Shown: positions 1 through 64,000 of the stretch, one piece after another | Position numbering within the stretch: position 1 is the stretch's first letter | How the letters are laid out: each line of letters starts with the position of its first letter | DNA from: Gammaproteobacteria bacterium | Lineage (GTDB): Bacteria; Pseudomonadota; Gammaproteobacteria; Legionellales; Legionellaceae | DNA length: 64,000 bases | Assembly: GCA_026399205.1 (NCBI GenBank) | Contig: JAPLRL010000035.1 | Location: 15,310 to 79,309 of the forward strand | Direction of reading: 5' to 3' | Made by a program: the position numbers and the translations under genes | The notes under the pieces: generated by a model | The model's database searches: none | Seen by the model: the letters and a program-made list of their open reading frames with translations, nothing else | What the model was told of the DNA's origin: nothing

Positions 1-1420
1 CGATACGAATAACAAAGTGAATGCGAGCCAATACTGATTCAGTAAACCAAGTGGAAAATGTAATCTGCTCGCTTTGAAATGCTGCGGCGAACACCTGCTC
101 CATGTCTTTACGCATTTCGGTATTAAACCGATCTTTAGGAACGAAAACTAAACATGAAATAAATCGGTTATAAATATCAGTTCTTGCAAACAGGCGTATT
201 CTTTTGCGCTCTTGAAGATGCATAATCCCCATGGCCAATTCAAGTAATTCATCTTCTGATGCTTGAATTAAGTCATCTCTAGGGAGTGTCTCAATGATAT
301 TGAGTAATATTTTTCCGGCATGACTTTTAGGGTTAAGCTCTGAATTTTGCATGACCTTCAGGACTTTATGCCTTAAAAATGGGATATGTCTAGGGTTGGT
401 ATTGTAAGCTGCCGCGGTATAGAGCCCTATCAGGCGACGTTCGCCAATGACCTTTCCTTTGGCGTCATATTGTTTGATGCCAATATAATCCGCATGGGTA
501 TTACGGTGAATGGTAGATAACCAGCTTGTCTTTGAAACGATGAGCATCCCTTCAGATGTTGTTAAATCACATGATTCAGGAATTAAGCTATGTAATGTTT
601 CGTGTCGAGTTGCAATATGGGTTTCTCGCAAAATACCGAGCCCTGTTTTAGGAACAGCTTTAAAATGGAGGTGCTTCCCTTTTTGATCAATCTTATAATC
701 ACACACCCCTAAAAGCGTAAAATGGTGATCTTCTAACCACGTTAAAAATGCCTTTGTTTCACTCAGTATTTCTAAAGGAATGGGCGGTGGTGTTTTTTCA
801 AGCTCAAGGATCACATCTTTGATCCTATTGCGCATGAGAGACCAATCTTCTACTGCCACACGATTGTCTTCTAAGACCTCAATCAATTGTGTTTTTAAAT
901 GATGTAAGACGGCTGCATCGGTTTGTTTGTTAATTTGCACCCAAATGGGTGCTTCTATTAAATGTGGATGGCTTGTTTGTTTACTTCTAGGAAGAATAGC
1001 TTGTAGTTCATTTTTCTTATCACGTTCAAGAACCACCCCGCCCATGTGAACAACGAGATGAGACAACACCTGCATGCGGTCTAAAACCATACGAATGGAA
1101 TCGACTAAAAATGGCATATCTTCCATTAATATTTCGATAATCGTGTGATTCGACTGCCATCCATGCTCTTCTAGATAGGGTTGGTAAATATGAATTTTGG
1201 TTTCGCGGGGTTTTCGATGTTGTAATAACAACCAAAAATGGATCAGTGCGCCATATAAATCATCGAGATCCCAAGCCATTAAATCTTCGAGCGACACTGT
1301 TGCATAAAACTGTTTAGCAAACTCAATGCACATATCTGTTTTTGTGTGCACATTTTGCTTTATTTTATCGATAAGAGCATCAATAATCTTTTCTTTACCT
1401 TGCTCAAATTTTAAAAACAT
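1..1420 (-). CDS. gdhB: NAD-specific glutamate dehydrogenase, large (about 1600 aa) Bac_GDH type; N-terminal part only, gene continues past the left edge
   Basis: Absent from the ORF track because it has no stop in the window. The reverse-strand ATG is at 1420-1418. My translation MFLKFEQGKEKIIDALIDK..FAKQFYATVSLEDL..HIYQPYLEEHGWQSNHTIIEILMEDMPFLVDSIRMVL matches the conserved N-terminus of large NAD-GDHs (compare P. aeruginosa GdhB ..ERHGWQSTHT..LPFLVDSVR). I translated to about position 980. No competing long ORF is listed for 1..1025. Confidence 0.8.
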   Translation of the reverse strand, partial: MFLKFEQGKEKIIDALIDKIKQNVHTKTDMCIEFAKQFYATVSLEDLMAWDLDDLYGALIHFWLLLQHRKPRETKIHIYQPYLEEHGWQSNHTIIEILMEDMPFLVDSIRMVLDRMQVLSHLVVHMGGVVLERDKKNELQAILPRSKQTSHPHLIEAPIWVQINKQTDAAVLHHLKTQLIEVLEDNRVAVEDWSLMRNRIKDVILELEKTPPPIPLEILSETKAFLTWLEDHHFTLLGVCDYKIDQKGKHLHFKAVPKTGLGILRETHIATRHETLHSLIPESCDLTTSEGMLIVSKTSWLSTIHRNTHADYIGIKQYDAKGKVIGERRLIGLYTAAAYNTNPRHIPFLRHKVLKVMQNSELNPKSHAGKILLNIIETLPRDDLIQASEDELLELAMGIMHLQERKRIRLFARTDIYNRFISCLVFVPKDRFNTEMRKDMEQVFAAAFQSEQITFSTWFTESVLARIHFVIRI

Positions 1421-1452
1421 AGCGGATACACCCCTCTGATTACGTTAACAAA

Positions 1453-2442
1453 TTAAAACGTCATGGCAGATGTAGCTGACAATGATTCGACAGGGCCGTC
1501 AAATTCATCAAACAACCTGGCTTTAAATTGAGGATCGATGGCTGCAAATCTGGCTAAAGCAGAAAGAATGGGAGGATAGCGCTTATCGACAATCACAACA
1601 TCGTCATCAAATGCATCTTGTTCAGGAAGGAGCAGAGCATATGATGCCTTTAATCTGATTTCCATTTCACCGCCAAAGCGCTCAGTAAGGCTATTTTCCG
1701 ATAAAACGCCCTCATCATAACTAGACGCTAATTTACGATAAAGTTTAGCGTGCTTGTCACGCACGGCTGCTTTCACTTCATTAAGGTTTGTCATAAAGCG
1801 CGTCTCTTCTTCTGCTGCATGGTAAACTGGCTCTTGTATCAATAAGTGAGGATGAAGTTTTTTACTAAAACGCACCTTCGCCTCATAGACCGCATCTTTT
1901 TTAAAGAGCTGGAGCGTCCATTTTGTCGTAGCAGACTCTAAAGCAGGTTGATGCTGCTCTTTTTTGGCGATGGTATTGTTTTGAAATGTTGAATGACAAA
2001 CAATGGTTACACCCAATTGCTCAGCAAGGATCGGGAGTGCATTGCGTTCAATCACCGTGAATAACGTATCTTTTTTAGAAAAAAGCACCAGTTTTTCATG
2101 AGGGTGTTTCAGCCCCCCTAACAACGTAAGGTGATAAAATGTGGTTGCCAGCTGGTTAAGAAACGAGGCGCCGGATGATGCCGTTTCAAATAAATGCTTA
2201 AATTGAGCCACTGGCGTATTTAAGCCGTTCCTCATGCTAATATGCGGATGAAGCTTCAGGTGTAACCCAAGTAAAGATTGCAAATTGGGTTGCAGCGTCC
2301 CCAAGCTCGAAAATAAATTATCCATAAATGCCGTTGCAGCCGCACGATAAAGGCTACCGCAAGCCAACCATTCTTCTTGTGTTTTTTCTAAGTCAATTTC
2401 AGCATGTGGTTTGGAAAAAAAGGAAAATTGATTCATAAGCAA
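1453..2442 (-). CDS. hypothetical protein, no recognisable domain
   Basis: 329-aa ORF on the same strand as gdh and just upstream of it. I recognise no motif. The C-terminus is small, polar and acidic (..FDEFDGPVESLSATSAMTF). Confidence 0.5.
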   Translation of the reverse strand: MLMNQFSFFSKPHAEIDLEKTQEEWLACGSLYRAAATAFMDNLFSSLGTLQPNLQSLLGLHLKLHPHISMRNGLNTPVAQFKHLFETASSGASFLNQLATTFYHLTLLGGLKHPHEKLVLFSKKDTLFTVIERNALPILAEQLGVTIVCHSTFQNNTIAKKEQHQPALESATTKWTLQLFKKDAVYEAKVRFSKKLHPHLLIQEPVYHAAEEETRFMTNLNEVKAAVRDKHAKLYRKLASSYDEGVLSENSLTERFGGEMEIRLKASYALLLPEQDAFDDDVVIVDKRYPPILSALARFAAIDPQFKARLFDEFDGPVESLSATSAMTF

Positions 2443-2579
2443 AATATTAATAGTTAGTCATAATCTTTATCTTACATGATTTATAAAGAAAATGTCTCAT
2501 CGGCGCAATTATTTTTTTATACTTCTCAGAAAAAGGGGTAACCCTATTCGCAAAACAGGCATGAGTAGGTATAATGACT

Positions 2580-2636
2580 CGTAGGTTGGGCCTTGGCCCA
2601 TCTTTAAATCTTTGTTGGGTCAAGGCCCAACCTACG
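2580..2636. repeat. B-family palindrome (B1)
   Basis: CGTAGGTTGGGCCTTGGCCCA-N14-TTGGGTCAAGGCCCAACCTACG. Confidence 0.85.
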
Positions 2637-2688
2637 GTTTAAAAATTAATCCACTATATTGATATAGAGTAAGCAGAGGAATTCAAGG

Positions 2689-3441
2689 ATGAAACCATGC
2701 AGATGGATTGGGTTTGTTGGGATGTTTTTTTTCTTATTGTCTAGCTCTAATGCGGCGCCATTACCACCATTGGTGATTGCAACAGACGTTTATTCGCCCC
2801 CTTTTGTGATGAGAGGCGCGCATAACCAACTGTATGGCTTTGATATGCAGACCATGAATCAGCTATGTAAAATATTAAATCGAACCTGCGTTTATCATCC
2901 CATGCATTTTTATGAGATTTTCCCCACTATCCTCAACCATCAGGCTGACATCGGCATTGGGGCCATCACCATCACCTTAGCGCGCTCTAAAGTGGTTAGT
3001 TTTTCTATTCCATACTTACTAAGTTATGCGCAATATTTTGCACTCAACAAATGGACTAAAGTCCCGTTTTCCCCCCAACTATTAATAGGAAAAAAAGTCG
3101 GCATACAAACCGGCACGATATTCAAAAAGGCAGTTGAAGAAGCAACAAACTCAGACGTGACGATCGTTGAGTTTAACAGCTTTCATTCACTCATCGAATC
3201 GCTTCAAGATAAAACCACTGATTTCGTGCTTATAGATTCATCTGCGGCTAATTATTGGCAATACCAATCAGATCAAAGCATGATGCCGGTCGGAAAACCC
3301 TTTTTATATGGTTATGGTTTTGGGATTGCAGTCAACCAAGATAACCCTCAGTTGCTTGCGCAAGTGAATTCTGCCTTGTTGGATTATCAAAATAACGGTG
3401 GTTTTCAGAAGGCCTATAATGAGTATATAGAGCAGTTTTAA
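2689..3441 (+). CDS. periplasmic amino-acid ABC transporter substrate-binding protein (SBP_bac_3, ArtJ/HisJ-like)
   Basis: Has a signal peptide (FFFLLSSSNAAP). The family-3 SBP pattern is present: VIATDVYSPPFVM..YGFDMQ..ADIGIGAITITLARSKVVSFSIPY..IDSSAANYW. Confidence 0.8.
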   Translation: MKPCRWIGFVGMFFFLLSSSNAAPLPPLVIATDVYSPPFVMRGAHNQLYGFDMQTMNQLCKILNRTCVYHPMHFYEIFPTILNHQADIGIGAITITLARSKVVSFSIPYLLSYAQYFALNKWTKVPFSPQLLIGKKVGIQTGTIFKKAVEEATNSDVTIVEFNSFHSLIESLQDKTTDFVLIDSSAANYWQYQSDQSMMPVGKPFLYGYGFGIAVNQDNPQLLAQVNSALLDYQNNGGFQKAYNEYIEQF

Positions 3442-3462
3442 TTCACGAAGACGGTAGTGCGT

Positions 3463-3542
3463 CGTCTTGTAAATACGCATCTATATTGTCGTCCCCGCGA
3501 AAGCGGGGATCCATTCCTAAAAGGTAATGGATTTACAAGACG
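3463..3542. repeat. structured intergenic element between convergent genes (single copy in the window)
   Basis: Outer inverted repeat CGTCTTGTAAAT / ATTTACAAGACG. Inner hairpins are CCCCGCGAAAGCGGGG (3493..3508) and CCATT..AATGG. Confidence 0.6.
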
Positions 3543-3582
3543 CGGCAGTAGTCTGGATGGGGGGGCGGTATTATAAAGCGTT

Positions 3583-4912
3583 CTAAACGCCCTTTTGATA
3601 AAAGGCTCCATTCTGTCTAGAAGCCTTCTTCATCTGATACATGGCTTCATCTGCATGTTCAATAAGTTCTTCAGCTAAAAGACTATCCTCTGAGTATATC
3701 GCGACGCCGATACTTAACTCTATTGGTATAGGGTGCCCCTCAATAGTTAATGTTACCCGCCTTGAGTGCTCTAGAATTTTCGCTACGATTTTCAAGGCTG
3801 CTTCTCTTGAAGCAAGATGCGTCAATAAAACAACAAACTCATCGCCGCCAAAGCGTGAGACAACATCCGATTTACGAACTGTTGATTGCAAAAAATGAGC
3901 TATTTCACATAAAAAAGTATCACCTACCAAATGCCCATATCGATCATTAACCGACTTAAAATGATCGACGTCAATAAATAAAACTGCCATAATCTGTGGG
4001 GATCTTGTTGTAGCTAGAATGAATTGATTTAATTTTTCTATAAAAAATCGTCGGTTGGGCAAATGCGTTAATGAATCATAAAAGGCATAATATTTAATTT
4101 GCTGCTCATTCTTTTTTCTTGCGGTAATATCAGAAAAAACAGCGACATGATATGTATTTTTAATCCATGGATCAGTTAATACAGAAATGTTAATCCACTC
4201 CGCAAAAAACTCACCAGACTTTCTACGATTCCAAATTTCACCTTCCCAAAATCCTTTTTCACTCAAATCTGTCCAGAGTTTTTTATAAAATTCTTGTAAC
4301 TACCCAGGTACGTCATCCTGAGCGTAGCGAAGGATCTCAATTTGACAAAGATCTAGCCAAATTCAGGAGGTCCTTCACTGCGTTCAGGATGACGTTTGTT
4401 CGTTGTGAGTGCTAATAAAACAAACTTATCCACTCCACAACCTGAGGAGTTACAAATTCTTTATCTTGTCTTCCAGAACTCAGTAGGCTAGGATTTTTAC
4501 CATATACCTCATCAAAGGAGTAGCCTGTAATATTCGTATATCCCTTATTAATATAAATAATTTTATTATTCTGATCGGTGATGACCACAGCTTCACGAAT
4601 TTCATTCAATGCCAAATAAACCAATTTAAGCAATTTAGAAACGCGCATTTTTTGACGCAAGGCATAAGCGACTATGAACGTAACCCCAAAAAACAAAAAG
4701 ACAATGAGTCCGCGCATCCAAATTTCATTCCTATTATTAGGAATCAAGCTTTGTTGCATCGACCCTGTATGAAAAACAAAGACATGCAGTAACGATTCAC
4801 CAAGCCAATAAATCATCGCCAAGATCAAACCAACCCCTAGCGTTTTTGTATAATAAAATAACCCTTCTTTGCTATCCGATTTATCTAACATTGGATCTCT
4901 TTGCGATATCAC
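3583..4912 (-). pseudogene. membrane-anchored PAS-GGDEF diguanylate cyclase gene split by a 158-bp MITE insertion
   Basis: ORF 4412..4912 encodes TM helices plus the start of a PAS domain (..ITGYSFDEVYGKNPSLLSSGRQDKEF). ORF 3583..4266 encodes the rest of the PAS domain (GFWEGEIWNRRKSGEFF) and a GGDEF domain (RFGGDEFVVLL); its listed start is a TTG. Removing element 4296..4453 plus one 8-bp repeat copy restores a single 387-aa frame. Confidence 0.85.
4296..4453. mobile_element. C-family MITE, long form (C1), inserted in the PAS-GGDEF gene
   Basis: Termini are GTAAC...GTTAC with identical 8-bp direct repeats AAATTCTT at 4288..4295 and 4454..4461. An internal imperfect inverted repeat is present (GTCATCCTGAGCGTAGCGAAGGATC / GGTCCTTCACTGCGTTCAGGATGAC). 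Its first 138 nt are identical to 50785..50922. Confidence 0.85.
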
Positions 4913-4946
4913 TTATTTATTAGCATAGCACTTCCTTTAGCTGAAG

Positions 4947-4987
4947 TAATACCCCACGTCATCCTGAGCGCACGGCTGATCCTCTCA
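4947..4987. repeat. C-family solo arm (C2)
   Basis: GTAATACCCCACGTCATCCTGAGCGCA.. matches the left end of C10. No partner arm is present. Confidence 0.6.
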
Positions 4988-4988
4988 C

Positions 4989-5252
4989 CTAATGCACCGA
5001 GTGATTATCACGAATACAATCACTGATGATCTTTCGGGTGATATGCTCCCCCTGCTCTTCGCCGTAGAGAGATTTAAATTGTGTTGCCAATTCAATCACC
5101 CAGGGAGAGACTTCATAGGTCATTTTTTTTTCGCTTAAATCCACCACAAGTTCAAATAGCGCTAATCCGGTTTGATTCATCTCTTTATATTGAGACATGA
5201 TTTCTTCAGCAAGCAATAAATCTCTCGTTTTTGTGACCCAAGTTTTACTCAT
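4989..5252 (-). CDS. small hypothetical protein (87 aa)
   Basis: ORF only. It lies directly upstream of the AI-2E transporter gene on the same strand. No motif recognised. Confidence 0.4.
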   Translation of the reverse strand: MSKTWVTKTRDLLLAEEIMSQYKEMNQTGLALFELVVDLSEKKMTYEVSPWVIELATQFKSLYGEEQGEHITRKIISDCIRDNHSVH

Positions 5253-5267
5253 GGCGTTGCTTACTCC

Positions 5268-6317
5268 TTAACGATGGTGCTTTAAACCTTTTAATTCCTG
5301 ACACAGCGTGATAAATAAAACCAAAATGATAGGGCCTACAAATAACCCTAAAAATCCCAATGTTTCTAATCCGCCTAATATACCAAATAAAACGGCTAAA
5401 AAAGGCAATTGGATGGCGCCACCGATGAGTGAGGGCTTAATAAAGTGATCAGCCACAAACATCACAATGGTGCCCCACACTAAAACAATCACGGCAGCCA
5501 AAACATTGCCAGACATGATGAATATAAGGGCGACAATCAAAAAAACAAGGGGGACCAGAAAAGGAACCATCGCAGCAAAGGCTGTAATGAACCCTGTTAA
5601 GGTGGGGGTTGGAAAATGCAAGAGCTGATAACAAATGCCCATACACACGCCGACACCTAAACCGACTAAAATGGTGCCATTGACGGTCGATCTTAAGGTA
5701 GAGGGTAACCTGTCGACATATTTAGACCAGCGCTCGTTTAAGCAAGATTGGCCGATTTCGTTGATATATTGAAATAATCGATCACCATCTCGGTAAAAGA
5801 AAAACAGGGTTAATACCGTGAATCCAACTTGGATACTCCGATGGGCCAAGACCACCCCGATTTGTTTGAGGTAGTAACTCATCGGTGAGAGCGTGCTCCC
5901 CAAACCGGAGACTAAATGGACCAAATAGCCAGGCTGACCAATATGCTCATCCCAGTAAGACACTAAATAATTGCCGGCAACAGGGATATGCTGAAAAAAA
6001 TAGGGGGCGTTTCCACCCTCTCGATTTAGGGTTTGAGTGTAATTTATAAAAACTTGGATTTCTTTCACCAGTAAGGTGAGTAGCCAACTGAACGGTAAAA
6101 TAAATAACAACGACAATAAAAATGTAAAAATAAAAGCTGATGTATTCTCAAATCTACCAAATAACACTTTCCAGCGTGTATAAAGGGGATAGGTCGCAAT
6201 GGTAATAATTCCCGCCCAAACCATAGAGGGAATAAAATGATGCACCACATAAATCGTGAGGAAGACAATACTGAGTGTTAGCAATACACTGATAAATGAT
6301 TTATGCGTTATAACCAT
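5268..6317 (-). CDS. AI-2E family transporter (PerM/YhhT, UPF0118)
   Basis: Polytopic membrane protein with the family's C-terminal pattern (..DHFIKPSLIGGAIQLPFLAVLFGILGG..GFLGLFVGPI). I chose the start at MVITHKSF (ATG 6317), which overlaps the pgpA stop by 10 nt, rather than 6356. Confidence 0.8.
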   Translation of the reverse strand: MVITHKSFISVLLTLSIVFLTIYVVHHFIPSMVWAGIITIATYPLYTRWKVLFGRFENTSAFIFTFLLSLLFILPFSWLLTLLVKEIQVFINYTQTLNREGGNAPYFFQHIPVAGNYLVSYWDEHIGQPGYLVHLVSGLGSTLSPMSYYLKQIGVVLAHRSIQVGFTVLTLFFFYRDGDRLFQYINEIGQSCLNERWSKYVDRLPSTLRSTVNGTILVGLGVGVCMGICYQLLHFPTPTLTGFITAFAAMVPFLVPLVFLIVALIFIMSGNVLAAVIVLVWGTIVMFVADHFIKPSLIGGAIQLPFLAVLFGILGGLETLGFLGLFVGPIILVLFITLCQELKGLKHHR

Positions 6318-6808
6318 TGATGCGCTCCTAGTGCAATGACCTGCAGACAAACCCAAGCCAACATCCCAGCCACCATATCATCTAACATAATCCCTAGTCC
6401 ACCACCGATGTGGCGATCAATTTTACCAATCCAGGAGAATTTAAAAATATCAAACACTCTAAATAAAATAAAACCCAAAGCTATCCAAATCCAGCCAGGC
6501 GGCGCTAAAAAGAGGGTCAACCATAATCCTACGAATTCATCCCATACAATACTGGGGTGATCATGTCCTCCTATTTTTTTGCTCGCTCTGTCACAAAGCC
6601 AAATGCCTGCTAAAAAAGCAATTAAAATCAGGGTGAGATAAGCGATTGGAGGTAAAGACGCAAAACATAAGTAAAATGGAATGGCCGCAAGGGTTCCGAA
6701 AGTGCCGGGTGCAAATGGCATGAGGCCACTGCCGAAGCCGAAAGCAACAAGACAGGCCGGATCGCGCGTGGCGAGTTGTAGTCGTTTTGATTTATTTTTC
6801 ATGGTCAT
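6308..6808 (-). CDS. pgpA: phosphatidylglycerophosphatase A
   Basis: Carries the PgpA signature ..GSGLMPFAPGTFGTLAAIP..HDHPSIVWDEFVG..MLDDMVAG. It sits in the conserved nusB-thiL-pgpA order. Confidence 0.85.
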   Translation of the reverse strand: MTMKNKSKRLQLATRDPACLVAFGFGSGLMPFAPGTFGTLAAIPFYLCFASLPPIAYLTLILIAFLAGIWLCDRASKKIGGHDHPSIVWDEFVGLWLTLFLAPPGWIWIALGFILFRVFDIFKFSWIGKIDRHIGGGLGIMLDDMVAGMLAWVCLQVIALGAHQWL

Positions 6809-6831
6809 CCTTGCGCATTATTGTCATCTTT

Positions 6832-6926
6832 TATACTCGAATACCCCCTCCCTAACCCTCCCCCGCGTTCAGCATAGAGATCTTATAACCGTTTCTAGCG
6901 CGGGAGAGGGAACAGATCCGAGTATA
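6832..6926. repeat. D-family repeat (D1)
   Basis: TATACTCGAATACCCCCTCCCTAACCCTCCCCCGCG-N32-CGCGGGAGAGGGAACAGATCCGAGTATA, between thiL and pgpA. Confidence 0.85.
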
Positions 6927-6932
6927 TGCACG

Positions 6933-7964
6933 TTACCCAGCACTAAAAAAATGCTGATACCCTCTTGGCGTTAACTCTACCTCATTCCCCTGTAAATCTG
7001 TCGCCCGAATCCCCGCTTCTTTTTCCATCACACCTATACAATAGCAATTCATCTGCTCTAAACGAACAACTTCAAGAAAATCTTGCTCTTTCTGCGCTGG
7101 AATCGTAAAACATAATTCATAATCATCCCCACCTTCTAAAGCATACTGTAAGCCTTTTGGGGTGTATTGAGCGAGTAAGGGATGAACCGGTATATCGATT
7201 AAACGTAAATGTGCGCCTAATTTGCTTTGGGTGCATAGATGGCTTAAATCAATGGACAAGCCATCAGATATATCAATCGCTGAGGTTGCAAAGCGAGAGA
7301 GTATATCACGCCAGTCAGTACGCGGTAGCGGATAATGTAGGTGACGCTTCATTAGGGCATGATCGCTCAATTGCTCTTCAGCAGTAGACAGCAACTCGGC
7401 TCTTGTATAGCGAACATAATCACTGGCCTCAAATTGAGACTTCGTTGCAGGCGTTTCAAAAGCAGCCACGGCAAAAGCAGCCAACCCTAGATAACCGCTC
7501 ACATAAATTCTGTCGCCCACTTGCGCATGAGCACGTGTCACTGCCCGTCCTTTAGGTACTAACCCATGTATCGTGATGGTGATTGATAAAGGACCACGGG
7601 TCGTATCGCCACCGACCAATGCAATATCATAGCGATGTAAGGCTTCATGTAAGCCTTGAGAGAACGCACTTAACCAAGGTGTTGAGTGATCTGTTAAGGT
7701 TAAGGCTAGCGTGATTGCAAAGGGTTTTCCGCCCATCGCAATACAATCACTGATGTTGACCATCACGGCTTTATAAGCAATATCACCTGGGTCCCAGTCT
7801 GGCAAAAAATGAACTCCGGACACCAAGGTATCGGTGCTGACCAGTAAATCCATGTCGGGTGGAATAGACAATACGCTACAGTCATCGCCTATGCCTAACT
7901 GAACTTCTGGCCGCTTGACCTGCTGGACATTAAAAAAATGTTCGATTAATTCAAACTCATCCAT
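6933..7964 (-). CDS. thiL: thiamine-monophosphate kinase
   Basis: Shows MDEFELIEHFF..GIGDDCSVL..TDTLVSGVHF..GGDTTRG..ISDGL..GGDDYEL. The start at MDEF (7964) overlaps the nusB stop by 8 nt. The longer ORF start at 8003 is unlikely. Confidence 0.85.
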   Translation of the reverse strand: MDEFELIEHFFNVQQVKRPEVQLGIGDDCSVLSIPPDMDLLVSTDTLVSGVHFLPDWDPGDIAYKAVMVNISDCIAMGGKPFAITLALTLTDHSTPWLSAFSQGLHEALHRYDIALVGGDTTRGPLSITITIHGLVPKGRAVTRAHAQVGDRIYVSGYLGLAAFAVAAFETPATKSQFEASDYVRYTRAELLSTAEEQLSDHALMKRHLHYPLPRTDWRDILSRFATSAIDISDGLSIDLSHLCTQSKLGAHLRLIDIPVHPLLAQYTPKGLQYALEGGDDYELCFTIPAQKEQDFLEVVRLEQMNCYCIGVMEKEAGIRATDLQGNEVELTPRGYQHFFSAG

Positions 7965-8400
7965 GATGCATTGAGATTTCAACCTGGCGCACGACTTTTG
8001 CAAGTTGGTTTAACACGCCATTTACATAGCGATAACCATCTTGTGCGCCAAACGTTTTAGCTAAATTCACAGACTCATCTAAAATGATACGATAAGGCGT
8101 CTCAAGAGAAAACATCAGTTCATACCCTGCTACACGCAAAACACTCAGCTCGACGGGTTGTAATTCGTTAATCGGGCGATCTAAAAAAGGCGTAAACGCA
8201 GTATCAATCTCATCTAAGTGTAGAAGTATCCCGCGCAATAACTCGGAAAAATAAGGACCATCAATTTTTTCCATGTCATTCATGCTAAAAAATTGTGCTT
8301 CTATCTCTTCAACAGGCTGTTGAGTCATACTCCATTGATATAAAGACTGTACGGCTAATTGTCTTGCGCGCTGTTTTGCTTTAATTTCTTTTTTTTGCAC
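7957..8400 (-). CDS. nusB: transcription antitermination factor NusB
   Basis: 147 aa with ARQLAVQSLYQW...ELSVLRVAGYEL..TPYRIILDESVNLAKTFG..GYRYVNGVL. Confidence 0.9.
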   Translation of the reverse strand: MQKKEIKAKQRARQLAVQSLYQWSMTQQPVEEIEAQFFSMNDMEKIDGPYFSELLRGILLHLDEIDTAFTPFLDRPINELQPVELSVLRVAGYELMFSLETPYRIILDESVNLAKTFGAQDGYRYVNGVLNQLAKVVRQVEISMHHG

Positions 8401-8428
8401 TGGGGAAACCCTATTTTATGGTGAATTT

Positions 8429-8448
8429 TGTTGGGCCCTGGCCCAACA
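8429..8448. repeat. B-family core only (B2)
   Basis: TGTTGGGCCCTGGCCCAACA, between glyA and nusB. Confidence 0.5.
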
Positions 8449-8453
8449 CACTT

Positions 8454-9704
8454 TTAGCGCACGGGGTACACCGGAAACTGTTTACACAACGACAAAACCT
8501 CTTGCCTAACCCGCTCAATCACCGCAGGATTGTCATGGTTTTCTAACACTTCATCCATCCAAGTTGCGATGAGTTGCATTTCATGTTCTTTAAACCCGCG
8601 TGTGGTTGCAGCGGGTGTGCCTAGTCTTAATCCGCTGGTCACAAACGGCGACTGAGGATCATCTGGCACGGTATTTTTATTGACCGTCATATGCGCTTGA
8701 TGTAAAACCGCATCAGCAAGTTTACCGGTTAAATTTTTCTTGCGTAAATCAACAACCATCAGGTGGTTTTCAGTGCCACCAGAGACAATATCATACCCTT
8801 TATTTTGAATGCTTTCAGCTAATACCTGCGCATTTTTTAAAACTTGCTGTTGATAGATTTTAAAATCAGGTTTTAATGCTTCTTCAAAAGCAACTGCTTT
8901 GGCCGCAATCACATGCATGAGCGGGCCCCCTTGGCAGCCCGGAAACACACTAGAATTCATTTTTCGCTCAATTTCTTCATTGTGTTTGGCTAAGATCATC
9001 CCACCCCGCGGGCCTCTTAAGGTTTTATGAGTGGTGGTGGTCACGACATCTGCATACGGCAGTGGCGAAGGATATAACCCGACGGCCACAAGCCCCGCCA
9101 CATGCGCCATGTCAACCAATAAATAAGCGCCGACAAGATCCGCAATGTCACGAAACCGCTTCCAATCCAATTGACGAGAATAGGCTGAAAACCCTGCAAT
9201 GATGAGTTGAGGCCGGTGCAGTTTAGCTAACGACTCAATTTCATGATAATCAACCAAACCTGTATCAGGACGCACCCCATAAGAAACCGCGTGATAGAGC
9301 TTACCTGAAAAATTAACAGGACTCCCATGCGTTAAGTGTCCCCCATGAGACAACGCCATCCCTAAAATGGTATCACCCGGCTGAATCAAAGCCATCATGG
9401 CAGCCGCATTCGCAGACGCCCCAGAATGCGGCTGTACATTCACATAATCGGCTTGAAAGAGTTGTTTAGCTCGGTCTATGGCTAGCTTTTCAGCTATATC
9501 AACAAACTCACAACCGCCATAATAACGCTTACCAGGGTAGCCTTCTGCGTATTTGTTGGTTAAAACAGAGCCTTGTGCCTGAAGCACCCGTTGAGTCACA
9601 TAGTTTTCTGAGGCAATCAGCTCAATGTGTTCTTCTTGGCGATTGAGCTCAAGAGACAATGCATTCCATAATGCGGGGTCAAATTCAGATAAGGCTTGTG
9701 ACAT
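8454..9704 (-). CDS. glyA: serine hydroxymethyltransferase
   Basis: 416 aa with [42 protein letters not shown]. Confidence 0.95.
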
Positions 9705-9739
9705 GGGGGCTCCCTTAATCGTCTTTGCGAATACAAAAT

Positions 9740-9810
9740 AAATCCGAGCCGCGACCGTCAGGGAGCGGAAGTTTAAAACTTCCGCTCCCTGACGGTCGCG
9801 GCTCGGATTT
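9740..9810. repeat. A-family palindrome (A1), 71 bp with perfect 35-nt arms
   Basis: AAATCCGAGCCGCGACCGTCAGGGAGCGGAAGTTT-A-AAACTTCCGCTCCCTGACGGTCGCGGCTCGGATTT. Confidence 0.9.
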
Positions 9811-9833
9811 CTCTGCCGCTAACACTTTTTGTT

Positions 9834-10286
9834 CTATTTTTTCACTTCACCCGGTTCGGCTTTATTAATCTCAACTTTAAATTTATTTCCCATTGAAGGA
9901 ACAATATGAATCGTACTACCTGTAAAGACATAACCAGAAAATATGGTGTAGCCGCTAAACGTCACGACAGATAAGTACATTCCGGAATGACAATAGCCAT
10001 TATAAAACATATCGATCCAATGAGAATATTCATAACTATATACATCAAAAGGAACCAACGGTACACCATCATCATAGCGACCATAAACGGTGACATGGCT
10101 AAATGAATCGTTCACAATTTCTACATAACAATTTCCAAATATTTTAGGCTTCACGTCTGTTGGAGCTTCTGTCAGACTAGACGATTGCGAAGGAGTAGGA
10201 CTATATCCATGATAATTCATTTCCCCTGCAAAAGCCTGATTAAATAAAGCACAAGCTAATACCATTGCATAACCGAATATCCGCAC
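9834..10286 (-). CDS. secreted hypothetical protein
   Basis: The ORF-track start at 10379 is probably too long. A GTG at 10286 lies 6 nt after GAGGAG and gives a signal peptide VRIFGYAMVLACALFNQAFA. The mature part is Tyr/aromatic-rich. Confidence 0.5.
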   Translation of the reverse strand: MRIFGYAMVLACALFNQAFAGEMNYHGYSPTPSQSSSLTEAPTDVKPKIFGNCYVEIVNDSFSHVTVYGRYDDGVPLVPFDVYSYEYSHWIDMFYNGYCHSGMYLSVVTFSGYTIFSGYVFTGSTIHIVPSMGNKFKVEINKAEPGEVKK

Positions 10287-10778
10287 GATTGTCTCCTCAA
10301 TTTTTGAAAGAACTTGACCAGTAAATAATAACGGAGATTTAAAAATAATCAAGAAAATTTCTTTTCCACGCGCCTTCATGATGTATAATCATGCAATTAT
10401 CTTAATGGATGACGTATATGCCTAAAAATGATAACTTAATTCCTAGGCATCTGGTTCCCAAAGACATGCAGAGCATTATATTCTCATTTTATAAGCCGAC
10501 GCTTGAGAGTTCTTATCAGATAAAAATAATTTAGCTGAGAAACCATTTGAGTGCTATGGCATTGAGTTAGATGATGGGGAAGATCCGCAACTCGCTGCAG
10601 AAGCGCTAAAATATTATTTTGATATCTATACAAAAAAAACAAAAACGGAGCTTCGCCTACCGCGCAAAACGTTTATAAAACCCATTAACCGGACGGGGGA
10701 TTCGAGCGTAAAAATATTTTGTATTTACTGACTGCTTATCGTACCATTCTATCCATCTTTTAGTTGCAGGATCATCAT

Positions 10779-12050
10779 ATGTTTGCTAAGCGCTCCAAGA
10801 GACTGCTTGTTGGGTTTTTCGTTTTTTGGGGTCTGCTTATTTTATTTAACTTGGTCAAGCATACCCTGATGCAATATTTTTTATCCCACTATGAACCCCC
10901 ACCTGTGACGGTTTCTTCTGTCTTGGTTAAAGAAAAAAAATGGCAACCTTATTTGAACTCCGTAGGCAACTTTGTGGCGATTCGTGGGGTTGATATCACC
11001 TCCCAAGTCTCGGGTAACGTAGTCAAGGTTCATTTCGATTCCGGACAATCCGTTAAAGAAAACGCACCCCTGATTGATCTTGATGATGCCATTGAGCAAA
11101 GCACCTTGAAATCCAATCAAGCAGAACTAAGTTTGCGAAAATTAAATTTCAAACGCCTTGATGTGCTCATTAAACATAACGCCACTTCAAGTTCTAGTAT
11201 AGACGAAGCTAAAGCGGCATTAGAACAAGCTGATGCGAGTGTTGAAACCGTTAAGACAGAAATTCTCCATAAACATATTACAGCTCCTTTTGCAGGCCAA
11301 CTGGGTATTCGCCAAGTGAGCCTTGGTCAATATGTCACCGCTGGGCAAACGCATATTGTGACCTTACAGGCCTTAGATCCTTTGCATTTTAATTTCTTTT
11401 TACCCGAACAATACGATAAACAACTGTATCTTAATCAGCCGATATTGTTAAAGCTACAAGGGTACCCTAAGTTAAGATTTGTCAGTAAAATCATTGCGAT
11501 TAATCCTAAATCTGACACCGATACGCATAACATTGAAATTCAGGCTCAGCTCCCTAATTGCCTTACCGATGCATTAAAGCAACTGCCTAACAAGGTACAT
11601 CCTTCCCTTGATATTGAAAAACCGGCAGGATCGCTCTATACCCTAGTGAGTTGCAAGCCTGTGCCCACGACAGACACCTCTCCTCAACAGTTCGCAATTT
11701 TACCCGGCATGTTTGCATCTGCTGCGGTCACGTTACCGCCTTTAGAGCACGTGTTGGTTGTTCCGACCACCGCGATTTCGTTTAGCTTATATGGCAACGC
11801 GGTATATTTACTTAGCCCCTTAAAAACACATGAAAAAACCAAACAAGGCTTAGCGCTTTATCAAGTGAAACGCGTGTTTGTGCAAACGGGCGATCAAGAA
11901 GGGAATGAAACGGTGATTGTATCAGGTTTAAAAGCCGGTGATTTGGTGGTCGGTGCGGGTGAATTAAAGCTGCAAAATGAGATGCGGGTCGTCATCAATA
12001 ATGAGATTCAACTCAAAAGTGAGTCTAATTTTGATCAGATGGGGCATTAG
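10779..12050 (+). CDS. RND efflux periplasmic adaptor subunit (MFP/HlyD_D23)
   Basis: Shows an N-terminal anchor, a biotinyl-lipoyl-like stretch (QVSGNVVKVHFDSGQSVKENAPLIDLD), a coiled hairpin, and ITAPFAGQLGIRQVSLGQYV. It lies 3 nt upstream of the RND permease. I used ATG 10779; the track start at 10764 is a TTG. Confidence 0.85.
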   Translation: MFAKRSKRLLVGFFVFWGLLILFNLVKHTLMQYFLSHYEPPPVTVSSVLVKEKKWQPYLNSVGNFVAIRGVDITSQVSGNVVKVHFDSGQSVKENAPLIDLDDAIEQSTLKSNQAELSLRKLNFKRLDVLIKHNATSSSSIDEAKAALEQADASVETVKTEILHKHITAPFAGQLGIRQVSLGQYVTAGQTHIVTLQALDPLHFNFFLPEQYDKQLYLNQPILLKLQGYPKLRFVSKIIAINPKSDTDTHNIEIQAQLPNCLTDALKQLPNKVHPSLDIEKPAGSLYTLVSCKPVPTTDTSPQQFAILPGMFASAAVTLPPLEHVLVVPTTAISFSLYGNAVYLLSPLKTHEKTKQGLALYQVKRVFVQTGDQEGNETVIVSGLKAGDLVVGAGELKLQNEMRVVINNEIQLKSESNFDQMGH

Positions 12051-12053
12051 ACG

Positions 12054-15000
12054 ATGTCTATGACTCATGTATTTATTAAACGGCCGGTTTTATCGTCAGT
12101 CGTTAGCTTATTAATTTTGCTATTTGGTTTATATTCATTTACGCAATTACAAGTCAGACAATTCCCGAAACTCGATAACACCGTGATCACGGTCATGACC
12201 GCATATCCGGGTGCTGATCCTGATTTAATTGCAGGCTTTATCACCACCCCGCTTGAGGCAGCTGTTGCCAGTGCTGAAGGGATTGATTACATGGTGTCTT
12301 CTAGCACGCAAGGCGTGAGTACCATTACTTTAACCATTAAACTCAACTTTGACCCACAGGTTGCCTTTACTGATGTGATGAGTAAAGTTCAGCAAACGTT
12401 GAATCAGCTTCCCCCCCAAGCACAACGCCCGGTTATTCTCAAAAGCTCCGATGTCTCAACCCCCTTGATGTATATCAGCTTAGATAGTCACGACATGACC
12501 CCTCAACAAATCACAGATTACGCAACCCGTGTGGTGCAACCTCAATTACAAACCGTGGATGGCGTTGCGCAAGCGCAATTACTCGGTGGGGCTTCTTACG
12601 CCATGCGTATTTTCCTAAACCCCATTAAAATGGCGGCATTTCACGTCACCCCTGCTGACGTCTCCACGCTCTTGGCCAATAATAATTTTTTAACAGCTGC
12701 GGGAAACTCAAAAGGCGAGTATGTCGCGATTAATCTGTCTGCAGAAACAGATTTAAAAGATCCTGAGGCGTTTAAACAACTGATTATTCGCAGTGACGGA
12801 AATAACAGGGTTCACCTGGGCGAGGTAGCAAACATCTTTCTTGGGTCGCAAAATTACGATACCTCGGTGAGTTTTAATGGAAAAAAAGCCGTTTTTTTAG
12901 CGATTACGCCTACGCCATCTGCTAATCCACTCACGGTGATTGCCGCAGTGCGCGCCGCCTTTCCCGCCATTACGCAAGGCTTTCCGCCTTCGTTGATTGG
13001 GACCATTGTCTATGACGCTACTGAGTTTATTCGCGCTTCAATTAAAGAGGTATTACAAACCATTGTTGAAGCAACGCTCATTGTGATTGCGGTAATTTTT
13101 CTATTTTTAGGATCCCCTCGCTCGGTGATGATTCCTGTTGTGACCATTCCGTTGTCGCTCATTGGCGTGTGTACGCTGATGCATTTTTTGGGGTACTCCA
13201 TCAACCTATTAACCTTATTGGCGTTTGTCCTCGCCATTGGCTTGGTGGTGGATGATGCCATTGTAGTGGTTGAAAATATCCATCGACACATTGAAGAGGG
13301 GATGACGCCCTATGACGCGGCCCTACAAGGCGCGCAAGAAATTACGATTCCGGTGATTGCCATGACGATTACCCTTGCTGCGGTTTACGCGCCCATTGGC
13401 TTTATGCAAGGGTTAACCGGTGCTTTATTTAAAGAATTTGCCTTTACGCTTGCGAGTACGGTTTTGATTTCAGGCATTATTGCGTTAACGTTGAGCCCGA
13501 TGATGTGTTCTCAATTATTAAAGCCGCACACCACCGTATCTCCTTTTATGCACAGAATCGACCGTTTTTTTGATAACACGCGGGAGCATTACAAACAGTC
13601 TTTACACGCTCTTTTAAACGAGCGTGATATTGTGGTCTTATTGGTTGCCGTCATTTTAATTGTTCTTCCCTATCTTTATACACAAACACCTAAAGAAACT
13701 GCGCCCGAAGAAGATCAAGGCTTTTTCATTGTCGCCTCTACCCCCCCTCAATATGCGACTTTAAATTACATAGAAACCTACACGAACGCATTTAAGAAAA
13801 TTTATACCAGCTTTCCTGAAACAGGGCATTATTTTATTATCAACGCTAACCAACCGCTATCGGGAATTGTGCTTAAGCCCTGGGGCGAAAGAAAGCGCTC
13901 GCAATTTAAATTAAAAGCACCATTACAAGCAAAACTAGATTCTATAGCGGGCCTCACGTCTTACGCGATCATTCCACCCTCTTTGCCTGGCGGCGGGACT
14001 GGTACCCCTATTCAATTCGTGATTAAAACCACCAGTGATTTTCAAACGCTGTATCAAGTGTCTTATGATCTCTTAAATCAAGCGAGAAAAAGTGGCTTAT
14101 TTATTTTTTCTGATAACAGCCTTAAATTCAATCAACCGCAAATTTCATTGACGATTCAACGCTCAAAAGCCGCCGATTTAGGTCTTGATATGCAGAAAAT
14201 TGGTAGTAATCTTGCAGGTGCGCTATCTGAAAACTATGTGAATTATTTTAATTTAAAGGGTCGCAGTTACCAAGTGATTCCCCAGCTCGAGCGTCGCTTT
14301 CGTGCCACCCCACATGCACTCGAAGAAATATATGTTCAGACCAAACATGGTCAAATGATTCCGATGTCTACCTTTGTCACCCCTGTAGAAAAAGTCTTAC
14401 CCAATGCCCTCACGCATTTTCAACAAATGAACGCGGCTACCATTCAAGCGGTGATGATGCCAGGACATACCTTAGGAGAAGGATTGACCTATTTAACCTC
14501 TCTGGCTAAAGACGCTTTACCCAAAGGGTTTAGCTATGATTTTGCCGGGCAATCGCGACAGTTTGTTCAAGAGGGCAATGCCTTGATTTATGCTTTTTTT
14601 CTTGCCGTGATTGTGATTTTTTTAGTGCTTGCTGCTCAATACGAGAGCTATAGAGATCCACTGATTATTTTAATTTCAGTCCCCCTTTCCATTTGTGGGG
14701 CACTCATCCCCCTTAACTTAGGCCTAGCAAGTATTAATATTTATACGCAAATCGGTTTAATCACCTTGATAGGATTGATTAGCAAACATGGTATATTGAT
14801 TGTCGATTTTGCAAACCACTTACAACAAACCAAGCACTTAAGTAAAAGAGAAGCCGTTGAAGAAGCGGCCAGCATTCGTTTGCGCCCCATACTCATGACG
14901 ACTGCCGCCATGGTATTAGGGGTTGTCCCGCTCCTCATTGCCTCAGGTGCAGGTGCAGAAAGTCGCTTTGACATCGGTGTAGTCATTGCCAGTGGACTTT

Positions 15001-15098
15001 TAGTGGGAACAATGTTTACATTGTTTGTATTGCCAACCGTGTATACTTTTTTGGCGTCGGATCATCGAGTGGATTGCGCTCGAATACCCCCACCCTAA
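12054..15098 (+). CDS. RND efflux permease (AcrB/MdtB-type)
   Basis: 1014 aa with FIKRPVLSSVVSLLILLFG, ..LAIGLVVDDAIVVVENI.., and 12-TM architecture. The last 7 codons and the TAA stop (15096..15098) lie inside repeat D2. Confidence 0.9.
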   Translation: MSMTHVFIKRPVLSSVVSLLILLFGLYSFTQLQVRQFPKLDNTVITVMTAYPGADPDLIAGFITTPLEAAVASAEGIDYMVSSSTQGVSTITLTIKLNFDPQVAFTDVMSKVQQTLNQLPPQAQRPVILKSSDVSTPLMYISLDSHDMTPQQITDYATRVVQPQLQTVDGVAQAQLLGGASYAMRIFLNPIKMAAFHVTPADVSTLLANNNFLTAAGNSKGEYVAINLSAETDLKDPEAFKQLIIRSDGNNRVHLGEVANIFLGSQNYDTSVSFNGKKAVFLAITPTPSANPLTVIAAVRAAFPAITQGFPPSLIGTIVYDATEFIRASIKEVLQTIVEATLIVIAVIFLFLGSPRSVMIPVVTIPLSLIGVCTLMHFLGYSINLLTLLAFVLAIGLVVDDAIVVVENIHRHIEEGMTPYDAALQGAQEITIPVIAMTITLAAVYAPIGFMQGLTGALFKEFAFTLASTVLISGIIALTLSPMMCSQLLKPHTTVSPFMHRIDRFFDNTREHYKQSLHALLNERDIVVLLVAVILIVLPYLYTQTPKETAPEEDQGFFIVASTPPQYATLNYIETYTNAFKKIYTSFPETGHYFIINANQPLSGIVLKPWGERKRSQFKLKAPLQAKLDSIAGLTSYAIIPPSLPGGGTGTPIQFVIKTTSDFQTLYQVSYDLLNQARKSGLFIFSDNSLKFNQPQISLTIQRSKAADLGLDMQKIGSNLAGALSENYVNYFNLKGRSYQVIPQLERRFRATPHALEEIYVQTKHGQMIPMSTFVTPVEKVLPNALTHFQQMNAATIQAVMMPGHTLGEGLTYLTSLAKDALPKGFSYDFAGQSRQFVQEGNALIYAFFLAVIVIFLVLAAQYESYRDPLIILISVPLSICGALIPLNLGLASINIYTQIGLITLIGLISKHGILIVDFANHLQQTKHLSKREAVEEAASIRLRPILMTTAAMVLGVVPLLIASGAGAESRFDIGVVIASGLLVGTMFTLFVLPTVYTFLASDHRVDCARIPPP

Positions 15099-15169
15099 CC
15101 CCCCCCCGCGTTCAGTATATGAGTTTTATAAGCGTTCCGCGCGCGGGAGAGGCGACAGTTCGGAGTATA
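15077..15169. repeat. D-family repeat (D2) overlapping the 3' end of the RND permease gene
   Basis: CGCTCGAATACCCCCACCCTAACCCCCCCCCGCG..GCGCGGGAGAGGCGACAGTTCGGAGTATA. Confidence 0.85.
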
Positions 15170-15211
15170 GAAAAATTTTAGGGACGTGACTTCAAACATA
15201 AAGGGACAAAC

Positions 15212-16045
15212 ATGACCAGCCCCCATCTATTTCCGTTAGCCAGTTTGCAGTGCCTTAAGGTCGCAGGCGCTCAGTCTAAACCTTTTTTACAGGGCCAACT
15301 GACCTGTGATACCAGGCTGGTTTCACCCAACCACATGCGCCCAGGAGCGCTCTGTGATTTAAAAGGACGAGTTGTCGCTGTTATGGATGTGGTTGAATGG
15401 AACGACGTGTTTTTGATCTATTCTGGCGCATTACACAAACTGATCCAAAAAAGTCTGGCTATGGCGGCAAAATTATCAAGAGTCACGCTTGAGGTCTCGC
15501 CCTCAATCAAATGCATGGGGTTATTTTTCCCTGCGAGCTCATCTGTTTCGCTTCCCTTTACATTACCTACAGAGCGCTTCCAGCTGCAAACGACACCCGA
15601 AGTAGCTTGTTACTCGGTTTTACCAGATTGTTATATCCTGATGTATGAGCAAGAGCCAACATGGTTTAAAGACCTGCCTGCTTTACCAGAAGCATCATGG
15701 CATCAAATGCTATTGAGTCAGCAGGCTGTTTTTATTTATCCTGAAACTTCGGGGCAATTTTTAGCCCAACGATTAAACTTAGATAAAACTGAGCATATTA
15801 GTTTTAATAAGGGGTGTTATAAAGGGCAGGAAATTATTGCGCGAATGCATTTTCGTGGCGTAAATAAATATGAGCTGGTGACCTCGGTGATCTCTACAAC
15901 ACGTCCGCTTTTACCAGGCATGCCGATTTTATCTCCCACTTCACAGCAACAGATTGGTGAGATTGTTGATGTGGTCGCGATGCGGGCAGATGAGTATTTA
16001 ATTTTAGCAAGTATGTTAAAGTCAGAAACATTAAAGTCAGGTTGA
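15212..16045 (+). CDS. ygfZ: folate-binding tRNA-modification/Fe-S repair protein YgfZ
   Basis: GcvT-like fold pattern with the YgfZ signature KGCYKGQEIIARMHFRG. Confidence 0.8.
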   Translation: MTSPHLFPLASLQCLKVAGAQSKPFLQGQLTCDTRLVSPNHMRPGALCDLKGRVVAVMDVVEWNDVFLIYSGALHKLIQKSLAMAAKLSRVTLEVSPSIKCMGLFFPASSSVSLPFTLPTERFQLQTTPEVACYSVLPDCYILMYEQEPTWFKDLPALPEASWHQMLLSQQAVFIYPETSGQFLAQRLNLDKTEHISFNKGCYKGQEIIARMHFRGVNKYELVTSVISTTRPLLPGMPILSPTSQQQIGEIVDVVAMRADEYLILASMLKSETLKSG

Positions 16046-16046
16046 C

Positions 16047-16220
16047 TCAGATCAGTCCCCTCTCCCGCGCGACAAACTTTTGAAAGACGACTATGCTGAA
16101 CGCGGGGGAGGGTTAGGGAGGGGGTACACTGAGTATTGCCCCCTCCCCAACCCTCCCCCGCGAAAAACATCAACATGATATTCAACTTTCTAGCGCGGGA
16201 GAGGGGGTATTCGAGCGTAA
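16047..16220. repeat. D-family dimer (D3+D4)
   Basis: Two units: ..GATCAGTCCCCTCTCCCGCGCG..GCGGGGGAGGGTTAGGGAGGGGG.. followed by CCCCCTCCCCAACCCTCCCCCGCG..CGCGGGAGAGGGGGTATTCGAGCG. Same architecture as 28866..29040. Confidence 0.85.
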
Positions 16221-16247
16221 ATAAAATTAGAAATACTAGGATCCCCA

Positions 16248-17465
16248 ATGTCTCTTCCCCACTGCCCCGATTGCTACCCCGAAACACCCAATCACGCACA
16301 GGACAAACTCAATAGCATCCTCCAAGCTTATATCAGTAGGCCCTTTTCATGGATAAACTCACTATTATTACTCAAGCGATCCTTCTATTTAACCGACCGA
16401 TATTTGGTGCTCACCATTCGGTTCTTAAAAAAAATCAATAAAATTCAGATGCATGACACCTTGCCCAGCACCATGGTGAATCGCATCCAGTTGCTCTGGA
16501 ATGAAGCAAAACAAAGAGGGTTGACGCTCTATAGCTTTTCACTAGAGGGATGTACCTTATTGAGTTTTTTATTAATTTATAAAGGCAAAAACCATTATTT
16601 TCATTATTCACCCACCAGCTTACTCCATAAACAGGTTAAGGCTTTTAAGGATCCCGCAATCTATGATGATAAACAGCGGTTTAAAAAAATCTTGTCTCAA
16701 CATCAATTGCCTTACCCTGAAGGCCGGTTATTTTTTTCTAAACAACAAGCTCTATACTATGGAAAGAAACTGGGCTTTCCTTTGGTGGTTAAACCGGCAG
16801 CCTCAAGCCTGACGCATCATGTGACCCTGAAGATTGAGACGGTAACGGCACTCAGAAAAGCAATTGATGTTGCCAAAAAGGTTGATTGTAGACTCATTGT
16901 TGAGCGTTATATTCCAGGTGATGTGCATAGAATGATGGTGGTTGGCGATCAATTTTTAGCGTGTGCAAAACGCACGCGCCCTTTTATTGTGGGTGATGGC
17001 GTCGCTACTGTAGAAAAACTCATAGATGCGTTTAATCGTAATCCATTAAGAGGAGAGGTAAAACAAGCAGGATTTGCATTATATCAAATCAAAAAAGAAG
17101 CTCCCCTTATTCATTACCTAGCCACGCAAGCACTTGAGTTGAGTACACGATTAGATAAAGGAAAAACAGTCTATTTAACCCAAAAAACCACGTGTAGTAA
17201 TGGGGCGGAAGTGATGAATGTCACGGATAGCGTGTGTCAAGAAAACATCGCTCTTTTTGAAAAAATCCATCTTGCACTCGGTATTGCGGTGAGCGCCATT
17301 GATTTTATTTGTTTAGACGTCTCTCGACCCTGGCATACACAACCTTTTGCATTTCTGGAGAACAATAGTTTTCCTGACATTGGGTTTTTACATTGCCCAT
17401 CAAGTGGGGAGCCAGTGAATCTTTCAAAATCAATTTGGGATTTGGTGTTATCGCACCTTGAGTGA
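16248..17465 (+). CDS. ATP-grasp domain protein, cyanophycin-synthetase-N-terminal-like
   Basis: GFPLVVKPAASS..IVERYIPGDVHRMMVVGDQFLACAKRTRPFIVGDGVATVEKLIDAFNRNPLRGE..FLENNSFPDIG parallels the CphA/RimK ATP-grasp core. The usual glycine-rich loop after VVKP is replaced by AASSLTHH. The start is uncertain because the N-terminus abuts repeat D4. Confidence 0.6.
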   Translation: MSLPHCPDCYPETPNHAQDKLNSILQAYISRPFSWINSLLLLKRSFYLTDRYLVLTIRFLKKINKIQMHDTLPSTMVNRIQLLWNEAKQRGLTLYSFSLEGCTLLSFLLIYKGKNHYFHYSPTSLLHKQVKAFKDPAIYDDKQRFKKILSQHQLPYPEGRLFFSKQQALYYGKKLGFPLVVKPAASSLTHHVTLKIETVTALRKAIDVAKKVDCRLIVERYIPGDVHRMMVVGDQFLACAKRTRPFIVGDGVATVEKLIDAFNRNPLRGEVKQAGFALYQIKKEAPLIHYLATQALELSTRLDKGKTVYLTQKTTCSNGAEVMNVTDSVCQENIALFEKIHLALGIAVSAIDFICLDVSRPWHTQPFAFLENNSFPDIGFLHCPSSGEPVNLSKSIWDLVLSHLE

Positions 17466-17493
17466 TGGAGCGATGACTCCAAATACATCCAGG

Positions 17494-18768
17494 CTACGAT
17501 TCGATGTGAGGTATTCCTGCGTTTAATCGCAATAACTGATCATAAATCGGTGGATTTCCCACCCAATTCACAAAAGCAGAGGCAATAAAACAAGTGATTA
17601 ACATCGGGATAAATAAAGCCATATTTTGCGTCATCTCAGTCAACAATATCACGGCCGTCAATGGTGAGCGCACCACAGCTGCAAATAGAGCAGCCATACC
17701 CACAATTACATACGCTTTTGTGTCTAGGGGGGAGACATGTAATAGCTGGCACCAAAAAAGGCCTGCCAAAAAGCCTAAAGCCAGTAAAGGTGAAAAAATG
17801 CCCCCAGGAATGCGTAACCCATAAGAAAAGCACCCTAATAGCAATCGACCTATCATTAACATCGCAATCAGTTGTAGCGGTAAAGCTGTTGATAACCCGA
17901 GCTGAATCAAGGTGTAGCCCTCCCCTACCAAATAAGGGAAATAAATGGCTAACCAACCGACTAATAAACTCACTAAAAATAAAAAGACCAAGTGTTGAGC
18001 CGTTTTAAATGTATTTAATCGATTAAGGGTATGCATAAAAAAAAGATTAAAGCCCCATCCTAATAAGCCAATAAATACCCCAAATAGACAAAAGCCCCCT
18101 AGCGAACGCCATCCTGAATACTCAAAAATGGCGCCTGTTATCATAGGATGATTGCCAATCAGTTGGTGTAAGACCAAGCTAGATGCCACAGCAGTGATGC
18201 TCACAATACAGAGATGTTTCCATGTTAAAGTAAAATAAGGTTTCATTTCTTCAAAAATAAATAAAACGCCCGCAACAGGCGCATTAAACGCTGCGGCAAG
18301 GCCCGCAGCGCCCCCTGCGGCAATTAACAGGTTTCGATTCTCTTTTGAGAGTTTAAATACATCTGATAAAATCATACCAATATTGCCACCTAACTGCACC
18401 GTCGGGCCTTCTCGCCCTAATAGCAGTTGTGCGCTTAATGCTGCAATACCGCCGATGAGTTTAACGGGCATCACCCGCCACCAACGATCGGGGGTGTCTT
18501 GCATAAACGTGCGCTTCATTTCTTGCACGCCGCTTCCGGCGGCTTCAGGTGCAAATCGATGGACCAAGAACCATGCAAAAAAAACCAACATACACGTGAT
18601 GATGAGTTCAAGGATTACAGGGTGCCCATGAGCAAGCAAGAATCGATGTAACCAGAGATCCGTTGCTTGCACACCTAAAAGAAAACCTGCAGCAATCAGT
18701 GCGACTAAAGCACCCAATAGAATTGCAATACCGATGAATAAGATGCTGCGCACCTCACCTTGCTCCAT
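17494..18768 (-). CDS. clcA: ClC family voltage-gated chloride channel / H+-Cl- antiporter
   Basis: ClC selectivity motifs are present: GSGVQEM, GREGPTVQ and GGIFSPLL. The protein is polytopic. Confidence 0.85.
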   Translation of the reverse strand: MEQGEVRSILFIGIAILLGALVALIAAGFLLGVQATDLWLHRFLLAHGHPVILELIITCMLVFFAWFLVHRFAPEAAGSGVQEMKRTFMQDTPDRWWRVMPVKLIGGIAALSAQLLLGREGPTVQLGGNIGMILSDVFKLSKENRNLLIAAGGAAGLAAAFNAPVAGVLFIFEEMKPYFTLTWKHLCIVSITAVASSLVLHQLIGNHPMITGAIFEYSGWRSLGGFCLFGVFIGLLGWGFNLFFMHTLNRLNTFKTAQHLVFLFLVSLLVGWLAIYFPYLVGEGYTLIQLGLSTALPLQLIAMLMIGRLLLGCFSYGLRIPGGIFSPLLALGFLAGLFWCQLLHVSPLDTKAYVIVGMAALFAAVVRSPLTAVILLTEMTQNMALFIPMLITCFIASAFVNWVGNPPIYDQLLRLNAGIPHIES

Positions 18769-19414
18769 CGATGCTTTTGCGACAACACAAGGATGAACGA
18801 ACCCATATCCATAAACTAGGCAGGAGTGAAATCACCACAATGCCATAAATTAAAACAATAAAATGGGCTTGGACGTAAGCAAAATGCCCTAAATAATATC
18901 CAGCAAACAGTACGCTCCCAATCCATATACAGGCACTCAATAAGTTATAGAGTGTAAATATTCGAATATCCATTTTAGCAATGCCCGCAACAAAAGGCGC
19001 AAATGTTCTAATAATGGGTAGGAATCTAGCGAGAATAATCGTTGTTTTTCCATATTTTTCATAAAAAGCATGCGCTTCACGGAGATGACGTTGATTCAGC
19101 AACCAACTCTGTTGAAAACGAAACACACGAGGACCTAAAAAATGACCGATTTGATAATTGAGTTGATTGCCTAAAAATGAAGCCACCACCAGTAACAAGA
19201 ACAGAAGGTTTACTTGCATCACATGAGTTTGCGCGGCTAAATTACCCGCAACAAACAACAAGGAGTCGCCCGGTAAAAATGGCGTAACCACAAGACCTGT
19301 TTCACAAAAAATAATCAGAAATAATAATAGATAGGCCCAAGAACCGTAAGACGAAACGAAAGTTAATAAGTGTTGGTCAATGGTTAAAAAAAAAGAAATA
19401 CATTCCTGTAACAT
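18755..19414 (-). CDS. DedA family inner-membrane protein
   Basis: Shows FCETGLVVTPFLPGDSLLFVAG..ARFLPIIRTFAPFVAG. I chose ATG 19414 (MLQECISFF), preceded by AGGAGTAAAC, rather than the track start at 19465. Confidence 0.8.
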   Translation of the reverse strand: MLQECISFFLTIDQHLLTFVSSYGSWAYLLLFLIIFCETGLVVTPFLPGDSLLFVAGNLAAQTHVMQVNLLFLLLVVASFLGNQLNYQIGHFLGPRVFRFQQSWLLNQRHLREAHAFYEKYGKTTIILARFLPIIRTFAPFVAGIAKMDIRIFTLYNLLSACIWIGSVLFAGYYLGHFAYVQAHFIVLIYGIVVISLLPSLWIWVRSSLCCRKSIDGAR

Positions 19415-19501
19415 GTTTACTCCTGGTTGTTGCGCATGGTCAATGCAAACTCGATATATACTCACGGGAATCGGGCCAAAAAATAGGCATGGCTTTGTAT
19501 G

Positions 19502-20776
19502 CTATGCCAAGTGCGGATCGTCATCCCGAGCGAAGCGAGGGATCTCCTTCAAAGTGGCACAGTGCCGCATCAAGAGATCCCTCGCTTCGCTCGGGATGAC
19601 GTGGCTTTTGGAACAATGCTCATTCTTTGGCCGGATTCCCGCGGATCTATTGACGGGATGAACGAAGAACTCCGCATCATCATCATCCAAAATAGACGCA
19701 ACCCATTGTTTTCGACTTAAAGAAAACAGTGGATTTAGCGTCTCTTCAGCGTCTAATGAACTTATCTCCGGCGAAACCTCTAACTCATCATCAATGAGGT
19801 CATCTAATTTATTCCAACTGCATAACTTATTCCAGAGTTTTTTCACACATTGATCTAGTTTTTCCCCTACGATGGCTAATAGCTTATAGGGAATCAGTAA
19901 AATATAACTTAACCTTGCGAACCCTCGAAAACAAAAGTAAGACGCTAGAACCAAGGTATCCAAAAAAACAGCATTTATTTTTTCAAATTTTCGGAAGAAT
20001 TGGTCTTTGCTTTTACACGAAAAACACGCGAGCAACACATTAAATGGATACTGGCAGAGTATGAACACAACTATCACTAATCCTAGTAAACCATCTCTTA
20101 CTCCCAGCAGCATTGATTTTAAATCAGATAAGATGGCTTTAAATGAGCGATAGGCTGAAAAAAGTTTATCTAAACTGGTTTCAGAAAATTCGTGTTTAAA
20201 TTGATCTCGAATTTTTTGTAATGAAAGAGTCACCGCTTGACCAAAAAAATTCAACACGTCTGCGTTCGGATCAGGGGGCAGAAACGAGTTCATCGCGTTA
20301 TATAAGAAGGTTTCAATATAATCAAAGTAATCAATGTCGTTTAATTGAATTGCTCTTACTGTATAATCAGATGCTTCATCTGGAACCAAGTCATTTTTTT
20401 CCGAATCAGTGACAACTTGAAATAAGAAAAAGTTTTTCTTAACTGATCGAGCGATATGATAAAACACGCTGACGAGACAGCGAACGGGAATAAAAAAAAG
20501 TTCAGTAAGGCCCTTTAGTCCACCATATAATTTAAGCAATAGAAGCAAAAATGGATAATAAAAATGGAGGATCAACATGCTCTTGATTCCCCCGCCCCTA
20601 CTCTCTTTATAAAATACGCATTTTAATAAAAGCACAGGAATAAGCATGAGGGCCAACATGATTAACATCAAACTAGCGCCAATGGTTTTTATCAAGCCCA
20701 TGCCTAGATTTTTCAATGCGTGTAAAAGTTCTCTGGGATGGTCGTAAGGGCCTAATTGCATGTGGTCCGCCTTCAT
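19502..20776 (-). CDS. hypothetical multi-pass membrane protein with an acidic C-terminal region; the tail is translated from repeat C3
   Basis: 424-aa ORF with several hydrophobic segments. The last 33 codons (..HVIPSEARDLLMRHCATLKEIPRFARDDDPHLA) read through repeat 19519..19601. Confidence 0.5.
   Translation of the reverse strand: MKADHMQLGPYDHPRELLHALKNLGMGLIKTIGASLMLIMLALMLIPVLLLKCVFYKESRGGGIKSMLILHFYYPFLLLLLKLYGGLKGLTELFFIPVRCLVSVFYHIARSVKKNFFLFQVVTDSEKNDLVPDEASDYTVRAIQLNDIDYFDYIETFLYNAMNSFLPPDPNADVLNFFGQAVTLSLQKIRDQFKHEFSETSLDKLFSAYRSFKAILSDLKSMLLGVRDGLLGLVIVVFILCQYPFNVLLACFSCKSKDQFFRKFEKINAVFLDTLVLASYFCFRGFARLSYILLIPYKLLAIVGEKLDQCVKKLWNKLCSWNKLDDLIDDELEVSPEISSLDAEETLNPLFSLSRKQWVASILDDDDAEFFVHPVNRSAGIRPKNEHCSKSHVIPSEARDLLMRHCATLKEIPRFARDDDPHLA
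19519..19601. repeat. C-family palindromic repeat (C3)
   Basis: CGTCATCCCGAGCGAAGCGAGGGATCTCC-N25-GAGATCCCTCGCTTCGCTCGGGATGACG. It is translated as the C-terminus of ORF 19502..20776. Confidence 0.85.
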
Positions 20777-20946
20777 CGCTTGATGAAGTAGTATACCTCA
20801 AATTAAGTTCTAAAAAAAGCCCAAATGGTATTTTTGCAGCCAATCAACGTTCTCAATGTGTTCGCCCCCCCATTGAGAGGGGGGGGGCAGATACGACAGC
20901 TAGGTTGCTGGATTACAGGCTCAGTGCTTTTTTGACTTAAAGCAGA

Positions 20947-22455
20947 TTAAGATGTCGCCCCAGGCGCGCCGGGTTGAAGCAAGTCTTCCGCATTAAGTTC
21001 GAGAACATTTGCCTTTCCATCTTCAATCAGCCGCAGTGACGCGGCAAAATCGGCCCGCGGCCCGCCGCGCCCGAGCCGCCAACGGCAGCGCGCGCACGGG
21101 CCCACGTTTTTATATATAGAAACCAAAGAATCCCCAAAACCTGCGCTAAAACGACCTTCGGAGAAAACTAATTCAAGCTCCCCGTCCCTCCTCCAGTTTG
21201 TAATCGCAAAGCTTCGTACGAAAGGTGAAGCATTAAAATCTGGAAGCGGGTAAAACGGCCTATTAGGCTCGCAAAATCTCTGTAAAAGCCATAAGACCTC
21301 TTTTTGTGCTCTATTCATCTCATTGAGCCAAAATTGGTCGACAGGCCCCCAATTGTCATCAACGAGCGCTTGAGCAATCAACTGAAAATAGCGTCGGTAG
21401 ACGGTAGGTAGTCTAAACTCAATGCGATGGTCGTGATAAGAGATGTCTTCACGAACGTACCGAATGCCCTTGCGAGAAAGCGTTAGAGGCTTATTCGTTT
21501 CTGGGTGTTTGATAAGTTGTGCTATCAATTGATGATCGCAGTCACTCGAACGACGTGCTGAGTTATCTATCATTTGAGTGAATAAGGGTTTCAATTGTGC
21601 CAAGGCTTCTTTATCAACGTTAAGCAGAGTTACCTGTAGCAAAGCTTGATTAGCATAATATAGCCCATCATTGTAAAAAATTAGTCCATCTTTATTTTCA
21701 AGTAGAGGAATCGATAATGGGGTCTCAGGAAATGTCGTGCGGTCTATCCATGATTTGATTTCTGAGAAAGGCAATGTCGTTGGGTCTCGGTCTAATTTCA
21801 CTAAATCAGCGCCGCCGCTGTCGATTTCATCATATTGAATTTGCTGAAGCCTTCCCATCTCTGCTGTCATGTAAGGCATCACCATCCCCATGATTTGACG
21901 TTTCATATCTCCATCACAGATAAATGTCATGGCTTGGAAGGTGGAGAGTTTATGATAAGTATCACCTGCAGGGGTGGTGATATGGCGTGCTTTTTCAAAA
22001 ATAGATCCTGGGTTTTTAGCAACGAGTGCCTTCAAGCCATCTAAATCAGCCTGGACCACGCAAGTTAACAGGTGACGTACGTTTGCGGTTCTAGCAAAAA
22101 GACCATGGTGTCTTGTGGATGAAGCGGATAGTCTCCCTTCGTCTTTAGCAGGTAGATAATCTGCAACCGCACCCATCACTTCAAGTGATAATGGCTCAAG
22201 GGTACCCCCTGAAGACCGCATGAAATCCTTGCAGAGGGTCTTCATTTCTATTTCCGTTATTGAAAGATGCTTTGCAAGATAATCATCAAATAAATGTTCA
22301 AGTGTTTTTCCTTCAGCAATGAAAAGCTTTTCCTCTGATGGCGTGAGGGCGGTTATCAATGCAGGGTTGTCCTTATACTTATTGCTTCTTTTTACATAGC
22401 GAATCAGTCGATTGATCACTGTTTCTAAGCTAGTCAATTCAGATTTTGTAGGCAT
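20947..22455 (-). CDS. hypothetical protein with a possible F-box-like motif
   Basis: 502-aa ORF. Residues LSLEVMGAVADYLPAKDEGRLSASSTRHHGLF fit the F-box spacing L-x-x-E-[IV]-[LM]-x2-[IV]-x3-L-x3-D-x3-L. The 3' end is anomalously GC-rich. Confidence 0.55.
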   Translation of the reverse strand: MPTKSELTSLETVINRLIRYVKRSNKYKDNPALITALTPSEEKLFIAEGKTLEHLFDDYLAKHLSITEIEMKTLCKDFMRSSGGTLEPLSLEVMGAVADYLPAKDEGRLSASSTRHHGLFARTANVRHLLTCVVQADLDGLKALVAKNPGSIFEKARHITTPAGDTYHKLSTFQAMTFICDGDMKRQIMGMVMPYMTAEMGRLQQIQYDEIDSGGADLVKLDRDPTTLPFSEIKSWIDRTTFPETPLSIPLLENKDGLIFYNDGLYYANQALLQVTLLNVDKEALAQLKPLFTQMIDNSARRSSDCDHQLIAQLIKHPETNKPLTLSRKGIRYVREDISYHDHRIEFRLPTVYRRYFQLIAQALVDDNWGPVDQFWLNEMNRAQKEVLWLLQRFCEPNRPFYPLPDFNASPFVRSFAITNWRRDGELELVFSEGRFSAGFGDSLVSIYKNVGPCARCRWRLGRGGPRADFAASLRLIEDGKANVLELNAEDLLQPGAPGATS

Positions 22456-22527
22456 ATGACACCTTTAGTGGAAAATTATACGGCACATTGTAACATAATT
22501 TCATTAGGACTTACGCAAAACGTGTAG

Positions 22528-22580
22528 GTCATCCCGAGCGAAGCGAGGGATCTCCTGCAACTACGAGGGGATCCTTCAGC
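22528..22580. repeat. C-family repeat, right arm degraded (C4)
   Basis: GTCATCCCGAGCGAAGCGAGGGATCTCC..GGGGATCCTTCAGC, intergenic. Confidence 0.7.
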
Positions 22581-22697
22581 TACAAGCATGGAATGCTGCC
22601 AATCATCCATACTGCATGTTTTTACTCTGAATTGGGATTAAAGTTTTTCTCAATTTAAACGCCAACATCAATATACCCATGACAGATTGATTTCATC

Positions 22698-23417
22698 ATG
22701 AAAGTTCAATCAATATTCATTTGCATCTGTTTGCTTGTCAGCTTGGAAGCGTTTCCACAGCCGAGATATAGTGAATCATTATGTCATGAAGTCGATTATT
22801 TTTGTATGACCGTCAAGGATGGAGAGACTTGGGACTCTCTTTTTCCCGATCAAGAAGTACAAGATATTATCATGCGGGTCAATAGAATGAACGTCTATTT
22901 AAAACGCGGCATGATTCTTGCCATTCCTAAGCAATTAGAAGGCATGAGCATGTATGATTTTTCCCCCTTTCCAAGATACATTGAAGCCCCTGGCGAAAAA
23001 ACAATTTATGTTAATCAAAGACTTCTTGCCTGGGCTGCCTATGATGACAAAGGAGAGTTAATTTGGTGGGGGCCTATTTCTTCTGGCATGGGCGCGAGTT
23101 GCTCTGCACCGGGTGGATGTGAAAGTCCTTCTGGATTTTTTAGAGTCATCCGCAAACAAGATGAAACTTGTATTTCTACGGCATTTCCTCGACGTTTCGA
23201 TGGTGAAAGCGGTGGTGCAGAAATGCCTTATTGTATGCATTTTTTTCGTGGATATGCATTACATGGCAGTGATGATTTACCAGGGTATCGTGCAAGTCAT
23301 GGGTGCATCCGCTTATTTAGCCAAGATGCCCAATGGTTAAATGAAGAGTTTGTTGAGCTTCCCGGTGAAGGCGGACTCAAAGGCACGCGAGTCATTGTTG
23401 AGGGAATCACTGGTTGA
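22698..23417 (+). CDS. L,D-transpeptidase (YkuD) domain protein, EnhA-like, with a LysM-like N-terminal segment
   Basis: Has a signal peptide and the YkuD catalytic motif ..MPYCMHFFRGYALHGSDDLPGYRASHGCIRLFSQDAQWL. Confidence 0.8.
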   Translation: MKVQSIFICICLLVSLEAFPQPRYSESLCHEVDYFCMTVKDGETWDSLFPDQEVQDIIMRVNRMNVYLKRGMILAIPKQLEGMSMYDFSPFPRYIEAPGEKTIYVNQRLLAWAAYDDKGELIWWGPISSGMGASCSAPGGCESPSGFFRVIRKQDETCISTAFPRRFDGESGGAEMPYCMHFFRGYALHGSDDLPGYRASHGCIRLFSQDAQWLNEEFVELPGEGGLKGTRVIVEGITG

Positions 23418-23474
23418 TTCATTCCGTTTTTGATACGATATGCAGCTATCGTATTTTAACGGAGCCTATAGACT

Positions 23475-26150
23475 ATGCGTATCGGGAAGGACTCACTTCA
23501 AACACTGCAAACCTTAAACGTAGACGGCACAAGCTATCACTATTTTAGCCTTGAAAGCCTTGAAAAAAACCATTTCCCCGGCATTCATCAGCTCCCGCGC
23601 TCCCTTAAAATTTTACTTGAAAATTTACTACGGTTTGAAGATGGAAAAACCGTGACCACACAAGATATCGAAGCGATTCAAACTTGGTTGAAAACCAAAA
23701 CATCTAGCCATGAAATCGCCTATCGACCCACCCGCGTTCTCATGCAAGATTTCACAGGTGTCCCTGCGGTCGTTGATTTAGCCGCCATGCGTGATGCGCT
23801 GAAGCAATTAGGCGGTCAACCCGAAAAAATTTCTCCTTTATCTGTGGTTGATTTAGTCATTGATCACTCTGTGATGGTCGATTATTTCGGATCTAAAACA
23901 TCCCTAGCCTTGAATACCGAAAAAGAAATGGAGCGCAACCGAGAACGCTATGCGTTCTTAAGATGGGGGCAAACCGCGTTTAATAATTTTCGAGTCGTAC
24001 CACCGGGTACCGGCATTTGTCATCAAGTTAATTTAGAATACCTTGCTAAAACCATTTGGCACACGACCATTGATAACAAACAATACGCTTATCCTGATAC
24101 CGTTGTCGGTACAGATTCACATACCACTATGATCAACGCACTAGGCGTCTTAGGATGGGGTGTAGGCGGGATTGAAGCCGAAGCCGCCATGTTAGGCCAG
24201 CCCATTTCGATGTTGATTCCAGAAGTGGTTGGTGTTGAATTACTTGGAAAATTACCCGAAGGGGTCACGGCAACCGATTTGGTTCTAACCATCACGCAGT
24301 TGCTTAGAGCCAAAGGGGTTGTGAGTAAGTTTGTTGAATTTTATGGCCCAGGGCTCCCCTCTCTTGCGCTGGCTGATCGCGCAACCATTGCAAACATGGC
24401 GCCAGAGTATGGTGCAACGTGTGGGTTTTTTCCTATTGATCAAGAAACCATTAAATACTTAACCCTGACGGGTCGTGACACACAAACCATCCAGCTCGTT
24501 GAGGCTTATGCTAAAGCACAAGGTCTATGGGCCTCACCGACCAGTGAAGCGCCAATTTTTACCGATACATTAACCTTAGATTTATCTAGTGTTATGCCAT
24601 CTCTTGCGGGCCCTAAACGTCCTCAAGATAAAGTGACCTTGTCAACATTGCCTACCGCGTTTAACGCTTTATTAAAAGAAACCCAGCAAACCCCACCGTA
24701 TGCTGTGCATCCAGTAGAGCATCAGTCTTTTTCATTGCAACATGGTGATGTGGTGATTGCGGCCATTACCAGCTGCACCAACACCTCAAACCCTAATGTG
24801 TTAATGGCCGCAGGTCTGCTTGCAAAAAAAGCGGTCGAAAAAGGACTCAGCTGTAAACCCTGGGTCAAGACCTCGCTGGCGCCCGGTTCAAAGGTGGTCA
24901 CAGACTACCTAGAAAAAGCAGGCTTACAGTCTTATCTCAATCAATTAGGTTTTAATCTCGTAGGCTATGGCTGCACCACCTGCATTGGTAATTCAGGTCC
25001 CTTGCACCCAGATATTTCTAAAACCATTCAAGACAATAAACTCATTGTTTCAGCTGTATTATCGGGCAATCGAAATTTTGAAGGACGTATTCATCCCTTG
25101 GTTCAGGCAAACTGGCTTGCCTCTCCGCCCTTGGTGGTGGCTTATGCCTTGGCGGGTAATACCCGTATTGATCTAACGGTTGAGCCCATTGGCCAAGATA
25201 AAGCAGGACAGCCTGTTTACCTCAAAGACATTTGGCCTAGCAATGAGGAAATCAGTATTGAAGTCCATAAAATTACTCAATCCTTGTTTACGCATGAATA
25301 TGCACATGTGTTTGAAGGTGACCTAGACTGGCAATCGATTCAGACAAGCCAAGATAAAACCTATCAGTGGGATGCAGAATCGACCTATATTCAACATCCC
25401 CCATTTTTTATGAATTTGGCAGAAAAACCTTCCCCCATTCAAGCTGTACGTGATGCGCGTATTTTAGCGATTTTTGGCGATTCGATTACAACTGATCATA
25501 TTTCACCCGCAGGCTCGATTAAACTCACCTCTCCCGCTGGGCGTTATTTAACCTCAAAAGGGGTGCCTGAGGCTGAGTTTAACTCTTATGGAGCAAGGCG
25601 CGGCAATCATGAGGTCATGATGCGCGGGACCTTTGCCAACATCAGAATTCATAATGAAATGACACCCGGGCATGAAGGCGGAGTAACGACGCATTTCCCC
25701 TCAAATGAGCTTTTATCTATTTTTGATGCGGCCATGCTGTATCAAGCTACAAAAACCCCTTTAGTGGTGATTGCAGGAAAAGAATATGGCACCGGATCTT
25801 CTCGGGATTGGGCAGCAAAAGGACCCTACCTACTTGGCATTAAAGCCGTGATTGCCGAAAGTTTCGAGCGGATTCATCGCTCAAATTTAATCGGCATGGG
25901 GATTTTACCTTTACAGTTTACCCGAGGAAATACGCGTAAAACGCTTGAACTCACCGGCAATGAAATCATTCATGTTGATGTCAACGATAGCCTGCAACCG
26001 CAAGTTGAGCTCACTGTCCATATTGAATATGAAAACGGACATTTACAAACCCTTCCTGTTCAGTGCCGCATTGATACCACGAATGAGCTGCAATACTATC
26101 GTCATGGTGGCATTTTGCAGTATGTGTTAAGGCAGTTGCGGGGACGCTAG
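23475..26150 (+). CDS. acnA: aconitate hydratase A
   Basis: 891 aa with RVLMQDFTGVPAVVDLAAMR, GTDSHTTMIN, ITSCTNTSNP, GYGCTTCIGNSG and SGNRNFEGR. Confidence 0.95.
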   Translation: MRIGKDSLQTLQTLNVDGTSYHYFSLESLEKNHFPGIHQLPRSLKILLENLLRFEDGKTVTTQDIEAIQTWLKTKTSSHEIAYRPTRVLMQDFTGVPAVVDLAAMRDALKQLGGQPEKISPLSVVDLVIDHSVMVDYFGSKTSLALNTEKEMERNRERYAFLRWGQTAFNNFRVVPPGTGICHQVNLEYLAKTIWHTTIDNKQYAYPDTVVGTDSHTTMINALGVLGWGVGGIEAEAAMLGQPISMLIPEVVGVELLGKLPEGVTATDLVLTITQLLRAKGVVSKFVEFYGPGLPSLALADRATIANMAPEYGATCGFFPIDQETIKYLTLTGRDTQTIQLVEAYAKAQGLWASPTSEAPIFTDTLTLDLSSVMPSLAGPKRPQDKVTLSTLPTAFNALLKETQQTPPYAVHPVEHQSFSLQHGDVVIAAITSCTNTSNPNVLMAAGLLAKKAVEKGLSCKPWVKTSLAPGSKVVTDYLEKAGLQSYLNQLGFNLVGYGCTTCIGNSGPLHPDISKTIQDNKLIVSAVLSGNRNFEGRIHPLVQANWLASPPLVVAYALAGNTRIDLTVEPIGQDKAGQPVYLKDIWPSNEEISIEVHKITQSLFTHEYAHVFEGDLDWQSIQTSQDKTYQWDAESTYIQHPPFFMNLAEKPSPIQAVRDARILAIFGDSITTDHISPAGSIKLTSPAGRYLTSKGVPEAEFNSYGARRGNHEVMMRGTFANIRIHNEMTPGHEGGVTTHFPSNELLSIFDAAMLYQATKTPLVVIAGKEYGTGSSRDWAAKGPYLLGIKAVIAESFERIHRSNLIGMGILPLQFTRGNTRKTLELTGNEIIHVDVNDSLQPQVELTVHIEYENGHLQTLPVQCRIDTTNELQYYRHGGILQYVLRQLRGR

Positions 26151-26162
26151 TCACTAAAAAAC

Positions 26163-26211
26163 GTTGGGCCAAGGCCCAACCTACATTTCGTAGGTTGGGC
26201 CTTGGCCCAAC
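26163..26211. repeat. B-family palindrome (B3), inverted arm order, downstream of acnA
   Basis: GTTGGGCCAAGGCCCAACCTAC-ATTTC-GTAGGTTGGGCCTTGGCCCAAC. Confidence 0.85.
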
Positions 26212-26224
26212 AACAACATCATCT

Positions 26225-26782
26225 TCAATACGGCTTCACAATCACAGTCGTCCCAACATTTATAAAGTCTTCGTTGAGCCACCGTGCGGCACTAGGTAAA
26301 ACACGGATACATCCATGGCTTGCATTATAGCCAGGGACTTCATAGGCCGCATGAATAGAGTATCCTCCGCTAAAATGCATACAGTAAGGCATTTTAGCAC
26401 CACCATTGGTTTCAATGGGATAAATACTAGAGGTACACTCAGGACCTTTCTTAGAATACACTCTATATACGCCGGTCACTGTACGACACTTTCTTCCCAC
26501 ATCTTCACAATAGTCCTTACCGCCGGAGGCACTCCCTGTTTTGACTAAATTACCTTCGGCGTCATAAGCAGCCCAAGCAGGAACTTGTGGATCAAATACA
26601 AACACTTTCTTGCCTGTAGCTGGTCGGTGTAAAGGAAAAGAACTTTGTCCACGAGTGTCCGACAAATAACTCATGGTATGATGCGTATAACCTGCATCAT
26701 CAACAACAACCGTGGAGTCATCCATGCTCGCACACCCGACAGCGCAGAATGATAATGCGCCAATGATCAGTTGCTTTTTCAT
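26225..26782 (-). CDS. L,D-transpeptidase (YkuD) lipoprotein, paralog of 22698..23417
   Basis: Has a lipobox (MKKQLIIGALSFCAVGC) and the motif ..MPYCMHFSGGYSIHAAYEVPGYNASHGCIRVLPSAARWL. Confidence 0.8.
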   Translation of the reverse strand: MKKQLIIGALSFCAVGCASMDDSTVVVDDAGYTHHTMSYLSDTRGQSSFPLHRPATGKKVFVFDPQVPAWAAYDAEGNLVKTGSASGGKDYCEDVGRKCRTVTGVYRVYSKKGPECTSSIYPIETNGGAKMPYCMHFSGGYSIHAAYEVPGYNASHGCIRVLPSAARWLNEDFINVGTTVIVKPY

Positions 26783-26888
26783 ACACATACCCTCCTTATT
26801 TAATCTCTTTATCGGACGATATCTGTATAAATTTAGTGAAATTTGAATTATTTTTAAAATAAATGTTTTTAAAATGTAACTTTTCGTG

Positions 26889-26917
26889 CGTCATCCCGAA
26901 CGCAGTGAGGGATGACG
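26889..26917. repeat. C-family minimal hairpin (C5)
   Basis: CGTCATCCCGAACGCAGTGAGGGATGACG, intergenic. Confidence 0.6.
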
Positions 26918-26935
26918 TGGGGCGAGAGCAAGACA

Positions 26936-27682
26936 TTACCGCGGTTTTAATCTAATCCCCCCATCCAAGCGAACCACCTCGCCATTCATCAAGGTATTTT
27001 CAATCAAATGCTGCGCCAAAGCCGCAAACTCCGAGGGCTTACCCAAACGATTTGGAAACACGCAAGATTCGATTAAACGCGCTTGTATCTCTGGTGTCAT
27101 CCCTTGGAGCATGGGGGTTTCCATTAACCCAGGAGCGATGGTATTCACCCGAATGGCAAAAGAAGCTAACTCTCTTGCTGCAGGCAGCGTCATTGCAACG
27201 ATGCCGCCCTTAGATGCACTATAAGCCATTTGACCTATTTGTCCTTCAAATGCAGCAATAGAGGCGGTATTGATAATAACCCCTCTTTCTTCTTCTAACA
27301 GAGGAAGTAACATCATCTGGGCAGAGACTAAACTCATGATCTGAAACGCACCGATTAAATTAACATCCATCACTTTTTTAAATTGTGCCATGGGCATAGG
27401 GCCTGCTTTACCGTTCATACGACCCGCGCCCAAAATCCCCGCACATTGAATTAAAATACGTGGCGCACCCACGTCCTTGAGCATGTGTTGCATCGCTTGC
27501 TCAACCCCTGTGATGGAGGCTACATCACAGATCTGATAAACCACGTCAGGGATCAACGTCTCTGGCTTGCGTTGATCCCAAACCACAACACGTGCGCCTT
27601 GTGACAATAACTGCTCAACACACGCTTGACCAAGCCCAGAGGCGCCCCCTGTGACTAATGCAATTTGACCGCTTATTTTCAT
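26936..27682 (-). CDS. SDR family oxidoreductase, 3-hydroxyacyl-CoA dehydrogenase type II-like
   Basis: Shows ALVTGGASGLG, NTASIAAFEGQIGQMAYSASKGG and IRVNTIAPGLMETPM. Confidence 0.85.
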   Translation of the reverse strand: MKISGQIALVTGGASGLGQACVEQLLSQGARVVVWDQRKPETLIPDVVYQICDVASITGVEQAMQHMLKDVGAPRILIQCAGILGAGRMNGKAGPMPMAQFKKVMDVNLIGAFQIMSLVSAQMMLLPLLEEERGVIINTASIAAFEGQIGQMAYSASKGGIVAMTLPAARELASFAIRVNTIAPGLMETPMLQGMTPEIQARLIESCVFPNRLGKPSEFAALAQHLIENTLMNGEVVRLDGGIRLKPR

Positions 27683-27719
27683 GACTGCTGCCTTAAAAGA
27701 AGTATCTGAAAAAAGGTAT

Positions 27720-27783
27720 CCGAGCCGCGACCGTTAGGGAGCGGAAGTTTTAAAATTTCCGCTCCCTAACGGTCGCGGCTCGG
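27720..27783. repeat. A-family palindrome (A2)
   Basis: CCGAGCCGCGACCGTTAGGGAGCGGAAGTTTTAAAATTTCCGCTCCCTAACGGTCGCGGCTCGG, in a divergent promoter region. Confidence 0.9.
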
Positions 27784-27872
27784 TTAGATTGAGCAAAATA
27801 TTACGAATGGCGTTTCATTATGGAGACCGTAATAGTAATATTACTTTTTCTATGGCATCTACTCAAGAGATT

Positions 27873-28820
27873 ATGCTAAAGCGCAGGATATTATCCATCA
27901 TCTGTTTTTTCCTCCCCTTTAGCGTATTCGCAACCGATCCCTGGTTTACAGGCCCCATGCTCGCCAATGCCAGTCTCACCCAAGATAAAAATCATTTATC
28001 AACAGAGATCTACGATTTTTACTTAGACAATGAAGGGAAATACATCAAACATCCTTTAATAGCCCCCACCAGTTCAGAGCTCAGTAACTCTGGTGTCATT
28101 GAGGCGATTCTTGGGCTCACCGATACCATCGATGTGGAGCTCACGGCTAATTATAGTCATAACATGGACCATGGCTTCAGCTCAGATGCATTCGGTGACA
28201 CCAATTTATTAATGGGATTGCAGCTTTTAGCTCAAGATCACCGCCCTAATCGCATGGATATCAGACTCACCGTTCAAGAAACCATCCCCACCGGACGCTT
28301 CAAGGATCTTAACCCTATCGCCAATGGCACAGACTCTTCAGGCTTAGGCAGCTATCAAACCAATATGGGGCTTAATCTTGGCTATACGTTTGAACCTTTC
28401 ATTGGGCATTATCTAAAAACCACAGTCAATTTAAATTACCTCTACGCTCAAACAGCCACCATTTCTGGGCTCAATGCCTATCTTCCTCTTCCTGTCACCA
28501 CCGGCAGCGTCAACCCAGGTAATTTAAAAAGCGTTGATATTGCGCTTGAATTGTCGTTAACCCAACATTGGGTGGTCGGGGTCGAAACCTATTTATCCCA
28601 TAGAGAAGCAGAAACATTTTCAGGCATCATAGATATCTATCGAGATCCCAAACGTAAAGTCGGCAGCGGCCTACCCACGACCACCTATACCTTGCTCCCA
28701 ACGCTTGAATATAACTACAGTGAAAACCTCGGGATTATCGCAGGATATTGGTATAGTGTTGGCGGTAAAAATGGCTCTAAATTCACTAGCCCTACGATTG
28801 CTGTTGTGTATATTGTTTGA
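27873..28820 (+). CDS. putative outer-membrane beta-barrel protein
   Basis: I set the start at MLKRRILSIICFFLPFSVFA (ATG 27873), which is a signal peptide. The sequence alternates in an amphipathic beta-strand pattern with Gly/Tyr-rich strands. The family is not firmly recognised. Confidence 0.5.
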   Translation: MLKRRILSIICFFLPFSVFATDPWFTGPMLANASLTQDKNHLSTEIYDFYLDNEGKYIKHPLIAPTSSELSNSGVIEAILGLTDTIDVELTANYSHNMDHGFSSDAFGDTNLLMGLQLLAQDHRPNRMDIRLTVQETIPTGRFKDLNPIANGTDSSGLGSYQTNMGLNLGYTFEPFIGHYLKTTVNLNYLYAQTATISGLNAYLPLPVTTGSVNPGNLKSVDIALELSLTQHWVVGVETYLSHREAETFSGIIDIYRDPKRKVGSGLPTTTYTLLPTLEYNYSENLGIIAGYWYSVGGKNGSKFTSPTIAVVYIV

Positions 28821-28865
28821 TGTGTAATTAGGCAACGTCCCTAAAGTTTTCATATATTCCGATCA

Positions 28866-29040
28866 GTCCCCTCTCCCGCGCGAGAAACCCTGATAAAACG
28901 CATAGGCTAAACGCGGGGGAGGGTTAGGGAGGGGGCTACAATAGGCTTGGGCTTTACCCCCTCCCCAACCCTCCCACGCGAAAAACTTCATCATGCTGTT
29001 CAAACTTCTAGCGCGGGAGAGGGGGTATTCGAGCGTAAAA
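28866..29040. repeat. D-family dimer (D5+D6)
   Basis: Same two-unit layout and orientation as 16047..16220, with different loop sequences. Confidence 0.85.
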
Positions 29041-29042
29041 AA

Positions 29043-29825
29043 CTAAGGGGCTACATCCAACTTTGCAGCCTCAATCGACTCATGATACGTCGCTTGATAC
29101 ACCACGGCAGCTTCTTCCATCGCCTTTTTTAAACCCAATTGTTTATACGAGCGATACATCACAACCAATGCATCATGCACCGCAGGGGCTTGAGGATACG
29201 TTTGGACCACATAGTTTGCTCGAGCAGCAGCTGCGACATACATGTCTCTATCGAAATAATATTTTCCATTATTGAGCTCGTGTTGGGCAAATTCATTTCT
29301 TAAGTAAATTAAACGATGTAAGGCATTTTGGTAATAAACACTTTTTGGAAATTTTTCAATGAACACTAAAAAATCAGTGTACGCTTGTAATTGTGTGCCT
29401 GGATCACGCCAAGACTCATCAACAGACAATAAATGCCCTAATGCGCTTCTGGGTTGTTGGAAGTTTGCCAATGCTTTCATGTAATAAGCATAATCTACGT
29501 GTTCTGAACGTGGGTAAAGATGGATATAATGATCAGCTTCAGCAGAAGCTGCAGGATATTCACCGTTTTGATAATAGGCATAAATAAGTAAACGTTGTGC
29601 GCGTTCTGAATAAGGACTAAATGGATACATGGATTCTAGAGCTTCGAGCCGTTTTGCTGCACTAGAATATTGTTTGGCAGTGATAGCTTTGTCTGCCTCA
29701 GCATAAAGTTGTTTTGCCTCTATGCCTTTATACAGCCCTAAGCCGTCGTCTTCATCTTTATTCCACCATGAATTACAACCTGCTAATGCCAAAAGAGTCA
29801 GTATCAAAACGACGCGTTTCATCAT
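29043..29825 (-). CDS. bamD: outer membrane protein assembly factor BamD
   Basis: Has a lipobox (MMKRVVLILTLLALAGC) and TPR-like repeats (..YPFSPYSERAQRLLIYAYYQNGEYPAA..YPRSEHVDYAYYM..). The ORF-track start at 29963 would read through the tRNA-Ser gene, so it is rejected. Confidence 0.85.
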   Translation of the reverse strand: MMKRVVLILTLLALAGCNSWWNKDEDDGLGLYKGIEAKQLYAEADKAITAKQYSSAAKRLEALESMYPFSPYSERAQRLLIYAYYQNGEYPAASAEADHYIHLYPRSEHVDYAYYMKALANFQQPRSALGHLLSVDESWRDPGTQLQAYTDFLVFIEKFPKSVYYQNALHRLIYLRNEFAQHELNNGKYYFDRDMYVAAAARANYVVQTYPQAPAVHDALVVMYRSYKQLGLKKAMEEAAVVYQATYHESIEAAKLDVAP

Positions 29826-29845
29826 CACCTTATTCACTAAAAAAA

Positions 29846-29933
29846 TGGCGGAAGCGGTGAGATTCGAACTCACGAACGGTTGCCCGTCGCCGGTTTTCAA
29901 GACCGGTGCATTCAACCACTCTGCCACGCTTCC
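29846..29933 (-). tRNA. tRNA-Ser (anticodon UGA)
   Basis: The reverse complement is GGAAGCGTGGCAGAGTGGTTGAATGCACCGGTCTTGAAAACCGGCGACGGGCAACCGTTCGTGAGTTCGAATCTCACCGCTTCCGCCA. It has a 7-bp acceptor stem, anticodon loop CTTGAAA, a long variable arm, a T-loop GTTCGAATC and an encoded CCA. Confidence 0.9.
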
Positions 29934-29978
29934 GTAGTAATCAGGCGATGCGTAATATACCAATCCAAGGTAAGGTCG

Positions 29979-31820
29979 TCAATAAGGATTCGTCGTTGGC
30001 AACGTAACCTTCGTTTTAAAGCGCGATAACTTGACCGAAGTGGTTGTCATACTTACATCTTGCTCTTCCATGACCTGCGTACCAAAGTCATAATACACCT
30101 TCTCTTGCCCTTCACACGCAGCTTGATCGTGAAGATTTGCTTGAGCCATCACTTTCTCGTTCTTTTTTTCATAAGCAGACAGCCAGTCTTTCCCATGCTT
30201 TTTAATGAGCAAAGCTTTTGTTTCATGGGGAGATAATATCAAGCCCGTTGCATTATTGCCCCCAAATCCTTTTGAGTTAAGCAAAGCCGCCGAACAGTCA
30301 ATGCCTGCTTCACCTGCAAAATGATGATCTAATAAAATATCAAGGTGTGAGCAATGTACATCTTCTGCGATATGGTCTATGGTTTTAATCCCGGGCACAT
30401 ACCCATATTTCCATACCCCAAGCGCAACCATGAGTTGATCCCCGGCCGCAGCACTGATGCTATGACCTAAATATGATTTAATGGCAGCAACAGGCCAATG
30501 CTCAATGCCATGCGTTTTAGCAACCTCATTTAAAATATGACTTTCTGTGACGCGATTTTGAGGCGTGCCAGTACCATGTGCAAACACGATACTCTGTTGT
30601 AAGCCTTCTTGCCCTAACATGGCTTTTGCAAGTGCGGCCGTTTTGGCAAAGGTAAGGTAATTTCCCACTCCGGGCTTTGCAATTGATTTTTTGTTGCCAT
30701 CGGCATTCACAAACACATCAGGCACGGAGCCATAAATGCTGGCCCCTAAAGTGACGGCCAATTCATCAGCCATTAAAATAACAAACTGCGCCCCTTCTGC
30801 CATGGTAAAGCCCGTATTATTTGAAAAGGGTCGACACGCACGCCGATGGTTGACCTCTTGCGTATGGTCAAGCAAACGTAATGACTCATCACTGGCCAAT
30901 GCCCCCATGGCATGAAACCCATCAATGACTGCAGGCACAATCGGGGCTTCAGCATTGCCAATAATGGCGACTTTAGCGCGACCTGACTTAATATCAGTCA
31001 GACCTTGCTTTAAATTATATAAAAAACTGGCACATGCACCCACCTGCGTTCCGGTTTGACCCACACTATTAATCACATAACTATTAATAAAATCCGCCGG
31101 CATTTCAGTTAAGGCCATGGGCATCATTTTTGAATTCACTCGATGTCCACGTAAAGGATCCCCAATTAAACCCGCATAAGAATTCTCATCAATTTGTGAC
31201 AATGCGCTACCGGCATAAACCGAAACCTCATCGGGTGCGATATGGGATAATACTGTATCCCAATCGATACCGAGCATATGCAGCGCATCAGAGGCACCAT
31301 AAATCGTGAGCGACAACCCGCGTGGATGGTGATGCGATGAATAAAGCAGACTAGGATCAAACCCTTTGGGTAACGACCCAGCACTCGACACCGCTAACGC
31401 TTTAGTCACTGATAAAAGAATGTCTGTGTCTGGCCGCAAGCTGACTTCAACGGTATGCGCATCGATTTCTCGCACCTGCCAGTTTTCAGGAATCGGATGA
31501 GGCAATTTTGATGCTTTCAACACAAACGTAGCAGATGAAGACAACTGTGCTTTGAGGTGTGTGGGGACGTGCCCTGGATCAAACGTGTCGATTTTTCTAA
31601 CCAAGGTACCGGCTTTAATCTCTTCGATGACAGCGGCCTGCACGCCATTTTTACCGACGGGCAACTGCATGCGATGTGCCAAATCCCGCCAAGTACTTTC
31701 CATGTCTTGGGCAGAGAGCACATCACTCACCAGTCGCTTATAACTATGAAACCCAGAGGTACGTCCTGCTGTATTCATGCCACCAAAACCAACAATAACG
31801 GGTAAACTGGGCATAATCAC
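29979..31820 (-). CDS. beta-ketoacyl-ACP synthase family protein (long, 613 aa)
   Basis: KAS active-site regions are present: GACASFLYNL (Cys), HGTGTPQNR (His), KSYLGHSISAAAG (His) and NSKGFGGNNA. Confidence 0.8.
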   Translation of the reverse strand: MIMPSLPVIVGFGGMNTAGRTSGFHSYKRLVSDVLSAQDMESTWRDLAHRMQLPVGKNGVQAAVIEEIKAGTLVRKIDTFDPGHVPTHLKAQLSSSATFVLKASKLPHPIPENWQVREIDAHTVEVSLRPDTDILLSVTKALAVSSAGSLPKGFDPSLLYSSHHHPRGLSLTIYGASDALHMLGIDWDTVLSHIAPDEVSVYAGSALSQIDENSYAGLIGDPLRGHRVNSKMMPMALTEMPADFINSYVINSVGQTGTQVGACASFLYNLKQGLTDIKSGRAKVAIIGNAEAPIVPAVIDGFHAMGALASDESLRLLDHTQEVNHRRACRPFSNNTGFTMAEGAQFVILMADELAVTLGASIYGSVPDVFVNADGNKKSIAKPGVGNYLTFAKTAALAKAMLGQEGLQQSIVFAHGTGTPQNRVTESHILNEVAKTHGIEHWPVAAIKSYLGHSISAAAGDQLMVALGVWKYGYVPGIKTIDHIAEDVHCSHLDILLDHHFAGEAGIDCSAALLNSKGFGGNNATGLILSPHETKALLIKKHGKDWLSAYEKKNEKVMAQANLHDQAACEGQEKVYYDFGTQVMEEQDVSMTTTSVKLSRFKTKVTLPTTNPY

Positions 31821-31945
31821 CTTAACATTTATGATAATAATGCCATTGATTTTAGCACAACTCTTATTTATTCACCCGCCTCCCCTTTAAAAAACTCCAA
31901 AAATCGTTATGATATCAGGTCGAAATTACGTAGGAACTTAGTTTT

Positions 31946-33358
31946 ATGCGTTACATTCAGTTCAACCCCAAATTCATCGCTTGCATCACGAGTCTATTAA
32001 TCGCTCAATACAGTTATGCCAGTGGATTCTCTTTATATACTGAAAGTAATGGCGAAGCTGTTGGGAATTTTGCAGCAGGCATTGCAGCAGAACCTAATGA
32101 TGCATCCATTGGTTGGTATAACCCCGCAGGACTCTCATTGTTACATCACGATCAAATCCTGGTTTCTGGCGTAGGTGTTTTGCCCTCTAGCCAACTTTCA
32201 GGCAATACCACCTATCAATCTGATAATTTTTTTGATCCCACCTCCCCCTTTATCTATAACGAAACCTTTTCTAATCTTCAAGGCGCACAAAGTGCGGTGG
32301 TCCCCAGTTTACATATGATGCACCCTGTTGGCCCCGACACCACGTTGGGTCTGAGTATAGTGTCTCCTTTTGGCCTATCGACCGACTGGGATCCCACTTC
32401 TGCCTTACGTTATGAAGCAACCTATACAAAGCTGATGACGCTTGATGTCGCACCCGAAATCGGCGGGCGCTTAACCGATCATCTCGCAGGTGGCTTAGGG
32501 TTTGATTTTGAATATGCCAATGTCACGTTTAATCGTGTATTAGGGTCACCCGCCGTGATGAGTGCCATTGATTATCCTGCCACCATTATTGATTCTAGCA
32601 GTCATAATCAGGGCAGCTCTTTCGGTATTGGCTTTCATGGCGGCTTGATACTTCACATCAACGATAACCATTCGCGTTTAGGGGTTAATTACCAATCGCC
32701 TGTTAATCATCAATTTGAAGGTTATAGCCAACTGTCCGGCCGTTTAGCTGATCCCAACTTAAATGCGGCTGATCCACTAGACTCAAACCCCAATGCGATT
32801 TCACGTTCTGATAATTTATTTAGTAACACAGTATCACTCCCTGGTATCACCACAGTCAGTGTTTATCAAGACATGAACGAACGACTGGCTTTATTAGGCT
32901 CAGTGGTTTATACAACTTGGGGCTGTTTTCAAAATGTGAAATTATTTAACGTTGCTGCAGCTGCGGCCAACCCTGAAACACTGGAAATTCGTCAAGTTAA
33001 TGTTGATGCCGTAACCGAAGAAAACTATCGTGATACCTGGCGGGTCGCACTGGGGGCTAATTATAAAATTCACGATCGCTTCATGCTCAGAGTCGGTGGT
33101 GGGTTTGAACAAACCCCAACAGATAATATTGAGCGCGATGTGCGCTTACCTGATGCCAATCGCTGGGCAGCCTCTGTGGGCGCCCATTATCAATTTAAAC
33201 CGGCAATTGGCCTAGATGTAGGGTATACACATTTATTTTTTGAACAAAACTATATTAATAAAACTGATTTAATACATACGAGTACGTTTAATGTGACAGC
33301 AACACCGCATAATTACGGAGATTTGGTGGGTGCGCAGTTGGTGTGGACGATGGACTGA
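31946..33358 (+). CDS. fadL: outer-membrane long-chain fatty acid / hydrophobic compound transporter (FadL/TodX family)
   Basis: Has a signal peptide, the N-terminal hatch motif ASGFSLYTESNGEAVGNFAAG..GWYNPAGL, and a beta-barrel C-terminus. Confidence 0.8.
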   Translation: MRYIQFNPKFIACITSLLIAQYSYASGFSLYTESNGEAVGNFAAGIAAEPNDASIGWYNPAGLSLLHHDQILVSGVGVLPSSQLSGNTTYQSDNFFDPTSPFIYNETFSNLQGAQSAVVPSLHMMHPVGPDTTLGLSIVSPFGLSTDWDPTSALRYEATYTKLMTLDVAPEIGGRLTDHLAGGLGFDFEYANVTFNRVLGSPAVMSAIDYPATIIDSSSHNQGSSFGIGFHGGLILHINDNHSRLGVNYQSPVNHQFEGYSQLSGRLADPNLNAADPLDSNPNAISRSDNLFSNTVSLPGITTVSVYQDMNERLALLGSVVYTTWGCFQNVKLFNVAAAAANPETLEIRQVNVDAVTEENYRDTWRVALGANYKIHDRFMLRVGGGFEQTPTDNIERDVRLPDANRWAASVGAHYQFKPAIGLDVGYTHLFFEQNYINKTDLIHTSTFNVTATPHNYGDLVGAQLVWTMD

Positions 33359-33419
33359 TAGTTACTTTTTACATAAAATATGCAATAATTAACCATATCA
33401 CTCATTTATTAGGGGAAAC

Positions 33420-34547
33420 ATGATGGCACATACTCATCTCACTCATCATCCAGATACGATGCGCGCACCCTTCTTTCATCACGAGCTCACGTTTTCGCAA
33501 GACGATTTAGAACACGCCTTTGCACGTTACCCTAATCAAGTTATGTCAAAATTTGGGGTTCAAAATGCCCAACAAATGATGAGTTACCTTTCTTCTCCTG
33601 AAGGGAGATTGGTGAAAAGCGTCATCAGTACCGAAATTATGAAAATGCTTTCATTAAAAGAAACCTTGGCGTTTGAACAACGCGAAGAGATGGCTCTCCA
33701 GCGACGCATATTGGCCTTTTTGATATCTCGTTACTTGCACGACAAAGCGAGACATGCACGCCAACAACAGCTTGAACTTGAACACCTGATTGAAGAAGCC
33801 TTTATGAATACCCCAGCACATGCTGTCGATATTGCGCATGACACCAGCTTGGCCTATCAAGAAACGCTTTATGTATTGGAGCGCTCTATTGAACGTCATA
33901 GAGAAGAGCTGGAAGACTATACCTATAGCATTGAAGAATCCAAGAAACTTGAAAAACGCCTCGAAGATTTTTTTGCTGATCTTGAAGCGCAATTTCAGCA
34001 TTTATCTAATGCGGGTGAGGCCTTTGCAGAAATGTGTATCGCTGTCACTGAGCAATTTTCAGAGCAACTACAAGAATCAATGGATGACATTGATCAACGC
34101 ATCAAATCACTAGAACAGAAACAAACCGCGCCTCAACCTAAACCCACCCCATCTGGGCAGCAAGGGGGGGCCATACAAGACATTCGTCGGTTACAAGAGC
34201 AAAAAGCCCTGCATGCAGATACCTTGCAACACATCAAAGCCTTTCAACAAGCGATGCGCGGCCTACAACCGAATGACGTGCCTCATCAAGCGATTCGCCT
34301 TGAAGCCAATAAAGTCATGCACACAGCCCACCAGCATGTAGAGGGCCTGGAAAAACAAAAACATATCCAAGACACCCGTTTACATCGTTTAATTGCTGAA
34401 AAAGATCAGTTGTCAACAGAGCGGCAGAGCGTGCTGAATAATTACGATCAGCTCAGTCAACGGATGCAGGCTAGCAATACCCAAGTATCGCAGCCATCAC
34501 CGAGCCCGACGCCGTTTGAAACTCGGCCTTCGAAAAGACCGCGGTAG
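33420..34547 (+). CDS. hypothetical coiled-coil protein
   Basis: 375-aa ORF rich in Q/E/L heptad-like stretches. The tail is Pro/Ser-rich and basic (..QPSPSPTPFETRPSKRPR). No domain recognised. Confidence 0.5.
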   Translation: MMAHTHLTHHPDTMRAPFFHHELTFSQDDLEHAFARYPNQVMSKFGVQNAQQMMSYLSSPEGRLVKSVISTEIMKMLSLKETLAFEQREEMALQRRILAFLISRYLHDKARHARQQQLELEHLIEEAFMNTPAHAVDIAHDTSLAYQETLYVLERSIERHREELEDYTYSIEESKKLEKRLEDFFADLEAQFQHLSNAGEAFAEMCIAVTEQFSEQLQESMDDIDQRIKSLEQKQTAPQPKPTPSGQQGGAIQDIRRLQEQKALHADTLQHIKAFQQAMRGLQPNDVPHQAIRLEANKVMHTAHQHVEGLEKQKHIQDTRLHRLIAEKDQLSTERQSVLNNYDQLSQRMQASNTQVSQPSPSPTPFETRPSKRPR

Positions 34548-34561
34548 GGTGAATATTTTTA

Positions 34562-34653
34562 TATACTCCGATCAGTCCCCTCCCCAACCCTCCCCCGCGA
34601 AGAACATCAATATTTTGTTCAAACTTCTAGCGCGGGAGAGGGGTATTCGAGCA
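34562..34653. repeat. D-family repeat (D7)
   Basis: TATACTCCGATCAGTCCCCTCCCCAACCCTCCCCCGCG..CGCGGGAGAGGGGTATTCGAGCA. Confidence 0.85.
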
Positions 34654-34744
34654 TAAAAAGGTTAGGGGCGCTGCCTAGACGCGTTGATGGCACGACAACA
34701 ATAGGTATATACTCATTCAACCCATTCAAACAAGGACTGTTTAA

Positions 34745-35491
34745 ATGAAAAAAATATACCCCTATGCCATCCTCGCTATCACAACAACCTCCCCTGCCTT
34801 TTCAGCAATAACCCTCCCCATCGATTTATCACATGGTGTGATTGCGCTCAGCGGCGCGCCTGCTTGGAGTGATGCTGGTCTAAACCAAACCATTACTTCA
34901 GATCCCGAAATTGACACCGCTTACATCGCCCAACATCAAACTCGCTTATTAGGAACCGCAGAGCTGTTTTTGGGTCTGCAGCAGAAAATTAACCCGCGAT
35001 TGAGTGCCCAATATGGGCTCGCCTTAGCAGGCAGTGGGACAGCGAAGCTTTCTGGTGATGTGTGGCAAGATGCCGATCCCAATTTTGATAATTTTACTTA
35101 TACCTATAATGAATCTCAATTTCGCGTTGCATTAAAGGGTAAACTTATGGCCAACGACTGGGTCGCTCATCAACCTGTCGAACCCTATGTCAGTGGGAGT
35201 GTAGGCGTCGGATTCAACCGTGCCTTTGGTTACAGTGCATGGCCTAAAATATTTGAAGCGGTCCCTCCACCAGGCTTTACAGATAGCACCACAACTGCAT
35301 TTACTTATACTGTAGGCGCAGGTATTCAAAAAACACTAGGTACGCATTGGCAAGCAGGATTAGGGTATGAATTTGCAGATTGGGGCGCAAGTCACCTTGG
35401 TGCCGCGCCAGATCAAACATTGAATGGGGGTTTAAGTTTAAATCATCTATATGTGAATGCATTGCAGTTTACATTGGGTTATGTGGGTTGA
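34745..35491 (+). CDS. outer-membrane beta-barrel protein (OMP_b-brl/OmpW-Opa-like)
   Basis: Has a signal peptide (..TTTSPAFSA) and alternating beta-strand pattern (..GAGIQKTLGTHWQAGLGYEFADWG..ALQFTLGYVG). Its C-terminal region resembles that of 37711..38958. Confidence 0.6.
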   Translation: MKKIYPYAILAITTTSPAFSAITLPIDLSHGVIALSGAPAWSDAGLNQTITSDPEIDTAYIAQHQTRLLGTAELFLGLQQKINPRLSAQYGLALAGSGTAKLSGDVWQDADPNFDNFTYTYNESQFRVALKGKLMANDWVAHQPVEPYVSGSVGVGFNRAFGYSAWPKIFEAVPPPGFTDSTTTAFTYTVGAGIQKTLGTHWQAGLGYEFADWGASHLGAAPDQTLNGGLSLNHLYVNALQFTLGYVG

Positions 35492-36993
35492 CCCAATTCT
35501 TCTTCTGCTTGCACTCGCCCATAGTGGTCTTGAAAACGCACAATATCGTCTTCGCCGAGATATTCCCCGCTCTGAACCTCGATCATCACGAGTTTAACGA
35601 TGCCGGGGTTTTCTAAGCGATGCTTATAGCCTGCTGCAATATAAGTAGATTCATTCACGCCTAGCAAAAACGATTGCTCTCCATTCACCACCCGAGCTGT
35701 CCCACTCACCACAATCCAGTGCTCACTGCGATGATGGTGCATTTGCAAACTCAAGCTGGCTCTAGGGTTCACCTCGATGCGTTTGATTTTGTAGCGATCA
35801 GAATCTTCCAAAATGGTATAGGTGCCCCAAGGGCGATAAACGGTACGGTGTGTTTTGTGAGTTTCGTGTCCATTGGCTTTGAGCATGCCATATAAATGTT
35901 TAACTTCTTGTGAAAGATTTTTATCTGCGACCAATAAAGCATCAGGCGTATCAATCACAATGAGATTGTCTACACCGACTAGGCCCACCATTCGATCCGG
36001 ACTATGCACATAACAATTGACGGCAGAATGAAACAAGGCTTCTCCATTCACTCTATTGCCGTTTTCATCGGGTTCAGATAATTCACCAATCGACTGCCAA
36101 GAACCAATATCTCGCCAACCAATATTGCAAGGAACTACCGCAACCTCAGCACCGTGAGTTTGCTGTTTTGAAGCAGGTTCCATCACAGCGTAGTCAAATG
36201 AATCTTCCGGGACTTGAATAAACATTTTTTCGTCTAAACGACATTGTACCCATGTTTGGGTTTTTTCAACCAAAGAAGCCTCTAAGGTCGCTTTAGCGGC
36301 CTCTAAGATCAATGGGCAATGTTGTCTCATTTGTTTAAGCACAGTGTCCACTTGGAAGCAAAATAGCCCTGCGTTCCAAAGATAGCCGCCAGCTTCAAGG
36401 TATTGTGTAGCAAGATTAAGATCAGGTTTTTCAATGAAGCGAGAAATGGGATAGCCGAGGCACGCGTTTTTGTCTTTACCCTCTTCTTGTAAGGGGTGTG
36501 CTTCATCGACTTCAATATAGCCATAGCCGGTTTCTGGGGTGACAGGCTCAATGCCAAAGGTCACCAACATCCCTCGAGCGGCAAGCTTAATTGCTTTAAA
36601 CACCGCTTGATGAAACGCGGTTTCATCTTGAATTAAATGATCCGCCGGCAAAATCAGCATGATGGCTTCATCACCATGGCGTTGCTTAATATGCATGGCA
36701 GCAATGGCAATGGCTGCAGCGGTATTTCGCCCGCAGGGCTCTAATATATAGGAAGTGAGCACTTGCTCTTGATTAATTTCTTTATATTCATCTTGAGTTT
36801 TAAAAAACAACTCCTGATTTGTTACGGTTAATATTTCCGTAACATCAGGCAATGATTTTGCCCTTAAAAAAGCCTTTTGCAAAAGGCTTTGACCATCTTG
36901 TAAACGAATGAACGGCTTAGGATGTAGTTCTCGAGAAACAGGCCAAAGACGCGATCCTGCGCCACCACACAAAATTGTGGGAATAATCAACAC
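35479..36993 (-). CDS. manC: mannose-1-phosphate guanylyltransferase / mannose-6-phosphate isomerase (bifunctional, type II PMI)
   Basis: Shows ILCGGAGSRLWPVSR, ..RPWGTYTILEDSDRYKIKRIEVNPRASLSLQMHHHRSEHWIVVSGTA.. Confidence 0.9.
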   Translation of the reverse strand: MLIIPTILCGGAGSRLWPVSRELHPKPFIRLQDGQSLLQKAFLRAKSLPDVTEILTVTNQELFFKTQDEYKEINQEQVLTSYILEPCGRNTAAAIAIAAMHIKQRHGDEAIMLILPADHLIQDETAFHQAVFKAIKLAARGMLVTFGIEPVTPETGYGYIEVDEAHPLQEEGKDKNACLGYPISRFIEKPDLNLATQYLEAGGYLWNAGLFCFQVDTVLKQMRQHCPLILEAAKATLEASLVEKTQTWVQCRLDEKMFIQVPEDSFDYAVMEPASKQQTHGAEVAVVPCNIGWRDIGSWQSIGELSEPDENGNRVNGEALFHSAVNCYVHSPDRMVGLVGVDNLIVIDTPDALLVADKNLSQEVKHLYGMLKANGHETHKTHRTVYRPWGTYTILEDSDRYKIKRIEVNPRASLSLQMHHHRSEHWIVVSGTARVVNGEQSFLLGVNESTYIAAGYKHRLENPGIVKLVMIEVQSGEYLGEDDIVRFQDHYGRVQAEEELGQPT

Positions 36994-37023
36994 AATGTCT
37001 TCCTTCTTATTGGTTTTAAAATA

Positions 37024-37422
37024 TCAAGGCTGAGTCAGCGTGGTCTCAGCAAGTCCATTTACAGTGACGGTGTATCCATTTGCACTCAATTGTTTAGGTG
37101 AAATTTCGCCTGTTGCCAGATCCATGGTCACGACCCCTATTTCAATAGGAGACGCGGTATTGGTGTTCATTTTAATGATGGCAGAGCATATATTATTGAC
37201 CGAATGACCATGGCAAGCGAGCTTGACCATGTTCCAATAGACTTTACTGACCGCATGGGGCTTAGTCGGGTAAATAGACGGAATTGCACCGCCATCACGC
37301 GTCACAATATAAGCATTAGATTCTGAATCGGTGAGATTGTGTGTTAACAAAAATGCAGGAGCACTAAACACACCTAGGGAAGTCATAAAAAGGGATACAA
37401 ATAAAGTGACTCTGTTCAACAT
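37024..37422 (-). CDS. secreted hypothetical protein
   Basis: I set the start at MLNRVTLFVSLFMTSLGVFSAPA, a signal peptide. 132 aa with no motif recognised. Confidence 0.45.
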   Translation of the reverse strand: MLNRVTLFVSLFMTSLGVFSAPAFLLTHNLTDSESNAYIVTRDGGAIPSIYPTKPHAVSKVYWNMVKLACHGHSVNNICSAIIKMNTNTASPIEIGVVTMDLATGEISPKQLSANGYTVTVNGLAETTLTQP

Positions 37423-37517
37423 CGTTAAGTCTCCAACTGCGTACAACACTTTGCGAACTATAAAATATTCTAGAGGTAGATACAAGTCTAACACGATGCT
37501 TAACTTTTCACCCGATA

Positions 37518-37588
37518 CAAACCGAGCCGCGACCGTGAGGGAGCGGAAGTGTAAAATTTCCGCTCCCTCACGGTCGCGGCTCGGTTTG
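37518..37588. repeat. A-family palindrome (A3)
   Basis: CAAACCGAGCCGCGACCGTGAGGGAGCGGAA..TTCCGCTCCCTCACGGTCGCGGCTCGGTTTG. Confidence 0.9.
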
Positions 37589-37710
37589 ATTGAGCGAAAA
37601 GTTAAGTATACCCAACGCTAATGAGTTTTCGGATTTTATGCTATTGATTTATGACTCACATATTAGTTATGCTGAAGCCCAGGACGCGACAAATAGATGG
37701 ATCTAAACTC

Positions 37711-38958
37711 ATGATAAAACGCCACAACGCTTTCCCTTTCCTTTCGTTGATCACCTTATTTAGCACCCTATTTCTTCTCACAAACCATACAGCCCAAGCC
37801 AAATCAATGATTTATGGCATGAATGACATCAACCATATCAAACCGCATGCCTCTGCGCCTTTTTATATTCAAATCGGTGCCTTTAAAAATAAGCAGAATG
37901 CTCAACGGCTTTTGCATCAACACGCTTACGCTTATCCTGTCAAAATAGAAAACCATCGCGCTTTGTATCTCGTCATCATGGGTCCTATCCCTTCCTATCA
38001 AGCCTTGCAACAGTTACGCATGCATCCAATGCGCCACCAGGTCGCTGCCCCGCATCGCTTAGCAAAAATGAGACACGCGCCCACTTCTGCGAGGTTCACA
38101 AAAGAACCCATGGATCTGCTGCTTCAAAAAAACAAAATCGTTCACAAACAAACAGTAACACTCCCCCCCGGATACCACACCACAACACGGCACACGTTCA
38201 GAGACCACAACAACCCGACTGCGATACGCGCAGGGTTTCTTGACGCCGAACGCACTGATACACCCGCAACCCCCTATCGAGATCGCCCCTTGTTACTCAA
38301 CTTCAGTGTGGGCATTGGTGCGCCAAGTTATGCAAATACGCTAACCATTTCAAATGGTTCAGACTTTCCAGCCCCTTATAATTTAGATTCATTTTCAACC
38401 AAAACTAACACGCAAGCGTTACTTAGCGTCGGAATTGGTAAACGCTACAAGCCTGATGTAGCCTATATTAAATCTTTGACATTTGGCGCACGCTATCAAT
38501 ATTTGATCCCAGAAAATATTGGAAACAACCTAACCCAATACTCATCACCAGAATTTCTTAATTATAATTACCACTGGAGTATGACTGCACAAATACTCAC
38601 GGGCGAAGCAAAATTAAATTTGATTCGCGAAGCTCGATTATCGCCTTATATTAATGGCGGACTAGGGGTGTCCTTTAATCAAGCCAAAGGCTATATGGAA
38701 ACAGCATTACCTTTAGTCACTGAGCGCTACAGCCCCTCATTTAATGCCAAAAGCGTTGCGCAATTTACCTGGCATGCGGGAGTTGGCTTAGACTACGACC
38801 TTGGCAGAGATTGGATTGCCTCAATAGGCTATGATTTTGAGTCTCTGGGTGCATTCGCCTCAGGTAGTGGCGTTGCCACGTGGGGGGGGGAGTCGTTACA
38901 ACTTGGGAATGTGAATACCAATATGGCAATGCTCGGGATCACGTATTTGATGGGGTAA
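37711..38958 (+). CDS. SPOR domain protein fused to a C-terminal outer-membrane beta-barrel-like domain
   Basis: I set the start at MIKRHNAFPFLSLITLFSTLFLLTNHTAQA. The SPOR pattern is FYIQIGAFKNKQNAQRLL..YLVIMGPIPSYQALQQL. The C-terminal ~220 aa resemble the OMP at 34745..35491 (..WHAGVGLDYDLGRDWIASIGYDFESLG..MLGITYLMG). Confidence 0.65.
   Translation: MIKRHNAFPFLSLITLFSTLFLLTNHTAQAKSMIYGMNDINHIKPHASAPFYIQIGAFKNKQNAQRLLHQHAYAYPVKIENHRALYLVIMGPIPSYQALQQLRMHPMRHQVAAPHRLAKMRHAPTSARFTKEPMDLLLQKNKIVHKQTVTLPPGYHTTTRHTFRDHNNPTAIRAGFLDAERTDTPATPYRDRPLLLNFSVGIGAPSYANTLTISNGSDFPAPYNLDSFSTKTNTQALLSVGIGKRYKPDVAYIKSLTFGARYQYLIPENIGNNLTQYSSPEFLNYNYHWSMTAQILTGEAKLNLIREARLSPYINGGLGVSFNQAKGYMETALPLVTERYSPSFNAKSVAQFTWHAGVGLDYDLGRDWIASIGYDFESLGAFASGSGVATWGGESLQLGNVNTNMAMLGITYLMG
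38882..38890 (+). repeat. G9 homopolymer inside the SPOR/beta-barrel gene
   Basis: Reads ACG TGG GGG GGG GAG in frame, 23 codons before the stop. Confidence 0.9.
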
Positions 38959-38980
38959 GAATAGTAGCCTGGATGCTACT
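38959..38980. repeat. F-family hairpin, shortened copy (F1)
   Basis: GAATAGTAGCCTGGATGCTACT shares GAATAGTAGCCTGGATGC with 60506..60523. Confidence 0.6.
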
Positions 38981-39307
38981 AAAAATTCACTTGTTTAAGC
39001 AAGTCAGCATCCTCCTTCAAACACCGCACACCATCATCCGCCCTCGCCAAATACAACCCCATGATTTTATGCGCATCACTCGGGCCGCATTTTACTGTGG
39101 TGATCGGGAGATTCTAGACAGCTATGAGGTAAAAGCACGGAAAGAACCTGCGATCTATCCGCCTTTGGTAGAGCTTATTCGTCAGAGTCCTAACCCTGCG
39201 TTTATTGCAGCGGTTCATCAAAAACAGGGCTTGCAAACGGCGCGCCCAGTGCCGCAGGAAGTTGTTTATCACCCGCCGCTTGCGGTATATCGACCGCCAA
39301 ACACGGA

Positions 39308-39394
39308 ATCCGAGCCGCGACCGTTAGGAAGCGGAACATTTAAAACTACTGCGCTCTAATAAAACTTCCGCTCCCTAACGGTCGCGGCTCGGAT
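39308..39394. repeat. A-family, long variant (A4)
   Basis: The arms are as in A1. An extra ~20 nt in the loop looks like a partial duplicate of the right arm (AAAACTACTGCGCTCT / AAAACTTCCGCTCCCT). Confidence 0.85.
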
Positions 39395-39495
39395 GTATCG
39401 AGCGAATTTATCGAGCGGATATATGACATATCGCATCTTATCCTCAGGTACGATATACTACCGGCTTACTCACCAACCTACGCTAATGACCCACT

Positions 39496-40458
39496 ATGGA
39501 TTTTTGTAAATTTGGACTTGCTGTCATTGAAACCGAAGCGCAAGCCATTCACGAACTCAGCCAACGTATCGATGAACAATTTGATCGCGCGTGTCGCTTG
39601 TTACTAGCGTGTGAAGGTCGCGTGGTCGTCACAGGCATGGGGAAATCAGGGCACATTGCTCGAAAAATATCATCAACCTTATCTAGCATTGGAACACCGG
39701 CCCTGTATATGCACCCAGGTGAAGCAAGCCATGGTGATTTAGGGATGATTACAACGCGCGATGCAGTCATCATCATTTCTTATTCTGGTTATACGCCAGA
39801 AATCATGAGCATTATTGCCTCACTCAAGCGCTTAGCCGTTCCCATCATCGCGCTGACAGGCAATCCGACCTCTGCGATTGCAGAAGCCTCTGATGCACAT
39901 ATTAATGTGTCAGTTAAATTTGAGGCCTGCCCTTTGGGTCTTGCGCCAACAACCAGTACAACCGCCTGCTTAGTCATGGGAGATGCGCTCGCCATTGCTT
40001 TACTCCAAGCCAGAGGCTTCACGCCTGAAGATTTTGCCCGTTCTCATCCTGGCGGCCAATTGGGTAAAAAGCTGTTATTAAAAGTCAATGACTTATGGCA
40101 CACAGATGACGCCTTACCGGTGGTTCATGAATCTTTAACCATTAGCGATACCTTGATTCAAGTCACAGAAAAAAAATTAGGCATGACCTGTGTTGTTAAT
40201 CATATCGGTGAACTCTCGGGTGTATATACCGATGGGGATGTACGCCGAACGTTGAATAAACAAGTCGATATTCATTCAACGCCTGTTTCTGATGTCATGA
40301 GCACCCATTGTAAAACCATTCAAACCGGCATGTTAGCTGTTGATGCACTCAGTATCATGCAAGAACATAGCATCACCACACTCGTGGGTATTGACGCACA
40401 CAACAAACCGCTTGCTGTATTGCATTTACACGATCTATTAAAAGCCGGGGTGATTTAA
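39496..40458 (+). CDS. kdsD: arabinose-5-phosphate isomerase KdsD
   Basis: SIS domain (VVVTGMGKSGHIARKISSTLSSIGTPA) plus tandem CBS domains, in the conserved kdsD-kdsC-lptCAB order. Confidence 0.9.
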   Translation: MDFCKFGLAVIETEAQAIHELSQRIDEQFDRACRLLLACEGRVVVTGMGKSGHIARKISSTLSSIGTPALYMHPGEASHGDLGMITTRDAVIIISYSGYTPEIMSIIASLKRLAVPIIALTGNPTSAIAEASDAHINVSVKFEACPLGLAPTTSTTACLVMGDALAIALLQARGFTPEDFARSHPGGQLGKKLLLKVNDLWHTDDALPVVHESLTISDTLIQVTEKKLGMTCVVNHIGELSGVYTDGDVRRTLNKQVDIHSTPVSDVMSTHCKTIQTGMLAVDALSIMQEHSITTLVGIDAHNKPLAVLHLHDLLKAGVI

Positions 40459-40985
40459 TGCAAGATATTCTAGAAAAAGCTAAAAAAATTCAGTGCGTGA
40501 TTTGTGATGTCGATGGGGTGATGACCAATGGTCTGTTATATATTGACAATGCCTGTAATGAATTAAAAGCGTTTCATGTCCAAGATGGCTTAGGCTTAAA
40601 ATTACTCTTAGCCGCTGACCTCGATGTTGCCATCATTACCGGCTCACAAAATGCGGTGATTGATCATCGCATGCAGCAATTAGGCATCACCCATTATTTT
40701 AAAAACCAACACGATAAAACCCAAGCGTTTCTTGAAATCCAAACGCGGTTACGCCTCAGTGATGACGCGTTTGCGTATATCGGCGACGATTTACCCGATC
40801 TCCCTTTTATTAAGCGCGTAGGGCTCGGGGTTGCGGTGGCTAATGCGATAGACGACGTCAAGCTATGCGCTGATTATCAAACCAAAGCCTCCGGTGGAAA
40901 CGGCGCGGTAAGAGAGGTCTGTGATTTGATATTAAGGGCTCAGGGGAAGTATGAGTCTGCGATTGAGCGTTATTTTTCATCATGA
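40458..40985 (+). CDS. kdsC: 3-deoxy-D-manno-octulosonate 8-phosphate phosphatase KdsC
   Basis: HAD motifs are present: ICDVDGVMTNG.., ..ITGSQN.., ..YIGDDLPDLP... Confidence 0.9.
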   Translation: MQDILEKAKKIQCVICDVDGVMTNGLLYIDNACNELKAFHVQDGLGLKLLLAADLDVAIITGSQNAVIDHRMQQLGITHYFKNQHDKTQAFLEIQTRLRLSDDAFAYIGDDLPDLPFIKRVGLGVAVANAIDDVKLCADYQTKASGGNGAVREVCDLILRAQGKYESAIERYFSS

Positions 40986-41551
40986 GCACTCTTCCTGCGG
41001 CACGTCATCCCGAGCGTTCCATGCGTCATCCCGAGCGTAGCGAGGGATCTCCACCCAGTAGCAGGAGATCCCTCGCTACGCTCGGAATGACGTGGAAAAC
41101 GTGCAAGTCATTCGCAATGACCACCGGTTTATTTTTACTCGCCTTTTCCGGCTGGTACTTTGGCAAATCAACCCCACCGCTTTTAAATCAACAGACCCTC
41201 ATGCATCAAGTCGATGCCATCATGACGGATCTCCATTTTTATGAATTTGATGAGCGTGGCCAGCTCAGTAAACACATGGTAGCCGCTAAAATGGAGCACA
41301 TGCCATTTAATAATCAATTTTTTTTGACTCAGGTTATCCTCACGCATCATCAGTCTGAAAATAAAACAAGCATGCATACCGATGCGTTAACCTATCTGCC
41401 CAAAACCGCCCTTGCATTTACCGATTCGCCTGTTATCTTTGAGCAAGCTGAGCAACGCATAGAGTCAAAAGGAATGCAGGCGAATTTAAATACCAATCAA
41501 ATTAAGCTCAATCATGCACGTGCAACTATTAAGCCAAAAGATGAGGCGTAG
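40982..41551 (+). CDS. lptC: LPS export protein LptC, with a repeat-derived N-terminal segment
   Basis: The ATG overlaps the kdsC stop (ATGA). It has a TM anchor (TTGLFLLAFSGWYFG) and an OstA-like body. Codons 8-37 (RHPERSMRHPERSEGSPPSSRRSLATLGMT) are repeat C6. An alternative start at MTTGLF (about 41117) cannot be excluded. Confidence 0.75.
   Translation: MSTLPAARHPERSMRHPERSEGSPPSSRRSLATLGMTWKTCKSFAMTTGLFLLAFSGWYFGKSTPPLLNQQTLMHQVDAIMTDLHFYEFDERGQLSKHMVAAKMEHMPFNNQFFLTQVILTHHQSENKTSMHTDALTYLPKTALAFTDSPVIFEQAEQRIESKGMQANLNTNQIKLNHARATIKPKDEA
41003..41092. repeat. C-family repeat inside the lptC reading frame (C6), 90 nt, left terminus duplicated
   Basis: CGTCATCCCGAGCGTTCCATG + CGTCATCCCGAGCGTAGCGAGGGATCTCC..GGAGATCCCTCGCTACGCTCGGAATGACG. 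The 21-bp duplication encodes RHPERSM. Confidence 0.85.
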
Positions 41552-41616
41552 GTTGGGCCTTGGCCCAACAACGATATTACGCAACACCACAATGTTGGGC
41601 CAAGGCCCAACCTACG
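41547..41616. repeat. B-family palindrome (B4) spanning the lptC/lptA junction
   Basis: CGTAGGTTGGGCCTTGGCCCAAC-N24-GTTGGGCCAAGGCCCAACCTACG. It contains the lptC stop TAG (41549..41551) and the candidate lptA ATG (41592). Confidence 0.9.
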
Positions 41617-42131
41617 TCTTGTTGCTATGTCTTTTCTCATTAAATAGCTTGGCCCTCCCAAGCGATCGCACCCAACCCATCGAACTCCTAGCCGACACCA
41701 TCGAGCTCGATGCCAATACCCAAACCGGCATCTATAAAGGCCATATTCGGTTTTCGCAAGGCAGTGCGCATATGGAAGCAGATGAAGCGACCACCACAAC
41801 CGATAAATCGAATCATCTGATATATGCAGAAGCTAGCGCCCCTCACCCACCTTTCGCTCATTTTTGGACACAGCAGCATGAGAAAGAATCCGCTTTACAT
41901 GCGTATGCCCAAAAAATTCAATATTTTCCAGATAAACACCTGATTGTACTCACAGGAGATGCAAAAATCATCCAAGACAACAATCAAATCAACGCGCCGG
42001 TGATTCGCTTTGATCTCCTAGACCGTCGCATGCTTACTGAAAAAACCCCTACCTCACGAACACAAATTTTGTTCCACACGGATGCTCATCATGCCAACAC
42101 TCTCAGCGCACCATTTAAAAAAAGCGTTTAA
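41592..42131 (+). CDS. lptA: LPS export periplasmic protein LptA
   Basis: OstA-like body (..[59 protein letters not shown]). I set the start at ATG 41592, giving signal peptide [21 protein letters not shown]. The track start at 41514 is the alternative. Confidence 0.75.
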
Positions 42132-42816
42132 GAAAAAAACAGTCGTCAATGACGTCAGTTTATCGATTCAACAAGGCAGCTGTGTGGGCTTACTCGGCCC
42201 CAATGGCGCGGGTAAAACCACCTGTTTTTATATGATCGTCGGCCTGCAATCGTGTGATGCGGGAGAAATCATGTTAGATGAGCAACGTCTGACCCATTTG
42301 CCAATGCACGCCAGAGCAAAAATGGGCATTGGTTATTTACCGCAAGAGCCCTCTATTTTTAGAAAACTCACCGTTGCCGAAAATATTCTTGCCATTTTAG
42401 AGTTAAGAGCCGATTTAGCCTCACATCAACGCTATGATGAATTAGAAAATCTATTAGATGAATTTAAAATCACCCACTTACGAGACCATCTCGGGATGAG
42501 CCTATCCGGTGGCGAGCGTCGCCGCGTGGAAATTGCCAGAGCCCTAGCCAGTTACCCTAAATTTATCTTATTAGATGAACCCTTCGCAGGGGTTGATCCT
42601 ATTTCAGTGATTGATATCAAACAAATGATCACCCATCTTTGTCAAAAAAATATTGGCGTATTGATTACCGATCATCATGTACGAGAGACTTTGGATATTT
42701 GTGACAGGGCTTATATTGTGAATCAGGGGACGGTGTTATGTGAAGGGACACCAGAAGAGGTTTTAGACAATAAACAGGTTCGGGCTGTTTATTTGGGGGA
42801 TGAGTTCTCACTATGA
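42091..42816 (+). CDS. lptB: LPS export ABC transporter ATP-binding protein LptB
   Basis: Walker A (GPNGAGKTT), the signature [15 protein letters not shown] and Walker B ([11 protein letters not shown]) are present. I set the start at MPTLSAHHL. Confidence 0.95.
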
Positions 42817-42831
42817 CTGAGAGAAACAAGA

Positions 42832-42919
42832 AATCCGAGCCGCGACCGTCAGGAAGCGGAAATTTTAAACTCCCGCTCTCCAATAAAACTTCCGCTCCCT
42901 AACGGTCGCGGCTCGGATT
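42832..42919. repeat. A-family, long variant (A5), between convergent lptB and relA
   Basis: Same architecture as A4 (..TTAAACTCCCGCTCTCCAATAAAACTTCCGCTCCCT..). Confidence 0.85.
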
Positions 42920-42944
42920 GATCGAGGTATGCTTTAAGATCTGA

Positions 42945-45152
42945 CTAAACCTGCCGTCTCGCCTCTAACACATTCGGTACCTGCAATAACTTTGTCAATA
43001 AACCCGACAACCCCGTCACCCCAGGCACTTCTACTGTTAAAAAAATAAACACATGGTTGTCGGGTTGATGGACTTCCGTTTTTAAGGCATGAATATGGGC
43101 TTTTTCAATGGCAAGAACCGCTGTGATGTCTTTTAGTAAATCGACCCTATCAAAGGCTTGTAAAAATAAACTCGCAATGTATTTTTCTTTGGTGACCTCA
43201 CCCCAGGTTACTTGTAAGAAGCGCCGGCGTTGTTTTTCTGTTGAGTGGATTATATTAGAACAATCCATGCGGTGAATAGAAACCCCTCTGCCGATCGTCA
43301 CATAGCCAATGACTTGATCGCCCGGTAAAGGCTGGCAGCAGCGCGCCATGTTAGTTAACAACTTCCCTACCCCTTCAATTTGTAAATCATCATTGCTATG
43401 TTCATATCTTGGCGGTGATTTTTTGATGAGGTTAGGCATCGATGTGCTGCCATCATCCGGTGGAATCAGCCGATTAATCATTTGGGTTAAACGAATTTCT
43501 CCGCGCCCTAATGCCGCGTAACAATCATCTAACGTTTTAAAATGAAAGAGTGCGGGTAACTCAGATAAACGCTCGGTTTTTGCCCCTAATGATTTGAGCT
43601 CTTTATCTAATAAAGCACGGCCTTGTTCTACATGCATTTCATAATCTTGGGTTTTAAACCAATGCAATACCTTGGCTTTGGCCCTAGAGGTCGTTAGATA
43701 GCGTAAATGAGGGTTCATCCAATCGCGCGAGGGTTTTTCAATTTTACTGGTTAAGACCTCAACCCGATCGCCTGTTTGCAACACCGACGTCAAAGGGACC
43801 ATATTGCCATTGACTTTAGCCCCACGACAGCGGTGTCCGAGTTGGCTGTGCACAAAATAAGCAAAATCAAGCGGAGTTGAACCTTGTGGCATATCTAACA
43901 CTTCGCCATTGGGCGTAAACACATAGATGCGATCATCTAAAAACTCACGCTCGAGCACAGCAGAAGATTCTGAGGTAAGCGCCATTTCTTTGTGCCAAGA
44001 CAAGACTTCTCTTAACCATTCAATTTTTCGCTCATGAGTCGGCTTCGTAATGACCGTCCCTTCTTTATATTTCCAGTGTGCAGCAACCCCCATCTCAGCT
44101 AAATCATGCATATGATGCGTACGAATTTGTACTTCAAACACACAATTTTCGGGTCCAATCACCGCGGTATGTAACGATTGATAACCATTGGGTTTAGGCT
44201 GATTAATATAATCATCAAATTCTGAAGAGACCGGCTCCCATAAAGAATGCACCAAGCTTAAGACTTGATAACAATCTTCAGGCTTATCCACTAACACACG
44301 AATGGCGATGGCATCATAAATTTGATTTAAAGACACATGCTTACGCTGCATTTTATTGTAAATACTGCGAATATGTTTTGCTCGACCATAAATTTTAAGG
44401 CCTTGAAGATGCTCATTCTCTAAAGCCTCAGTCAAGGTCACAACAATCTTATTCACATATAAATCACGCTCTATGCGCGTCAAATGCAGCCCTTTTGCAA
44501 CTTGTTTATAAATCTCAGGTTCTAAATATCGAAACGCTAAATCTTCCATTTCCCATTTAAACACCCCAATCCCTAAACGATTGGCGAGTGGCGCAAACAC
44601 ATCCATGACTTCTGTGGAAATTTGTTTTCGAATCACATGGGGTAATTCACTAAGATTCCTTAATACACAAAGCCGTTCTGCGAGTTTAATCAAAACCACG
44701 CGGACGTCATCTACCATGGCCAGCAGCATTTTGCGTACATTATCGAGTTGGTGTTTATTTTTACCGTATTGCCTATCAACATGAAACGCAGAGAGCACAC
44801 TCATCTGCTTGACCCCTTTGATGAGCTTGGCAACGCCAGGGCCTAGTTGCTCTTCTACATCTTCAATGGCCAAATCAGCATGCTGAACCCCATCAAACAC
44901 GATGGCTGCCGCGATCACTTCTGCATCGACAGATAAATCAACCAAGGCCTCGGCCATCGCAATGCCTTGCCTAAAACAAGAAAATCCCGTTTCAGTCGGA
45001 TGTTCGGCACCTGCTAATTGACTGAGTGCGCAGGCATGTCGAATCAAGGGTAAGCCTGAACGGTAGCCTTTTTGTTCAAGGTGGTCAAACCACTGAGTGA
45101 GGTTGACCCCTTCTTCTGTCATCCAAGCCGAGTCATCTTTGACCTTGACCAT
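42945..45152 (-). CDS. relA: GTP pyrophosphokinase, RelA-type (p)ppGpp synthetase
   Basis: 735 aa. The N-terminal pseudo-hydrolase region lacks the HD dyad. The synthetase core is YRSLHTAV-like (GYQSLHTAVIGPENCVFEVQIRT..MHDLAEMGVAAHW), followed by TGS and ACT-like domains. The start may be 45122 (MTEEG). Confidence 0.85.
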   Translation of the reverse strand: MVKVKDDSAWMTEEGVNLTQWFDHLEQKGYRSGLPLIRHACALSQLAGAEHPTETGFSCFRQGIAMAEALVDLSVDAEVIAAAIVFDGVQHADLAIEDVEEQLGPGVAKLIKGVKQMSVLSAFHVDRQYGKNKHQLDNVRKMLLAMVDDVRVVLIKLAERLCVLRNLSELPHVIRKQISTEVMDVFAPLANRLGIGVFKWEMEDLAFRYLEPEIYKQVAKGLHLTRIERDLYVNKIVVTLTEALENEHLQGLKIYGRAKHIRSIYNKMQRKHVSLNQIYDAIAIRVLVDKPEDCYQVLSLVHSLWEPVSSEFDDYINQPKPNGYQSLHTAVIGPENCVFEVQIRTHHMHDLAEMGVAAHWKYKEGTVITKPTHERKIEWLREVLSWHKEMALTSESSAVLEREFLDDRIYVFTPNGEVLDMPQGSTPLDFAYFVHSQLGHRCRGAKVNGNMVPLTSVLQTGDRVEVLTSKIEKPSRDWMNPHLRYLTTSRAKAKVLHWFKTQDYEMHVEQGRALLDKELKSLGAKTERLSELPALFHFKTLDDCYAALGRGEIRLTQMINRLIPPDDGSTSMPNLIKKSPPRYEHSNDDLQIEGVGKLLTNMARCCQPLPGDQVIGYVTIGRGVSIHRMDCSNIIHSTEKQRRRFLQVTWGEVTKEKYIASLFLQAFDRVDLLKDITAVLAIEKAHIHALKTEVHQPDNHVFIFLTVEVPGVTGLSGLLTKLLQVPNVLEARRQV

Positions 45153-45894
45153 CTGGCATTCCTACCTGTTTCATAAAGGCTTTAACGTCTGGCTGAGCTA
45201 ACTCAACCCACTTTCCACGTGAGAGTGTTCTGGGTAACTGTAGCGACCCATAACGAATACGAATGAGTCGACTGACCTCAACGCCCTGTGACTGCCACAA
45301 GCGTCTGACTTCTCGATGTCGACCTTCCGTCAACACGACATGATACCAAGCATTGGAGCCTTCTCCACCTTGAAATTGAATTTGCTTGAATTTCCCTTTG
45401 CCATCTTCTAGCATCACGCCTTCTTTTAAATTTTGCAGCATCGATTTGGTCACCTGGCCACACACACGCACAGCGTATTCACGCTCTATCTCAAATTTAG
45501 GATGCATCAAGTGATGCGCTAATGCGCCATCGTTGGTAAAAATAAGTAAGCCTGCTGTATTCACATCTAAGCGCCCCACCTGAACCCAGCGGCCTTCTTT
45601 AACGGGCGGCAAGCTCATAAACACGGTTTTAGAAAACAACGGATCATCTCTGCTACAGACCTCACCGACAGGTTTATAATAAAGTAAAATTTGCGTGGTG
45701 AGTTTTTTTGACAAATCAATGACAACTTTTTTCCCTTTCACAATCAAGGTATCTGTTGCGCCGACTTTACACCCTAATACGGCCACCTCACCATTAAGCT
45801 TAACGCTGCCTTCAACTATCCACCGCTCTATTTCACGTCTTGAACCATAGCCTAAACGGCTCAGTAGTTTTTGTACTCGTTCTTGTTCACTCAT
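45133..45894 (-). CDS. rluB: 23S rRNA pseudouridine synthase RluB
   Basis: S4 domain (LQKLLSRLGYGSRREIERWI) plus GRLDVNTAGLLIFTNDG..REYAVRV..LTEGRHREVRRLW. It is close to E. coli RluB throughout. Confidence 0.85.
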   Translation of the reverse strand: MSEQERVQKLLSRLGYGSRREIERWIVEGSVKLNGEVAVLGCKVGATDTLIVKGKKVVIDLSKKLTTQILLYYKPVGEVCSRDDPLFSKTVFMSLPPVKEGRWVQVGRLDVNTAGLLIFTNDGALAHHLMHPKFEIEREYAVRVCGQVTKSMLQNLKEGVMLEDGKGKFKQIQFQGGEGSNAWYHVVLTEGRHREVRRLWQSQGVEVSRLIRIRYGSLQLPRTLSRGKWVELAQPDVKAFMKQVGMPDGQGQR

Positions 45895-47111
45895 TAATAA
45901 TCTAGTCCCATCACAGTTCGTACTTCAGAAATCGTTTTACGTGCCTCACTACTTGCAGCTTCACTGCCTTCGGCAACCATTTTTTTCACATATCCTAAAT
46001 CAGCATCATAAGATTTAATATTCTCTTGAATCGGTGCGAGTTCACGCTGAATGCTATCAATCACCGGACGTTTACAATCCACACACCCAATTCCAGCTGA
46101 TCGACACCCGGTTTGCACCCATGACTTAACCGTGTCATCTGAATAAACCTGATGTAACTGCCACACCGGACATTTTGCAGGCTCACCAGGGTCTGTACGT
46201 TTAACACGGGCAGGATCAGTCGGCATGGTAAGAATTTTTTTCTCAACCACTTCAGGGGTGTCGCGCAGCCGAATGGTATTATTATACGACTTAGACATTT
46301 TTTGTCCATCAATCCCGGGTAATTTAGGAATATTGGTGAGTAAAGCTTGCGGCTCAGGCAAGATAATTTTACCTGAACCATCTAAATACCCCACCAGCCG
46401 CTCTTTATCCCCTAACGAAAGGTTATGCTGATTTTCTAATAAAGCGCGTGCGGTGTTGAGTGAATCATAACACCCTTGCTCTTGAAATTGCTTCCTGAGC
46501 TTCACATACAACGCCCCCGTCTTTTTACCCATTTTTTTGACGGCTTCAGCGGTTAACTGCTCAAAGTTGGCTTCACGCCCATAGAGATGATTAAAGCGCC
46601 TGGCGACTTCTCGAATCAGTTCGATATGGGCGACTTGATCTTCACCCACAGGGACAAGCTCTGCTTTATATAATAAAACATCTGCACTTTGTAATAAGGG
46701 ATAACCTAAAAACCCATAGGTTGATAAATCTTTGTCATGTAATTTTTCTTGTTGATCTTTGTAGGTGGGCACCCGCTCTAACCACCCTAAAGGGGTGATC
46801 ATCGATAAAAGTAAATGCAACTCTGCATGTTCAGGCACATGCGATTGAATAAAGAGCGTACAGACATTGGGCGAAATGCCACAAGCCAACCAATCGACCA
46901 CCATCTGCCAAATCACGTTTTCCATGACCCCTGGTTCATCATAACGCGTGGTTAAGCCGTGAAAGTCAGCTAAAAAGAAAAAACATTCATATTGATGTTG
47001 GAGTTGCACCCAATTTTTTAAGACGCCATGATAATGACCTAAATGTAAATCGCCGCTAACCCGCATACCCGATACAACGCGTTTATTCGCTGTAAAAATT
47101 CCAGAAGACAT
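45894..47111 (-). CDS. trpS: tryptophan--tRNA ligase (long form)
   Basis: Class I motifs HLGHY and KMSKS are present, with the overall TrpRS pattern. The stop overlaps the rluB start (TAATG). Confidence 0.9.
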   Translation of the reverse strand: MSSGIFTANKRVVSGMRVSGDLHLGHYHGVLKNWVQLQHQYECFFFLADFHGLTTRYDEPGVMENVIWQMVVDWLACGISPNVCTLFIQSHVPEHAELHLLLSMITPLGWLERVPTYKDQQEKLHDKDLSTYGFLGYPLLQSADVLLYKAELVPVGEDQVAHIELIREVARRFNHLYGREANFEQLTAEAVKKMGKKTGALYVKLRKQFQEQGCYDSLNTARALLENQHNLSLGDKERLVGYLDGSGKIILPEPQALLTNIPKLPGIDGQKMSKSYNNTIRLRDTPEVVEKKILTMPTDPARVKRTDPGEPAKCPVWQLHQVYSDDTVKSWVQTGCRSAGIGCVDCKRPVIDSIQRELAPIQENIKSYDADLGYVKKMVAEGSEAASSEARKTISEVRTVMGLDY

Positions 47112-47129
47112 GACTGATATCCTTAAACA

Positions 47130-47759
47130 CTATTCAAAAGGCGCAGGATCCCCTTTTCCGACACGAACAATCACAGGATAACTCCCTGTTAAATCAACCA
47201 CGGTCGTCGGATGAGGATCACATGTTCCACCATCAATAATTAAATCAACTCGCGCCCCTAAGAGATCGCGAATCGCACCCGGTTCACTCAGGGGCATATT
47301 CACATGTGGCAAGGTTAAACTTGTACTCATTAAAGGCGCATCTAAACACTCTAATAACGATAAAATAATGGGATGATCCGGCACTCGTAAGCCCAATGTT
47401 TTTCGTTGCGGGTGAAGCATTAATTTAGGCACCGCTTTGGTCGCTTGTAAAATAAACGTATAAGAGCCTGGTGTAAATGCTTTTAACAACCGAAAAATAG
47501 GGTTCGTGACTTTCGCATACTGGCCTAATTCAGACAGGTTGCTACATAATAGGGTCATGTTATGCGATTTATCTAATTGTCGCAGTTCGCGCATTCGCGT
47601 GAGCGCCGCTTGATCGCCAAGTCGACACCCTAAGGCGTAGCCCGAATCGGTTGGATACACCACAATACCGCCTTTTTGCACCACTTCAACCGCTTGTCGC
47701 AATAGCCTGGCTTGAGGATTATCTGGATGAATTGAGAATATTTTTGATATTTTGCTCAT
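47130..47759 (-). CDS. yciO: YciO, Sua5/YrdC/YciO family (L-threonylcarbamoyladenylate synthase-like)
   Basis: IHPDNPQARLLRQAVEVVQKGGIVVYPTDSGYALGC..PGSYTFIL..LMSTSL..PTTVVDLT is nearly collinear with E. coli YciO. Confidence 0.85.
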   Translation of the reverse strand: MSKISKIFSIHPDNPQARLLRQAVEVVQKGGIVVYPTDSGYALGCRLGDQAALTRMRELRQLDKSHNMTLLCSNLSELGQYAKVTNPIFRLLKAFTPGSYTFILQATKAVPKLMLHPQRKTLGLRVPDHPIILSLLECLDAPLMSTSLTLPHVNMPLSEPGAIRDLLGARVDLIIDGGTCDPHPTTVVDLTGSYPVIVRVGKGDPAPFE

Positions 47760-47779
47760 GGCTTCCCTCTCTGGATCAT

Positions 47780-47847
47780 ATCCGAGCCGCGACCGTTAGG
47801 GAGCGGAAATTTTAAAACTTCCGCTCCCTAACGGTCGCGGCTCGGAT
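47780..47847. repeat. A-family palindrome (A6)
   Basis: ATCCGAGCCGCGACCGTTAGGGAGCGGAAATTTTAAAACTTCCGCTCCCTAACGGTCGCGGCTCGGAT, between dusA and yciO. Confidence 0.9.
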
Positions 47848-47848
47848 T

Positions 47849-48829
47849 TCAATACAATACATCAAAACACCCTTTTAAGCCATGCAAGTCTTCCATAGAG
47901 CGCACTCGCATTAAGGCATGTTTCCAGCGCTTTGCGTGCGCTTCACCATGCGCCATTGAAAACAAAGGGCGACATAAGCGTGGAAACGGTTCCCCCTCGC
48001 TTGCCTGCTGATAGGCATAATCAAGATAGGTATGAACGACCTCTTTAGGACTCAAAATGGGCGTTTCTGGATGTAACACGCGATGAATATCTGCCAATGC
48101 ATAGGGTTGGCGACACGCTAAACGACCAATCATCACGCCATCGACCTGGGCAAGGTGCGCTTGTACTTTTTCGATGTCATCAACTTGACCATTGATAATC
48201 ACCGGCAACTGCGGAAAGCGTTGTTTTAAAGCATATACATAATCATATTTCAAAGGCGGGGCCGTTCTATTTTGTTTGGGGTTTAGCCCCTTTAACCACG
48301 CAGATCGCGCATGAATAATAAGTTTATCTACACCTGCATCCACCAATTGAGTCGCCAAATTTAAGAAAAAATCTAGGCTATCCCATTCATCAACACCAAT
48401 GCGCATTTTAACGGTCACCGGGATGCGCGCCTCATGTTTCATGGCCGTAATACATGCAGCCACATGATCGCCTTCTTTCATGAGGCAAGCTCCAAAACGG
48501 CCTTGTTGAACTTTTTTACTGGGGCATCCTAAATTTAAATTCACTTCATCAAACCCAATCTCTTGCGCGATGTTCACACTTTCCACCAATCCAGCCAGAT
48601 CAGACCCACCGAGTTGTAAGGCAATTGGGTGTTCTGCGATATCGAAATGAACAGAGGTTTTCTTACGACGCAACACCGCTTGCAAGGGTTCCATTTCGGT
48701 ATAGAGCAAGGCCTGTGGCGCAATTAAACGCATAAGGCGCCGAAAATGCGTGTTGGTCCAATTCACCATCGGTGCAATAGAGAGCGGACAATGTAATACA
48801 GAAGACATAGACTGCATGGATTCAAACAC
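47849..48829 (-). CDS. dusA: tRNA dihydrouridine synthase DusA
   Basis: Shows LSIAPMVNWTNTHFRRLMRL..EVNLNLGCPS..VTVKMRIG..LIIHAR. Confidence 0.85.
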   Translation of the reverse strand: MFESMQSMSSVLHCPLSIAPMVNWTNTHFRRLMRLIAPQALLYTEMEPLQAVLRRKKTSVHFDIAEHPIALQLGGSDLAGLVESVNIAQEIGFDEVNLNLGCPSKKVQQGRFGACLMKEGDHVAACITAMKHEARIPVTVKMRIGVDEWDSLDFFLNLATQLVDAGVDKLIIHARSAWLKGLNPKQNRTAPPLKYDYVYALKQRFPQLPVIINGQVDDIEKVQAHLAQVDGVMIGRLACRQPYALADIHRVLHPETPILSPKEVVHTYLDYAYQQASEGEPFPRLCRPLFSMAHGEAHAKRWKHALMRVRSMEDLHGLKGCFDVLY

Positions 48830-50591
48830 ACGCGACTTGAGCGGAAGCTGGTTCGAAATAATGCACGATTAATTGCAAACGTTCAATACCTTGATACACG
48901 TTCACATCTAATGCATACACAGCATATAATGAACGAATGCGCTCATTAGGCCACAAATCGACATTCACATTAAATGCAATCGCATCAATCAGACGCTCGC
49001 TCCCCTGCGGTTTTAGGGTTAATTTTAAATGTTTTTGCCCGACACGTCGTTGTTGAATAATATGAAACTGCCCTTCAAACAACGGCTCAGGAAATTGTTG
49101 CCCCCAAGGACCAGCGTCTTGAATAAGTTTAGCAATCTCTAGGGTAAGATAATCTGCTTCTAATGGACCATCCACTAACAACTCACCTTGACATTTTTCA
49201 ATGGGCAGATGTTTAGCTACTTCCACTTCAAAACACGTTTTAAACGCCTCAAATTGATTGGGATGTAAACTCATGCCTGCGGCCATGGCATGCCCACCAA
49301 ATTTTCCCATCAGGCCTGGGTTGTCTTGATTGATTTGCGCAAGCACGTCTCTAATATTAACTTCAGACACTGAACGCCCTGAACCCTTTAACTCAGTGTC
49401 ACTGACCTTGGCAAAAATAAAAACAGGCCGGTGATGCATTTCTTTCAAGCGACCCGCTAAAATGCCAATCACCCCTTGATGCCAACTGGGATCTTGTAAA
49501 CAAAGCCCTGCGGGTAAATGAGTATGATTAAATTGCTGGGTAATTGCCTGTAAGGCAAGATTAGCTTGCATACGCATGTCTTGTTCGATGAGGCGGCGTT
49601 CATCATTGAGTTGGTCAAGCTGAGCGGCTAACACTTGTGCCTCGCTATATGTTTCACTCAATAAACAAGAGATGCCAACCGACATATCATCCAAGCGCCC
49701 CGCCGCATTTAAACGCGGCGCAATTGCAAACCCAAAATCACTGGCACGTAAATGCCGCATGGTTTTTAAAGCAACTTCAATGAGGGCTTGAATACCGGGC
49801 CTGACTAACCCCTGACGTACACGACGAATCCCTTGAGCGACCAAAATACGGTTATGACTATCGAGTGGAACCACATCAGCAACAGTCCCTAAGGCCACTA
49901 AATCAAGAAACTGCGCCATATTGGGGCATTCAATTTGAGATTCGTTAAACCAGCCACTGTCTTGTAAACGCCTACGTAACGCCAACATGACATAAAAAAT
50001 CACGCCAACACCTGCCATACATTTACTAGGAAACGCATCGCCGACTTGATTAGGGTTCACAATGGCACACGCATCAGGCAATTGTTCACCTGGTAAATGA
50101 TGGTCAGTAATCACGACATCCATCCCCAGTGAATTGGCATGAAGCACGCCTTCTACACTCGAAATCCCATTATCGACAGTAATCAAGAGCTTCGGGTGCG
50201 TTGTTGCCGCTAAATCAACCAGGGGCGGCGTTAATCCATAACCATAGACAAATCGATTAGGCACTAAAAACGAGACGTGCTTCGCCCCCATTTTTCGTAA
50301 AGCAGATACCGCCAACGTGGTTGACGTTGCACCATCAGCATCAAAATCGCCAACAATCATAATATGTTGCTTGTCACGGAGGGCAAGCTCAATACGCGCC
50401 ACAGCTTTATCGATACCCATAAGGGAATCAAACGGCAAGAGTCTTTTTAAATCAGTATCGATGTCTTGAGGTTGCGTCACCCCTCTTGCGGCGTAAATTC
50501 GACGCAAAACTGGGTGTAACATGGAGAGTTGAGAAAGATCCTGTGGTACGGGTCTTTTTTTTATTTGAACCACGGTAGTCCTTAAAGACAT
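48822..50591 (-). CDS. recJ: single-stranded-DNA-specific exonuclease RecJ
   Basis: DHH motifs (IMIVGDFDADGATS, TVDNGIS, VITDHH) and a DHHA1 motif (GGHAMAAG) are present. Confidence 0.9.
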   Translation of the reverse strand: MSLRTTVVQIKKRPVPQDLSQLSMLHPVLRRIYAARGVTQPQDIDTDLKRLLPFDSLMGIDKAVARIELALRDKQHIMIVGDFDADGATSTTLAVSALRKMGAKHVSFLVPNRFVYGYGLTPPLVDLAATTHPKLLITVDNGISSVEGVLHANSLGMDVVITDHHLPGEQLPDACAIVNPNQVGDAFPSKCMAGVGVIFYVMLALRRRLQDSGWFNESQIECPNMAQFLDLVALGTVADVVPLDSHNRILVAQGIRRVRQGLVRPGIQALIEVALKTMRHLRASDFGFAIAPRLNAAGRLDDMSVGISCLLSETYSEAQVLAAQLDQLNDERRLIEQDMRMQANLALQAITQQFNHTHLPAGLCLQDPSWHQGVIGILAGRLKEMHHRPVFIFAKVSDTELKGSGRSVSEVNIRDVLAQINQDNPGLMGKFGGHAMAAGMSLHPNQFEAFKTCFEVEVAKHLPIEKCQGELLVDGPLEADYLTLEIAKLIQDAGPWGQQFPEPLFEGQFHIIQQRRVGQKHLKLTLKPQGSERLIDAIAFNVNVDLWPNERIRSLYAVYALDVNVYQGIERLQLIVHYFEPASAQVACV

Positions 50592-50784
50592 ATTGAAGCG
50601 AATGGGGATGAGTTTAACGTATTGTGGGAAATGGTTCTAGGTTAACGCTCGAATACCAATAAACACTCGAATACCCCCAAACTTCTTCCATAAAACAGTC
50701 TCAACAGCATGCTCCTCTGTGACCGACTCTACTGTTGTATTCAAACGCCTGACCAAGTGTGTTATGATTATAACAAAAAAAAAT

Positions 50785-50922
50785 GTAACTACCCAGGTAC
50801 GTCATCCTGAGCGTAGCGAAGGATCTCAATTTGACAAAGATCTAGCCAAATTCAGGAGGTCCTTCACTGCGTTCAGGATGACGTTTGTTCGTTGTGAGTG
50901 CTAATAAAACAAACTTATCCAC
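50785..50922. mobile_element. C-family MITE, long form (C7); right end diverged or truncated
   Basis: Identical base for base to 4296..4433 by my side-by-side reading. It diverges after ..CTTATCCAC. It lies immediately upstream of the Mth938-like gene. Confidence 0.8.
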
Positions 50923-50932
50923 ACACATCAGG

Positions 50933-51310
50933 ATGAATGATAGCATGGACCTTCAGTGTGAAAACAACGAAAAACACTCTATTCAGACGTATGACCAACA
51001 CAGCGTTCAGGTTGATAACCAGCAGTATCATGAGACCCTGCTTATAAGCGCGAGCCAACTCACAATGATACCGCAACTCAAAGATATTGTTGATATTACG
51101 CCAGCACTGGTGCTCGACAACCTAACCCCCCGCCCGACCATTGTATTGATTGGACATCATCAGCTGAATACGCACCTGTTACCCAAACAACTGCATGAAT
51201 TTATTCAACAAGGAATTGGAGTGGAGTGTATGCCCTTTGATGCGGCCTGCCGTACGTTTAATATCCTATTGGGTGAGGGTCGAACCGTTGCGGTGTTGTT
51301 GGTGATGTGA
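50933..51310 (+). CDS. Mth938-like / DUF498 family protein
   Basis: IQTYDQHSVQVDNQQYHETLLIS..PTIVLIGHHQ..GIGVECMPFDAACRTFNILLGEGRTVAVLL fits the Mth938/Xcc1710 pattern. The track start at 50885 lies inside repeat C7. The start is probably 50933 or 50945. Confidence 0.55.
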   Translation: MNDSMDLQCENNEKHSIQTYDQHSVQVDNQQYHETLLISASQLTMIPQLKDIVDITPALVLDNLTPRPTIVLIGHHQLNTHLLPKQLHEFIQQGIGVECMPFDAACRTFNILLGEGRTVAVLLVM

Positions 51311-51431
51311 GTCCAGCGGCGACTCGGAACGTTCTTCACGTTCTAACGAGCTACGAGCCACCGGTGGACACGTCGCCTGAAAGTCTTCATTAACCTGCAG
51401 ACTCATCGCTAGGCTCCTTTGTCCACCCTAC
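51311..51431. repeat. E-family repeat, partial (E1)
   Basis: It ends in GGCTCCTTTGTCCACCCTAC. Its core CGAGCCACCGGTGGACACGTCGCC is the reverse complement of the E2 core. Confidence 0.75.
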
Positions 51432-52573
51432 AGTAACTTCTTCGCATCGTCTTCATCATTCTCGGGGGCACTCGATTGCCCAGGGCTACTTGTTGGTGTC
51501 GCCTGCGTGAAAAAAGTAGCAGGAATTGCCACTGTCGAGTTTTTTAGAGATACGAATTGAACGTCAAGTTGACTCACCAATTCGCCAAGCTCAGTCATCT
51601 GTTCTTCATCTTTATTTTTATTTTGTCTGATTCTTTTGAGTTTTGTGTGACCCGCATCTTTTCGTGCCTGCAACATTGTTAATTTTTTTTCATCAGGGGT
51701 GGTCGCCTGTTGTTCGGCTGCGATTGTTTGATCGAGCTTAGCTAACATTCTGTTTAGGGCCCACTCTTCTCTTGTCCTGATATCTAACACCAATTGAATC
51801 ACTATATGTTCACGGCAAAGTTGGCTGCGTAAGGTTGAATAATCCTCAGTTGAAAGTGACGAATGTGTATTGATTTCACGATCAGCAACGACTAGTAATT
51901 TCTCTAGACACTGAATACGGGACTGATCAATTTCTATCTCAGTTCCCATTTTTATCACTTGTGCTTCAGGCGATTGTGTACGAATCATCGCTTTTTGTAG
52001 ATCGAGCATCCCAATGGTGTGATGATAGTGTTCAATTTCCCTTAAAGCTGCTTCTGTGCTCATCGGCACACTTGAATTCGTAGCATCTAATGGGTCCGTT
52101 ATTTCTCGGCGTAAAGGTGAGCTGGGATCTGATTCTTCTCGAGTATGGCGCGCGAATAGACCCATTATTTCTGTTACCATCGTCTTCAATTTAAATTGAA
52201 CATTAATTTTATGAACCAGATCTTCTAGTTTCTGAATTTGTTTTCTACATAGCGCTGTTTTTTCATCACCCTGAGCTAACCCGCTGTTTAATACTTTTTC
52301 AGTTTCAACCAAAACAGCTAGCTCACGATAGAGTTGTATTCTCAAATGCCCAAAAAAAGCCAAATCGTTCATGTGTTCAGGAGGTGATTTTTGTTTGGTC
52401 AGGTCAAATTCACCTTTCACGATGGCCTGTTCTGCAGAGAAACATAGACGATCTAGATATTCAGCACGCGCGTGCCTCGATTGAGGGGTTTGTTTTCGAA
52501 GATCGATCTGTGCAATGTGTTCATGCAAGGTTTCGATTGTTTTTAATATTTGTGTATTTATCATATATAGCAA
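51428..52573 (-). CDS. hypothetical coiled-coil protein
   Basis: 381-aa ORF with long helical heptad-like stretches and an acidic tail (..APENDEDDAKKLL). The stop codon TAG (51428..51430) lies in the terminal repeat of E1. Confidence 0.5.
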   Translation of the reverse strand: MLYMINTQILKTIETLHEHIAQIDLRKQTPQSRHARAEYLDRLCFSAEQAIVKGEFDLTKQKSPPEHMNDLAFFGHLRIQLYRELAVLVETEKVLNSGLAQGDEKTALCRKQIQKLEDLVHKINVQFKLKTMVTEIMGLFARHTREESDPSSPLRREITDPLDATNSSVPMSTEAALREIEHYHHTIGMLDLQKAMIRTQSPEAQVIKMGTEIEIDQSRIQCLEKLLVVADREINTHSSLSTEDYSTLRSQLCREHIVIQLVLDIRTREEWALNRMLAKLDQTIAAEQQATTPDEKKLTMLQARKDAGHTKLKRIRQNKNKDEEQMTELGELVSQLDVQFVSLKNSTVAIPATFFTQATPTSSPGQSSAPENDEDDAKKLL

Positions 52574-52696
52574 CCATTAGTCTGATTGTATATACAGTAT
52601 ATGTTTAGTTTTTAATTTATGCAAATAGACGTCTTTGCCCACCCCACACTCTTCTGTTACACTCAAAATATCGTCACACCTATTTCAAGGATCCAC

Positions 52697-53110
52697 ATGT
52701 CTTACAAACGCATTTTGCATGCCACAGATTTACAAAGCGATCATTTTAAGATGTGTGAACAAGCACTCGCTTTTGCAAAATATCATCAAGCGCCACTCTA
52801 TTTAATTCACGTCATTGAAACCCCGCAAAGCTTACTCCTTGCGCAAACACTGGGGTTCGTCGAGCTCGTGGAACCGGCTAAAGAACTTGCCCTAACGGTT
52901 TTAAAAACCATTGCAGATGCCCTGGCACTTCCTTATGAAAATTTATTTGTAGAAACCGGCTCGATTAAAAACCATGTCGTAGACAAAGCAACCGCATTAC
53001 ATTGCGATTTAATCATGGTGGGCAGGCAAGCTGCAGAAGGGTTTTCTCTAGGAAGTACCACATGTCAAATTGCACAACATATGCCATGTGATTTGCTGAT
53101 TTTGCGGTAA
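52697..53110 (+). CDS. universal stress protein (UspA family)
   Basis: I set the start at MSYKRILHATDL. It shows ..LYLIHVIE.. and ..DLIMVGRQ..LGSTTCQIAQHMPCDLLIL. Confidence 0.75.
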   Translation: MSYKRILHATDLQSDHFKMCEQALAFAKYHQAPLYLIHVIETPQSLLLAQTLGFVELVEPAKELALTVLKTIADALALPYENLFVETGSIKNHVVDKATALHCDLIMVGRQAAEGFSLGSTTCQIAQHMPCDLLILR

Positions 53111-53139
53111 TTTAAAGCGCTACATCTTGTAGTTACTGA

Positions 53140-53210
53140 GATCTACCCCCTCTCCCGCGAATTAAATCAAGACAATATTCACCCTTCCGGCGCCGGCGAG
53201 GGGGCAGATC
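53140..53210. repeat. D-like variant (D8)
   Basis: GATCTACCCCCTCTCCCGCG..GGCGCCGGCGAGGGGGCAGATC, between uspA and bioD. Confidence 0.55.
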
Positions 53211-53213
53211 TTG

Positions 53214-53825
53214 CTAACTGATAAACTCTGTACGCAAACACGCGCTTTTCATCCAATGTTTAAGCGTAGTCTCCATGTCAGCTGCGCCACTCTCCCCGAA
53301 ATCATTCGCAATCCACCCTTCAACCTGACACTGATTCGCCAACAAAACTGCCTCAGTCAATAACGCATGATTTATACACCCCAACCGTAACCCCACAACC
53401 AAAATCACGGGGATATTCAAGAGATGAATCACATCCACCCAAGTTTGATGCGCATTCAACGGGACCAAGAGCCCCCCGGCCCCTTCAATCAACACGGTAT
53501 CCACAGGCTGTTTTTGTATCGCTTCAAGACACCATGTCGCGATATCTTCAGCACATAATTCAACACCAACTGCGCTTGCTGCCAAATGTGGTGCGATGGG
53601 GGGTTCGAATGCCCATGGGGTGCGCAGTGACGCGCCTCCTAAGACCGCATCATACTGAAGCACATCTTCACTGACCCACTGCCCAGCTTGCTGAATACAA
53701 CCGCTCGCCACAGGCTTTAAAGCCAGCACCCGTTGCTGCTGACTCAGTGCAGCGCGAATCAGTTCACACATCACATGCGTCTTACCAATGTTGGTGTCTG
53801 TTCCTGTAATAAAAAATGATTTCAT
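53214..53825 (-). CDS. bioD: dethiobiotin synthase
   Basis: Shows FFITGTDTNIGKT..LIEGAGG and sits in the bio operon. The start overlaps the upstream stop (ATGA). Confidence 0.85.
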   Translation of the reverse strand: MKSFFITGTDTNIGKTHVMCELIRAALSQQQRVLALKPVASGCIQQAGQWVSEDVLQYDAVLGGASLRTPWAFEPPIAPHLAASAVGVELCAEDIATWCLEAIQKQPVDTVLIEGAGGLLVPLNAHQTWVDVIHLLNIPVILVVGLRLGCINHALLTEAVLLANQCQVEGWIANDFGESGAADMETTLKHWMKSACLRTEFIS

Positions 53826-54487
53826 GGTTTAAGTCGCATCCAGCCTATAACTCCCACATCAACAACTAGCCAATGATCCGCAGGCGTTTTCATTAATTTC
53901 AAACGTCTCGCATACTGAGGTTTTTCCCATGGTAGGTTAAAATAATTTTGTTCTGCAATGAGGACGCTTTCATGCTCAACCCCAACAATCACCGCAACAT
54001 GTCCAGTTTCCTCAAGCGTTTGATCATAAATCAGTAAATCGCCAGTGCGCGGGTGTACATCTGTCTCTTTATTTTTAAAATGCTGCCAGGGTAAGGATTG
54101 TTTGGTGTGAATCAATTGCGCATCAGTTAAATCCCAAATTTGATAGGCTTGTTTAACGTCTGCAAAGGTCACGCCTTTGTTTTCTATGAGCCAGCGTCTG
54201 GCATATTCTACACATTGCCACTGCATGCCTGTGTATATTTTTTTACCTGACAGTGTGATGTGATGCGGTACTTCACTGACACAATCGCCATTACAATTGC
54301 TATATCCGATTGTTTTTTCTGATTGACCTAACGGGGTTCCGAAAGGCGCGTGGCAGTTTTCCTTACACATGTGGGTCTCGATATGTTTTGCATGAACGGG
54401 CTCTATAATGCTTATGAGTAATAGGGCTACTAACATTAATATTAGGCCCAAACTACAACGATGCAGCAACTGTGTAGGCTGTATCAT
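53822..54487 (-). CDS. secreted CHAP-domain protein, glutathionylspermidine-amidase-like
   Basis: Has an N-terminal signal/anchor (LGLILMLVALLLISIIEPVHA). APFGTPLG..YTGMQWQCVEYARRWLIENKGVTFADVKQAYQIWDL..GDLLIYDQTLEETGHVAVIVGVEHESVLIAEQNY..VIGWMRL is collinear with the N-terminal amidase domain of E. coli Gss (..HKWQCVEFARRFL..TGHVAII..IAEQN..ILGWM). Both gene junctions are ATGA overlaps. Confidence 0.75.
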   Translation of the reverse strand: MIQPTQLLHRCSLGLILMLVALLLISIIEPVHAKHIETHMCKENCHAPFGTPLGQSEKTIGYSNCNGDCVSEVPHHITLSGKKIYTGMQWQCVEYARRWLIENKGVTFADVKQAYQIWDLTDAQLIHTKQSLPWQHFKNKETDVHPRTGDLLIYDQTLEETGHVAVIVGVEHESVLIAEQNYFNLPWEKPQYARRLKLMKTPADHWLVVDVGVIGWMRLKP

Positions 54488-55212
54488 GGTTTGTCAATTT
54501 CGATAATGCATTTTAAATACGCCACAACCCGCTCAGAATGCGACAAAAAAGGTGCGTGCGCAGCGTCATTTAAAAGCAAATAATCAAATTGAGGATACTG
54601 CGCCTTGACGCTATCATGCGTTGTCGCTGGCACAATAGCATCGAGTCTGCCAAACACAAATGCGCCTTTGTTAAGGGTTTTTAAGGCTTCACGTGCGTCC
54701 CAGGATTTTAAAATAGCTAAGCCTTCTTCGAGAGCGGTCACACTGGCCTGACGACCAATACTCAGATGAGCGCGATGCGGCGCTTGAAGCTTTAAAAAGT
54801 CTGTTAATGTTTTTTCAGGATTTTGCGCAAATTGTGACATAAATGTATCAAATGCTTCGGCAGTAATGCCAGGCCATTGTGCCTCGGCGATAAATTTTGG
54901 TGAGGCTGAAATCGCAATAAACTGTTTCACCAACAACGGGGCTTCTAGGGCTAGGCGCATTGCGTACGCACCACCCAACGACCAACCTACTGCATAACAG
55001 GCCGGAGGTAGGCGTTGACTTAAGGTTGCAACAAAGGCGTCCCAGCTGATGTGATCACTATAGCCATATCCTGGTAAATCAACTAAATACACCGTCGCAA
55101 ATGGCGTTAACAAGGGAATAATGGGTTGCCAAATTTGGCTATCAAATCCCCATCCATGAAAAAACACCATGGGAACCGCGCCATTGCCATGCGTTTCAAT
55201 CTTGAGAGTCAT
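54484..55212 (-). CDS. bioH: pimeloyl-ACP methyl ester carboxylesterase BioH
   Basis: Alpha/beta hydrolase with VFFHGWGFDSQIW..VDLPGYGYS..GWSLGG..AAHAPFLSH, collinear with E. coli BioH. Confidence 0.8.
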   Translation of the reverse strand: MTLKIETHGNGAVPMVFFHGWGFDSQIWQPIIPLLTPFATVYLVDLPGYGYSDHISWDAFVATLSQRLPPACYAVGWSLGGAYAMRLALEAPLLVKQFIAISASPKFIAEAQWPGITAEAFDTFMSQFAQNPEKTLTDFLKLQAPHRAHLSIGRQASVTALEEGLAILKSWDAREALKTLNKGAFVFGRLDAIVPATTHDSVKAQYPQFDYLLLNDAAHAPFLSHSERVVAYLKCIIEIDKP

Positions 55213-56311
55213 GTTCTGCTACCTGATGAATGATTTCTAGTAAACGTAAAATCTGTGCTTGTGTGTGATCGGCGTGTAACACAATTCTTAAACCGGTATG
55301 CGCAAGGCTAACGGTAGGCGGGCGAATCGCTCGGCAAAATAGGCCTTGTTTTCCCAATTGCTCAGCAAACCCTATGGCTTTTGCGGAATTGCCTAAGACT
55401 AAATGTTGAATAGGCGTCTCTGAGTCAAGCCATGATAAAGGTGAGTGCAATACGTTCAACTTAAAAAACGCCACATTCTCAAATAGCCGCCCTCTTTGTT
55501 CATCGGCCTCACGCACAAACTGTAAAACCGACGGCAGTGCCGCAGCATATGCAGGACTCATCGCGGTTGAATAAATCGCACCCCTGGCCACTTGCAGTAA
55601 TGCGTTGACCCACTGTGCTTGCCCTGCGACCACTGCCCCTTGGGCGCCACAGGCTTTACCGAGTGGAATAACCCGCAGCGGGACCTCACATTGTGTCAAC
55701 CCACAGGCCTGCACCCGACCTAAGCCTTCATGGCCATACAAACCAAATGCATGTGCCTCATCTACAATCATCGGTGTCATGGGCGCTAAGGTGTCAAAAG
55801 GGGTTAAGTGGCCGCCCATGCTAAATACGCTCTCCGTCACCCATAGGGGTTCGCTCGCTTTTGACCAGTGTTGCTCGAATAAATCATAGCGTTGGTGCGG
55901 GTAACGGATGAGTTTCCCCCCACTTAATTTTAAGCCATCATAAAAAGACGCGTGACTGGATTTATCCATGATGACGCAGTGCCCCAACTGAGCGAGGAGT
56001 GCCATGATAGCAAGATTGGCGACATAGCCAGAATTAAATAACATGGCACTCTCAACTTCAAGTGCGTCACAAAACGCGGCCTCAACCTGACGATGGGCGG
56101 CATGATAGCCGCAAATGACAGTCGAGCCCCCACTCCCCAACGGGTAATCAGCAAATGCTTGTTGAAAAATGGGTTTAAGCCGCAAATCATTCGAAAGGGC
56201 TAAATAATCGTTGCTAGAAAAATCAAGCTCAGCCTGACGTAATTGTCGCTCCCGATACAAGCCTTTGTTTTTTAATGCCTCAACACTCAACAGCATGAGA
56301 CACTGCATCAA
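55196..56311 (-). CDS. bioF: 8-amino-7-oxononanoate synthase
   Basis: PLP enzyme with [32 protein letters not shown](H), in bio operon order. Confidence 0.9.
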
Positions 56312-57245
56312 GCCGCTGAGGCGTCATGCCTAATTTTTTAAACAAGGCCTCATCACGACACGGCTTCGGATTGTCTGCGGTTAAGAGGCGCTCGCCTAAA
56401 AATACCGAATTAACCCCCGCACAAAAACACATCGCTTGTAATTCATCACTCATTTCAGTGCGTCCCGCACTCAGGCGAATCACACTTTTCGGCATGATAA
56501 TACGCGCGGTTGCAATGGTTCTGACCAACTCTAAGGGTTCAATGGGATTGGCTTTGGCAAGCGGCGTGCCTTCAACCGGAATCAATGAATTAATGGGGAC
56601 GCTTGTCGGTGCAGGTGATAAATTCGCTAAGGTCATTAAAAATGAAATGCGATCGTCGCGACTTTCACCTAAACCTAAAATGCCGCCACAACACACCCCA
56701 ATGCCTGCTGCTTGAACATTCGCCAAAGTTTGTAAGCGATCACTATAACATCGGGTGGTCACAATTTTTTTATAATGAGCTTCGGAGGTATCGAGGTTAT
56801 GGTTATAAAAATCAAGCCCTGCGTCTTTAAGACGCGCGGCTTGCGTGGGTTCTAGCATCCCCAAAGTCATGCAGGTTTCTAAGCCCATGGCCTTGACCGA
56901 TTGAATCATGTCTACCAATAACGGCATAGATTTTTCAGGCGGACTACGCCACGCAGCCCCCATACAAAACCGAGTCGCACCACTTGCTTTCGCTGCCGCT
57001 GCTTTTTCGACAACACTGGCCAGCGTCATCAGTTTTTCTTTTTGCAGCTCGGTATTGTGATGACCGCTTTGCGAACAATAACCACAATCTTCAGGACAAG
57101 CCCCTGTTTTAATACTCAACAAAGTCGCCAACTCAATAGCCGCCGGATCATGATGCAAACGATGCACGGTTTGTGCTTCATAGAGTAACGATGAAAAGGG
57201 TTGAGTATAAATAGCTTCAACCTGTGACTGATCCCAATTGTTCAT
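56280..57245 (-). CDS. bioB: biotin synthase
   Basis: Radical SAM motif [11 protein letters not shown], plus ..FCMGAAWR.. and ..YNHNLDTS... Confidence 0.95.
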
Positions 57246-57267
57246 ATCCTGACCTTACGTTGACGCC

Positions 57268-57400
57268 ATTCTCAACCTCTCACTCGAACTAACCGAGCCG
57301 CGACCGTTAGGGAGCGGAAATTTTAAAAGAACACGAAAGTATTAAAACTTCCGCTCCCTAACGGTCGCGGCTCGGATTGTATCGCGTGAAAGTTGAGAAT
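57268..57400. promoter_or_regulatory. 16-18 bp inverted repeat in the bioB/bioA divergent region, arms separated by repeat A7 (candidate split operator)
   Basis: The left arm is ATTCTCAACCTCTCACTC (57268..57285). The right arm is GCGTGAAAGTTGAGAAT (57384..57400), whose reverse complement is ATTCTCAACTTTCACGC. About 14 of 17 positions match. Confidence 0.3.
57293..57375. repeat. A-family, long variant (A7), in the bioB/bioA divergent region
   Basis: CCGAGCCGCGACCGTTAGGGAGCGGAAATTTTAAAAGAACACGAAAGTATTAAAACTTCCGCTCCCTAACGGTCGCGGCTCGG. Confidence 0.9.
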
Positions 57401-57465
57401 CGCGTTACTTTTATGTTCACAACATGATAAAGTGAAAGTCTATACAGAGCAAGAACCATAGCATT

Positions 57466-58767
57466 ATGATTGACCCCAATGACACCCTTATCGCCAGAGA
57501 TCTAGCTCATCATTGGCATCCTGCTATGCGTAGACAAGACTTTAACCTGGTGCCGCCACTTGTCATTCATTCCGCCAAAGGATCGTATCTTGAAACCGCT
57601 CAAGGCCCTGTGATTGATGCCATCTCTAGTTGGTGGTGTAAACCTTTAGGGCATCAACACCCGGCGATTATTCAAGCCATTCAAACGCAGTTGTCTTTGT
57701 TTGAGCATGTCATTTCGGCCCATACGACACATCCACCGCTGGTCGAGCTCGTTGAAAAACTAGCCTCTCTCAGTGGCTTATCCCATGTGTTGTTCGCAAG
57801 TGATGGGTCATCTGCCGTAGAAATTGCCTTAAAACTGATTATTCATGCAAGGCACCTCGAAGGACAATCACATAAAACGCATTTTTTGTCTTTCAAACAG
57901 GCCTATCATGGAGAAACGCTGGCCACATTGAGCGTGAGTGATTTGGGGCGTTATAAAGATCCTTACCAAGCCTTTTGCTTTCCGACCCACTTTATTGATA
58001 TTCCCTACACGAGCGGATTAAACGATCCCTTGTCTCATGATGCGGCAACGCTCTGGGAGCTAACCCAAATACAGCTTGAGCGCATTAAAGATACATTAAC
58101 CGCAGTGATTTTTGAACCGATCATTCAAGGCAGCGCAGGCATGCAATGCTACAGCGTTGATTTTTTAAAACGCCTGATTCAATGGGCACAACAAAACGGC
58201 ATTTACTGTATTGCAGATGAAATCATGACCGGATTTTGCCGAACGGGGGCCTGGTTTGCCACCCAATATACAGGTGAAACCCCTGATTTAATCTGTGTGT
58301 CTAAAGGCTTAACGGGTGGGTCTATGCCACTGAGTGCCGTTTTGATCAGCAAACACATCCAGCAGTGCTTTCAAGAAGAGCCCTTTTTGCATTCCCACAC
58401 GTATAGTGGTCACGCACTCGCCATCAGTGCAGCCCTGGCGACCTTGACCCTTTTAGAATCAGAGTCTTTTAATCAGCAGGCTCATCAACTACAAAAGGCG
58501 ATGTCAGATGCCTTTACTTGGCTGCAAGACAACACGAAAAAGCTCACTCATCAACGCGGCATAGGCGGCATCATCGCCGCTGACCTGCTCCCAGGCCCTC
58601 ACGCCAGAATGGGGTTTAAGCTGCACCAAGAAGCGCTCAAACGCGGTGTTTTGCTGCGGCCCATTGGGAATACGCTGTATTGGTTTCCACCGTTGAATAT
58701 TTCAAAAAATACGTTAGAAGCGTTGACGGAAAAAACATATCAGGCCATTCTAGCGACTTATGGTTAG
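57466..58767 (+). CDS. bioA: adenosylmethionine-8-amino-7-oxononanoate aminotransferase
   Basis: Class III aminotransferase with SSWWC..GH.HP, ..ADEIMTGFCRTG.. and ..VSKGLTGG... It is divergent from bioB. Confidence 0.9.
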   Translation: MIDPNDTLIARDLAHHWHPAMRRQDFNLVPPLVIHSAKGSYLETAQGPVIDAISSWWCKPLGHQHPAIIQAIQTQLSLFEHVISAHTTHPPLVELVEKLASLSGLSHVLFASDGSSAVEIALKLIIHARHLEGQSHKTHFLSFKQAYHGETLATLSVSDLGRYKDPYQAFCFPTHFIDIPYTSGLNDPLSHDAATLWELTQIQLERIKDTLTAVIFEPIIQGSAGMQCYSVDFLKRLIQWAQQNGIYCIADEIMTGFCRTGAWFATQYTGETPDLICVSKGLTGGSMPLSAVLISKHIQQCFQEEPFLHSHTYSGHALAISAALATLTLLESESFNQQAHQLQKAMSDAFTWLQDNTKKLTHQRGIGGIIAADLLPGPHARMGFKLHQEALKRGVLLRPIGNTLYWFPPLNISKNTLEALTEKTYQAILATYG

Positions 58768-58780
58768 GTTGTAGATCGTT

Positions 58781-58949
58781 GTAGGGTGGACAAAGGAGCC
58801 CCACTATAAATTTTTCGGTTTCTGGAATCTTCTGGGCGACGTGTCCACCGGTGGCTCGGCGGTGGCTCAGTGCCGCCCATGGTGGGCACGTCGCCCGGAA
58901 GATCCCAGTCAACAGAAAGCCCTGTGCGGGGCTCCTTTGTCCACCCTAC
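58781..58949. repeat. E-family repeat, full length, 169 bp (E2)
   Basis: Has 20-bp terminal inverted repeats GTAGGGTGGACAAAGGAGCC / GGCTCCTTTGTCCACCCTAC. An internal hairpin is present (GGCGACGTGTCCACC..GGTGGGCACGTCGCC). It lies between bioA and coaE. Confidence 0.85.
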
Positions 58950-58978
58950 GACTTCGTTTGGAAAAAAGGTGAAACTAT

Positions 58979-59716
58979 ATGTATTGTATCGGCTTAACTG
59001 GGCGCATCGCTAGTGGCAAAAGCACTGTTGCTCGCTTTTTCCAAGACCTTGGCGTTCCTGTCATTAGCGCCGATCAACTCAATCACGGCCTATTACAAAA
59101 AGACACCCCCGCATATCAGGCTATCTTGCAACATTTTGGCACAAAAGTATTGGGTGACGATCAGAGCATCAATAAAGCTTTTTTAAAAGAAAAATTAATA
59201 CACCATCCTCAAGAGCGCCAATGGCTTGAAGCCTTATTACATCCCATGATTCAAGCTTTAATTCAACAGCAGATTCAAGCCTTGGTCGCGCCTTACTGTG
59301 TGATCGAAATCCCCCTGAAAATCAAAAAAACCGACTACCCCTATTTAGATCGCATTTTACTGATCGATTGTGATGAATCCACTCAATTACAGCGCCTGAT
59401 GGAGCGAGATAAAGTATCTCAGGCTAATGCGCATGCATTGATACAGATTCAAGACAGTAGAGAAGCCTATCGTCGCACAGGAGATGACATCATTGATACA
59501 TCAGGTCATCCCACAGAAGTACGTCATCCCACAGAAGTACGTCATCCCACAGAAGTACGTCATCCCGCAGAAGTACGTCATCCCGAGCATAGCGAGGGAT
59601 CTCCTCATATAAGCACAGTGCCAATCGAAAGGAGATCCCTCACTATGTTCGGGATAACAAAAATAATCAAAAAATTACACGCTCAATATTTACAATACGC
59701 AAGACAGAAGTCATGA
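58979..59716 (+). CDS. coaE: dephospho-CoA kinase with an in-frame repeat-derived insertion of about 51 aa
   Basis: Shows IGLTGRIASGKST (P-loop), ..LLHPMI.. and ..GDDIIDTSG. Then comes the insertion [HPTEVRx3, HPAEVR, HPEHSEGSPHISTVPIERRSLTMFGIT]. Then comes KIIKKLHAQYLQYA, matching the E. coli CoaE C-terminus ..DDVIDNNG..RLHAHYLQLA. Confidence 0.85.
   Translation: MYCIGLTGRIASGKSTVARFFQDLGVPVISADQLNHGLLQKDTPAYQAILQHFGTKVLGDDQSINKAFLKEKLIHHPQERQWLEALLHPMIQALIQQQIQALVAPYCVIEIPLKIKKTDYPYLDRILLIDCDESTQLQRLMERDKVSQANAHALIQIQDSREAYRRTGDDIIDTSGHPTEVRHPTEVRHPTEVRHPAEVRHPEHSEGSPHISTVPIERRSLTMFGITKIIKKLHAQYLQYARQKS
59505..59576 (+). repeat. 18-bp tandem repeat x4 (GTCATCCCACAGAAGTAC) abutting repeat C8 inside coaE
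   Basis: There are three identical units plus one with a single A-to-G change. Each unit begins with the C-family terminal octamer GTCATCCC and encodes the in-frame hexapeptide repeat (HPTEVR x3, HPAEVR). Confidence 0.9.
59577..59658. repeat. C-family repeat inside coaE (C8)
   Basis: GTCATCCCGAGCATAGCGAGGGATCTCC..GCACAGTGCC..GGAGATCCCTCACTATGTTCGGGATAAC. It shares the central GCACAGTGCC with C3. Confidence 0.85.
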
Positions 59717-59747
59717 TGTAACTTGCATTCTTACGTGTTGATCGCTC

Positions 59748-60497
59748 ATGCCACAACATCTTAGCCTCACCTATCAAGTTGCAACCCACTATCTATCAAA
59801 GATAGCGTTACGTATTGAAGTGTTATTTGAGCGCATTAACGCGGCAACGCATAGTGAAGAACCCGCCGTTCACCATCTGGCTCTCTTGCATCTGATCGAA
59901 TTAAGCAAACTCGTTGAAAAACCTGAATTAAAAGGCCGCTTTTTAAAAGAACTCATGCGTTTTGATTATACCTTAAGCAAACAAACGCCCCCTTTACCAG
60001 ATGAAATAATGGCAACGTTACATGAACAAATTCACCTTTTATCGCACCTCACCCACCGATTTGGTGAAGCATTACATAAAGATCCGTTTTTACAAGCTGT
60101 CTATACCCATCAACACCATCACCACGACATCGAGCTCGATCCCCTCCCTTTATTTTATTGGCTAGAACAAGATCCGCAGCATAGAATCAACGCATTACAG
60201 GAGTGGCTCCAGCATTTAACCGTGGTGTATGACGCGGTCAAACTGTATTTATCGATCATTCGTCATTGCACGCCATTTCAAGCCATCGTCATTAAAAATG
60301 GCTTTCACCAACAAACCGTCCATGAAAAAAGAACATGTCATTTGATTATTTTGTGTTTATCTAAACGCATTGAATGGATCCCTAAAATCCAAGTCGGTCA
60401 TTATGGCATCACGATTAGTTTATGTGATAAAACCACGTTAAAAGAAAGCCATCCGGTGGATGTTCAGGCTGATTTGGCGGTTTGTGTGTTGTATTAG
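59748..60497 (+). CDS. zapD: cell division protein ZapD (YacF)
   Basis: Sits in the conserved coaE-zapD order. The length and pattern fit: ..LRIEVLFERI.., ..FLKELMR.., ..PLPLFYWL.., ..PKIQVGHYGITISL.., C-terminal ..DLAVCVLY (compare E. coli ..ELACC). Confidence 0.75.
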   Translation: MPQHLSLTYQVATHYLSKIALRIEVLFERINAATHSEEPAVHHLALLHLIELSKLVEKPELKGRFLKELMRFDYTLSKQTPPLPDEIMATLHEQIHLLSHLTHRFGEALHKDPFLQAVYTHQHHHHDIELDPLPLFYWLEQDPQHRINALQEWLQHLTVVYDAVKLYLSIIRHCTPFQAIVIKNGFHQQTVHEKRTCHLIILCLSKRIEWIPKIQVGHYGITISLCDKTTLKESHPVDVQADLAVCVLY

Positions 60498-60509
60498 ATA
60501 CTCCGAATA

Positions 60510-60535
60510 GTAGCCTGGATGCATCCAGGCTACTG
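60510..60535. terminator. 26-bp perfect palindrome (F2); candidate bidirectional terminator between convergent zapD and the 1061-aa ORF
   Basis: AGTAGCCTGGATGCATCCAGGCTACT lies 13 nt after the zapD stop and 4 nt after the opposing stop. No clear U-tract is present, so terminator function is inferred from position only. Confidence 0.45.
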
Positions 60536-60538
60536 TTC

Positions 60539-63500
60539 TTAACTTAAGTTGCATCGCTCGGGGTTCGCACTCACTTCAGGCATCACAACAATAGGCGTTT
60601 CCACATACTTCTCAGCCGCTTCATGAAGCCCTTGCTGAAATCTCATGCAATCCTCAGGATTTGCAAAATAACTCGCCAAAAGCTGTGGAAACAGTGTCAA
60701 CACATCAGCTTGACCTTGATACAAACTCATCAAGAGACCCGCGCGAGGCTCGGAAACATATTGTGCATGATACCAGGCCCAATTCTGGATTTCCGCAACA
60801 TCATCACCGACCAAAGGTAATCGATAGGTCTGAATAACCTCCAAGGTGGTGAAATAAAAATAATATTGATAAAACTCAACAAACAATTTCATATCCGCAA
60901 TGGAATGTAGCTGCGGTGTAGGCAGCGCATCTAATGCCCTTGGAAAACACTGCAGCATATTATCGTCAACCTGTGTTTTTGATAAGCACTCTCCAAATTG
61001 ACGCGTACGCCAGAGCCATCCACCGACAAGATCTGCAAAAGACTTAAGGGGCACCATCAGCGGTTGGAGACGGGGTACACACTGCCGATTTTCCATATCT
61101 AAAGGCGCTCCCGCCAAATAGGCCTGAAGATGTTCTCTATAACAGGTGATAAGAAAAGTACGTTCAACGATGCTGAGTCTTTGCAAAACAGGATAGTCTG
61201 TAACGTTTTTTACAAAAAAAATATCGGGTAAATCAGTTGGAATACCATATCGGTCATAAGAGATGACTTGCGGTGATCGAGAGGCTGGTTGAAAAAACTG
61301 TGGCGTATTTGATTCAGTCGGGGGTAACGATGGAGGCGGAGGCGGAGCGACGGAGCTCCCCTCGTTTGCCACCCTCCCTTCATCAGGAGATTCCGAGCTC
61401 TGCTCCGGATGACGGGACCTAGCACGTGGTTGTTCTATATTTTCCGCCTGAAAACGTTCTTTATTACTCCAGCATTCCAATGCCAGCCAACTAGCCTGCT
61501 CTTCTTGATCAATCAATTGATGTGCACTATCAGACTCCGCCATCATGCATGTCTGTGCTTTAAATTGCGAAAACCTAAACCGAATGGCTTGTACATCACT
61601 GGTTTTTTGCTTCACCATCCCTTGAAATTGGGTGGTTTGTTCATCAGTTAGAGAGACTCTGAGACTTTTTTCATTTCCGACAATGTTTTCCCTCTCTTGT
61701 TCTCGCTGCAATTTGACTTGCGTTTGATGACGCTCTTCAAGACTTCGCTTTACAGCAGAAATAGACCTCACGTCTTTATCATATGCTTCACTATTGACCT
61801 TTCGTTGTTTTTTTTCTGTGCTTTGGATGCTCGCGAATTGATCAGCATACCCTGCAGCATATCCTTGTTGAATGTCTTGCGCCTCAATACGATATAACTC
61901 GCTACGTGCCTGCTCTTCTTCATCTACCTGAGCTTGAATCAGTTTATCTCGGGCCTTAATATTTTCATCTGAAAATTGTTTTAACGCATCCAGTGCCCAT
62001 TTCCAATGGCATTCAGGCCAGCGTTCGCGATAAGACTGATAAAGGCCATAAATTGCGCCAAGACGTAGCAAGAGCGTTGGAAAAATCCGCTCAACTTGTC
62101 GATAGGTTAAATCCAAAATTTTATCCTGGCTAGACAGCTGTAAAGATCGTGGCTTTTTAGTCGACAATAAATTCACTTTCTGCGAAAGCAATATAAAATC
62201 ATACACTTCAGGATATAAATTCAAATACGCTTTCAGGGACAGTGAATAAAGCAAAAGCTCTTGATATAAATCAATGCGCCTTAAATTTTTCGCTTCTAAA
62301 CTCAGTGTAACCTGTTTAAATAAAGACAGGAGCGCATAAAAATCAATGTTATAAATGCGTTGAGGAGATTTTTTATATCCAAGGATTTTATGAGAGTATG
62401 TTTCAAGTTGTCCTGTATGCCCACCCAAATAAAATTCAGGTAACAGCGCGATATAATCTTCAGGCACTTCACCTTGCATCATCTCAAGATGGAACAGCCC
62501 AGGATATTGCCTAAACCCCGTGCTTAAATGTGATAAATTCGGTGTAAGCCTACGCGCTTGTGGCGTGGGAAAAACTTCACGCATAAGATGCTTATACATC
62601 TCATACGGAATCTTCGACAACAGTGCGGTCAATAGCAAATGAGAAGGTTTTAACAAGCTGAGCATCGGTAAAAAGGCTTCCAAACCAAAAGTTCGACTCG
62701 CCATTCTGCACATCGATTCATAGGTATCAGGATAAATCACTGCGGTAAAAACAATCCCGTTTGGCATGATCATATCAAAACCACATCCGGGTTTATCAAC
62801 CGGCGTTTCATTCTCTTGTGTGAGTGGATCCACAAAGCGTAAAGTTCCAATACTAATGGCTTGACCTGCCTCATTGAAGCAAATCGATTTAATGCGACCA
62901 GGAGAATGAATGGTCGCAGGCCCACAGATGCGCCCTTCTTTCAACGCGCCTTTATAGCGCAAAGGAAACAACGTACCTTCGAGTATTAAACCATCACGGT
63001 ATTCTGTACGAATCTTTAAACCCAAATGTACGACATCAGGTAAAACATGGTCGACATTACTGGGTGTATACGTGATTAATTCACCCTGTGGATCTGTTAT
63101 TTTTTGATTTTTCAGGTGTGGCGTAATCCGTCCATGCGAGGACATTAATATGAGGTTTGAGCTCATGTTTTTGAACTCAAAAATGTCAGCCATCCAAGTG
63201 TTACTGTGTTTTTTGGTCTTGCGTTTTTCTATATGAGTAGAATAATAACTAAAATTATGAGGGTCACTCACCCAGTGAGTCGTTACCAGGGTATAAAATG
63301 GATGGCTATCTATATAAGGATAAGACTCTGTAGGACAATGAAACCCAACATAATCAGCTTCAGTATAAATACACGTCTCCATGTAGTTCTTTTCTGCAAC
63401 CATACAGGTGTTACCGAAAACCCATGACGAATGTCGATATATCCCTTTTGATAAACGCTCTTGCATATGCAACTTATATACAAAAGGCGCAGGGAGCGCC

Positions 63501-63724
63501 TTATCTGTGTGTGCGAGTATCTCCTCAATCCATTGACGCCGTAGAGAAAGCTCCCCCTGATCATTATATTCGTCTAGAGAAAAAATACGAAAACCACCTG
63601 CCAGGAACGAAACGGATCGATGGCGCAAATGCCGCCAGACTAGAACATTCTCGGGTGCTGGATGGGTGATGAGTTGCTGATATAAGGTTTTCTTGCCGTT
63701 GTATTCGATGAAAGGAGTGGGCAT
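60539..63724 (-). CDS. large hypothetical protein (1061 aa) with a central coiled-coil and a repeat-derived Pro-rich linker
   Basis: Long uninterrupted ORF. I recognise no domain. Residues ..RSRHPEQSSESPDEGRVANEGSSVAPPPPPSLPP.. correspond to a degenerate C-family repeat. Confidence 0.6.
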   Translation of the reverse strand: MPTPFIEYNGKKTLYQQLITHPAPENVLVWRHLRHRSVSFLAGGFRIFSLDEYNDQGELSLRRQWIEEILAHTDKALPAPFVYKLHMQERLSKGIYRHSSWVFGNTCMVAEKNYMETCIYTEADYVGFHCPTESYPYIDSHPFYTLVTTHWVSDPHNFSYYSTHIEKRKTKKHSNTWMADIFEFKNMSSNLILMSSHGRITPHLKNQKITDPQGELITYTPSNVDHVLPDVVHLGLKIRTEYRDGLILEGTLFPLRYKGALKEGRICGPATIHSPGRIKSICFNEAGQAISIGTLRFVDPLTQENETPVDKPGCGFDMIMPNGIVFTAVIYPDTYESMCRMASRTFGLEAFLPMLSLLKPSHLLLTALLSKIPYEMYKHLMREVFPTPQARRLTPNLSHLSTGFRQYPGLFHLEMMQGEVPEDYIALLPEFYLGGHTGQLETYSHKILGYKKSPQRIYNIDFYALLSLFKQVTLSLEAKNLRRIDLYQELLLYSLSLKAYLNLYPEVYDFILLSQKVNLLSTKKPRSLQLSSQDKILDLTYRQVERIFPTLLLRLGAIYGLYQSYRERWPECHWKWALDALKQFSDENIKARDKLIQAQVDEEEQARSELYRIEAQDIQQGYAAGYADQFASIQSTEKKQRKVNSEAYDKDVRSISAVKRSLEERHQTQVKLQREQERENIVGNEKSLRVSLTDEQTTQFQGMVKQKTSDVQAIRFRFSQFKAQTCMMAESDSAHQLIDQEEQASWLALECWSNKERFQAENIEQPRARSRHPEQSSESPDEGRVANEGSSVAPPPPPSLPPTESNTPQFFQPASRSPQVISYDRYGIPTDLPDIFFVKNVTDYPVLQRLSIVERTFLITCYREHLQAYLAGAPLDMENRQCVPRLQPLMVPLKSFADLVGGWLWRTRQFGECLSKTQVDDNMLQCFPRALDALPTPQLHSIADMKLFVEFYQYYFYFTTLEVIQTYRLPLVGDDVAEIQNWAWYHAQYVSEPRAGLLMSLYQGQADVLTLFPQLLASYFANPEDCMRFQQGLHEAAEKYVETPIVVMPEVSANPERCNLS
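61340..61414. repeat. degenerate C-family repeat inside the 1061-aa ORF (C9)
   Basis: The minus strand reads CGTCATCCGGAGCAGAGCTCGGAATCTCC, against consensus CGTCATCCCGAGCGTAGCGAGGGATCTCC (about 6 mismatches in 29). The partner arm is weaker (GGAGCTCCGTCGCTCCGCC). Confidence 0.55.
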
Positions 63725-63833
63725 AAGGGTGTTTATTTTATAATTTGTAAGACTAAATAAATTCTACGTGAATTTATTTTGATCTTCAATGCTAAACACG
63801 GCTGTCGCATTATAATTTGATCAATCTGCTGTA

Positions 63834-63855
63834 GTAGGTTGGGCCTTGGCCCAAC
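63834..63855. repeat. B-family solo arm (B5)
   Basis: GTAGGTTGGGCCTTGGCCCAAC, 2 bp upstream of the left target duplication of C10 (10 bp upstream of the element itself). Confidence 0.7.
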
Positions 63856-63865
63856 AATCTGATTA

Positions 63866-63979
63866 GTAACTCCCCACGTCATCCTGAGCGCCAGCGAAGG
63901 ATCTCCTGCTAATTAGCACATTGCTAGCTAGGGGGGATCCTTCGCTGGCGCTCAGGATGACGTGTACCTGGGTAGTTAC
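63866..63979. mobile_element. C-family MITE, short palindromic form (C10)
   Basis: GTAACTCCCCACGTCATCCTGAGCGCCAGCGAAGGATC ... GATCCTTCGCTGGCGCTCAGGATGACGTGTACCTGGGTAGTTAC. It is flanked by identical 8-bp direct repeats TCTGATTA (63858..63865 and 63980..63987). Confidence 0.85.
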
Positions 63980-64000
63980 TCTGATTATTAGATTTAGATT

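Follow-up and report, generated by a model that had tools for sequence, protein, structure and literature searches.

A REPIN at the lptC/lptA junction of a Legionellaceae genome that holds the lptC stop codon and is probably read into the LptA signal peptide

Introduction

REPs of the GTAG type often provide the TAG stop codon of a flanking open reading frame, and REP dimers lying inside reading frames encode 20-30 amino acids, often at the N-terminus (Di Nocera, De Gregorio and Rocco 2013, PMC3733652). REPINs are mobilised by RAYTs (Bertels and Rainey 2011, PMC3116915). In E. coli, REPs located less than 16 nt past a stop codon lead to ribosome stalling, mRNA cleavage and lower expression of the upstream gene, according to the work of Liang, Rudd and Deutscher (2015, PMC4427526) as it is summarised in PMC12306157.

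Here we describe how a palindrome lying between lptC and lptA compares with these systems. The DNA is a stretch of 64,000 nucleotides from a gammaproteobacterium of the Legionellaceae. The whole of this stretch is called the window, and positions are numbered from its first letter.

Results

The junction palindrome

The lptC/lptA junction carries a perfect inverted repeat of 70 nt (41547-41616), with two 23-nt arms separated by a 24-nt spacer (Table 1). The left arm CGTAGGTTGGGCCTTGGCCCAAC is the exact reverse complement of the right arm GTTGGGCCAAGGCCCAACCTACG. Either arm alone can form a 7-bp stem (GTTGGGC/GCCCAAC) closed by a 4-nt loop, with calculated free energies of -12.0 and -12.7 kcal/mol as RNA. 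An earlier note on this DNA had described a B-family palindrome at this junction with self-complementary arms of 22-23 nt, without identifying it as a REP or REPIN of the GTAG type, and we confirm both the exact arms and the stems within them. The note had further placed a strong hairpin on the translation start of lptA. The prediction for the full RNA agrees with this, giving -57.8 to -59.8 kcal/mol against a mean of -27.2 for shuffled sequences (z -9.7), with none of 200 shuffles folding as well. The stem can be drawn out to 41540-41623, using G-U pairs only. This extension lacks complementarity at the DNA level, and we have therefore excluded it from the element.

A search of Rfam 15 returned no family at the gathering score. 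Only miRNA-precursor models matched, with scores near half of their gathering cut-off, as a generic long hairpin would give. Scans of 40900-42200 for sigma-70 promoters and intrinsic terminators found nothing relevant, and no terminator-like T tract.

Table 1. Coordinates of REP copies, genes and candidate lptA starts in the window
Feature	Position	Strand	Description
Head-to-head REP dimer, same family, 11-nt spacer	2581..2635	.	Divergent intergenic region
Single family hairpin without GTAG head	8430..8447	.	18-nt core match
REP dimer, GTAG ends inside	26163..26211	.	Between convergent genes, 13-14 nt from each stop codon
lptC as annotated	40982..41551	+	LptC TIGR04409/PF06835; family profiles begin only at residue 46
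Candidate lptA start ATG	41514..41516	+	Implied by 205-aa NCBI protein; 38-nt lptC overlap; no SD; signal peptide 47 aa
Candidate lptA start ATG	41541..41543	+	Orthologue-like position; 11-nt lptC overlap (ATGAGGCGTAG), +1 frame offset; no SD
Left REP unit	41547..41569	+	cGTAGGTTGGGCCTTGGCCCAAC; GTAG head outward; identical to family consensus; holds lptC stop
lptC stop TAG	41549..41551	+	Bases 2-4 of left-arm GTAG
Candidate lptA start TTG	41553..41555	+	Inside left arm; 6 nt after GAGG (41543-41546); gene call of 192-aa protein P0001; signal peptide 34 aa
REPIN spacer, 24 nt	41570..41593	+	AACGATATTACGCAACACCACAAT; loop of long hairpin; last two bases are A, T of ATG 41592
Candidate lptA start ATG	41592..41594	+	Spacer A, T and first G of right arm; 21-aa signal peptide; no SD
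Right REP unit	41594..41616	-	Exact reverse complement of left unit; + strand in lptA frame reads LGQGPTY
LptA signal peptide h- and c-regions	41616..41654	+	Predicted cleavage after Ala 41652-41654; TIGR03002 begins at that Ala
Mature LptA (OstA/LptD_N fold), to stop codon	41655..42131	+	Profile matches and alignment
Single REP unit	63834..63855	+	5' flank homologous to flank of REPs preceding RAYT genes in L144 and L160

The REP family

The 18-nt core of the repeat occurs at eight sites in the window (16 matches over both strands), where 0.03 would be expected, and chance is excluded. GTAG lies directly 5' of the 7-bp GC-rich stem, and outside it, in seven of the eight units. Four of the five REP loci in these 64 kb of genome are strictly intergenic, and of the three dimers two have their GTAG ends outside and the third has them inside. 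We identify the 70-nt palindrome as a REPIN in which two copies of the GTAG-tagged REP cGTAGGTTGGGCCTTGGCCCAACa stand head to head.

The exact 22-mer is present in at least 120 metagenome contigs, many of them bearing head-to-head dimers with spacers of 12, 21 or 24-25 nt; among the metagenome REP loci, such dimers number in the dozens and favour certain spacer lengths. Sequence beyond position -1 of the REP is not conserved across 201 units. The TAG of the same REP family terminates 14 of 201 long open frames, and in one contig (L098) the interdomain linker of MnmC includes an in-frame dimer of 54 nt. The family, GTAGGTTGGGCCTTGGCCCAAC, was not found in the text supplementary files of PMC3733652.

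The spacer of the junction copy is homologous to REPIN spacers at unrelated loci, the match to L187 being identical at 15 of 24 positions with a score reached by none of 500 shuffles. This homology suggests that the junction REPIN, spacer included, moved as one unit. A model of two independent single-REP insertions around ancestral lptA sequence was rejected because of the same homology; its appeal had been that deletion of two 18-nt hairpins leaves a 26-residue stretch and keeps the stop codon.

Alternatively, the palindrome might be host sequence with a chance likeness to the repeat, or a chimera assembled at a repeat, and the position of the lptC stop, which is that of the orthologues, would suit such an origin. 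However, both 22-nt units match the consensus of the eight window sites and of at least 120 other contigs, the spacer has its homologues in other REPINs, orthologues gap cleanly opposite the stretch that the REPIN encodes, and assemblies of two further runs cross the junction exactly. We consider this origin exceedingly improbable, and it is effectively refuted. Three Logan contigs, assembled independently from three runs, are contained exactly in the window sequence and two of the three span the junction; the palindrome is not an assembly artefact.

Association with RAYT genes

Genes of the Pfam Y1_Tnp family (PF01797, above cut-off) directly adjoin the same REP in L144 and L160, and the REP is also found beside a RAYT in L207 and L209. 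In Legionella sp. CNM-4043-24 four REP units follow the stop codon of a gene annotated by NCBI as a REP-associated tyrosine transposase. From these related genomes the family appears to be associated with a RAYT (Y1/IS200-like) transposase. Within the 64-kb window no RAYT was found by a search with an approximate probe sequence. Look-ups past position 64000 by way of neighbouring proteins gave only short Logan contigs ending at the REP, and the RAYT homologues in Logan all come from other samples. The family GTAGGTTGGGCCTTGGCCCAAC is widespread in Legionellales, many of them uncultured, and is linked to their RAYT genes.

The locus among its relatives

The REP is absent from all 80 other lptB loci compared, eight of them from Legionellaceae. 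The search of lptB loci yielded only distant Legionellaceae, with LptA 30-39% identical. Comparison of LptA with GTDB genomes gave no close relative, and among 5.8 billion proteins it matched only itself. Exact look-ups of LptB found nothing beyond identical contigs of the same series of samples, and lptC/lptA is absent from the 120 REP-bearing metagenome loci.

The earlier note had claimed that the palindrome supplies the lptC stop codon, and physically this is the case, the TAG being part of the GTAG of the left arm. By alignment, the C-terminus of LptC lies within one residue of the ends of seven Legionellaceae orthologues, and thus the REPIN has not moved the gene boundary. Since those orthologues are free of the repeat, it must abut or replace a pre-existing stop codon and creates no new boundary. 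The note had also reasoned that the repeat would merely mimic pre-existing sequence if repeat-free orthologues had the same stop and the same start; it is the stop half of that pair which is found, to within one codon.

An ancestral junction can be sought by removing the element. The span from GTAG to CTAC is 68 nt, which is no multiple of 3. Clean excision of 68 or 70 nt was rejected as the ancestral state, as it either puts lptA out of frame or leaves lptC fused to it, and the resulting junction is not like that of the orthologues. Only excision of 69 nt gives an orthologue-like junction; lptC is then 10 codons longer, and the signal peptide read from ATG 41541 is only about 15 aa.

The start of lptA

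The lptA gene has several candidate start codons. Its frame is open from 41514 to 42131, through the whole of the REPIN. In E. coli the lptA start lies upstream of the lptC stop with an overlap of 32 nt, and in most of the seven Legionellaceae orthologues the overlap is 8-20 nt. Starting at ATG 41541 or ATG 41514 keeps an overlap of this type in the same +1 frame offset, and the former gives a 38-aa signal peptide with an n-region charge of +4. A Shine-Dalgarno-type (SD) sequence is present for TTG 41553 only, with a duplex of -5.6 kcal/mol.

We have also calculated the cost of opening the initiation window in the RNA. It is predicted to be 26-36 kcal/mol for starts at 41541, 41553, 41592 and 41619, and 4.6 kcal/mol for 41514. 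On this measure ATG 41514 would be the only candidate favoured by accessibility. The corresponding predictions for 20 other genes range from 5.9 to 19.6 kcal/mol, with a median of 9.6.

The earlier note had taken ATG 41592 as the best start. On that reading the stop of lptC and the start of lptA would both come from the REPIN, its left arm and spacer would make up 40 nt of untranslated intercistronic sequence, and the ancestral n-region codons would have been lost or replaced at insertion. The resulting signal peptide of 21 aa compares well with the 21-23 aa of the orthologues, and clean excision of 68 or 70 nt restores no upstream in-frame start. The dinucleotide AT beside GTTGGG recurs in this spacer class (in L169, L174 and L187, and on the other side in L099, L103 and L188), and ATG 41592 is therefore borne by the element. 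Moreover, a ribosome positioned on the lptC stop would, in the folding model, leave the right arm with only its own hairpin of -12.7 kcal/mol. Against this, ATG 41592 has no SD (duplex +0.3 kcal/mol) and lies at the top of the hairpin, with a predicted opening cost of 29.4 kcal/mol. The n-region that follows it, MLGQGPTY, is uncharged, while that of all eight orthologues carries at least +1, and in E. coli and most of the seven Legionellaceae orthologues lptA starts upstream of the lptC stop. A start 41 nt past the lptC stop is far for re-initiation. Both available gene calls begin upstream of 41592, and 26 upstream codons are open, back to two ATGs in the orthologue-like overlap, for which we roughly estimate an accidental chance of about 0.26. 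We therefore do not favour initiation at ATG 41592, and regard it as possible yet rather doubtful.

Given the overlap of the orthologues, the charge of the n-region and the open frame through the REPIN, initiation within or ahead of the left arm (at 41514, 41541 or 41553) is preferred. Judged from the sequence, it is most likely that lptA starts there and that the whole REPIN is read as an extra n-region.

The LptA signal peptide

LptA matches the profile TIGR03002 from residue 47 of the 205-aa reading frame, and LptB matches TIGR04406. The column of the cleavage-site Ala is invariant in all nine LptA sequences, and all eight orthologous sequences have a gap of 16-19 residues opposite the stretch encoded by the REPIN. 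The h-region of the signal peptide begins immediately past the right arm. A signal peptide needs an n-region, and since no other sequence is available to provide it we infer that at least the right arm is translated. The coding of signal-peptide residues by the right arm, put forward in the earlier note, is consistent with this direct contact between the arm and the h- and c-regions.

Palindromes lie at all three of the junctions around lptC-lptA-lptB, and that between kdsC and lptC is of the CGTC type.

Discussion

We propose that a selfish REPIN has inserted at the lptC/lptA overlap, that it gives lptC its TAG, and that it is read in frame as the n-region of the LptA signal peptide; we think this probable. 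One copy, spacer included, would have entered the short segment at which lptC gives way to lptA, which is an overlap of 8-32 nt in most orthologues, and its GTAG would have provided the lptC stop at essentially the ancestral position. Translation of lptA would start at ATG 41541 or ATG 41514, in an orthologue-like overlap, or at TTG 41553 behind GAGG. Either ribosomes translating lptC as far as the TAG would open the hairpin (-58 kcal/mol) at its base, by translational coupling, or initiation would occur at ATG 41514, which is predicted to be accessible. The 23 residues encoded by the REPIN would be inserted into the n-region of a signal peptide that is cleaved off on export, leaving mature LptA unchanged. 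A selfish insertion in an essential operon could be tolerated because these residues would be discarded with the signal peptide. The REPIN would be primarily selfish and neutral, with any effect on the LptC:LptA ratio a side effect. Points against this reading are the excision lengths, the orthologue-like length of the signal peptide from ATG 41592, the lack of an SD at ATG 41541 and ATG 41514, and the negative search for a RAYT in the window.

The hairpin could instead have been co-opted to regulate the operon, either as a gate tying translation of lptA-lptB strictly to that of lptC, or as a barrier to 3' exonucleases or a partial attenuator, by which the levels of kdsD-kdsC-lptC would be uncoupled from those of lptA-lptB. 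The REP stem begins at 41552, 1 nt past the lptC TAG, and is inside the limit of less than 16 nt given in the summary in PMC12306157; all start candidates except 41514 are predicted to be sequestered at a cost of 26-36 kcal/mol. Both arms have the family consensus, but perfect arms are equally expected of a young neutral copy. The presence of palindromes at all three lptC-lptA-lptB junctions would also fit a regulator, although the REP occurs at no orthologous lptB locus and is therefore not conserved. Neither a terminator-like T tract nor an Rfam family at threshold was found. We think co-option unlikely. In its strongest form the REPIN would have been recruited as a stoichiometry gate. The hairpin would hide all lptA starts but ATG 41514, LptA and LptB would be made only when a ribosome completes lptC at the TAG of the REP and opens the stem, and the REP at the stop would throttle LptC. 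This too seems improbable to us; a similar recruitment may have happened with the CGTC palindrome between kdsC and lptC. If the gate existed, a selfish repeat would have been recruited to set expression in an essential envelope machine.

With the REPIN as a selfish and probably neutral insert, the locus is a natural example of a palindrome entering an essential operon without killing its host. The route to tolerance would be twofold: the cleavable, sequence-tolerant n-region of a signal peptide takes the insert, and the element's own GTAG regenerates the stop of the neighbouring gene. The competing lptA starts are a caution to annotators, and many ambiguous N-termini are to be expected in REP-rich genomes of Legionellales. 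The analysis also defines the family GTAGGTTGGGCCTTGGCCCAAC, common to many uncultured Legionellales. It leaves the existing picture of REPs and of LPS transport unchanged.

The gene order is that of kdsC-lptC-lptA-lptB in E. coli K-12, and as there kdsC overlaps lptC in an ATGA. The lptA candidates at 41514 and 41541 overlap lptC by 38 and 11 nt, compared with 32 nt in K-12. In contrast to K-12, mobile palindromes have been inserted at two junctions, and in the window lptB has no rpoN after it on the same strand. By position alone, the junction REPIN resembles the stop-proximal REPs of E. coli, with a stem within 15 nt of the upstream stop (here 1 nt). Those REPs are extragenic and do not contain the start of the next gene, unlike the junction copy.

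The Rickettsia palindromic elements (RPE-1, RPE-4 and RPE-6 in PMC3733652) are similar in being coding palindromes placed in frame in permissive segments, some of them N-terminal and expressed. At the lptC/lptA junction, as for RPEs, the host reading frame stays open and orthologues align with a gap across the insert. The RPEs differ in belonging to Alphaproteobacteria and in being of CGTC type (RPE-4 and RPE-6) or longer (RPE-1); the junction insert, for its part, would be lost together with the signal peptide. For CGTC repeats no RAYT association is reported.

The closest resemblance is to the GTAG REPs and REPINs. The unit has an unpaired GTAG head and a short GC-rich stem-loop, its 7 bp lying within the range of 5-13 bp for such stems. 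It is multi-copy and mostly intergenic, and forms inverted doublets whose spacers keep their length and, in part, their sequence. As in REPIN-RAYT systems, the REP lies beside a single Y1_Tnp/RAYT gene, here in related genomes, and as for other GTAG REPs the GTAG gives a TAG stop to the flanking reading frame. The junction copy differs from the published GTAG REPs in its location within an operon, where two essential genes overlap, and in that part of it would have to be translated, with the core of a signal peptide directly following. Since both the supply of TAG stops and N-terminal coding overlap by GTAG REPs have been published (PMC3733652), the junction REPIN is an event of an already documented type.

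The REPIN at the lptC/lptA junction

Profile matches give solid identities for the genes of the region: LptC (TIGR04409/PF06835), LptA (TIGR03002, from residue 47 of the 205-aa ORF) and LptB (TIGR04406), with KdsC upstream in the same locus. Among 185,579 species genomes the top LptB matches are Tatlockia and Legionella MAGs (71-75% identity), where the LptA and LptC counterparts are only 30-39% and 22-31% identical. The source organism is a deep-branching member of the Legionellales. No LptA closer than those of Legionellaceae was found among 5.8 billion proteins, so public data allow no comparison of close relatives that have and lack the repeat at this junction; our comparison covers gene architecture, the available relatives all being distant. 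LptC of the window (41087-41551) lacks some 33-38 internal residues found in seven Legionellaceae and E. coli LptC (alignment columns 96-133), and its Pfam and TIGRFAM matches are split in two stretches.

The arms of the junction palindrome are separated by a 24-nt spacer, and ATG 41592 takes its A and T from the spacer and its G from the start of the right arm. The earlier note described the inverted arms, the TAG in the left arm and the position of this ATG correctly. Its strong hairpin with self-complementary arms is also borne out by folding prediction. A single long RNA hairpin is predicted at -57.8 to -59.8 kcal/mol, compared with a mean of -27.2 kcal/mol for dinucleotide shuffles (z = -9.7; none of 200 folds equally well), and a single arm forms its own hairpin with a 7-bp stem and 4-nt loop (about -12 kcal/mol). 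Independent assembly of three sequencing runs gave three Logan contigs that match the window exactly over their whole length, two of which cross the junction; the palindrome is therefore not an assembly artefact.

Features around the lptC/lptA junction, with the predicted cost of opening -18 to +12 of each lptA start candidate
Feature	Position	Strand	Signal peptide (aa)	n-region charge	Opening cost (kcal/mol)	Description
CGTC-tagged palindrome	41003-41092					In frame in annotated lptC N-terminus; 21-nt partial duplication + 69-nt hairpin = 90 nt
lptA start candidate ATG	41514		47	+5	4.6	38-nt overlap with lptC
lptA start candidate ATG	41541		38	+4	26.3	ATGAGGCGTAG; 11-nt overlap with lptC
Left arm	41547-41569	+				CGTAGGTTGGGCCTTGGCCCAAC
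lptC stop TAG	41549-41551	+				Inside left arm
lptA start candidate TTG	41553		34	+1	36.1	
lptA start candidate ATG	41592		21	0	29.4	
Right arm	41594-41616					Exact reverse complement of left arm
Third, different palindrome	42831-42920					Between lptB and convergent 735-aa gene; 18-nt arms AATCCGAGCCGCGACCGT / ACGGTCGCGGCTCGGATT

Family, copies and transposase

Eight sites in the window contain the 18-nt core of the repeat, where 0.03 are expected. Once aligned in a common orientation, the unit reads cGTAGGTTGGGCCTTGGCCCAACa, with GTAG directly 5' of the stem in seven of the eight, an anatomy that identifies it as a GTAG-tagged REP. Three inverted doublets and two singletons account for the eight units; of these five loci four are strictly intergenic, and the lptC/lptA copy is the only one touching coding sequence. 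A doublet with outward GTAG ends is the "head-to-head dimer" of Di Nocera et al. (PMC3733652) and the "REPIN" of Bertels and Rainey (PMC3116915). In the dimer at 26163-26211 the GTAG ends face each other, and the stop codon of each flanking convergent gene is 13-14 nt away, a distance at which effects on translation termination have been reported for E. coli.

The exact REP 22-mer is present in at least 120 public metagenome contigs. Those listed, with the window, hold at least 201 units, including many head-to-head dimers, whose spacers are preferentially about 12, 21 or 24-25 nt long. Single hairpins with GTAG on both sides (GTAGGTTGGGCC..GGCCCAACCTAC), seen in L085, L087, L089, L140, L159 and five more metagenome loci, are a symmetric version of this unit.

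Two of the listed contigs have a Pfam Y1_Tnp (IS200-like) gene adjoining the REP. Its protein family is 77% identical to a protein of Legionella sp. CNM-4043-24 and is named 'REP-associated tyrosine transposase' (RAYT) by NCBI in Legionella species. In this cultured strain four units of the same REP follow the RAYT stop codon, and in two more Logan contigs the REP lies just upstream of RAYT. An approximate probe sequence found no RAYT within the 64-kb window. On its 5' side the REP at 63834 is flanked by a 30-nt block (CACGGCTGTCGCATTATAATTTGATCAATC; flank and REP together span 63805-63855) that is conserved at the REPs immediately preceding RAYT genes in metagenome contigs L144 and L160. As a lead only, the organism's RAYT may follow shortly after position 64000, beyond an inserted CGTC element (63877-63962).

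The lptC stop codon

The earlier note had the palindrome supplying the lptC stop. Physically this holds. Yet a nine-sequence alignment puts the C-terminus of the window's LptC no more than one residue from those of all seven Legionellaceae orthologues, and three residues short of the E. coli one. The coincidence with orthologue ends argues that the TAG occupies a pre-existing stop position, abutting or replacing the ancestral stop, with LptC neither truncated nor extended. Supplying TAG stops is a general habit of this family: in 14 of the 201 units the TAG closes a reading frame that is open for 80 codons or more, usually 200-680, against seven in each of the other two frames. One dimer in metagenome contig L098 (7957-8013) gives TAG to both convergent genes.

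The start of lptA

Profile match and alignment place the beginning of the mature LptA domain at an invariant Ala (41652-41654), and the hydrophobic core of the signal peptide runs from 41616, the right arm's final base. Since a signal peptide requires an n-region, the right arm (LGQGPTY) at least would have to be translated, and the view of this arm as signal-peptide coding sequence is sound.

Comparative evidence favours the upstream candidates. The lptA start of E. coli K-12 precedes the lptC stop by 32 nt (kdsC and lptC overlap by 4 nt); at most of seven Legionellaceae loci the likely ATG precedes that stop by 8-20 nt, with a +1 frame offset. ATG 41541 and ATG 41514 match this overlap arrangement in the same frame offset. 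All eight LptA orthologues are gapped by 16-19 residues exactly opposite the REPIN-encoded stretch.

Initiation at ATG 41592, preferred in the earlier note, is rather unlikely. Its signal peptide has the orthologue length (21-23 aa in six of seven Legionellaceae loci, 30-34 aa in the lptB locus L004), the main point in its favour together with the 69-nt excision problem discussed below. Against it, the n-region is uncharged where those of all eight orthologues carry at least +1, most orthologues start upstream, a search found no Shine-Dalgarno sequence for it, and both existing gene calls lie upstream, at 41514 (205-aa NCBI protein) and 41553 (192-aa protein P0001). A Shine-Dalgarno-like sequence, GAGG (-5.6 kcal/mol), precedes TTG 41553 alone among the candidates. 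Opening any of the three starts from 41541 to 41592 is predicted to cost 26.3-36.1 kcal/mol, compared with 5.9-19.6 (median 9.6) for 20 other window genes, which makes de novo initiation within the hairpin implausible.

Ribosomes might instead load at ATG 41514 and unwind the stem during elongation. Alternatively, those finishing lptC on the TAG could melt the stem base and re-initiate close by, at 41541 or 41553. With a ribosome on the lptC stop the long hairpin is predicted to be lost, the right arm retaining only its own small hairpin, and this would open a route to ATG 41592 also. On balance lptA probably starts at or before the left arm, and nearly the whole REPIN would then be translated.

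Probable arrival and tolerance of the REPIN

The spacer is significantly similar to those of REPINs whose flanks are unrelated (it matches L187 at 15 of 24 positions; no score as high in 500 shuffles). The doublet therefore appears to have come as one unit, spacer included. Two separate REP insertions around ancestral signal-peptide codons were rejected on the same ground. Several members of this spacer class have 'AT' adjoining GTTGGG, which argues that the ATG at 41592 was carried by the element. REPINs with a 24-nt spacer in L103, L114, L174, L187 and L188 are nested in a larger palindrome, TTAAGGAAAATCCTGGTAAGATCGC ... GCGATCTTACCAGGATTTTCCTTAA, which suggests that the elements are composite or that palindromic target sites are preferred.

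From GTAG to CTAC the junction REPIN measures 68 nt. ATG 41541 stays in frame only with a 69-nt insertion unit, and position -1 of the REP is weakly conserved in the 201 units. Excising 69 nt would leave an ancestral signal peptide of about 15 aa and an LptC 10 codons longer; this is the main weakness of a translated REPIN.

A regulatory role is conceivable, as a coupling gate, an mRNA 3'-end barrier or by REP-induced stalling at the stop (Liang et al. 2015, as cited in PMC12306157). Its sole support is the geometry of the REPIN. None of the other lptB loci examined carries the REP, scanning around the junction gave no terminator-like tract or promoter consensus, and an Rfam search returned only sub-threshold hairpin noise. 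Selfish insertion of a tolerated REPIN is the best-supported reading. It could be tolerated because the REPIN's own GTAG restores the neighbour's stop, and because its coding part would fall in the signal-peptide n-region, cut off on export.

Relation to known repeats

An apparent precedent for translation of this REP family comes from L098, where the reading frame of a full-length bifunctional MnmC (NF002480, 558 bits in one stretch, residues 13-673) continues through a 54-nt head-to-head dimer (6731-6784; 18 codons) at the MnmC2/MnmC1 interdomain linker.

The window's other family, CGTCATCCYGAGCG..., is CGTC-tagged, with 17 arm matches against 0.4 expected. One copy, at the kdsC/lptC junction, is a strikingly parallel case, with the same start-codon dilemma as lptA. 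ATG 40982 retains the ATGA overlap with kdsC that E. coli and Legionellaceae share. ATG 41087 lies in the right arm of the element (GGAATGACG) and leaves 20 residues before SGWY, against 19 in orthologues. Given the third palindrome, repeats are present at all three junctions around lptC-lptA-lptB.

The lptC/lptA REPIN is a tidy case in an essential operon, of interest mainly for annotation, and a ready-made construct to test translational coupling. It is a further example of REP behaviour already described. Di Nocera et al. 2013 (PMC3733652) reported intragenic GTAG and CGTC repeats, their supply of TAG, coexistence of both families in Coxiella (Legionellales), dimers encoding 20-30 residues, and a surplus at ORF N-termini, with the caveat that translation may begin downstream. 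Like those repeats, the lptC/lptA REPIN supplies a TAG and lies at an ORF N-terminus.

Follow-up and report, generated by a model that had tools for sequence, protein, structure and literature searches.

Non-coding elements with the termini of a resident IS66-family, ISBst12-like element, and their probable recent expansion in an uncultured Legionellaceae bacterium

Long and 114-bp MITE copies in the window

The stretch of DNA that we analyzed (64,000 nucleotides; hereafter the window) is part of contig C44 of a 99.98%-complete assembly of 2.32 Mb, with 86 contigs and 44% G+C. This assembly is a MAG whose contigs break at repeats. The RecJ protein of the host shows 59-63% identity with the RecJ of Legionella species and of Legionellaceae MAGs, and we therefore regard the host as an uncultured, deep-branching Legionellaceae bacterium. 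Three copies of a repeat family, termed C in an initial annotation of this DNA, are central to the present analysis. They are listed here with their target duplications and with the genes on either side of the second copy.

4288..4295, no strand, left target duplication of copy 1, 8 bp, AAATTCTT
4296..4453, plus strand, copy 1, complete long-C MITE of 158 bp, longer than the 153-bp consensus by an internal TCCAC duplication
4454..4461, no strand, right target duplication of copy 1, 8 bp, AAATTCTT
48822..50591, minus strand, recJ
50785..50922, plus strand, copy 2 of the long-C MITE, positions 1-138 only, 100% identical to copy 1
50933 onwards, start of a 125-aa ORF
63858..63865, no strand, left target duplication of the 114-bp MITE, 8 bp, TCTGATTA
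63866..63979, plus strand, 114-bp MITE of the C10 type, one of 16 identical copies in the genome
63980..63987, no strand, right target duplication of the 114-bp MITE, 8 bp, TCTGATTA

The initial annotation described 4296..4433 and 50785..50922 as the same 138-bp element, base for base. The identity is correct (138/138, or 139 when the preceding T is included), and the window has two occurrences of the 23-nt left terminus GTAACTACCCAGGTACGTCATCC, with 0 expected from shuffled sequences. The length did not stand: an alignment of all genome copies together with their flanks gave a family consensus of 153 bp, which starts with GTAACTACCCAGGTACGTCATCC and finishes ..CCACAACCTGAGGAGTTAC / ...ATCCACAACCTGAGGAGTTAC / ... 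CTTATCCACAACCTGAGGAGTTAC. This 153-bp element consists of an outer inverted repeat (positions 1-14 and 140-153, 12/14 pairs) and an inner hairpin (positions 15-43 and 70-100). The 114-bp element forms a second subfamily, ~77% identical to the long one across 100 shared nt; as single-stranded DNA, it gives an almost perfect hairpin (-50.7 kcal/mol, z = -11.9). The elements are non-coding, 114-158 bp in length, and bounded by inverted termini that match a resident IS, i.e. they have the defining properties of MITEs.

Copy 1 begins GTAACTACCCAGG.., ends ..CCTGAGGAGTTAC, carries its internal 5-bp TCCAC duplication close to the right end, and interrupts a gene. When the MITE and one AAATTCTT are removed, the remaining sequence aligns without gaps to the orthologous gene of a relative (G020), which thus provides an empty site. 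Such evidence was obtained for this one site and not for the copies at 50785 or 63866; at 50785, DNA comparison found none, as the divergence of the flanks was too great even against a genome from the same genus. The copy at 63866..63979 begins with GTAAC, finishes with GTTAC, and has a perfect TCTGATTA duplication on both sides, all as initially annotated. Over its left 19 nt, GTAACTCCCCACGTCATCC, it matches the terminus of a resident IS66-family element exactly. A further repeat, with the palindrome TTGGGCCAAGGCCCAA, adjoins MITEs at two loci (window 63800..63857 and G000 C6:18040-18100).

Copy 2 is flanked by AAAAAAAT on the left and ACACATCA on the right. It is devoid of the last 15 nt of the element, of the GTTAC terminus, and of a target duplication, so that, taken alone, it does not demonstrate a complete transposition event; a possible decayed remnant of the right end (8/10 nt) reaches ~50933. 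The copy occupies the intergenic sequence from which recJ and the 125-aa ORF diverge. In G001, a genome of the same genus, protein synteny shows recJ and the ORF separated by a short spacer that contains no MITE. A gene of ~280 aa sits between recJ and the 125-aa ORF in three other genera (50592..50932 compared with L099-L102) and is absent from this genus (G000, G001); the enlarged spacer of G000 holds the truncated MITE. Most of the other C copies of the window (e.g. 19519..19601, 41003..41092, and 59576..) are hairpins without GTAAC termini, and several of them are located within genes.

Genome-wide copies and the resident IS66-family element

Termini of the type GTAAC..ACGTCATCC were found 161 times in the genome. 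The 114-bp type is represented by 30 full-length copies, 16 of which are 100% identical, the others tailing off to 74%; the identity between copies could be somewhat inflated by the short-read MAG assembly. The long type has 13 full-length copies, 9 of them with perfect duplications, and 5 more with small lesions at the right end that keep a perfect 8-bp duplication. The initial annotation had named a lack of 8-bp duplications at other C copies as evidence that would speak against mobility; we found perfect ones at 22 of the 30 114-bp copies and at 14 long copies in total. All 36 differ from each other in sequence, with an AT-rich centre (75% A+T), and the chance of a perfect 8-bp match is ~6e-5 per site even at 72% A+T. 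At two loci, a long-C and a 114-bp MITE stand in tandem with one target sequence present three times (C60:3361-3635, ATAAATTG; C13:146852-147155, GATGTTC(G)), indicating repeated insertion at the same 8-bp site.

Of 60 genomes sampled from the same GTDB family, 22 contain these repeats. Their full-length matches do not exceed ~80% identity, and the few copies present in the same-genus genome G001 are 72-78% identical. Given this ceiling, the identical copies represent a lineage-specific expansion, and the spike that they form points to a recent burst.

An IS66-like element with matching termini elsewhere in the genome had been predicted as the driver of the family. A profile search retrieved PF03050 (DDE_Tnp_IS66) with 126.9 bits at C14:10996-11730, along with a further fragment match on contig C42, and the predicted element was identified both on contig C14 and as a multi-copy variant.

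C14:9826-12244, IS66-family element comprising IRL, transposase gene (split), GIY-YIG ORF, and IRR

The IRL of this element reads GTAACTCCCCAGGTACGTCATCCCGAGCG.. / GTAACTCCCCAGGTACGTCATCCCGAGCGCAGCGAGGGATCTCC and its IRR ..GGGATGACGTGGGGAGTTAC. The N-terminal portion of its transposase comprises DUF6444 and zf-IS66, and the C-terminal portion contains DDE_Tnp_IS66. Three MITEs that form a 497-bp nest (C14:10489-11001), with AGCTTTTT flanking, interrupt the gene between these portions, which are otherwise stop-free and jointly account for residues 1 to 463 of an intact relative. A 96-aa GIY-YIG nuclease ORF (PF01541, 64 bits; C14:11881-12171), situated between the transposase gene and the IRR, is conserved in two other Legionellales (L035:3872-4162, and the L036 element from position 1549).

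The second IS variant shares ~90% identity with the C14 copy where its ends are assembled and has perfect 40-bp inverted repeats, GTAACTCCCCACGTCATCCCGAGCGCAGCGAGGGATCTCC, which start with GTAACTCCCCACGTCATCC. We found 4 IRL and 8 IRR ends of this variant, all identical and ~140 bp from contig ends, corresponding to at least 8 copies, and it is the main reason for the fragmentation of the assembly. Pairs of contig ends share IS-flanking 8-bp duplications, namely AGCAGGCA (C8/C12) and TTTTTTGT (C38/C50). A third variant, ~68% identical, is located at the ends of contigs C3 and C63. None of the assembled contigs contains an intact transposase gene, the multi-copy IS being visible only as ~140 bp per end.

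The three-gene organization (TnpA/B/C) that had been considered does not apply, since the genome has neither TnpA nor TnpB, with no match to TnpB_IS66 (PF05717). This absence, together with relatives that carry only a transposase and a GIY-YIG ORF, places the element in the single-ORF ISBst12-like group rather than with the canonical tnpA-tnpB-tnpC IS66. Complete relatives are available from two other Legionellales. The L035 element (1913 bp, duplication AAAACTGA) has the GIY-YIG ORF and an intact transposase of 464 aa, for which NF033517 gives 286 bits (cut-off 180), and its repeats start with GTAACTCCCCAGGTACGTCATCC and are of the type found at the left end of the long C element; the L036 element is 1897 bp long, with the duplication CAAGTTCT. 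The left end of the long MITE matches the IRL type of both the C14 and the L035 elements. The inner repeats of the MITEs (CCTGAGCG..CGAAGGATC) and those of the resident IS (CCCGAGCG..CGAGGGATC) differ at 4-5 positions; this counts against cross-mobilization, which is therefore probable only.

MITEs have inserted into IS66 transposase genes in at least two cases, i.e. the C14 nest and C31:3-339 with C42:34405-34839, so these non-autonomous elements disrupt their own likely drivers. In the second case, the gene hit is another IS66 transposase gene; the long-C copy inserted there, which has TGCTAAAG, shows mismatched flanks split between contigs C31 and C42. The swapped TGCTAAAG flanks may result from recombination between copies or from a mis-join.

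Taken together, we consider it very probable (about 90%) that the 114- and 153-bp elements are non-coding MITEs that carry the terminal repeats of a resident IS66-family, ISBst12-like element and have expanded recently. Judging from the sequences, the DDE transposase encoded by the IS, acting in trans, most likely recognizes the shared outer terminus GTAACT[A/C]CCC..ACGTCATCC. Insertion would take place at AT-rich targets through an 8-bp staggered cut, giving rise to the 8-bp duplication. The copy at 50785 most likely lost its right terminus and duplication through a secondary deletion at a hot spot (positions 137-141, see below). The shared termini, the 8-bp duplications on both MITEs and IS, the one empty site, the copy numbers, and the IS66 domains are direct observations; the IS variant that supplies the transposase, continuing activity, and a copy-and-paste mode are what we infer.

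Altered right ends and an IS110-type element within the MITEs

The right ends of the long-C copies are frequently rearranged. Among 36 such ends, 19 are canonical and 17 are altered within positions 134-152; positions 1-132 are almost invariant. Four ends have small tandem duplications beside positions 134-141. Six have internal deletions of 3-14 bp, all across positions 142-144, that spare the final few bases and leave a perfect duplication. The remaining seven, including the copy at 50785..50922, are truncated at positions 137-141 and have no duplication. Two right ends of the window belong to this set:

4429..4453, right end of copy 1
50918..50932, right end of copy 2

The breakpoints are located where the outer stem meets the remaining hairpin. 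Each of the four copies of one sub-lineage (TTTTTCAC) has its own distinct right-end lesion. In addition, the left 14-17 nt are missing from 6 further copies, and the right 14 nt from one 114-bp copy.

Structure-mediated slippage or mis-processing of an atypical end is, in our view, the most likely candidate for the origin of the right-end lesions. We also considered the possibility that loss of the outer 13-17-nt module and the lesions at 134-152 form one mechanism-linked process that turns active IS66 MITEs into immobile REP-like hairpins; we regard this as rather unlikely. Hairpin-junction processing, mis-cleavage of the atypical right end, or the IS-borne GIY-YIG nuclease may be routes for such a loss. 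Two other explanations were rejected. The truncated copies are not the left ends of larger composites, as no matching right end with duplication was found within 8 kb or genome-wide. A CCTNAGG restriction system (the site CCTGAGG spans positions 141-147) is not the cause either, as the genome shows no avoidance of this sequence (observed/expected 1.09, rank 56/64).

A second unassembled IS sits in MITEs of both subtypes, exactly at CGAAGGAT^(GAT)CTC (position 40/41). Its junctions, 4 left and 5 right, are all at contig ends (C1, C2, C57, C60, C64, C67, C70, and C84 of G000), and it was compared with IS110-type relatives in L004, L006, L009, and L010. In relatives, the sequence preceding a 320-aa IS110-family recombinase matches the 5' region of this IS with 79-86% identity. 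An internal deletion of this IS could in principle have generated the MITEs; we rejected it as their parent since the same ends occur in two subtypes at the same motif, CGAAGGAT^CTC, and since the homologue in G004 encodes an IS110-family recombinase. The same two facts identify it as an IS110-type element that inserted into the MITEs. None of 169 GCGAGGGATCTC sites is occupied, and 115 GCGAAGGATCTC sites are still free.

The 5' non-coding region of the IS110-type element includes GTCGAAGGATTGG, which is a copy of the left flank of the target, and in G004 the matching segment of one copy is GGGGGGAT, the target flank of a sister copy. Such a flank-copy segment, varying in step with the target, suggests bridge-RNA-like guidance. 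Scanned against Rfam, the ends of the IS110-type element yielded nothing beyond hairpin noise below the threshold.

Alternative explanations and relation to known systems

A first alternative is that the MITEs are old immobile relics whose identity results from gene conversion or short-read repeat collapse rather than from recent transposition. The assembly is a MAG in 86 contigs that breaks at repeats, several internally 100% identical copies are without an end or a duplication, as conversion of old copies would give, and no intact transposase is present among the assembled contigs. These features are compatible with relics, but in old insertions the 22 and 14 perfect 8-bp duplications would have decayed. 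Moreover, G001, of the same genus, contains few copies and these are 72-78% identical, the MITE nest on C14 breaks an otherwise stop-free IS66 transposase frame, and at least 8 IS ends are identical. Gene conversion or assembler homogenization may apply to individual copies and leaves the 36 intact duplications unexplained; as an account of the family, we hold the relic explanation to be improbable.

The repeats might otherwise be CGTC-tagged REP/REPIN palindromes moved by a RAYT (Y1 transposase). The inner hairpin does start with CGTC (ACGTCATCC..GGATGACGT), like CGTC-tagged REPs (PMC3733652). The genome has 7 Y1_Tnp matches and many of the window copies are without GTAAC termini, yet none of the Y1_Tnp genes is flanked by C repeats, the only nearby copy being one ordinary MITE with its own duplication (C21). 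The complete copies carry GTAAC/GTTAC inverted termini with 8-bp duplications, which, to our knowledge, are no feature of REPs or REPINs, and the entire 40-bp arm is the inverted repeat of an IS66 element. This origin therefore seems very improbable. Y1_Tnp (IS200/RAYT-like) genes or fragments are found at C4:1269-1595, C26:25745-26016, C72:47248-47538, C58:26515-26736, and C21:6882-7073; they are possible drivers of the palindrome families A and B of the window, not of the C family.

Families other than IS66 also generate 8-bp duplications, but mobilization by one of them (ISL3, IS256, hAT-like) is scarcely credible, because the termini are identical across 19-40 nt to an element encoding an IS66-family transposase and because an unsystematic look across transposase families revealed no other candidate with these ends.

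The IS66-family parentage that we favor can be compared with three described systems. ISDge4 of Deinococcus geothermalis, a member of the ISBst12 group whose transposition was shown experimentally, is bounded by the inverted repeats GTAACTGCTCAGCA, with a direct repeat of 8 bp (PMC12898284). As in ISDge4 and its group, the elements described here have one transposase ORF of ~450-465 aa with an IS66 DDE domain, no TnpA/TnpB, inverted repeats starting GTAACT.C.CAG, and an 8-bp direct repeat. Unlike ISDge4, they have 40-bp inverted repeats (~55 bp counting imperfect matches) with a CGTC-type palindrome arm and a 96-aa GIY-YIG ORF before the IRR, and they have spawned large MITE families.

QMITE2 of Coxiella burnetii is a MITE of ~150-190 bp with variable direct repeats of 7-11 nt and a long hairpin whose stem is a specific insertion target of an IS110/IS1111-family element; it exists in full-length and terminus-less 'small' forms, carries a GTAG-type REP, has no identified parent IS, and is apparently inactive and fixed between strains (PMC5896051; review PMC10969869). 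The family described here is likewise a hairpin MITE of a Legionellales host, with full-length and terminus-less forms and an IS110-family element that targets it, although the likeness is architectural only: its hairpin is of the CGTC type, an IS66 parent is identified, and the copies look recent. An example of a classical bacterial MITE with an identified parent IS is MITEPsy1 with ISPsy2, which is IS5-like and has a 4-nt duplication (PMC3189936). As in that pair, the elements are short and non-coding and have inverted repeats and duplication length in common with a resident IS; here, the parent is an IS66 element, the duplication is 8 bp, and mobility in trans is probable from the shared ends.

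In summary, the repeat family that is most abundant in this uncultured Legionellaceae genome can be assigned a parent element and a likely mode of mobilization. General understanding of IS66 or MITE biology is unchanged, as this is a clean but ordinary MITE family with its parent. The findings account for the breakage of the assembly into 86 contigs, and the 8-bp duplications and identical copies can serve in practice to recognize recently disrupted genes, such as the one at 4296, and strain-level rearrangement. After QMITE2, this is the second MITE of the Legionellales with a hairpin that serves as a landing pad for an IS110-family element, and here a likely driver of the MITE itself is known. 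If end loss were indeed linked to the mechanism, it would constitute a direct route from MITEs to REP-like palindromes in the Legionellales, including the in-frame hairpins within genes.

Follow-up and report, generated by a model that had tools for sequence, protein, structure and literature searches.

The gene that separates bioH from bioD in the biotin operon described here, which we call X, appears to encode an exported amidase of the glutathionylspermidine (Gsp) type that has been inserted into an operon of the Legionella type, is expressed together with it, and has no role in the synthesis of pimeloyl-ACP; we would put the probability of this reading at roughly two in three. The operon lies in a stretch of 64 kb, which we refer to as the window. 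On the minus strand it reads bioB-bioF-bioH-X-bioD, with bioA divergent from it (Table 1). An earlier note on this DNA had taken X to occupy the place of bioC, the gene for the methyltransferase that opens pimelate-thioester synthesis, and had raised the possibility that this synthesis starts differently in the organism. The evidence presented below leads away from that possibility and toward a gene that is an addition to an operon from which bioC was already absent.

Results

Gene Order and Control of the Operon

The order of the five genes, and an ATGA overlap at each of the two junctions of X, can be read directly in the sequence, as the earlier note had described: the stop of bioH and the start of X share 4 nt (54484-54487), as do the stop of X and the start of bioD (53822-53825). 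BioB carries the Radical_SAM and BATS domains of Pfam. The start codon of bioF is uncertain, and gene callers arrive at a product of 366 aa (the called gene in L086). BioH, which scores 163 bits against TIGR01738, below the equivalog cutoff of 207, is an alpha/beta hydrolase according to Pfam, and its position in the operon matches that of the Legionella BioH. The Usp-family gene that faces bioD serves as a synteny marker common to other contigs on which X and bioD are joined; it is the same neighbour in L089 and L175. In its one-strand order, its divergent bioA, and the lack of bioC in the cluster, the operon follows the Legionella-type bioA/bioBFHD arrangement, with X as one added gene.

Because X overlaps its neighbours at both ends and has no room for a promoter or terminator of its own, it almost certainly shares a transcript with the other genes of the operon and has its translation tied to theirs. 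We propose that the level of X, and any biotin-responsive control to which it may be subject, would be whatever the operon has. Inside the operon there are 9 promoter-like sites, where 7.8 are expected from shuffling, and 7 terminator-like sites, where 5.7 are expected; neither is in excess, and with counts at the shuffle expectation an internal promoter or terminator that isolates X was rejected. A BirA-type operator was sought in the bioA/bioB spacer and none could be assigned; the spacer instead holds one copy of a dispersed REP-like palindrome (57288-57380) and a unique inverted repeat of 14 nt, whose arms lie on either side of it (57263-57276 and 57392-57405). The base composition of X is unremarkable, both in GC and in GC3, the latter (0.39) falling inside the range of the neighbouring genes, and a recent horizontal insertion was rejected on these grounds.

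Table 1. Features of the biotin operon and of gene X, in window coordinates
Feature	Coordinates	Strand	Basis or remark
bioA (adenosylmethionine-8-amino-7-oxononanoate transaminase)	57466..58767	+	TIGR00508, 418.7 bits (cutoff 405)
bioA/bioB divergent control region	57246..57465	.	between divergent bioA and bioB
bioB (biotin synthase), operon gene 1	56280..57245	-	TIGR00433, 395 bits (cutoff 225)
bioF (8-amino-7-oxononanoate synthase)	55196..56311	-	TIGR00858, E 4.5e-93
bioH-type pimeloyl-ACP methyl ester esterase	54484..55212	-	TIGR01738, E 6.7e-48, full length
X, predicted exported stand-alone Gsp-amidase-type CHAP cysteine amidase	53822..54487	-	NCBI MCX7114901.1, 221 aa
X, putative signal peptide, residues 1-33	54389..54487	-	n-region ends HR; core LGLILMLVALLLISII; VHA/K site
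X, cysteine-rich segment (Cys41, Cys45, Cys65, Cys69)	54281..54367	-	alignment
X, predicted catalytic Cys92 codon (WQCVEY)	54212..54214	-	aligned to 3A2Z; corresponds to Cys59 in the E. coli Gsp amidase
X, His163 codon (TGHVAV)	53999..54001	-	aligns to the His of GHVA in E. coli Gsp amidase
X, Glu179 codon (AEQN)	53951..53953	-	aligns to the Glu of AEQN in E. coli Gsp amidase
bioD (dethiobiotin synthase)	53214..53825	-	TIGR00347, 127 bits (cutoff 83)
Usp-family gene, convergent with bioD	52619..53110	+	Pfam Usp

Family, Fold, and Predicted Export of X

That X resembles the CHAP domain of Gsp amidase and lacks the features of a methyltransferase had been recognised from the letters alone, and profile searches bear this out. 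Residues 85-181 match the Pfam CHAP family (PF05257) with 46.7 bits (cutoff 26, E 4.5e-12), X aligns with positions 7-189 of NF007801, the model of E. coli Gss, at E 1.2e-30, and its residues 46-217 are collinear with residues 9-189 of the Gsp amidase structure 3A2Z (E 1.6e-19). Judged by these alignments, the profile and structure matches far exceed chance. They reach beyond the CHAP core to cover the whole N-terminal amidase domain of E. coli Gss (approximately residues 1-195). X is not a complete Gss: it scores 106 of the 882 bits needed for the NF007801 equivalog, and its 221 aa do not include the ATP-grasp synthetase domain. The AF2 model of X (pLDDT 89) finds its best PDB matches by Foldseek in the E. 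coli Gsp amidase entries 3A2Y and 3A30 (E approximately 1e-15, target TM 0.81-0.85), and the top 20 matches are without exception Gss or trypanothione synthetase-amidase, at E 1e-15 to 2e-12. The CHAP domains of endolysins reach E approximately 5e-4 at best, with TM between 0.35 and 0.45.

The predicted nucleophile of X corresponds to a cysteine whose role in the E. coli Gsp amidase has been described (PMC6272389). Cys92, His163, and the run Glu179-Gln180-Asn181 are invariant in all 34 of the 34 homologues aligned. By sequence and by model, then, X belongs to the Gsp/trypanothione amidase branch of the CHAP superfamily, and its activity is predicted. No methyltransferase family in Pfam or NCBIfam matches X at E<=0.1, and Pfam detects in it no cell-wall-binding module of the LysM, SH3/SH3b, or PG_binding kind. 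Nor is X an esterase of the type represented by BioH, BioG, BioK, BioJ, and BioV; those enzymes have an alpha/beta-hydrolase fold with a Ser-His-Asp triad, whereas the fold of X is the papain-like one of CHAP domains.

Ahead of the amidase domain lies what had been read as an export signal, a hydrophobic N-terminus that ends in VHA followed by lysine. The 12-mer from residue 16 has a mean Kyte-Doolittle value of 3.3, the model places a helix at residues 7-26 and then a low-confidence linker, and an equivalent hydrophobic N-terminus is found in 96 of 120 homologues. By the -3/-1 rule, cleavage would fall between VHA and the lysine. Alignment also shows that the four cysteines of the segment that follows are missing from the cytoplasmic E. 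coli Gss; exactly four are present in the corresponding segment of 68 of 119 homologues, and in X they probably form two disulfides (from Cys41, Cys45, Cys65, and Cys69). The signal-peptide-like N-terminus and the conserved extra cysteines together lead us to predict that X is exported and acts outside the cytoplasm.

The bioC Question

In Coxiella and Pseudomonas the operon is bioBFHCD (PMC5423948, PMC9894557), and the claim that relatives carry bioC where X stands is correct for these two. It does not extend to Legionella, which had been named alongside them: in L. pneumophila the cluster consists of bioA and bioBFHD, and bioC is located apart from it (PMC9894557). L. lytica, too, has bioBFHD divergent from bioA and no bioC, with bioH and bioD joined by an ATGA overlap. 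The two operons with the closest BioD (L180 and L181; 55-58% identity) repeat this pattern, bioB-F-H-D with bioA divergent, no bioC, and a direct ATGA overlap of bioH and bioD with no gene between; the zapD-coaE-bioA neighbourhood of the window is found in L180 as well. Since bioH and bioD of these relatives overlap directly, X is an insertion at the bioH/bioD junction, not a gene in a bioC slot. The ground state in Legionellales is bioBFHD with a divergent bioA and with bioC elsewhere.

Searches of the window agree with this. A regular expression for SAM motif I found none in window ORFs of at least 100 aa, Pfam gives no methyltransferase match for the 18 ORFs of the window that are 200-345 aa long or for two neighbours of the operon, and E. 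coli BioC has no tblastn match in the 64 kb at E<=1. From the relatives and the literature we infer that bioC is encoded elsewhere in the source genome. The earlier note had offered two alternatives, and the evidence favours the one in which bioC lies elsewhere and an amidase has come under the expression of the bio operon, the location of bioC being taken from relatives. The other, a different start to pimelate synthesis, is unsupported: a BioH-type esterase has been kept, and X appears to be an exported hydrolase of papain fold.

Recurrence of the Linkage to bio Genes

An identical bioB-F-H-X-D contig occurs in three independent Logan assemblies (SRR20698642, -43, and -44), and X and bioD are tightly joined on contigs from three other metagenomic lineages. 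The clade with X in the operon is represented in samples SRR20698642, SRR22387925, SRR28401842, and IMG 3300080686. In L171 the junction is an ATGA overlap and in L089 a gap of 1 nt; L175 has, in addition, the C-terminus of BioH upstream and Usp downstream. Tight coupling of X to bioD is kept in four of four lineages with X in the operon, the window's included, and the X proteins of these lineages are only approximately 52-70% identical. L. lytica (assembly GCA_044626755.1, protein WP_400186239.1) and a sister lineage have an X homologue just after bioD, in convergent orientation.

Elsewhere the linkage is absent. Approximately 160 of the 169 homologue loci, those of other Legionella and Legionellaceae among them, have no association with bio genes, and for the near homologues P0008, P0010, P0025, and P0077 no bio gene is within reach. 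The same CHAP gene is therefore found outside bio operons in relatives, an occurrence that the earlier note would have read, given a bioC elsewhere, as the mark of a chance insertion. When the neighbours at 81 loci were clustered, the only recurrent block was an Rce1-like gene with tig-clpP-clpX, at approximately 25 distant gammaproteobacterial loci; this block is clade synteny and uninformative on function. No metabolic operon partner other than bio recurs among the approximately 170 loci. The exported, stand-alone Gsp-amidase-like family as a whole has approximately 800 representatives at 50% identity, and its carriers include Legionellales, Chlamydiae, many sulfur-oxidising and other Gammaproteobacteria, and Bdellovibrio-like predators. 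A few related lineages have retained X as an additional gene; it does not replace BioC.

Discussion

We suggest that, at the precise point where bioH and bioD overlapped, the operon acquired a gene for a cysteine amidase that is exported by the Sec pathway and probably stabilised by disulfides, and that the host of this insertion would have been an uncultured lineage of Legionellales. The enzyme would be produced in step with the biotin operon and would cut an amide bond outside the cytoplasm by means of Cys92, His163, and Glu179. Its substrate is most plausibly a small conjugate that resembles a glutathionyl- or acyl-polyamine, or else a peptide-linked amide. The pimeloyl-ACP step would be left to BioC, a cytoplasmic SAM-dependent methyltransferase encoded elsewhere in the genome. 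Two considerations weigh against this reading. The retention of X in the operon of lineages with X proteins only approximately 52-70% identical, taken with its different placement beside bioD in L. lytica and the sister lineage, exceeds the association with bio genes that a purely neutral insertion would predict, and the catalytic thiol of X has to be kept in its reduced state although the compartment is oxidising.

Peptidoglycan is the substrate of most exported CHAP domains (PF05257) that have been characterised, and X could be an ordinary hydrolase of this sort, serving in wall remodelling or in attack on other bacteria and present in the operon by chance. Its predicted export would suit such a role, as would a weak NlpC/P60 signal (E 0.059) and the presence of homologues in the predatory Bacteriovoracaceae, Halobacteriovoraceae, and Oligoflexales. 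We nevertheless consider it unlikely, since the entire 180-residue domain, and not the CHAP core alone, is collinear with Gsp amidase, the match to the Gsp/trypanothione amidase fold is better by approximately 11 orders of magnitude than that to any peptidoglycan-hydrolase CHAP, and LysM, SH3b, and PG_binding modules are lacking. A different proposal gives weight to the recurrent linkage: X would be a biotinidase-like exoenzyme that releases biotin, outside the cytoplasm, from biotinylated peptides or from biocytin (biotinyl-epsilon-lysine), and biotin shortage, in a host vacuole for example, would induce it alongside de novo synthesis. The amide cut by Gsp amidase is of the acyl-NH-(CH2)n kind, and in formal terms so is the bond between biotin and lysine. 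The bio-linked gene exists in two arrangements (in the operon of four lineages, and convergent after bioD in L. lytica and its sister), with tight coupling to bioD wherever it is in the operon and with no other metabolic operon partner recurring among the approximately 170 loci; many of its carriers (Legionellales, Chlamydiae) are intracellular, and the bio genes of Coxiella are up-regulated in host cells (PMC5423948). Set against this are the roughly 160 of 169 loci with no bio gene within reach, the absence of any evident active-site change between in-operon and unlinked X proteins in the alignment, and the lack of a biotin transporter gene nearby; moreover, both arrangements may stem from a single chance adjacency and local rearrangement. 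Known biotinidases come from a superfamily unrelated to CHAP, the vertebrate enzyme being a member of the nitrilase superfamily, and in the literature we found neither a CHAP enzyme tied to biotin nor a relevant bacterial biotinidase. (Nothing relevant was found there on Legionella CHAP proteins and type II secretion, either.) We regard a salvage role as decidedly improbable, and as more doubtful still the specific form of it in which X, within the clade that has it in the operon and perhaps in L. lytica, would be the bacterial counterpart of biotinidase, so that the operon combines synthesis with salvage.

The idea that X replaces BioC, or that it belongs to a new route by which pimelate-thioester synthesis begins, draws on the absence of bioC from both the operon and the 64-kb window and on the co-expression of X with the pathway genes that the overlaps imply. 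Related operons, however, have no bioC whether X is present or absent, so its absence is ancestral and unrelated to X. The BioH-type esterase, which is useful only after a methylation of the BioC type, has been retained, and X has no SAM-binding motif; its fold is papain-like, and it has a signal peptide and, probably, disulfides formed outside the cytoplasm. Such a role is hardly credible. As the source is a metagenome-assembled genome, the arrangement might in principle be a chimera of assembly or binning, and this we can set aside almost entirely: the same contig is present in three independent run-level assemblies, and the join of X to bioD recurs in three further lineages whose samples are unrelated, which refutes an assembly artefact.

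The operon that contains X does not conceal a new way of starting biotin synthesis, Legionella-type operons keeping bioC elsewhere. What X does offer is a way into the exported, stand-alone Gsp-amidase-like family, of which we found no characterised member and for which the recurrent bio linkage is the sole contextual clue to function. One clade keeps the gene translationally coupled in the biotin operon, and the L. lytica group keeps a homologue beside bioD. This linkage yields a hypothesis that is cheap to test, namely a role in salvaging biotin or expression triggered by biotin starvation, and L. lytica exists as an isolate.

Among known systems, those closest to X in structure are the amidase domains of E. 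coli Gss/GspSA (3A2Y, 3A2Z, 3A30, 2IO7) and of the trypanothione synthetase-amidase of trypanosomatids (2VOB, 2VPS), which have the same whole-domain fold at 32-34% identity, approximately 175 collinear residues, and the WQCVE, GHVA, and AEQN motifs in common with it. Unlike Gss, X is a stand-alone protein of 221 aa with no ATP-grasp synthetase domain, and its sequence adds a signal peptide as well as four cysteines that Gss lacks, features that place it outside the cytoplasm, where the occurrence of Gsp is not known. CHAP endolysins and autolysins such as LysK CHAPK (4CSH) and LysGH15 (4OLK) belong to the same superfamily and share the Cys-His catalytic core, but their structural match to X is weak (E approximately 5e-4, TM 0.35-0.45, 13-14% identity). 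With vertebrate biotinidase there is at most an analogy of reaction type, an acyl-alkylamine amide attacked by a cysteine nucleophile, and no homology. As for the operon, bioBFHCD of Pseudomonas and Coxiella likewise has five genes, one of them between bioH and bioD, but there the intervening gene is bioC (PMC5423948, PMC9894557) and in the window it encodes an unrelated hydrolase. The L. pneumophila cluster, bioBFHD with a divergent bioA (PMC9894557), has the genes, order, and orientation seen in the window, and it, too, is without bioC. The window differs in having the gene for a predicted exported amidase between bioH and bioD, at a point where those of relatives overlap directly through ATGA. 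The ancestral operon of the window's lineage had no gene between the two.

Results

The gene between bioH and bioD (X) lies exactly where the earlier note had placed it, and direct reading of the sequence bears out both of the overlaps claimed there: an ATGA at 54484-54487 is common to the bioH stop and the X start, and another at 53822-53825 to the X stop and the bioD start. Three run-level assemblies made independently of each other (SRR20698642, -43, and -44) each contain an identical bioB-F-H-X-D contig; it is therefore not a chimera, and an assembly artefact is exceedingly improbable. The BioH-type protein is matched over its full length by an NCBIfam model and holds BioH's position in the operon; its scores lie below both BioH equivalog cutoffs (163 versus 207 bits; 126 versus 449), and the BioH of Legionellales appears to be a divergent subgroup.

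Features of the biotin locus and copies of the REP-like palindrome (window positions; those of the REP-like copies are approximate)
Feature	Position	Strand	Remark
bioA	57466-58767		divergent from bioB-F-H-X-D
bioB	56280-57245	minus	
bioF	55196-56311	minus	
bioH-type alpha/beta hydrolase gene	54484-55212	minus	
X	53822-54487	minus	
bioD	53214-53825	minus	
REP-like copy	9740-9810		
REP-like copy	27716-27787		
REP-like copy	37518-37588		
REP-like copy	39306-39396		
REP-like copy	42831-42920		
REP-like copy	47778-47849		
REP-like copy	57288-57380		bioA/bioB spacer

The same 9 nt, AAACCATGA, make both X junctions (54484-54492 and 53822-53830, minus strand), where the proteins end in DKP* (bioH) and LKP* (X), and they recur at the X/bioD junction of L171, another locus with an X homologue; X insertion may have left the repeat as a footprint or used it as microhomology, or it may be a coincidence. 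Downstream of the operon, just past the Usp gene, lies a 381-aa ORF (51428-52573, minus strand) with no Pfam match, and a 378-aa gene is called at the matching position on L086, an independent contig with the same operon. The short ORF between recJ and the next gene (50719-50904, plus strand) is probably non-coding repeat DNA; its translation contains HPERSEGSQ, which we take to be a signature typical of translated intergenic repeat elements.

X is deposited as MCX7114901.1, annotated just as [quoted passage not shown] It scores 46.7 bits against Pfam CHAP (threshold 26), aligns to the E. coli Gss model over its positions 7-189 (E 1.2e-30), and is collinear with the Gsp amidase domain as solved in 3A2Z (E 1.6e-19). 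Across an alignment of 34 diverse homologues the motifs WQC(92)VEY, TGH(163)VAV, and AE(179)QN are invariant, and those around Cys92, His163, and Glu179 align with Cys59, GHVA, and AEQN of Gsp amidase, in which Cys59 is catalytic (PMC6272389). The 20 best PDB matches to an AlphaFold2 model of X (mean pLDDT 89) are all Gsp amidases or trypanothione synthetase-amidases (E 1e-15 to 2e-12; target TM up to 0.85), whereas CHAP endolysins reach E of about 5e-4 and TM 0.35-0.45. Because profile, 3A2Z alignment, motifs, and fold all match, X is a member of the Gsp-amidase branch in particular, not an ordinary cell-wall CHAP protein; the earlier note had already seen its collinearity with the amidase domain of E. 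coli Gss. That note saw no methyltransferase motifs, and Pfam and NCBIfam profile searches likewise give no methyltransferase signal in X.

The N-terminal signal or anchor sequence described previously is also upheld: a hydrophobic stretch covers residues 12-30 or so and ends in VHA|K, the model has a helix at 7-26 followed by a disordered linker, and an equivalent stretch occurs in 96 of 120 homologues. Relative to the cytoplasmic Gss, X has four added cysteines after the signal (41, 45, 65, and 69), and exactly four such cysteines are found in 68 of 119 homologues. From these features we infer an extracytoplasmic, disulfide-bonded enzyme with a cleaved signal peptide.

No intergenic sequence separates X from either neighbor. 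An independent promoter and terminator isolating the gene would, according to the earlier note, have refuted its reading; counts of promoter-like and terminator-like matches over the operon agree with shuffle expectation. Since, in addition, X does not stand out in GC or GC3, we can reasonably infer that X would be co-transcribed and translationally coupled with the bio operon. No repressor operator was identified in the divergent bioA/bioB spacer, so biotin regulation of the operon is an assumption from other bacteria. The spacer holds one of seven window copies of a REP-like palindrome (arms about 30 nt, CCGAGCCGCGACCGTTAGGGAGCGGAA / TTCCGCTCCCTAACGGTCGCGGCTCGG; variable loop roughly 5-30 nt); the copies lie between ORFs, and the arm pattern is matched 14 times (7 pairs), with 0 expected by chance. 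A 14-nt inverted repeat, ACGCCATTCTCAAC / GTTGAGAATCGCGT (57263-57276 and 57392-57405), flanks the spacer copy, and alignment of the other six copies shows no counterpart in their flanks; REP insertion may have split an operator here, or the repeat may be due to chance.

At 50% identity the X family comprises 803 representatives with E<=1e-3, of which 35 reach E<=1e-30; its members come from Legionellaceae, Chlamydiae, many Gammaproteobacteria (Thiotrichales, Chromatiales-like lineages), some Alphaproteobacteria, and Bdellovibrio-like lineages. Among 80 species-representative and 80 JGI metagenome loci, bio genes lie within 10 kb of the homologue in L. lytica only, and the close homologues P0004, P0010, P0025, and P0077, checked individually, have no bio linkage. 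In a simple neighbour-joining tree X groups, with weak support for its own inclusion, with the homologues P0002, P0003, and P0005, at all three of whose loci bioD follows immediately. The two genes share an ATGA overlap at L171, are 1 nt apart at L089, and overlap by 4 nt at L175; a convergent Usp gene follows at L089, as in the window, and at L175. The L175 adjacency was foretold from the tree and then found on look-up, and the fragment upstream is clearly a BioH C-terminus with the AH.PF motif. This shared X-bioD-Usp synteny is a stronger argument for the grouping than the tree. Identity among these proteins ranges from 52 to 70%, and the arrangement has therefore been kept across substantial divergence.

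In L. lytica and a sister lineage (78% identical proteins) the homologue comes directly after bioD and is convergent; the remaining Legionella-clade members examined have none beside bioD. Two arrangements among roughly 170 loci are more than expected for a randomly placed gene, and both are explicable by a single old adjacency with local rearrangement.

Other neighborhoods were also seen. At L084, a 2.3-Mb JGI contig (10001-13969), a same-strand gene with a weak Pfam Glyoxalase match begins 22 nt after P0077, which groups with the L. lytica clade, and a glutathione S-transferase gene and a YkuD_2 L,D-transpeptidase-like gene are nearby; in this single case the glutathione-related neighbors would fit a glutathionyl-amide substrate. 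At L018 (10614-15419) and at about 25 further loci from Gammaproteobacteria, the homologues are distant (35-40% identity); they adjoin tig-clpP-clpX and are convergent with a gene for an Rce1-like/CPBP membrane protease, an arrangement that looks like clade synteny.

Discussion

The suggestion that X occupies the slot of bioC fits the bioBFHCD operons of Coxiella and Pseudomonas (PMC5423948, PMC9894557) and is wrong for this lineage. In L. pneumophila the cluster is bioA/BFHD, with the places of bioC and bioH swapped relative to E. coli (PMC9894557), and bioC is therefore outside it. L. lytica has bioA|bioB-F-H-D, as do the two operons with the closest BioD (55% and 58% identity), both with a direct bioH/bioD ATGA overlap and one, L180, sharing the zapD-coaE-bioA neighborhood of the window. 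The best BioD matches that bear names are all from Legionella or Legionellales, which places the organism in Legionellales. Judged from gene order in these relatives, the ancestral operon is bioBFHD, and X was inserted precisely where bioH and bioD meet; bioC was missing from the operon before X arrived, independently of it. A tblastn, Pfam, and SAM-motif search found no BioC-like gene within the 64-kb window. That a BioH-type esterase has been kept speaks for the usual BioC/BioH route operating here and, together with the independent absence of bioC from the operon, makes replacement of BioC by X, or the different start of pimelate synthesis that the earlier note had offered, very improbable.

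We favor, with a probability of about 0.68, the reading of X as an exported cysteine amidase of the Gsp-amidase type that would hydrolyze an extracytoplasmic amide substrate (its class taken from homology) and would ride on the bio transcript, while bioC would lie elsewhere in the genome and X would have no role in pimelate synthesis. A conventional peptidoglycan hydrolase is unlikely, given that the fold comparison favors Gsp amidase over CHAP endolysins and that X has no wall-binding modules. The recurrent bio linkage, and by analogy the type of bond cleaved, would suit a biotinidase-like salvage enzyme; we consider this quite unlikely, as the majority of the family is unlinked to bio genes and no difference is seen between the active sites of the bio-linked clade and the unlinked members.

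The surprise at the level of the pathway is thus gone. The bio linkage is the only contextual clue to an uncharacterized enzyme family, and L. lytica provides a testable model. Unlike E. coli Gss, which is cytoplasmic, X has no synthetase domain and begins with a classical export signal. Both the CHAP/Gsp-amidase fold and the bioBFHD operon type are already known, and the literature searched holds no description of an exported stand-alone Gsp-amidase homologue inside such an operon; what is new is the combination, a homologue of this kind wedged into a bioBFHD operon and retained there.

Follow-up and report, generated by a model that had tools for sequence, protein, structure and literature searches.

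The coaE gene and its product

The 64-kb stretch of DNA analysed here (the window) holds, at positions 58979–59716 of the forward strand, an open reading frame of 245 residues encoding a dephospho-CoA kinase (CoaE), the enzyme of the last step of coenzyme A synthesis. This assignment, first made in a preliminary description of the sequence, was confirmed by a Pfam match to PF01121 over residues 2–176 (E = 5.9e-48, 163.4 bits against a cut-off of 27), and CoaE chains in the PDB matched the protein with an E-value of 2.8e-43. In an alignment of 15 sequences, window CoaE included, the protein keeps 33 of the 33 invariant columns; its P-loop GxxxxGKS is intact (G8..G13, K14, S15), and the catalytic and lid residues D32, R139, R143 and D144 are invariant throughout the 15. 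Two nearly invariant residues beside the insert described below are altered, A168G and N174T, and from the alignment these changes could mean a perturbed nucleotide-binding loop. The host, an uncultured Legionella-like (Legionellales-like) gammaproteobacterium, is probably intracellular; in it we infer coaE to be essential and single-copy, with an enzyme that presumably stays active despite the insert. An exact look-up of the 245-residue protein in the protein collection found no entry, while both of its neighbours are present (MCX7114905 and MCX7114907). Scans for promoters and terminators around coaE gave nothing above chance, and since the hairpin in the gene lacks a T-tract it is no intrinsic terminator.

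Structure of the insert

The coaE product reads ...GDDIIDTSG HPTEVR HPTEVR HPTEVR HPAEVR HPEHSEGSPHISTVPIERRSLTMFGIT KIIKKLHAQYLQYARQKS, with 0 stops and 0 frameshifts, and 51 codons lie between ..TSG and KIIKKLH. The insert had been described as in frame and uninterrupted, and the translation bears this out: its sole stop-free forward frame is the one in use, and it is presumably translated within CoaE. It consists of a tandem array of four 18-nt units (59505–59576, forward strand, found by Tandem Repeats Finder and a repeat search) followed by an 82-nt palindrome (59577–59658). Three of the units are GTCATCCC+ACAGAAGTAC and the last is GTCATCCC-GCAGAAGTAC, encoding (H)PTEVR three times and then HPAEVR, and the head octamer of the element opens every one of them, the first being fused to the conserved Gly176 codon. 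Tandem Repeats Finder reported period 18, 4.4 copies, 98% matches and a score of 153 for 59505–59584, by far the strongest tandem array in the window, and perfect 18-nt periodicity spans 62 nt. Units 1–3 are identical, spacer included, and unit 4 differs by one base, at which it agrees with the element (G at position 9), a pattern that fits a recent local amplification. The near-identical head-to-tail units, their length a multiple of three, are those of a coding VNTR. We also considered the spacer ACAGAAGTAC as a part of the element itself, and rejected this as it is found nowhere else in the window; a Pfam match of residues 178–203 to DUF1388, below the gathering score, is a meaningless low-complexity repeat match.

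The palindrome comprises a left arm, GTCATCCCGAGCATAGCGAGGGATCTCCT (59577–59605, encoding (R)HPEHSEGSP), which as the query has 0 mismatches and differs at 1–3 positions from the other copies of its family; a central loop of 24 nt (59606–59629), whose sequence differs between copies; and a right arm, AGGAGATCCCTCACTATGTTCGGGATAAC (59630–59658, encoding RRSLTMFGIT), which has decayed by 3 mismatches to the family consensus. All three lie on the forward strand. The two arms, of 29 nt each and 24 nt apart, are 90% complementary, and folded as RNA the palindrome gives -49.1 kcal/mol (z = -10.5 against shuffles). Beyond it the native C-terminal helix codons continue in frame (59659–59713, forward strand, KIIKKLHAQYLQYARQKS) and remain close to those of orthologs, e.g., IKKLHQQYLQYATQKS in P0002, with 13 of 16 residues identical to an ortholog.

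Orthologs and predicted fold

By alignment to orthologs and by an AlphaFold2 (AF2) model, the insert follows the last beta-strand and precedes the C-terminal helix. The earlier figure of a 51-codon insertion holds for the count of codons between the two motifs, but because orthologs have ~6 residues at this site only 45 codons (135 nt = 3x18 + 81) count as net gain, and one HPTEVR unit may be ancestral sequence or a stand-in for it. Removing 135 nt in silico gave a 200-residue CoaE with the loop length of the orthologs. No comparable insert was found among the 120 homologs listed (191–224 residues), nor in the coaE loci of genome and metagenome contig scans; these scans with the CoaE body returned nothing above 48% identity. 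The closest protein relative, P0001, is 55% identical to window CoaE, and its Logan contig keeps the coaE-zapD order without the insert and without a copy of the repeat family; no closer relative was found.

The AF2 model has a pTM of 0.78 with a core pLDDT above 90, and Foldseek aligned it to the L. pneumophila CoaE structure 4TTP (target TM 0.87) and to 4I1U (0.88). Residues ~177–222, corresponding to the insert, have pLDDT values below 50–70 and form no regular secondary structure, a result in part expected because the alignment rows lack the insert. The C-terminal helix (223–244) is again modelled confidently (pLDDT 81–97), giving a CoaE fold complete with this helix, and the last codons of the right arm are predicted to form its start or to extend it. 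On our best explanation, the product has a flexible surface loop of ~45 extra residues on a kinase that would keep its core and C-terminal helix intact.

Other copies of the repeat in the window

The preliminary description regarded the insert as a member of a repeat family whose terminal octamer opens a tandem amplification, and a search of the window with the coaE arm was in accord, yielding 9 matches where 0.00 were expected. We mapped ~10 family copies, of which 4–5 overlap open reading frames, and three of these, in coaE, lptC and a 1061-residue ORF, are read in one common frame (RHPE.S(E/S)(G/E)S.. / RHPE.SEGS...RSL..GMT). The lptC copy (41002–41093, forward strand) lies in the region encoding the N-terminus of the ORF at 40982–41551, which has a Pfam match to LptC and whose deposited 189-residue product, MCX7114888, includes the repeat; it consists of a 14-nt head copy, a 7-nt spacer and a full 70-nt element, is in frame, and encodes RHPERSM RHPERSEGSPPSSRRSLATLGMT. 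The head duplication that had been noticed in this gene is therefore real, the 14-nt copy at 41004–41017 standing 21 nt ahead of the full element. The third copy, at 61342–61414 on the reverse strand in the ORF at 60539–63724, is decayed (..SRHPEQSSESPDEGRVANEGSSVA..) and keeps the same frame as those in coaE and lptC.

A further copy, on the reverse strand at 19519–19602, supplies the ORF at 19502–20776 with its final ~30 codons and its stop codon (..HVIPSEARDLLMRHCATLKEIPRFARDDDPHLA*). Another, at 4310–4395, lies inside a 139-nt block (4295–4433) between a PAS ORF (4412–4912) and a GGDEF ORF (3583–4266), both on the minus strand, and by its position appears to split a PAS-GGDEF gene; it looks disruptive. 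At this block the frame is not preserved and the gene appears broken. The block is 100% identical to 50784–50922, which includes the intergenic twin copy at 50799–50884. The remaining copies are a short intergenic one (22528–22577), a minimal intergenic one with only head and tail (GTCATCCCGAACGCAGTGAGGGATGAC, 26889–26924) and one at 63876–63963, also intergenic, with the outer arms GTAACT.CCC..AC. With terminal inverted repeats, a size below 500 bp and no transposase of its own, the family has these features in common with MITEs. Direct repeats indicative of a target-site duplication were absent around the copies at coaE, 19519, 41024 and 63876 and around the two-armed phage copies, where the flanking sequence tends instead to extend the palindrome.

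The hairpin arm beyond the window

The family arm is a ~25-nt REP-like mini-hairpin, predicted to form a hairpin as DNA, and the head GTCATCC occurs in all family copies. Compensatory changes are seen in its stem at pairs 4-24 (A-T/G-C) and 6-22 (C-G/T-A/G-C), and pair 8-20 is T-A in 73 and C-G in 14 of the strict matches, with 0 mispairs. Written as GTC-ATCCY-GA-GC(GNA)GC-GA-RGGAT-C, the module combines a fold like that of REPs with a tandem G.A motif and, at its apex, a GNA mini-hairpin that would be extraordinarily stable; it occurs singly or as inverted doublets. The arm is also present in phage and metagenome contigs of 43–71% G+C. Head iteration was found in 11 of 87 family copies against 2.7% in the control, at distances clustering at 17–22 nt; in unrelated phage and metagenome contigs, heads (and tails) are again repeated at these distances, each time with a spacer specific to the locus, and some database proteins contain iterated heads as peptide sequence (RHPNFML x4 + RHPERSEGSP.., and RHPDVA + RHPERSEGSP..). 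Judged from these sequences, head iteration at 17–22 nt is a trait of the whole repeat family and not of coaE alone. What was earlier suggested to be slippage-prone ends is thus no local oddity, as iteration of this kind recurs family-wide in unrelated genomes.

A protein database search with the element-encoded peptide gave few significant matches, mostly to short hypothetical ORFs. Rfam holds no family for the element, the only hits being chance miRNA-hairpin matches far below gathering scores, and no relevant paper came up when the arm sequence was searched for in full-text literature. No transposase was found among the ORFs scanned next to family copies; those adjoining the multi-copy phage loci are terminase, portal and tail genes.

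Origin of the insert and alternative explanations

We consider it probable that the insert originated as a REP/REPIN-like element that inserted in frame, in the manner of the Rickettsia palindromic elements (RPEs), had its head amplified and was tolerated as a surface loop. In this scheme the repeat, small, palindromic and non-autonomous, is an inverted doublet of the REP-like 25-nt mini-hairpin with the head GTCATCC; it would have landed in the CoaE loop joining the last beta-strand to the C-terminal helix, and would have been tolerated only because it lay in frame, in the single stop-free forward frame of the element, with the ribosome reading through. Either later or in the course of insertion, the first 8–9 nt of the element together with 9–10 nt of local sequence would have been amplified as an 18-nt unit to four copies, most likely when replication slipped at the base of this highly stable hairpin; as the unit is a multiple of three, the frame would have been kept. 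The product would be a CoaE with (HPTEVR)4 and then HPEHSEGSP...RSLTMFGIT as a surface loop. One detail sits badly with this scheme: the Gly176-fused head octamer is not predicted by a simple duplication of flank plus head.

As the source is a metagenome-assembled genome, a collapsed, expanded or chimeric repeat could in principle have produced the insert or its unit number. Logan contigs of SRR20698642, SRR20698643 and SRR20698644 end or start inside the array, and these k=31 contigs therefore leave the units uncounted, but they are otherwise identical to the window, and both junctions (the coaE body with the first units, and the last units with the palindrome, the coaE 3' end and zapD) are reproduced base for base in the independent per-run assemblies, so that the insert is not an assembly artefact and this attempt at refutation failed. 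A break at k=31 presupposes perfect 18-nt periodicity over 49 nt or more and would imply at least three identical units, and the 62-nt perfectly periodic stretch is shorter than a normal Illumina read; we therefore give almost no weight to an artefact in either the insert or its unit number. It is also quite unlikely, in our judgment, that the coaE copy described here has lost its function or is losing it, with the insert disturbing a loop by the nucleotide site and CoA coming from another copy or from the host, a source that suggests itself because the organism is Legionellales-like and probably intracellular. The A168G and N174T changes would suit such a gene, as would the repeat-inflicted damage elsewhere in the genome (the PAS/GGDEF split), and a 51-codon open frame can last some time without selection; however, the 33 invariant columns, P-loop and lid arginines are intact, the C-terminal helix that follows the insert stays in frame with its 13/16 identities, AF2 models the core with confidence and in a form that can be superposed on experimental CoaE structures, and the element has decayed (arms 90% complementary, 3 mismatches to the consensus) whereas the surrounding gene has not.

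A different origin of the array itself, as a by-product of the machinery that mobilises the element and not of slippage, e.g., through abortive or one-ended events of a single-strand (HUH/Y1-type) transposase, is unlikely. The cut would fall at a fixed ~17–22 nt from the hairpin foot, and coaE would simply have the normal iterated-head architecture of the family. The recurrence of heads and tails at 17–22 nt in unrelated phage and metagenome contigs, and in translated proteins, speaks for this, as do the lptC head copy, whose 14 nt in common with the element are too long for chance, and the REP-like arm architecture; yet no transposase gene was seen near any copy examined, the three identical coaE units, spacer included, are what local tandem amplification gives, and the mechanism, with its comparison to the IS608 distance, is speculative. 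On a broader scale, we speculate that the coaE insert may be one case of undescribed, cross-phylum mobile single-strand hairpin modules of the GTC-ATCCY-GA-GC(GNA)GC-GA-RGGAT-C type, leaving arrays of 'head + ~10 nt local spacer' at a fixed 17–22 nt period, although we hold this to be doubtful. If true, mobilisation or replication may be what systematically leaves head arrays, only those with 18- or 21-nt periods would survive in coding DNA, and proteins, essential enzymes included, would thereby acquire short peptide repeats such as (HPTEVR)n from the element. That the His/Pro/Glu/Arg-rich loop has been exapted to give CoaE a new property (binding, localisation or regulation) is very improbable: the insert persisted long enough for its palindrome to decay and, in the AF2 prediction, its right arm lengthens the C-terminal helix, but no relatives carry it, hence no conservation is demonstrable, the identical units indicate a recent, neutral-looking amplification, and the same peptide frame in unrelated proteins favours a passenger over a function.

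Relation to known repeats

RPEs, as far as they are outlined in Ogata et al. (2000, 2002) and PMC10969869, are small palindromic selfish repeats, present in many copies per genome and lying in frame in unrelated genes, housekeeping genes included. The coaE family is likewise palindromic, lies in frame in ORFs, always in the same stop-free element frame, and is inserted where the fold can tolerate a surface loop, and both hosts are (probably) intracellular with repeat-rich genomes. Its element is, however, ~70–90 nt as opposed to the ~100–150 nt outlined for RPEs, its arm is a REP-like mini-hairpin that phages and genomes of widely differing G+C also carry, and its host is a Legionellales-like gammaproteobacterium and not an alphaproteobacterial Rickettsia; for this last reason we do not claim membership of an RPE family. 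The preliminary comparison with RPEs is apt for how the elements behave and does not extend to family membership. To our knowledge, tandem iteration of the terminus, as seen in the coaE family, has not been described for RPEs.

REP and REPIN elements are mobilised by RAYT (Y1) transposases (Nunvar 2010, PMC2817692; Bertels and Rainey 2011, PMC3116915). Like REPs, the coaE family has a ~25-nt imperfectly palindromic unit with a conserved 5' head and a short stem with compensatory changes, and its apex is of the GCGNAGC type (..AAGCGNAGCGC..) of enterobacterial REPs; its inverted doublets form a long hairpin as REPINs do, and the high copy density, the mostly intergenic copies and the lack of any target-site duplication seen are further likenesses. 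Unlike REPs, its head is GTCA(TCC) and not GTAG, 4–5 of its ~10 copies overlap ORFs whereas REPs are extragenic by name, and its arm, unusually for a REP, is conserved in genomes that differ widely. The 64-kb window showed no RAYT gene.

Nearer in host are QMITE1 and QMITE2 of Coxiella burnetii, also of the Legionellales, small repeats that overlap annotated ORFs and add peptide to them (Wachter et al. 2018, PMC5896051), as the coaE family does; intragenic ERIC/MITE fusions add peptide to ORFs too, as reported from Delihas (2007) in PMC10969869. QMITEs are nonetheless 150–400 bp long with direct repeats, QMITE2 has a GTAG REP, and the overlaps of QMITE1 with functional genes are reported to be C-terminal and of 2–50 bp (PMC5896051), in contrast to the internal read-through insertion within an enzyme core in coaE. 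In-frame intragenic repeats are an established phenomenon, of which coaE is a case in a new lineage and with a different repeat family: a clean, checkable example outside Rickettsia of a selfish palindromic repeat in frame inside a housekeeping enzyme core. Within one 64-kb window this family appears tolerated (in coaE, lptC and the large ORF), donates a C-terminus and apparently breaks the PAS-GGDEF gene, and through these contrasting fates a selection filter becomes visible, by which only in-frame, surface-loop insertions would be kept. That phages and widely dissimilar bacteria have a REP-like mini-hairpin with iterated heads in common could also point to an undescribed mobilisation mechanism.

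The coaE array resembles VNTR coding repeats in its near-identical units of a length divisible by three and its probably variable copy number; it differs from VNTR contingency repeats in that its unit was seeded by the terminus of a mobile hairpin and in that it lies in a housekeeping enzyme and not in a surface antigen. The insert provides a natural experiment on how long a disordered loop the CoaE fold can accommodate directly ahead of its last helix, and the 18-nt array is likely to serve as a strain marker.

Structure of the coaE insertion

The 245-aa product of the coaE ORF (58979..59716, + strand) reads ...RRTGDDIIDTSG-HPTEVR-HPTEVR-HPTEVR-HPAEVR-HPEHSEGSPHISTVPIERRSLTMFGIT-KIIKKLHAQYLQYARQKS, so that tandem HPTEVR/HPAEVR units are followed by a palindrome-encoded peptide and then by C-terminal sequence, as in the preliminary description of this DNA. 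Tandem Repeats Finder placed the strongest tandem array of the 64-kb window here, at 59505-59584 (period 18, 4.4 copies, 98% matches, score 153), the units being three copies of GTCATCCCACAGAAGTAC and one of GTCATCCCGCAGAAGTAC. Directly 3' of the units lies an 82-nt palindrome with 29-nt arms (59577-59605 and 59630-59658; 90% complementary) and a 24-nt loop, for which an RNA fold of -49.1 kcal/mol is predicted versus -17 +/- 3 in shuffles. This copy of the element has decayed, its left apex being GCATAGC, not GCG(A/T)AGC, and its right arm having three mismatches. The 154-nt insert segment can be read without stops in a single forward frame out of three, and coaE uses exactly that frame. The originally stated size of 51 codons holds for the distance between ..TSG and KIIKKLH, but the net gain over orthologues is 45 codons (135 nt, i.e., 3x18 + 81), since the spacing from the conserved DD to LH is 17 residues in 13 of 14 aligned orthologues and one more in the remaining one, P0001, the closest homologue (E. 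coli CoaE has G-APDAIASDVAR-LH at the site).

In-silico deletion of 59523-59657 gives a 200-aa CoaE (..DTSGHPTEVPKIIKKLH..) with the loop length and hydrophobic pattern of the orthologues, and therefore one HPTEVR unit may be the ancestral sequence or its replacement. The spacer CCACAGAAGTACGTC was found in the window at the coaE locus only, and is thus local sequence and no part of the element. The array starts with a head octamer (the head being the GTCATCC terminus of the element) fused to the conserved Gly176 codon, for a total of five heads and four spacers. If a 'flank + head' segment had simply been duplicated, the octamer at Gly176 would not be predicted; either GGT CAT CCC happened to be the ancestral codons or a first proto-unit was homogenised. 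Units 1-3 are identical and unit 4 has G at position 9, as in the element, a pattern that fits a recent local amplification.

The repeat family in the window

The arm of the coaE element had nine matches in the window (≤3 mismatches) versus 0.00 expected, and a BLAST search with four copies as queries mapped about ten sites, which establishes the proposed membership of a repeat family. The copies lie at 4310-4395, 19519-19602, 22528-22577, 26889-26924, 41002-41093 (lptC), 50799-50884, 59575-59658 (coaE), 61342-61414 (a 1061-aa ORF), and 63876-63963, with a head fragment at 4956-4972. The element is read in one common frame in coaE, lptC and the 1061-aa ORF (..SRHPEQSSESPDEGRVANEGSSVA..). The lptC product, deposited as a 189-aa long form that includes the repeat, begins MSTLPAA-RHPERSM-RHPERSEGSPPSSRRSLATLGMT-WKTCKSFAMTTGLFLL.., and the head duplication noticed earlier in this gene is present as a 14-nt head copy that precedes the repeat. 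The lptC start overlaps the stop of the preceding HAD-hydrolase ORF (possibly kdsC) in an ATGA at 40982-40985. Repeat and head copy fall between the start codon and the membrane anchor (..FAMTTGLFLLAFSGW..; window 40982-41120), and translation could alternatively start at an internal Met codon, 41087 or 41117. An oppositely oriented copy forms the end of a 424-aa ORF, contributing its final ~30 codons and its stop. The copy at 4310-4395 is within a 139-nt block (4295-4433), with a 100% identical twin at 50784-50922, that exactly separates a PAS ORF (4412..4912) from a GGDEF ORF (3583..4266, MCX7114855), both on the minus strand; the PAS motif carries on beyond the block (..FYKKLWTDLSEKGFWEGEIW..), and a PAS-GGDEF gene appears to have been split by the repeat. 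Thus the same element is seen tolerated in frame and, out of frame, apparently disrupting a gene.

The 1061-aa ORF (60539-63724, minus strand; MCX7114908, locus tag NTW08_03210) has a coiled-coil or charged middle and a proline run (APPPPPSLPP) beside its decayed repeat copy; no Pfam domain was found in it, and it is a candidate effector-like protein of this Legionellales-like organism. At least three more palindromic repeat families occupy intergenic sites (9740-9810, 27718-27789, 37499-37609, 39299-39402, 42824-42926, 47775-47847 and 57263-57405; 6836-6926, 15079-15187, 16047-16225, 28858-29042 and 34577-34669; 58781-58952), and the genome is therefore unusually rich in small hairpin repeats. 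The only Rfam match at gathering threshold in the window was a tRNA at 29849-29933 (minus strand, 61.9 bits), which falls inside a mechanically called ORF (29043..29963).

Occurrence of the element in other sequences

The degenerate 25-mer GTCATCCYGAGCGNAGCGARGGATC had 92 exact matches in 76 IMG/VR loci (L024-L099; G+C 43-71%), which are phage or prophage contigs carrying single arms in some cases and two-armed palindromes in others; in the two loci inspected, copies lay between phage genes for terminase, portal and tail proteins. At arm positions Y8 and R20 covariation is complete (T-A 73, C-G 14), and among 38 relaxed arms there were compensatory changes at pairs 4-24 (A-T/G-C), 6-22 (C-G/T-A/G-C) and 8-20, while the GA steps G9.A19 and A10.G18 were each present in 33 and the inner G-C pairs were also conserved. 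The predicted DNA fold is an ATCCY/RGGAT stem leading through GA/GA to GC(GNA)GC; GCGNAGC is a known, extraordinarily stable DNA mini-hairpin (PMC13037366), and enterobacterial REPs have a like apex (..AAGCGNAGCGC..) behind a GTAG head (PMC2817692). We found no Rfam family for the element, and our literature search found no paper containing the arm sequence.

Extra TCATCC heads occurred ≤60 nt upstream of 11 of 87 phage/metagenome copies, versus 2.7% of control windows, and 9 of the 16 distances were 17-22 nt. Such loci have arrays of two to four heads with locus-specific spacers, and also mirror-image tail arrays (e.g., L062:11970-12080, L092 around 8749 on the minus strand, and L086). Translated head arrays were seen in the database proteins P0134 (RHPNFML x4 + RHPERSEGSPAVWWRSLAALGMT), P0146 (RHPDVA + RHPERSEGSP..) and P0142 (NRHPVGP + NRHPERSEGSP..). 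Periods are 17-22 nt in non-coding copies and 18, 21 and 21 in the three ORF cases of known period, which is what one would expect if arrays in genes persist only when they preserve the frame. Judged by these sequences, head iteration is a trait of the whole family, and we entertain, tentatively, the idea of a hairpin module that is shared across phyla, has not been described before and iterates its heads systematically.

The suggested analogy with Rickettsia palindromic elements (RPEs) is sound for behaviour, i.e., in-frame intragenic insertion of a palindrome. A recent review calls in-frame intragenic fusions of MITEs and repeats 'not unusual' and treats RPEs as their extreme form (PMC10969869), and in Coxiella, also in the Legionellales, QMITE1 extends 2-50 bp into the 3' ends of genes (PMC5896051), a milder effect than that in coaE. 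The element resembles REP/REPIN in architecture but has no GTAG head, and unlike a MITE it has no target-site duplications; for these reasons we assign it to no named family. Coding palindromic insertion is thus a known kind of event, and what is new here is its occurrence in another lineage and with another repeat family, together with a translated tandem array of the element head.

Origin of the insert and state of CoaE

That the insert is an assembly artefact is scarcely credible, as both junctions recur in independent per-run Logan assemblies of public sequencing runs. One contig runs from bioA into the coaE body and ends within the array at window 59534 (..GGTCATCCCACAGAAGTACGTCATCCCACAG), and a second, obtained separately from SRR20698642 and SRR20698643, begins within the array at 59537 and agrees with the window at every position, covering the last units, the palindrome, the 3' end of coaE, and zapD; these matches on each side show both junctions to be real. 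The SRR20698644 assembly yielded a bioA-only contig. The exact number of 18-nt units is that of the MAG assembly; a k=31 graph break needs at least 49 nt of perfectly 18-periodic sequence, from which we infer at least three identical units. The neighbouring BioA, ZapD and 1061-aa ORF product match MCX7114905, MCX7114907 and MCX7114908 of a GenBank MAG exactly, and the accession number between the first two is presumably CoaE.

We consider it likely that a REP/REPIN-like hairpin doublet inserted in frame and that its 18-nt units were expanded by slippage, the product being translated as a surface loop of a working CoaE; translation, CoaE activity and the slippage step we infer from the DNA. The doublet would have entered the beta5-to-alphaC loop and owed its survival to being in frame, in its sole open frame; the 18-nt 'head + local spacer' unit would have expanded later, most simply through slippage where the stable hairpin has its foot, and the entire insert would form a flexible surface loop on the functional enzyme. 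For the array step alone, it is conceivable, if rather doubtful, that head arrays are by-products of element mobilisation and not of slippage. A non-functional coaE copy seems unlikely: the product matches Pfam PF01121 (dephospho-CoA kinase; residues 2-176, E = 5.9e-48) and all 33 columns invariant among 14 homologues, including the P-loop, D32, R139, R143 and D144, and the sequence flanking the insert, C-terminal helix included, is still near that of orthologues. Exaptation of the insert we regard as very improbable.

The insert is peculiar to the window CoaE among the 15 aligned sequences, and its flanks are conserved. No comparable insert was found in the best 120 database homologues (191-224 aa, closest 55% identity), nor in CoaE loci from genome and metagenome scans (≤48% identity, mainly Legionellales MAGs). 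The best solved relatives are 4TTP (L. pneumophila CoaE) and 1VHL (E. coli CoaE). An AlphaFold2 model from the 15-sequence alignment (mean pLDDT 85, pTM 0.78; target TM 0.87 to 4TTP) has a core with pLDDT >90 and a confident C-terminal helix (223-244) beginning within the element-encoded MFGIT. Confidence drops over residues ~177-222, which have no regular structure (<50 at 187-196 and 203-220; 10-residue block means of 38-73 across 171-220), a low pLDDT that is partly built in because the insert is absent from every alignment row. Beside the insert (window 59480-59500), Gly replaces the nearly invariant A168 and Thr the nearly invariant N174, which could be accommodation of the insert or damage; in CoaE structures, the loop with these residues contacts the ATP adenine.

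The contig of P0001 (55% identity) keeps the coaE-zapD order and has neither insert nor repeat copy. P0001 departs from all other CoaE after ..KYL, where a small hairpin, ctctgtaca...tggtacagag (L100:1950-2010), overlaps its 16 final codons; here too a repeat, or else a terminator hairpin, may have reshaped the 3' end of coaE.
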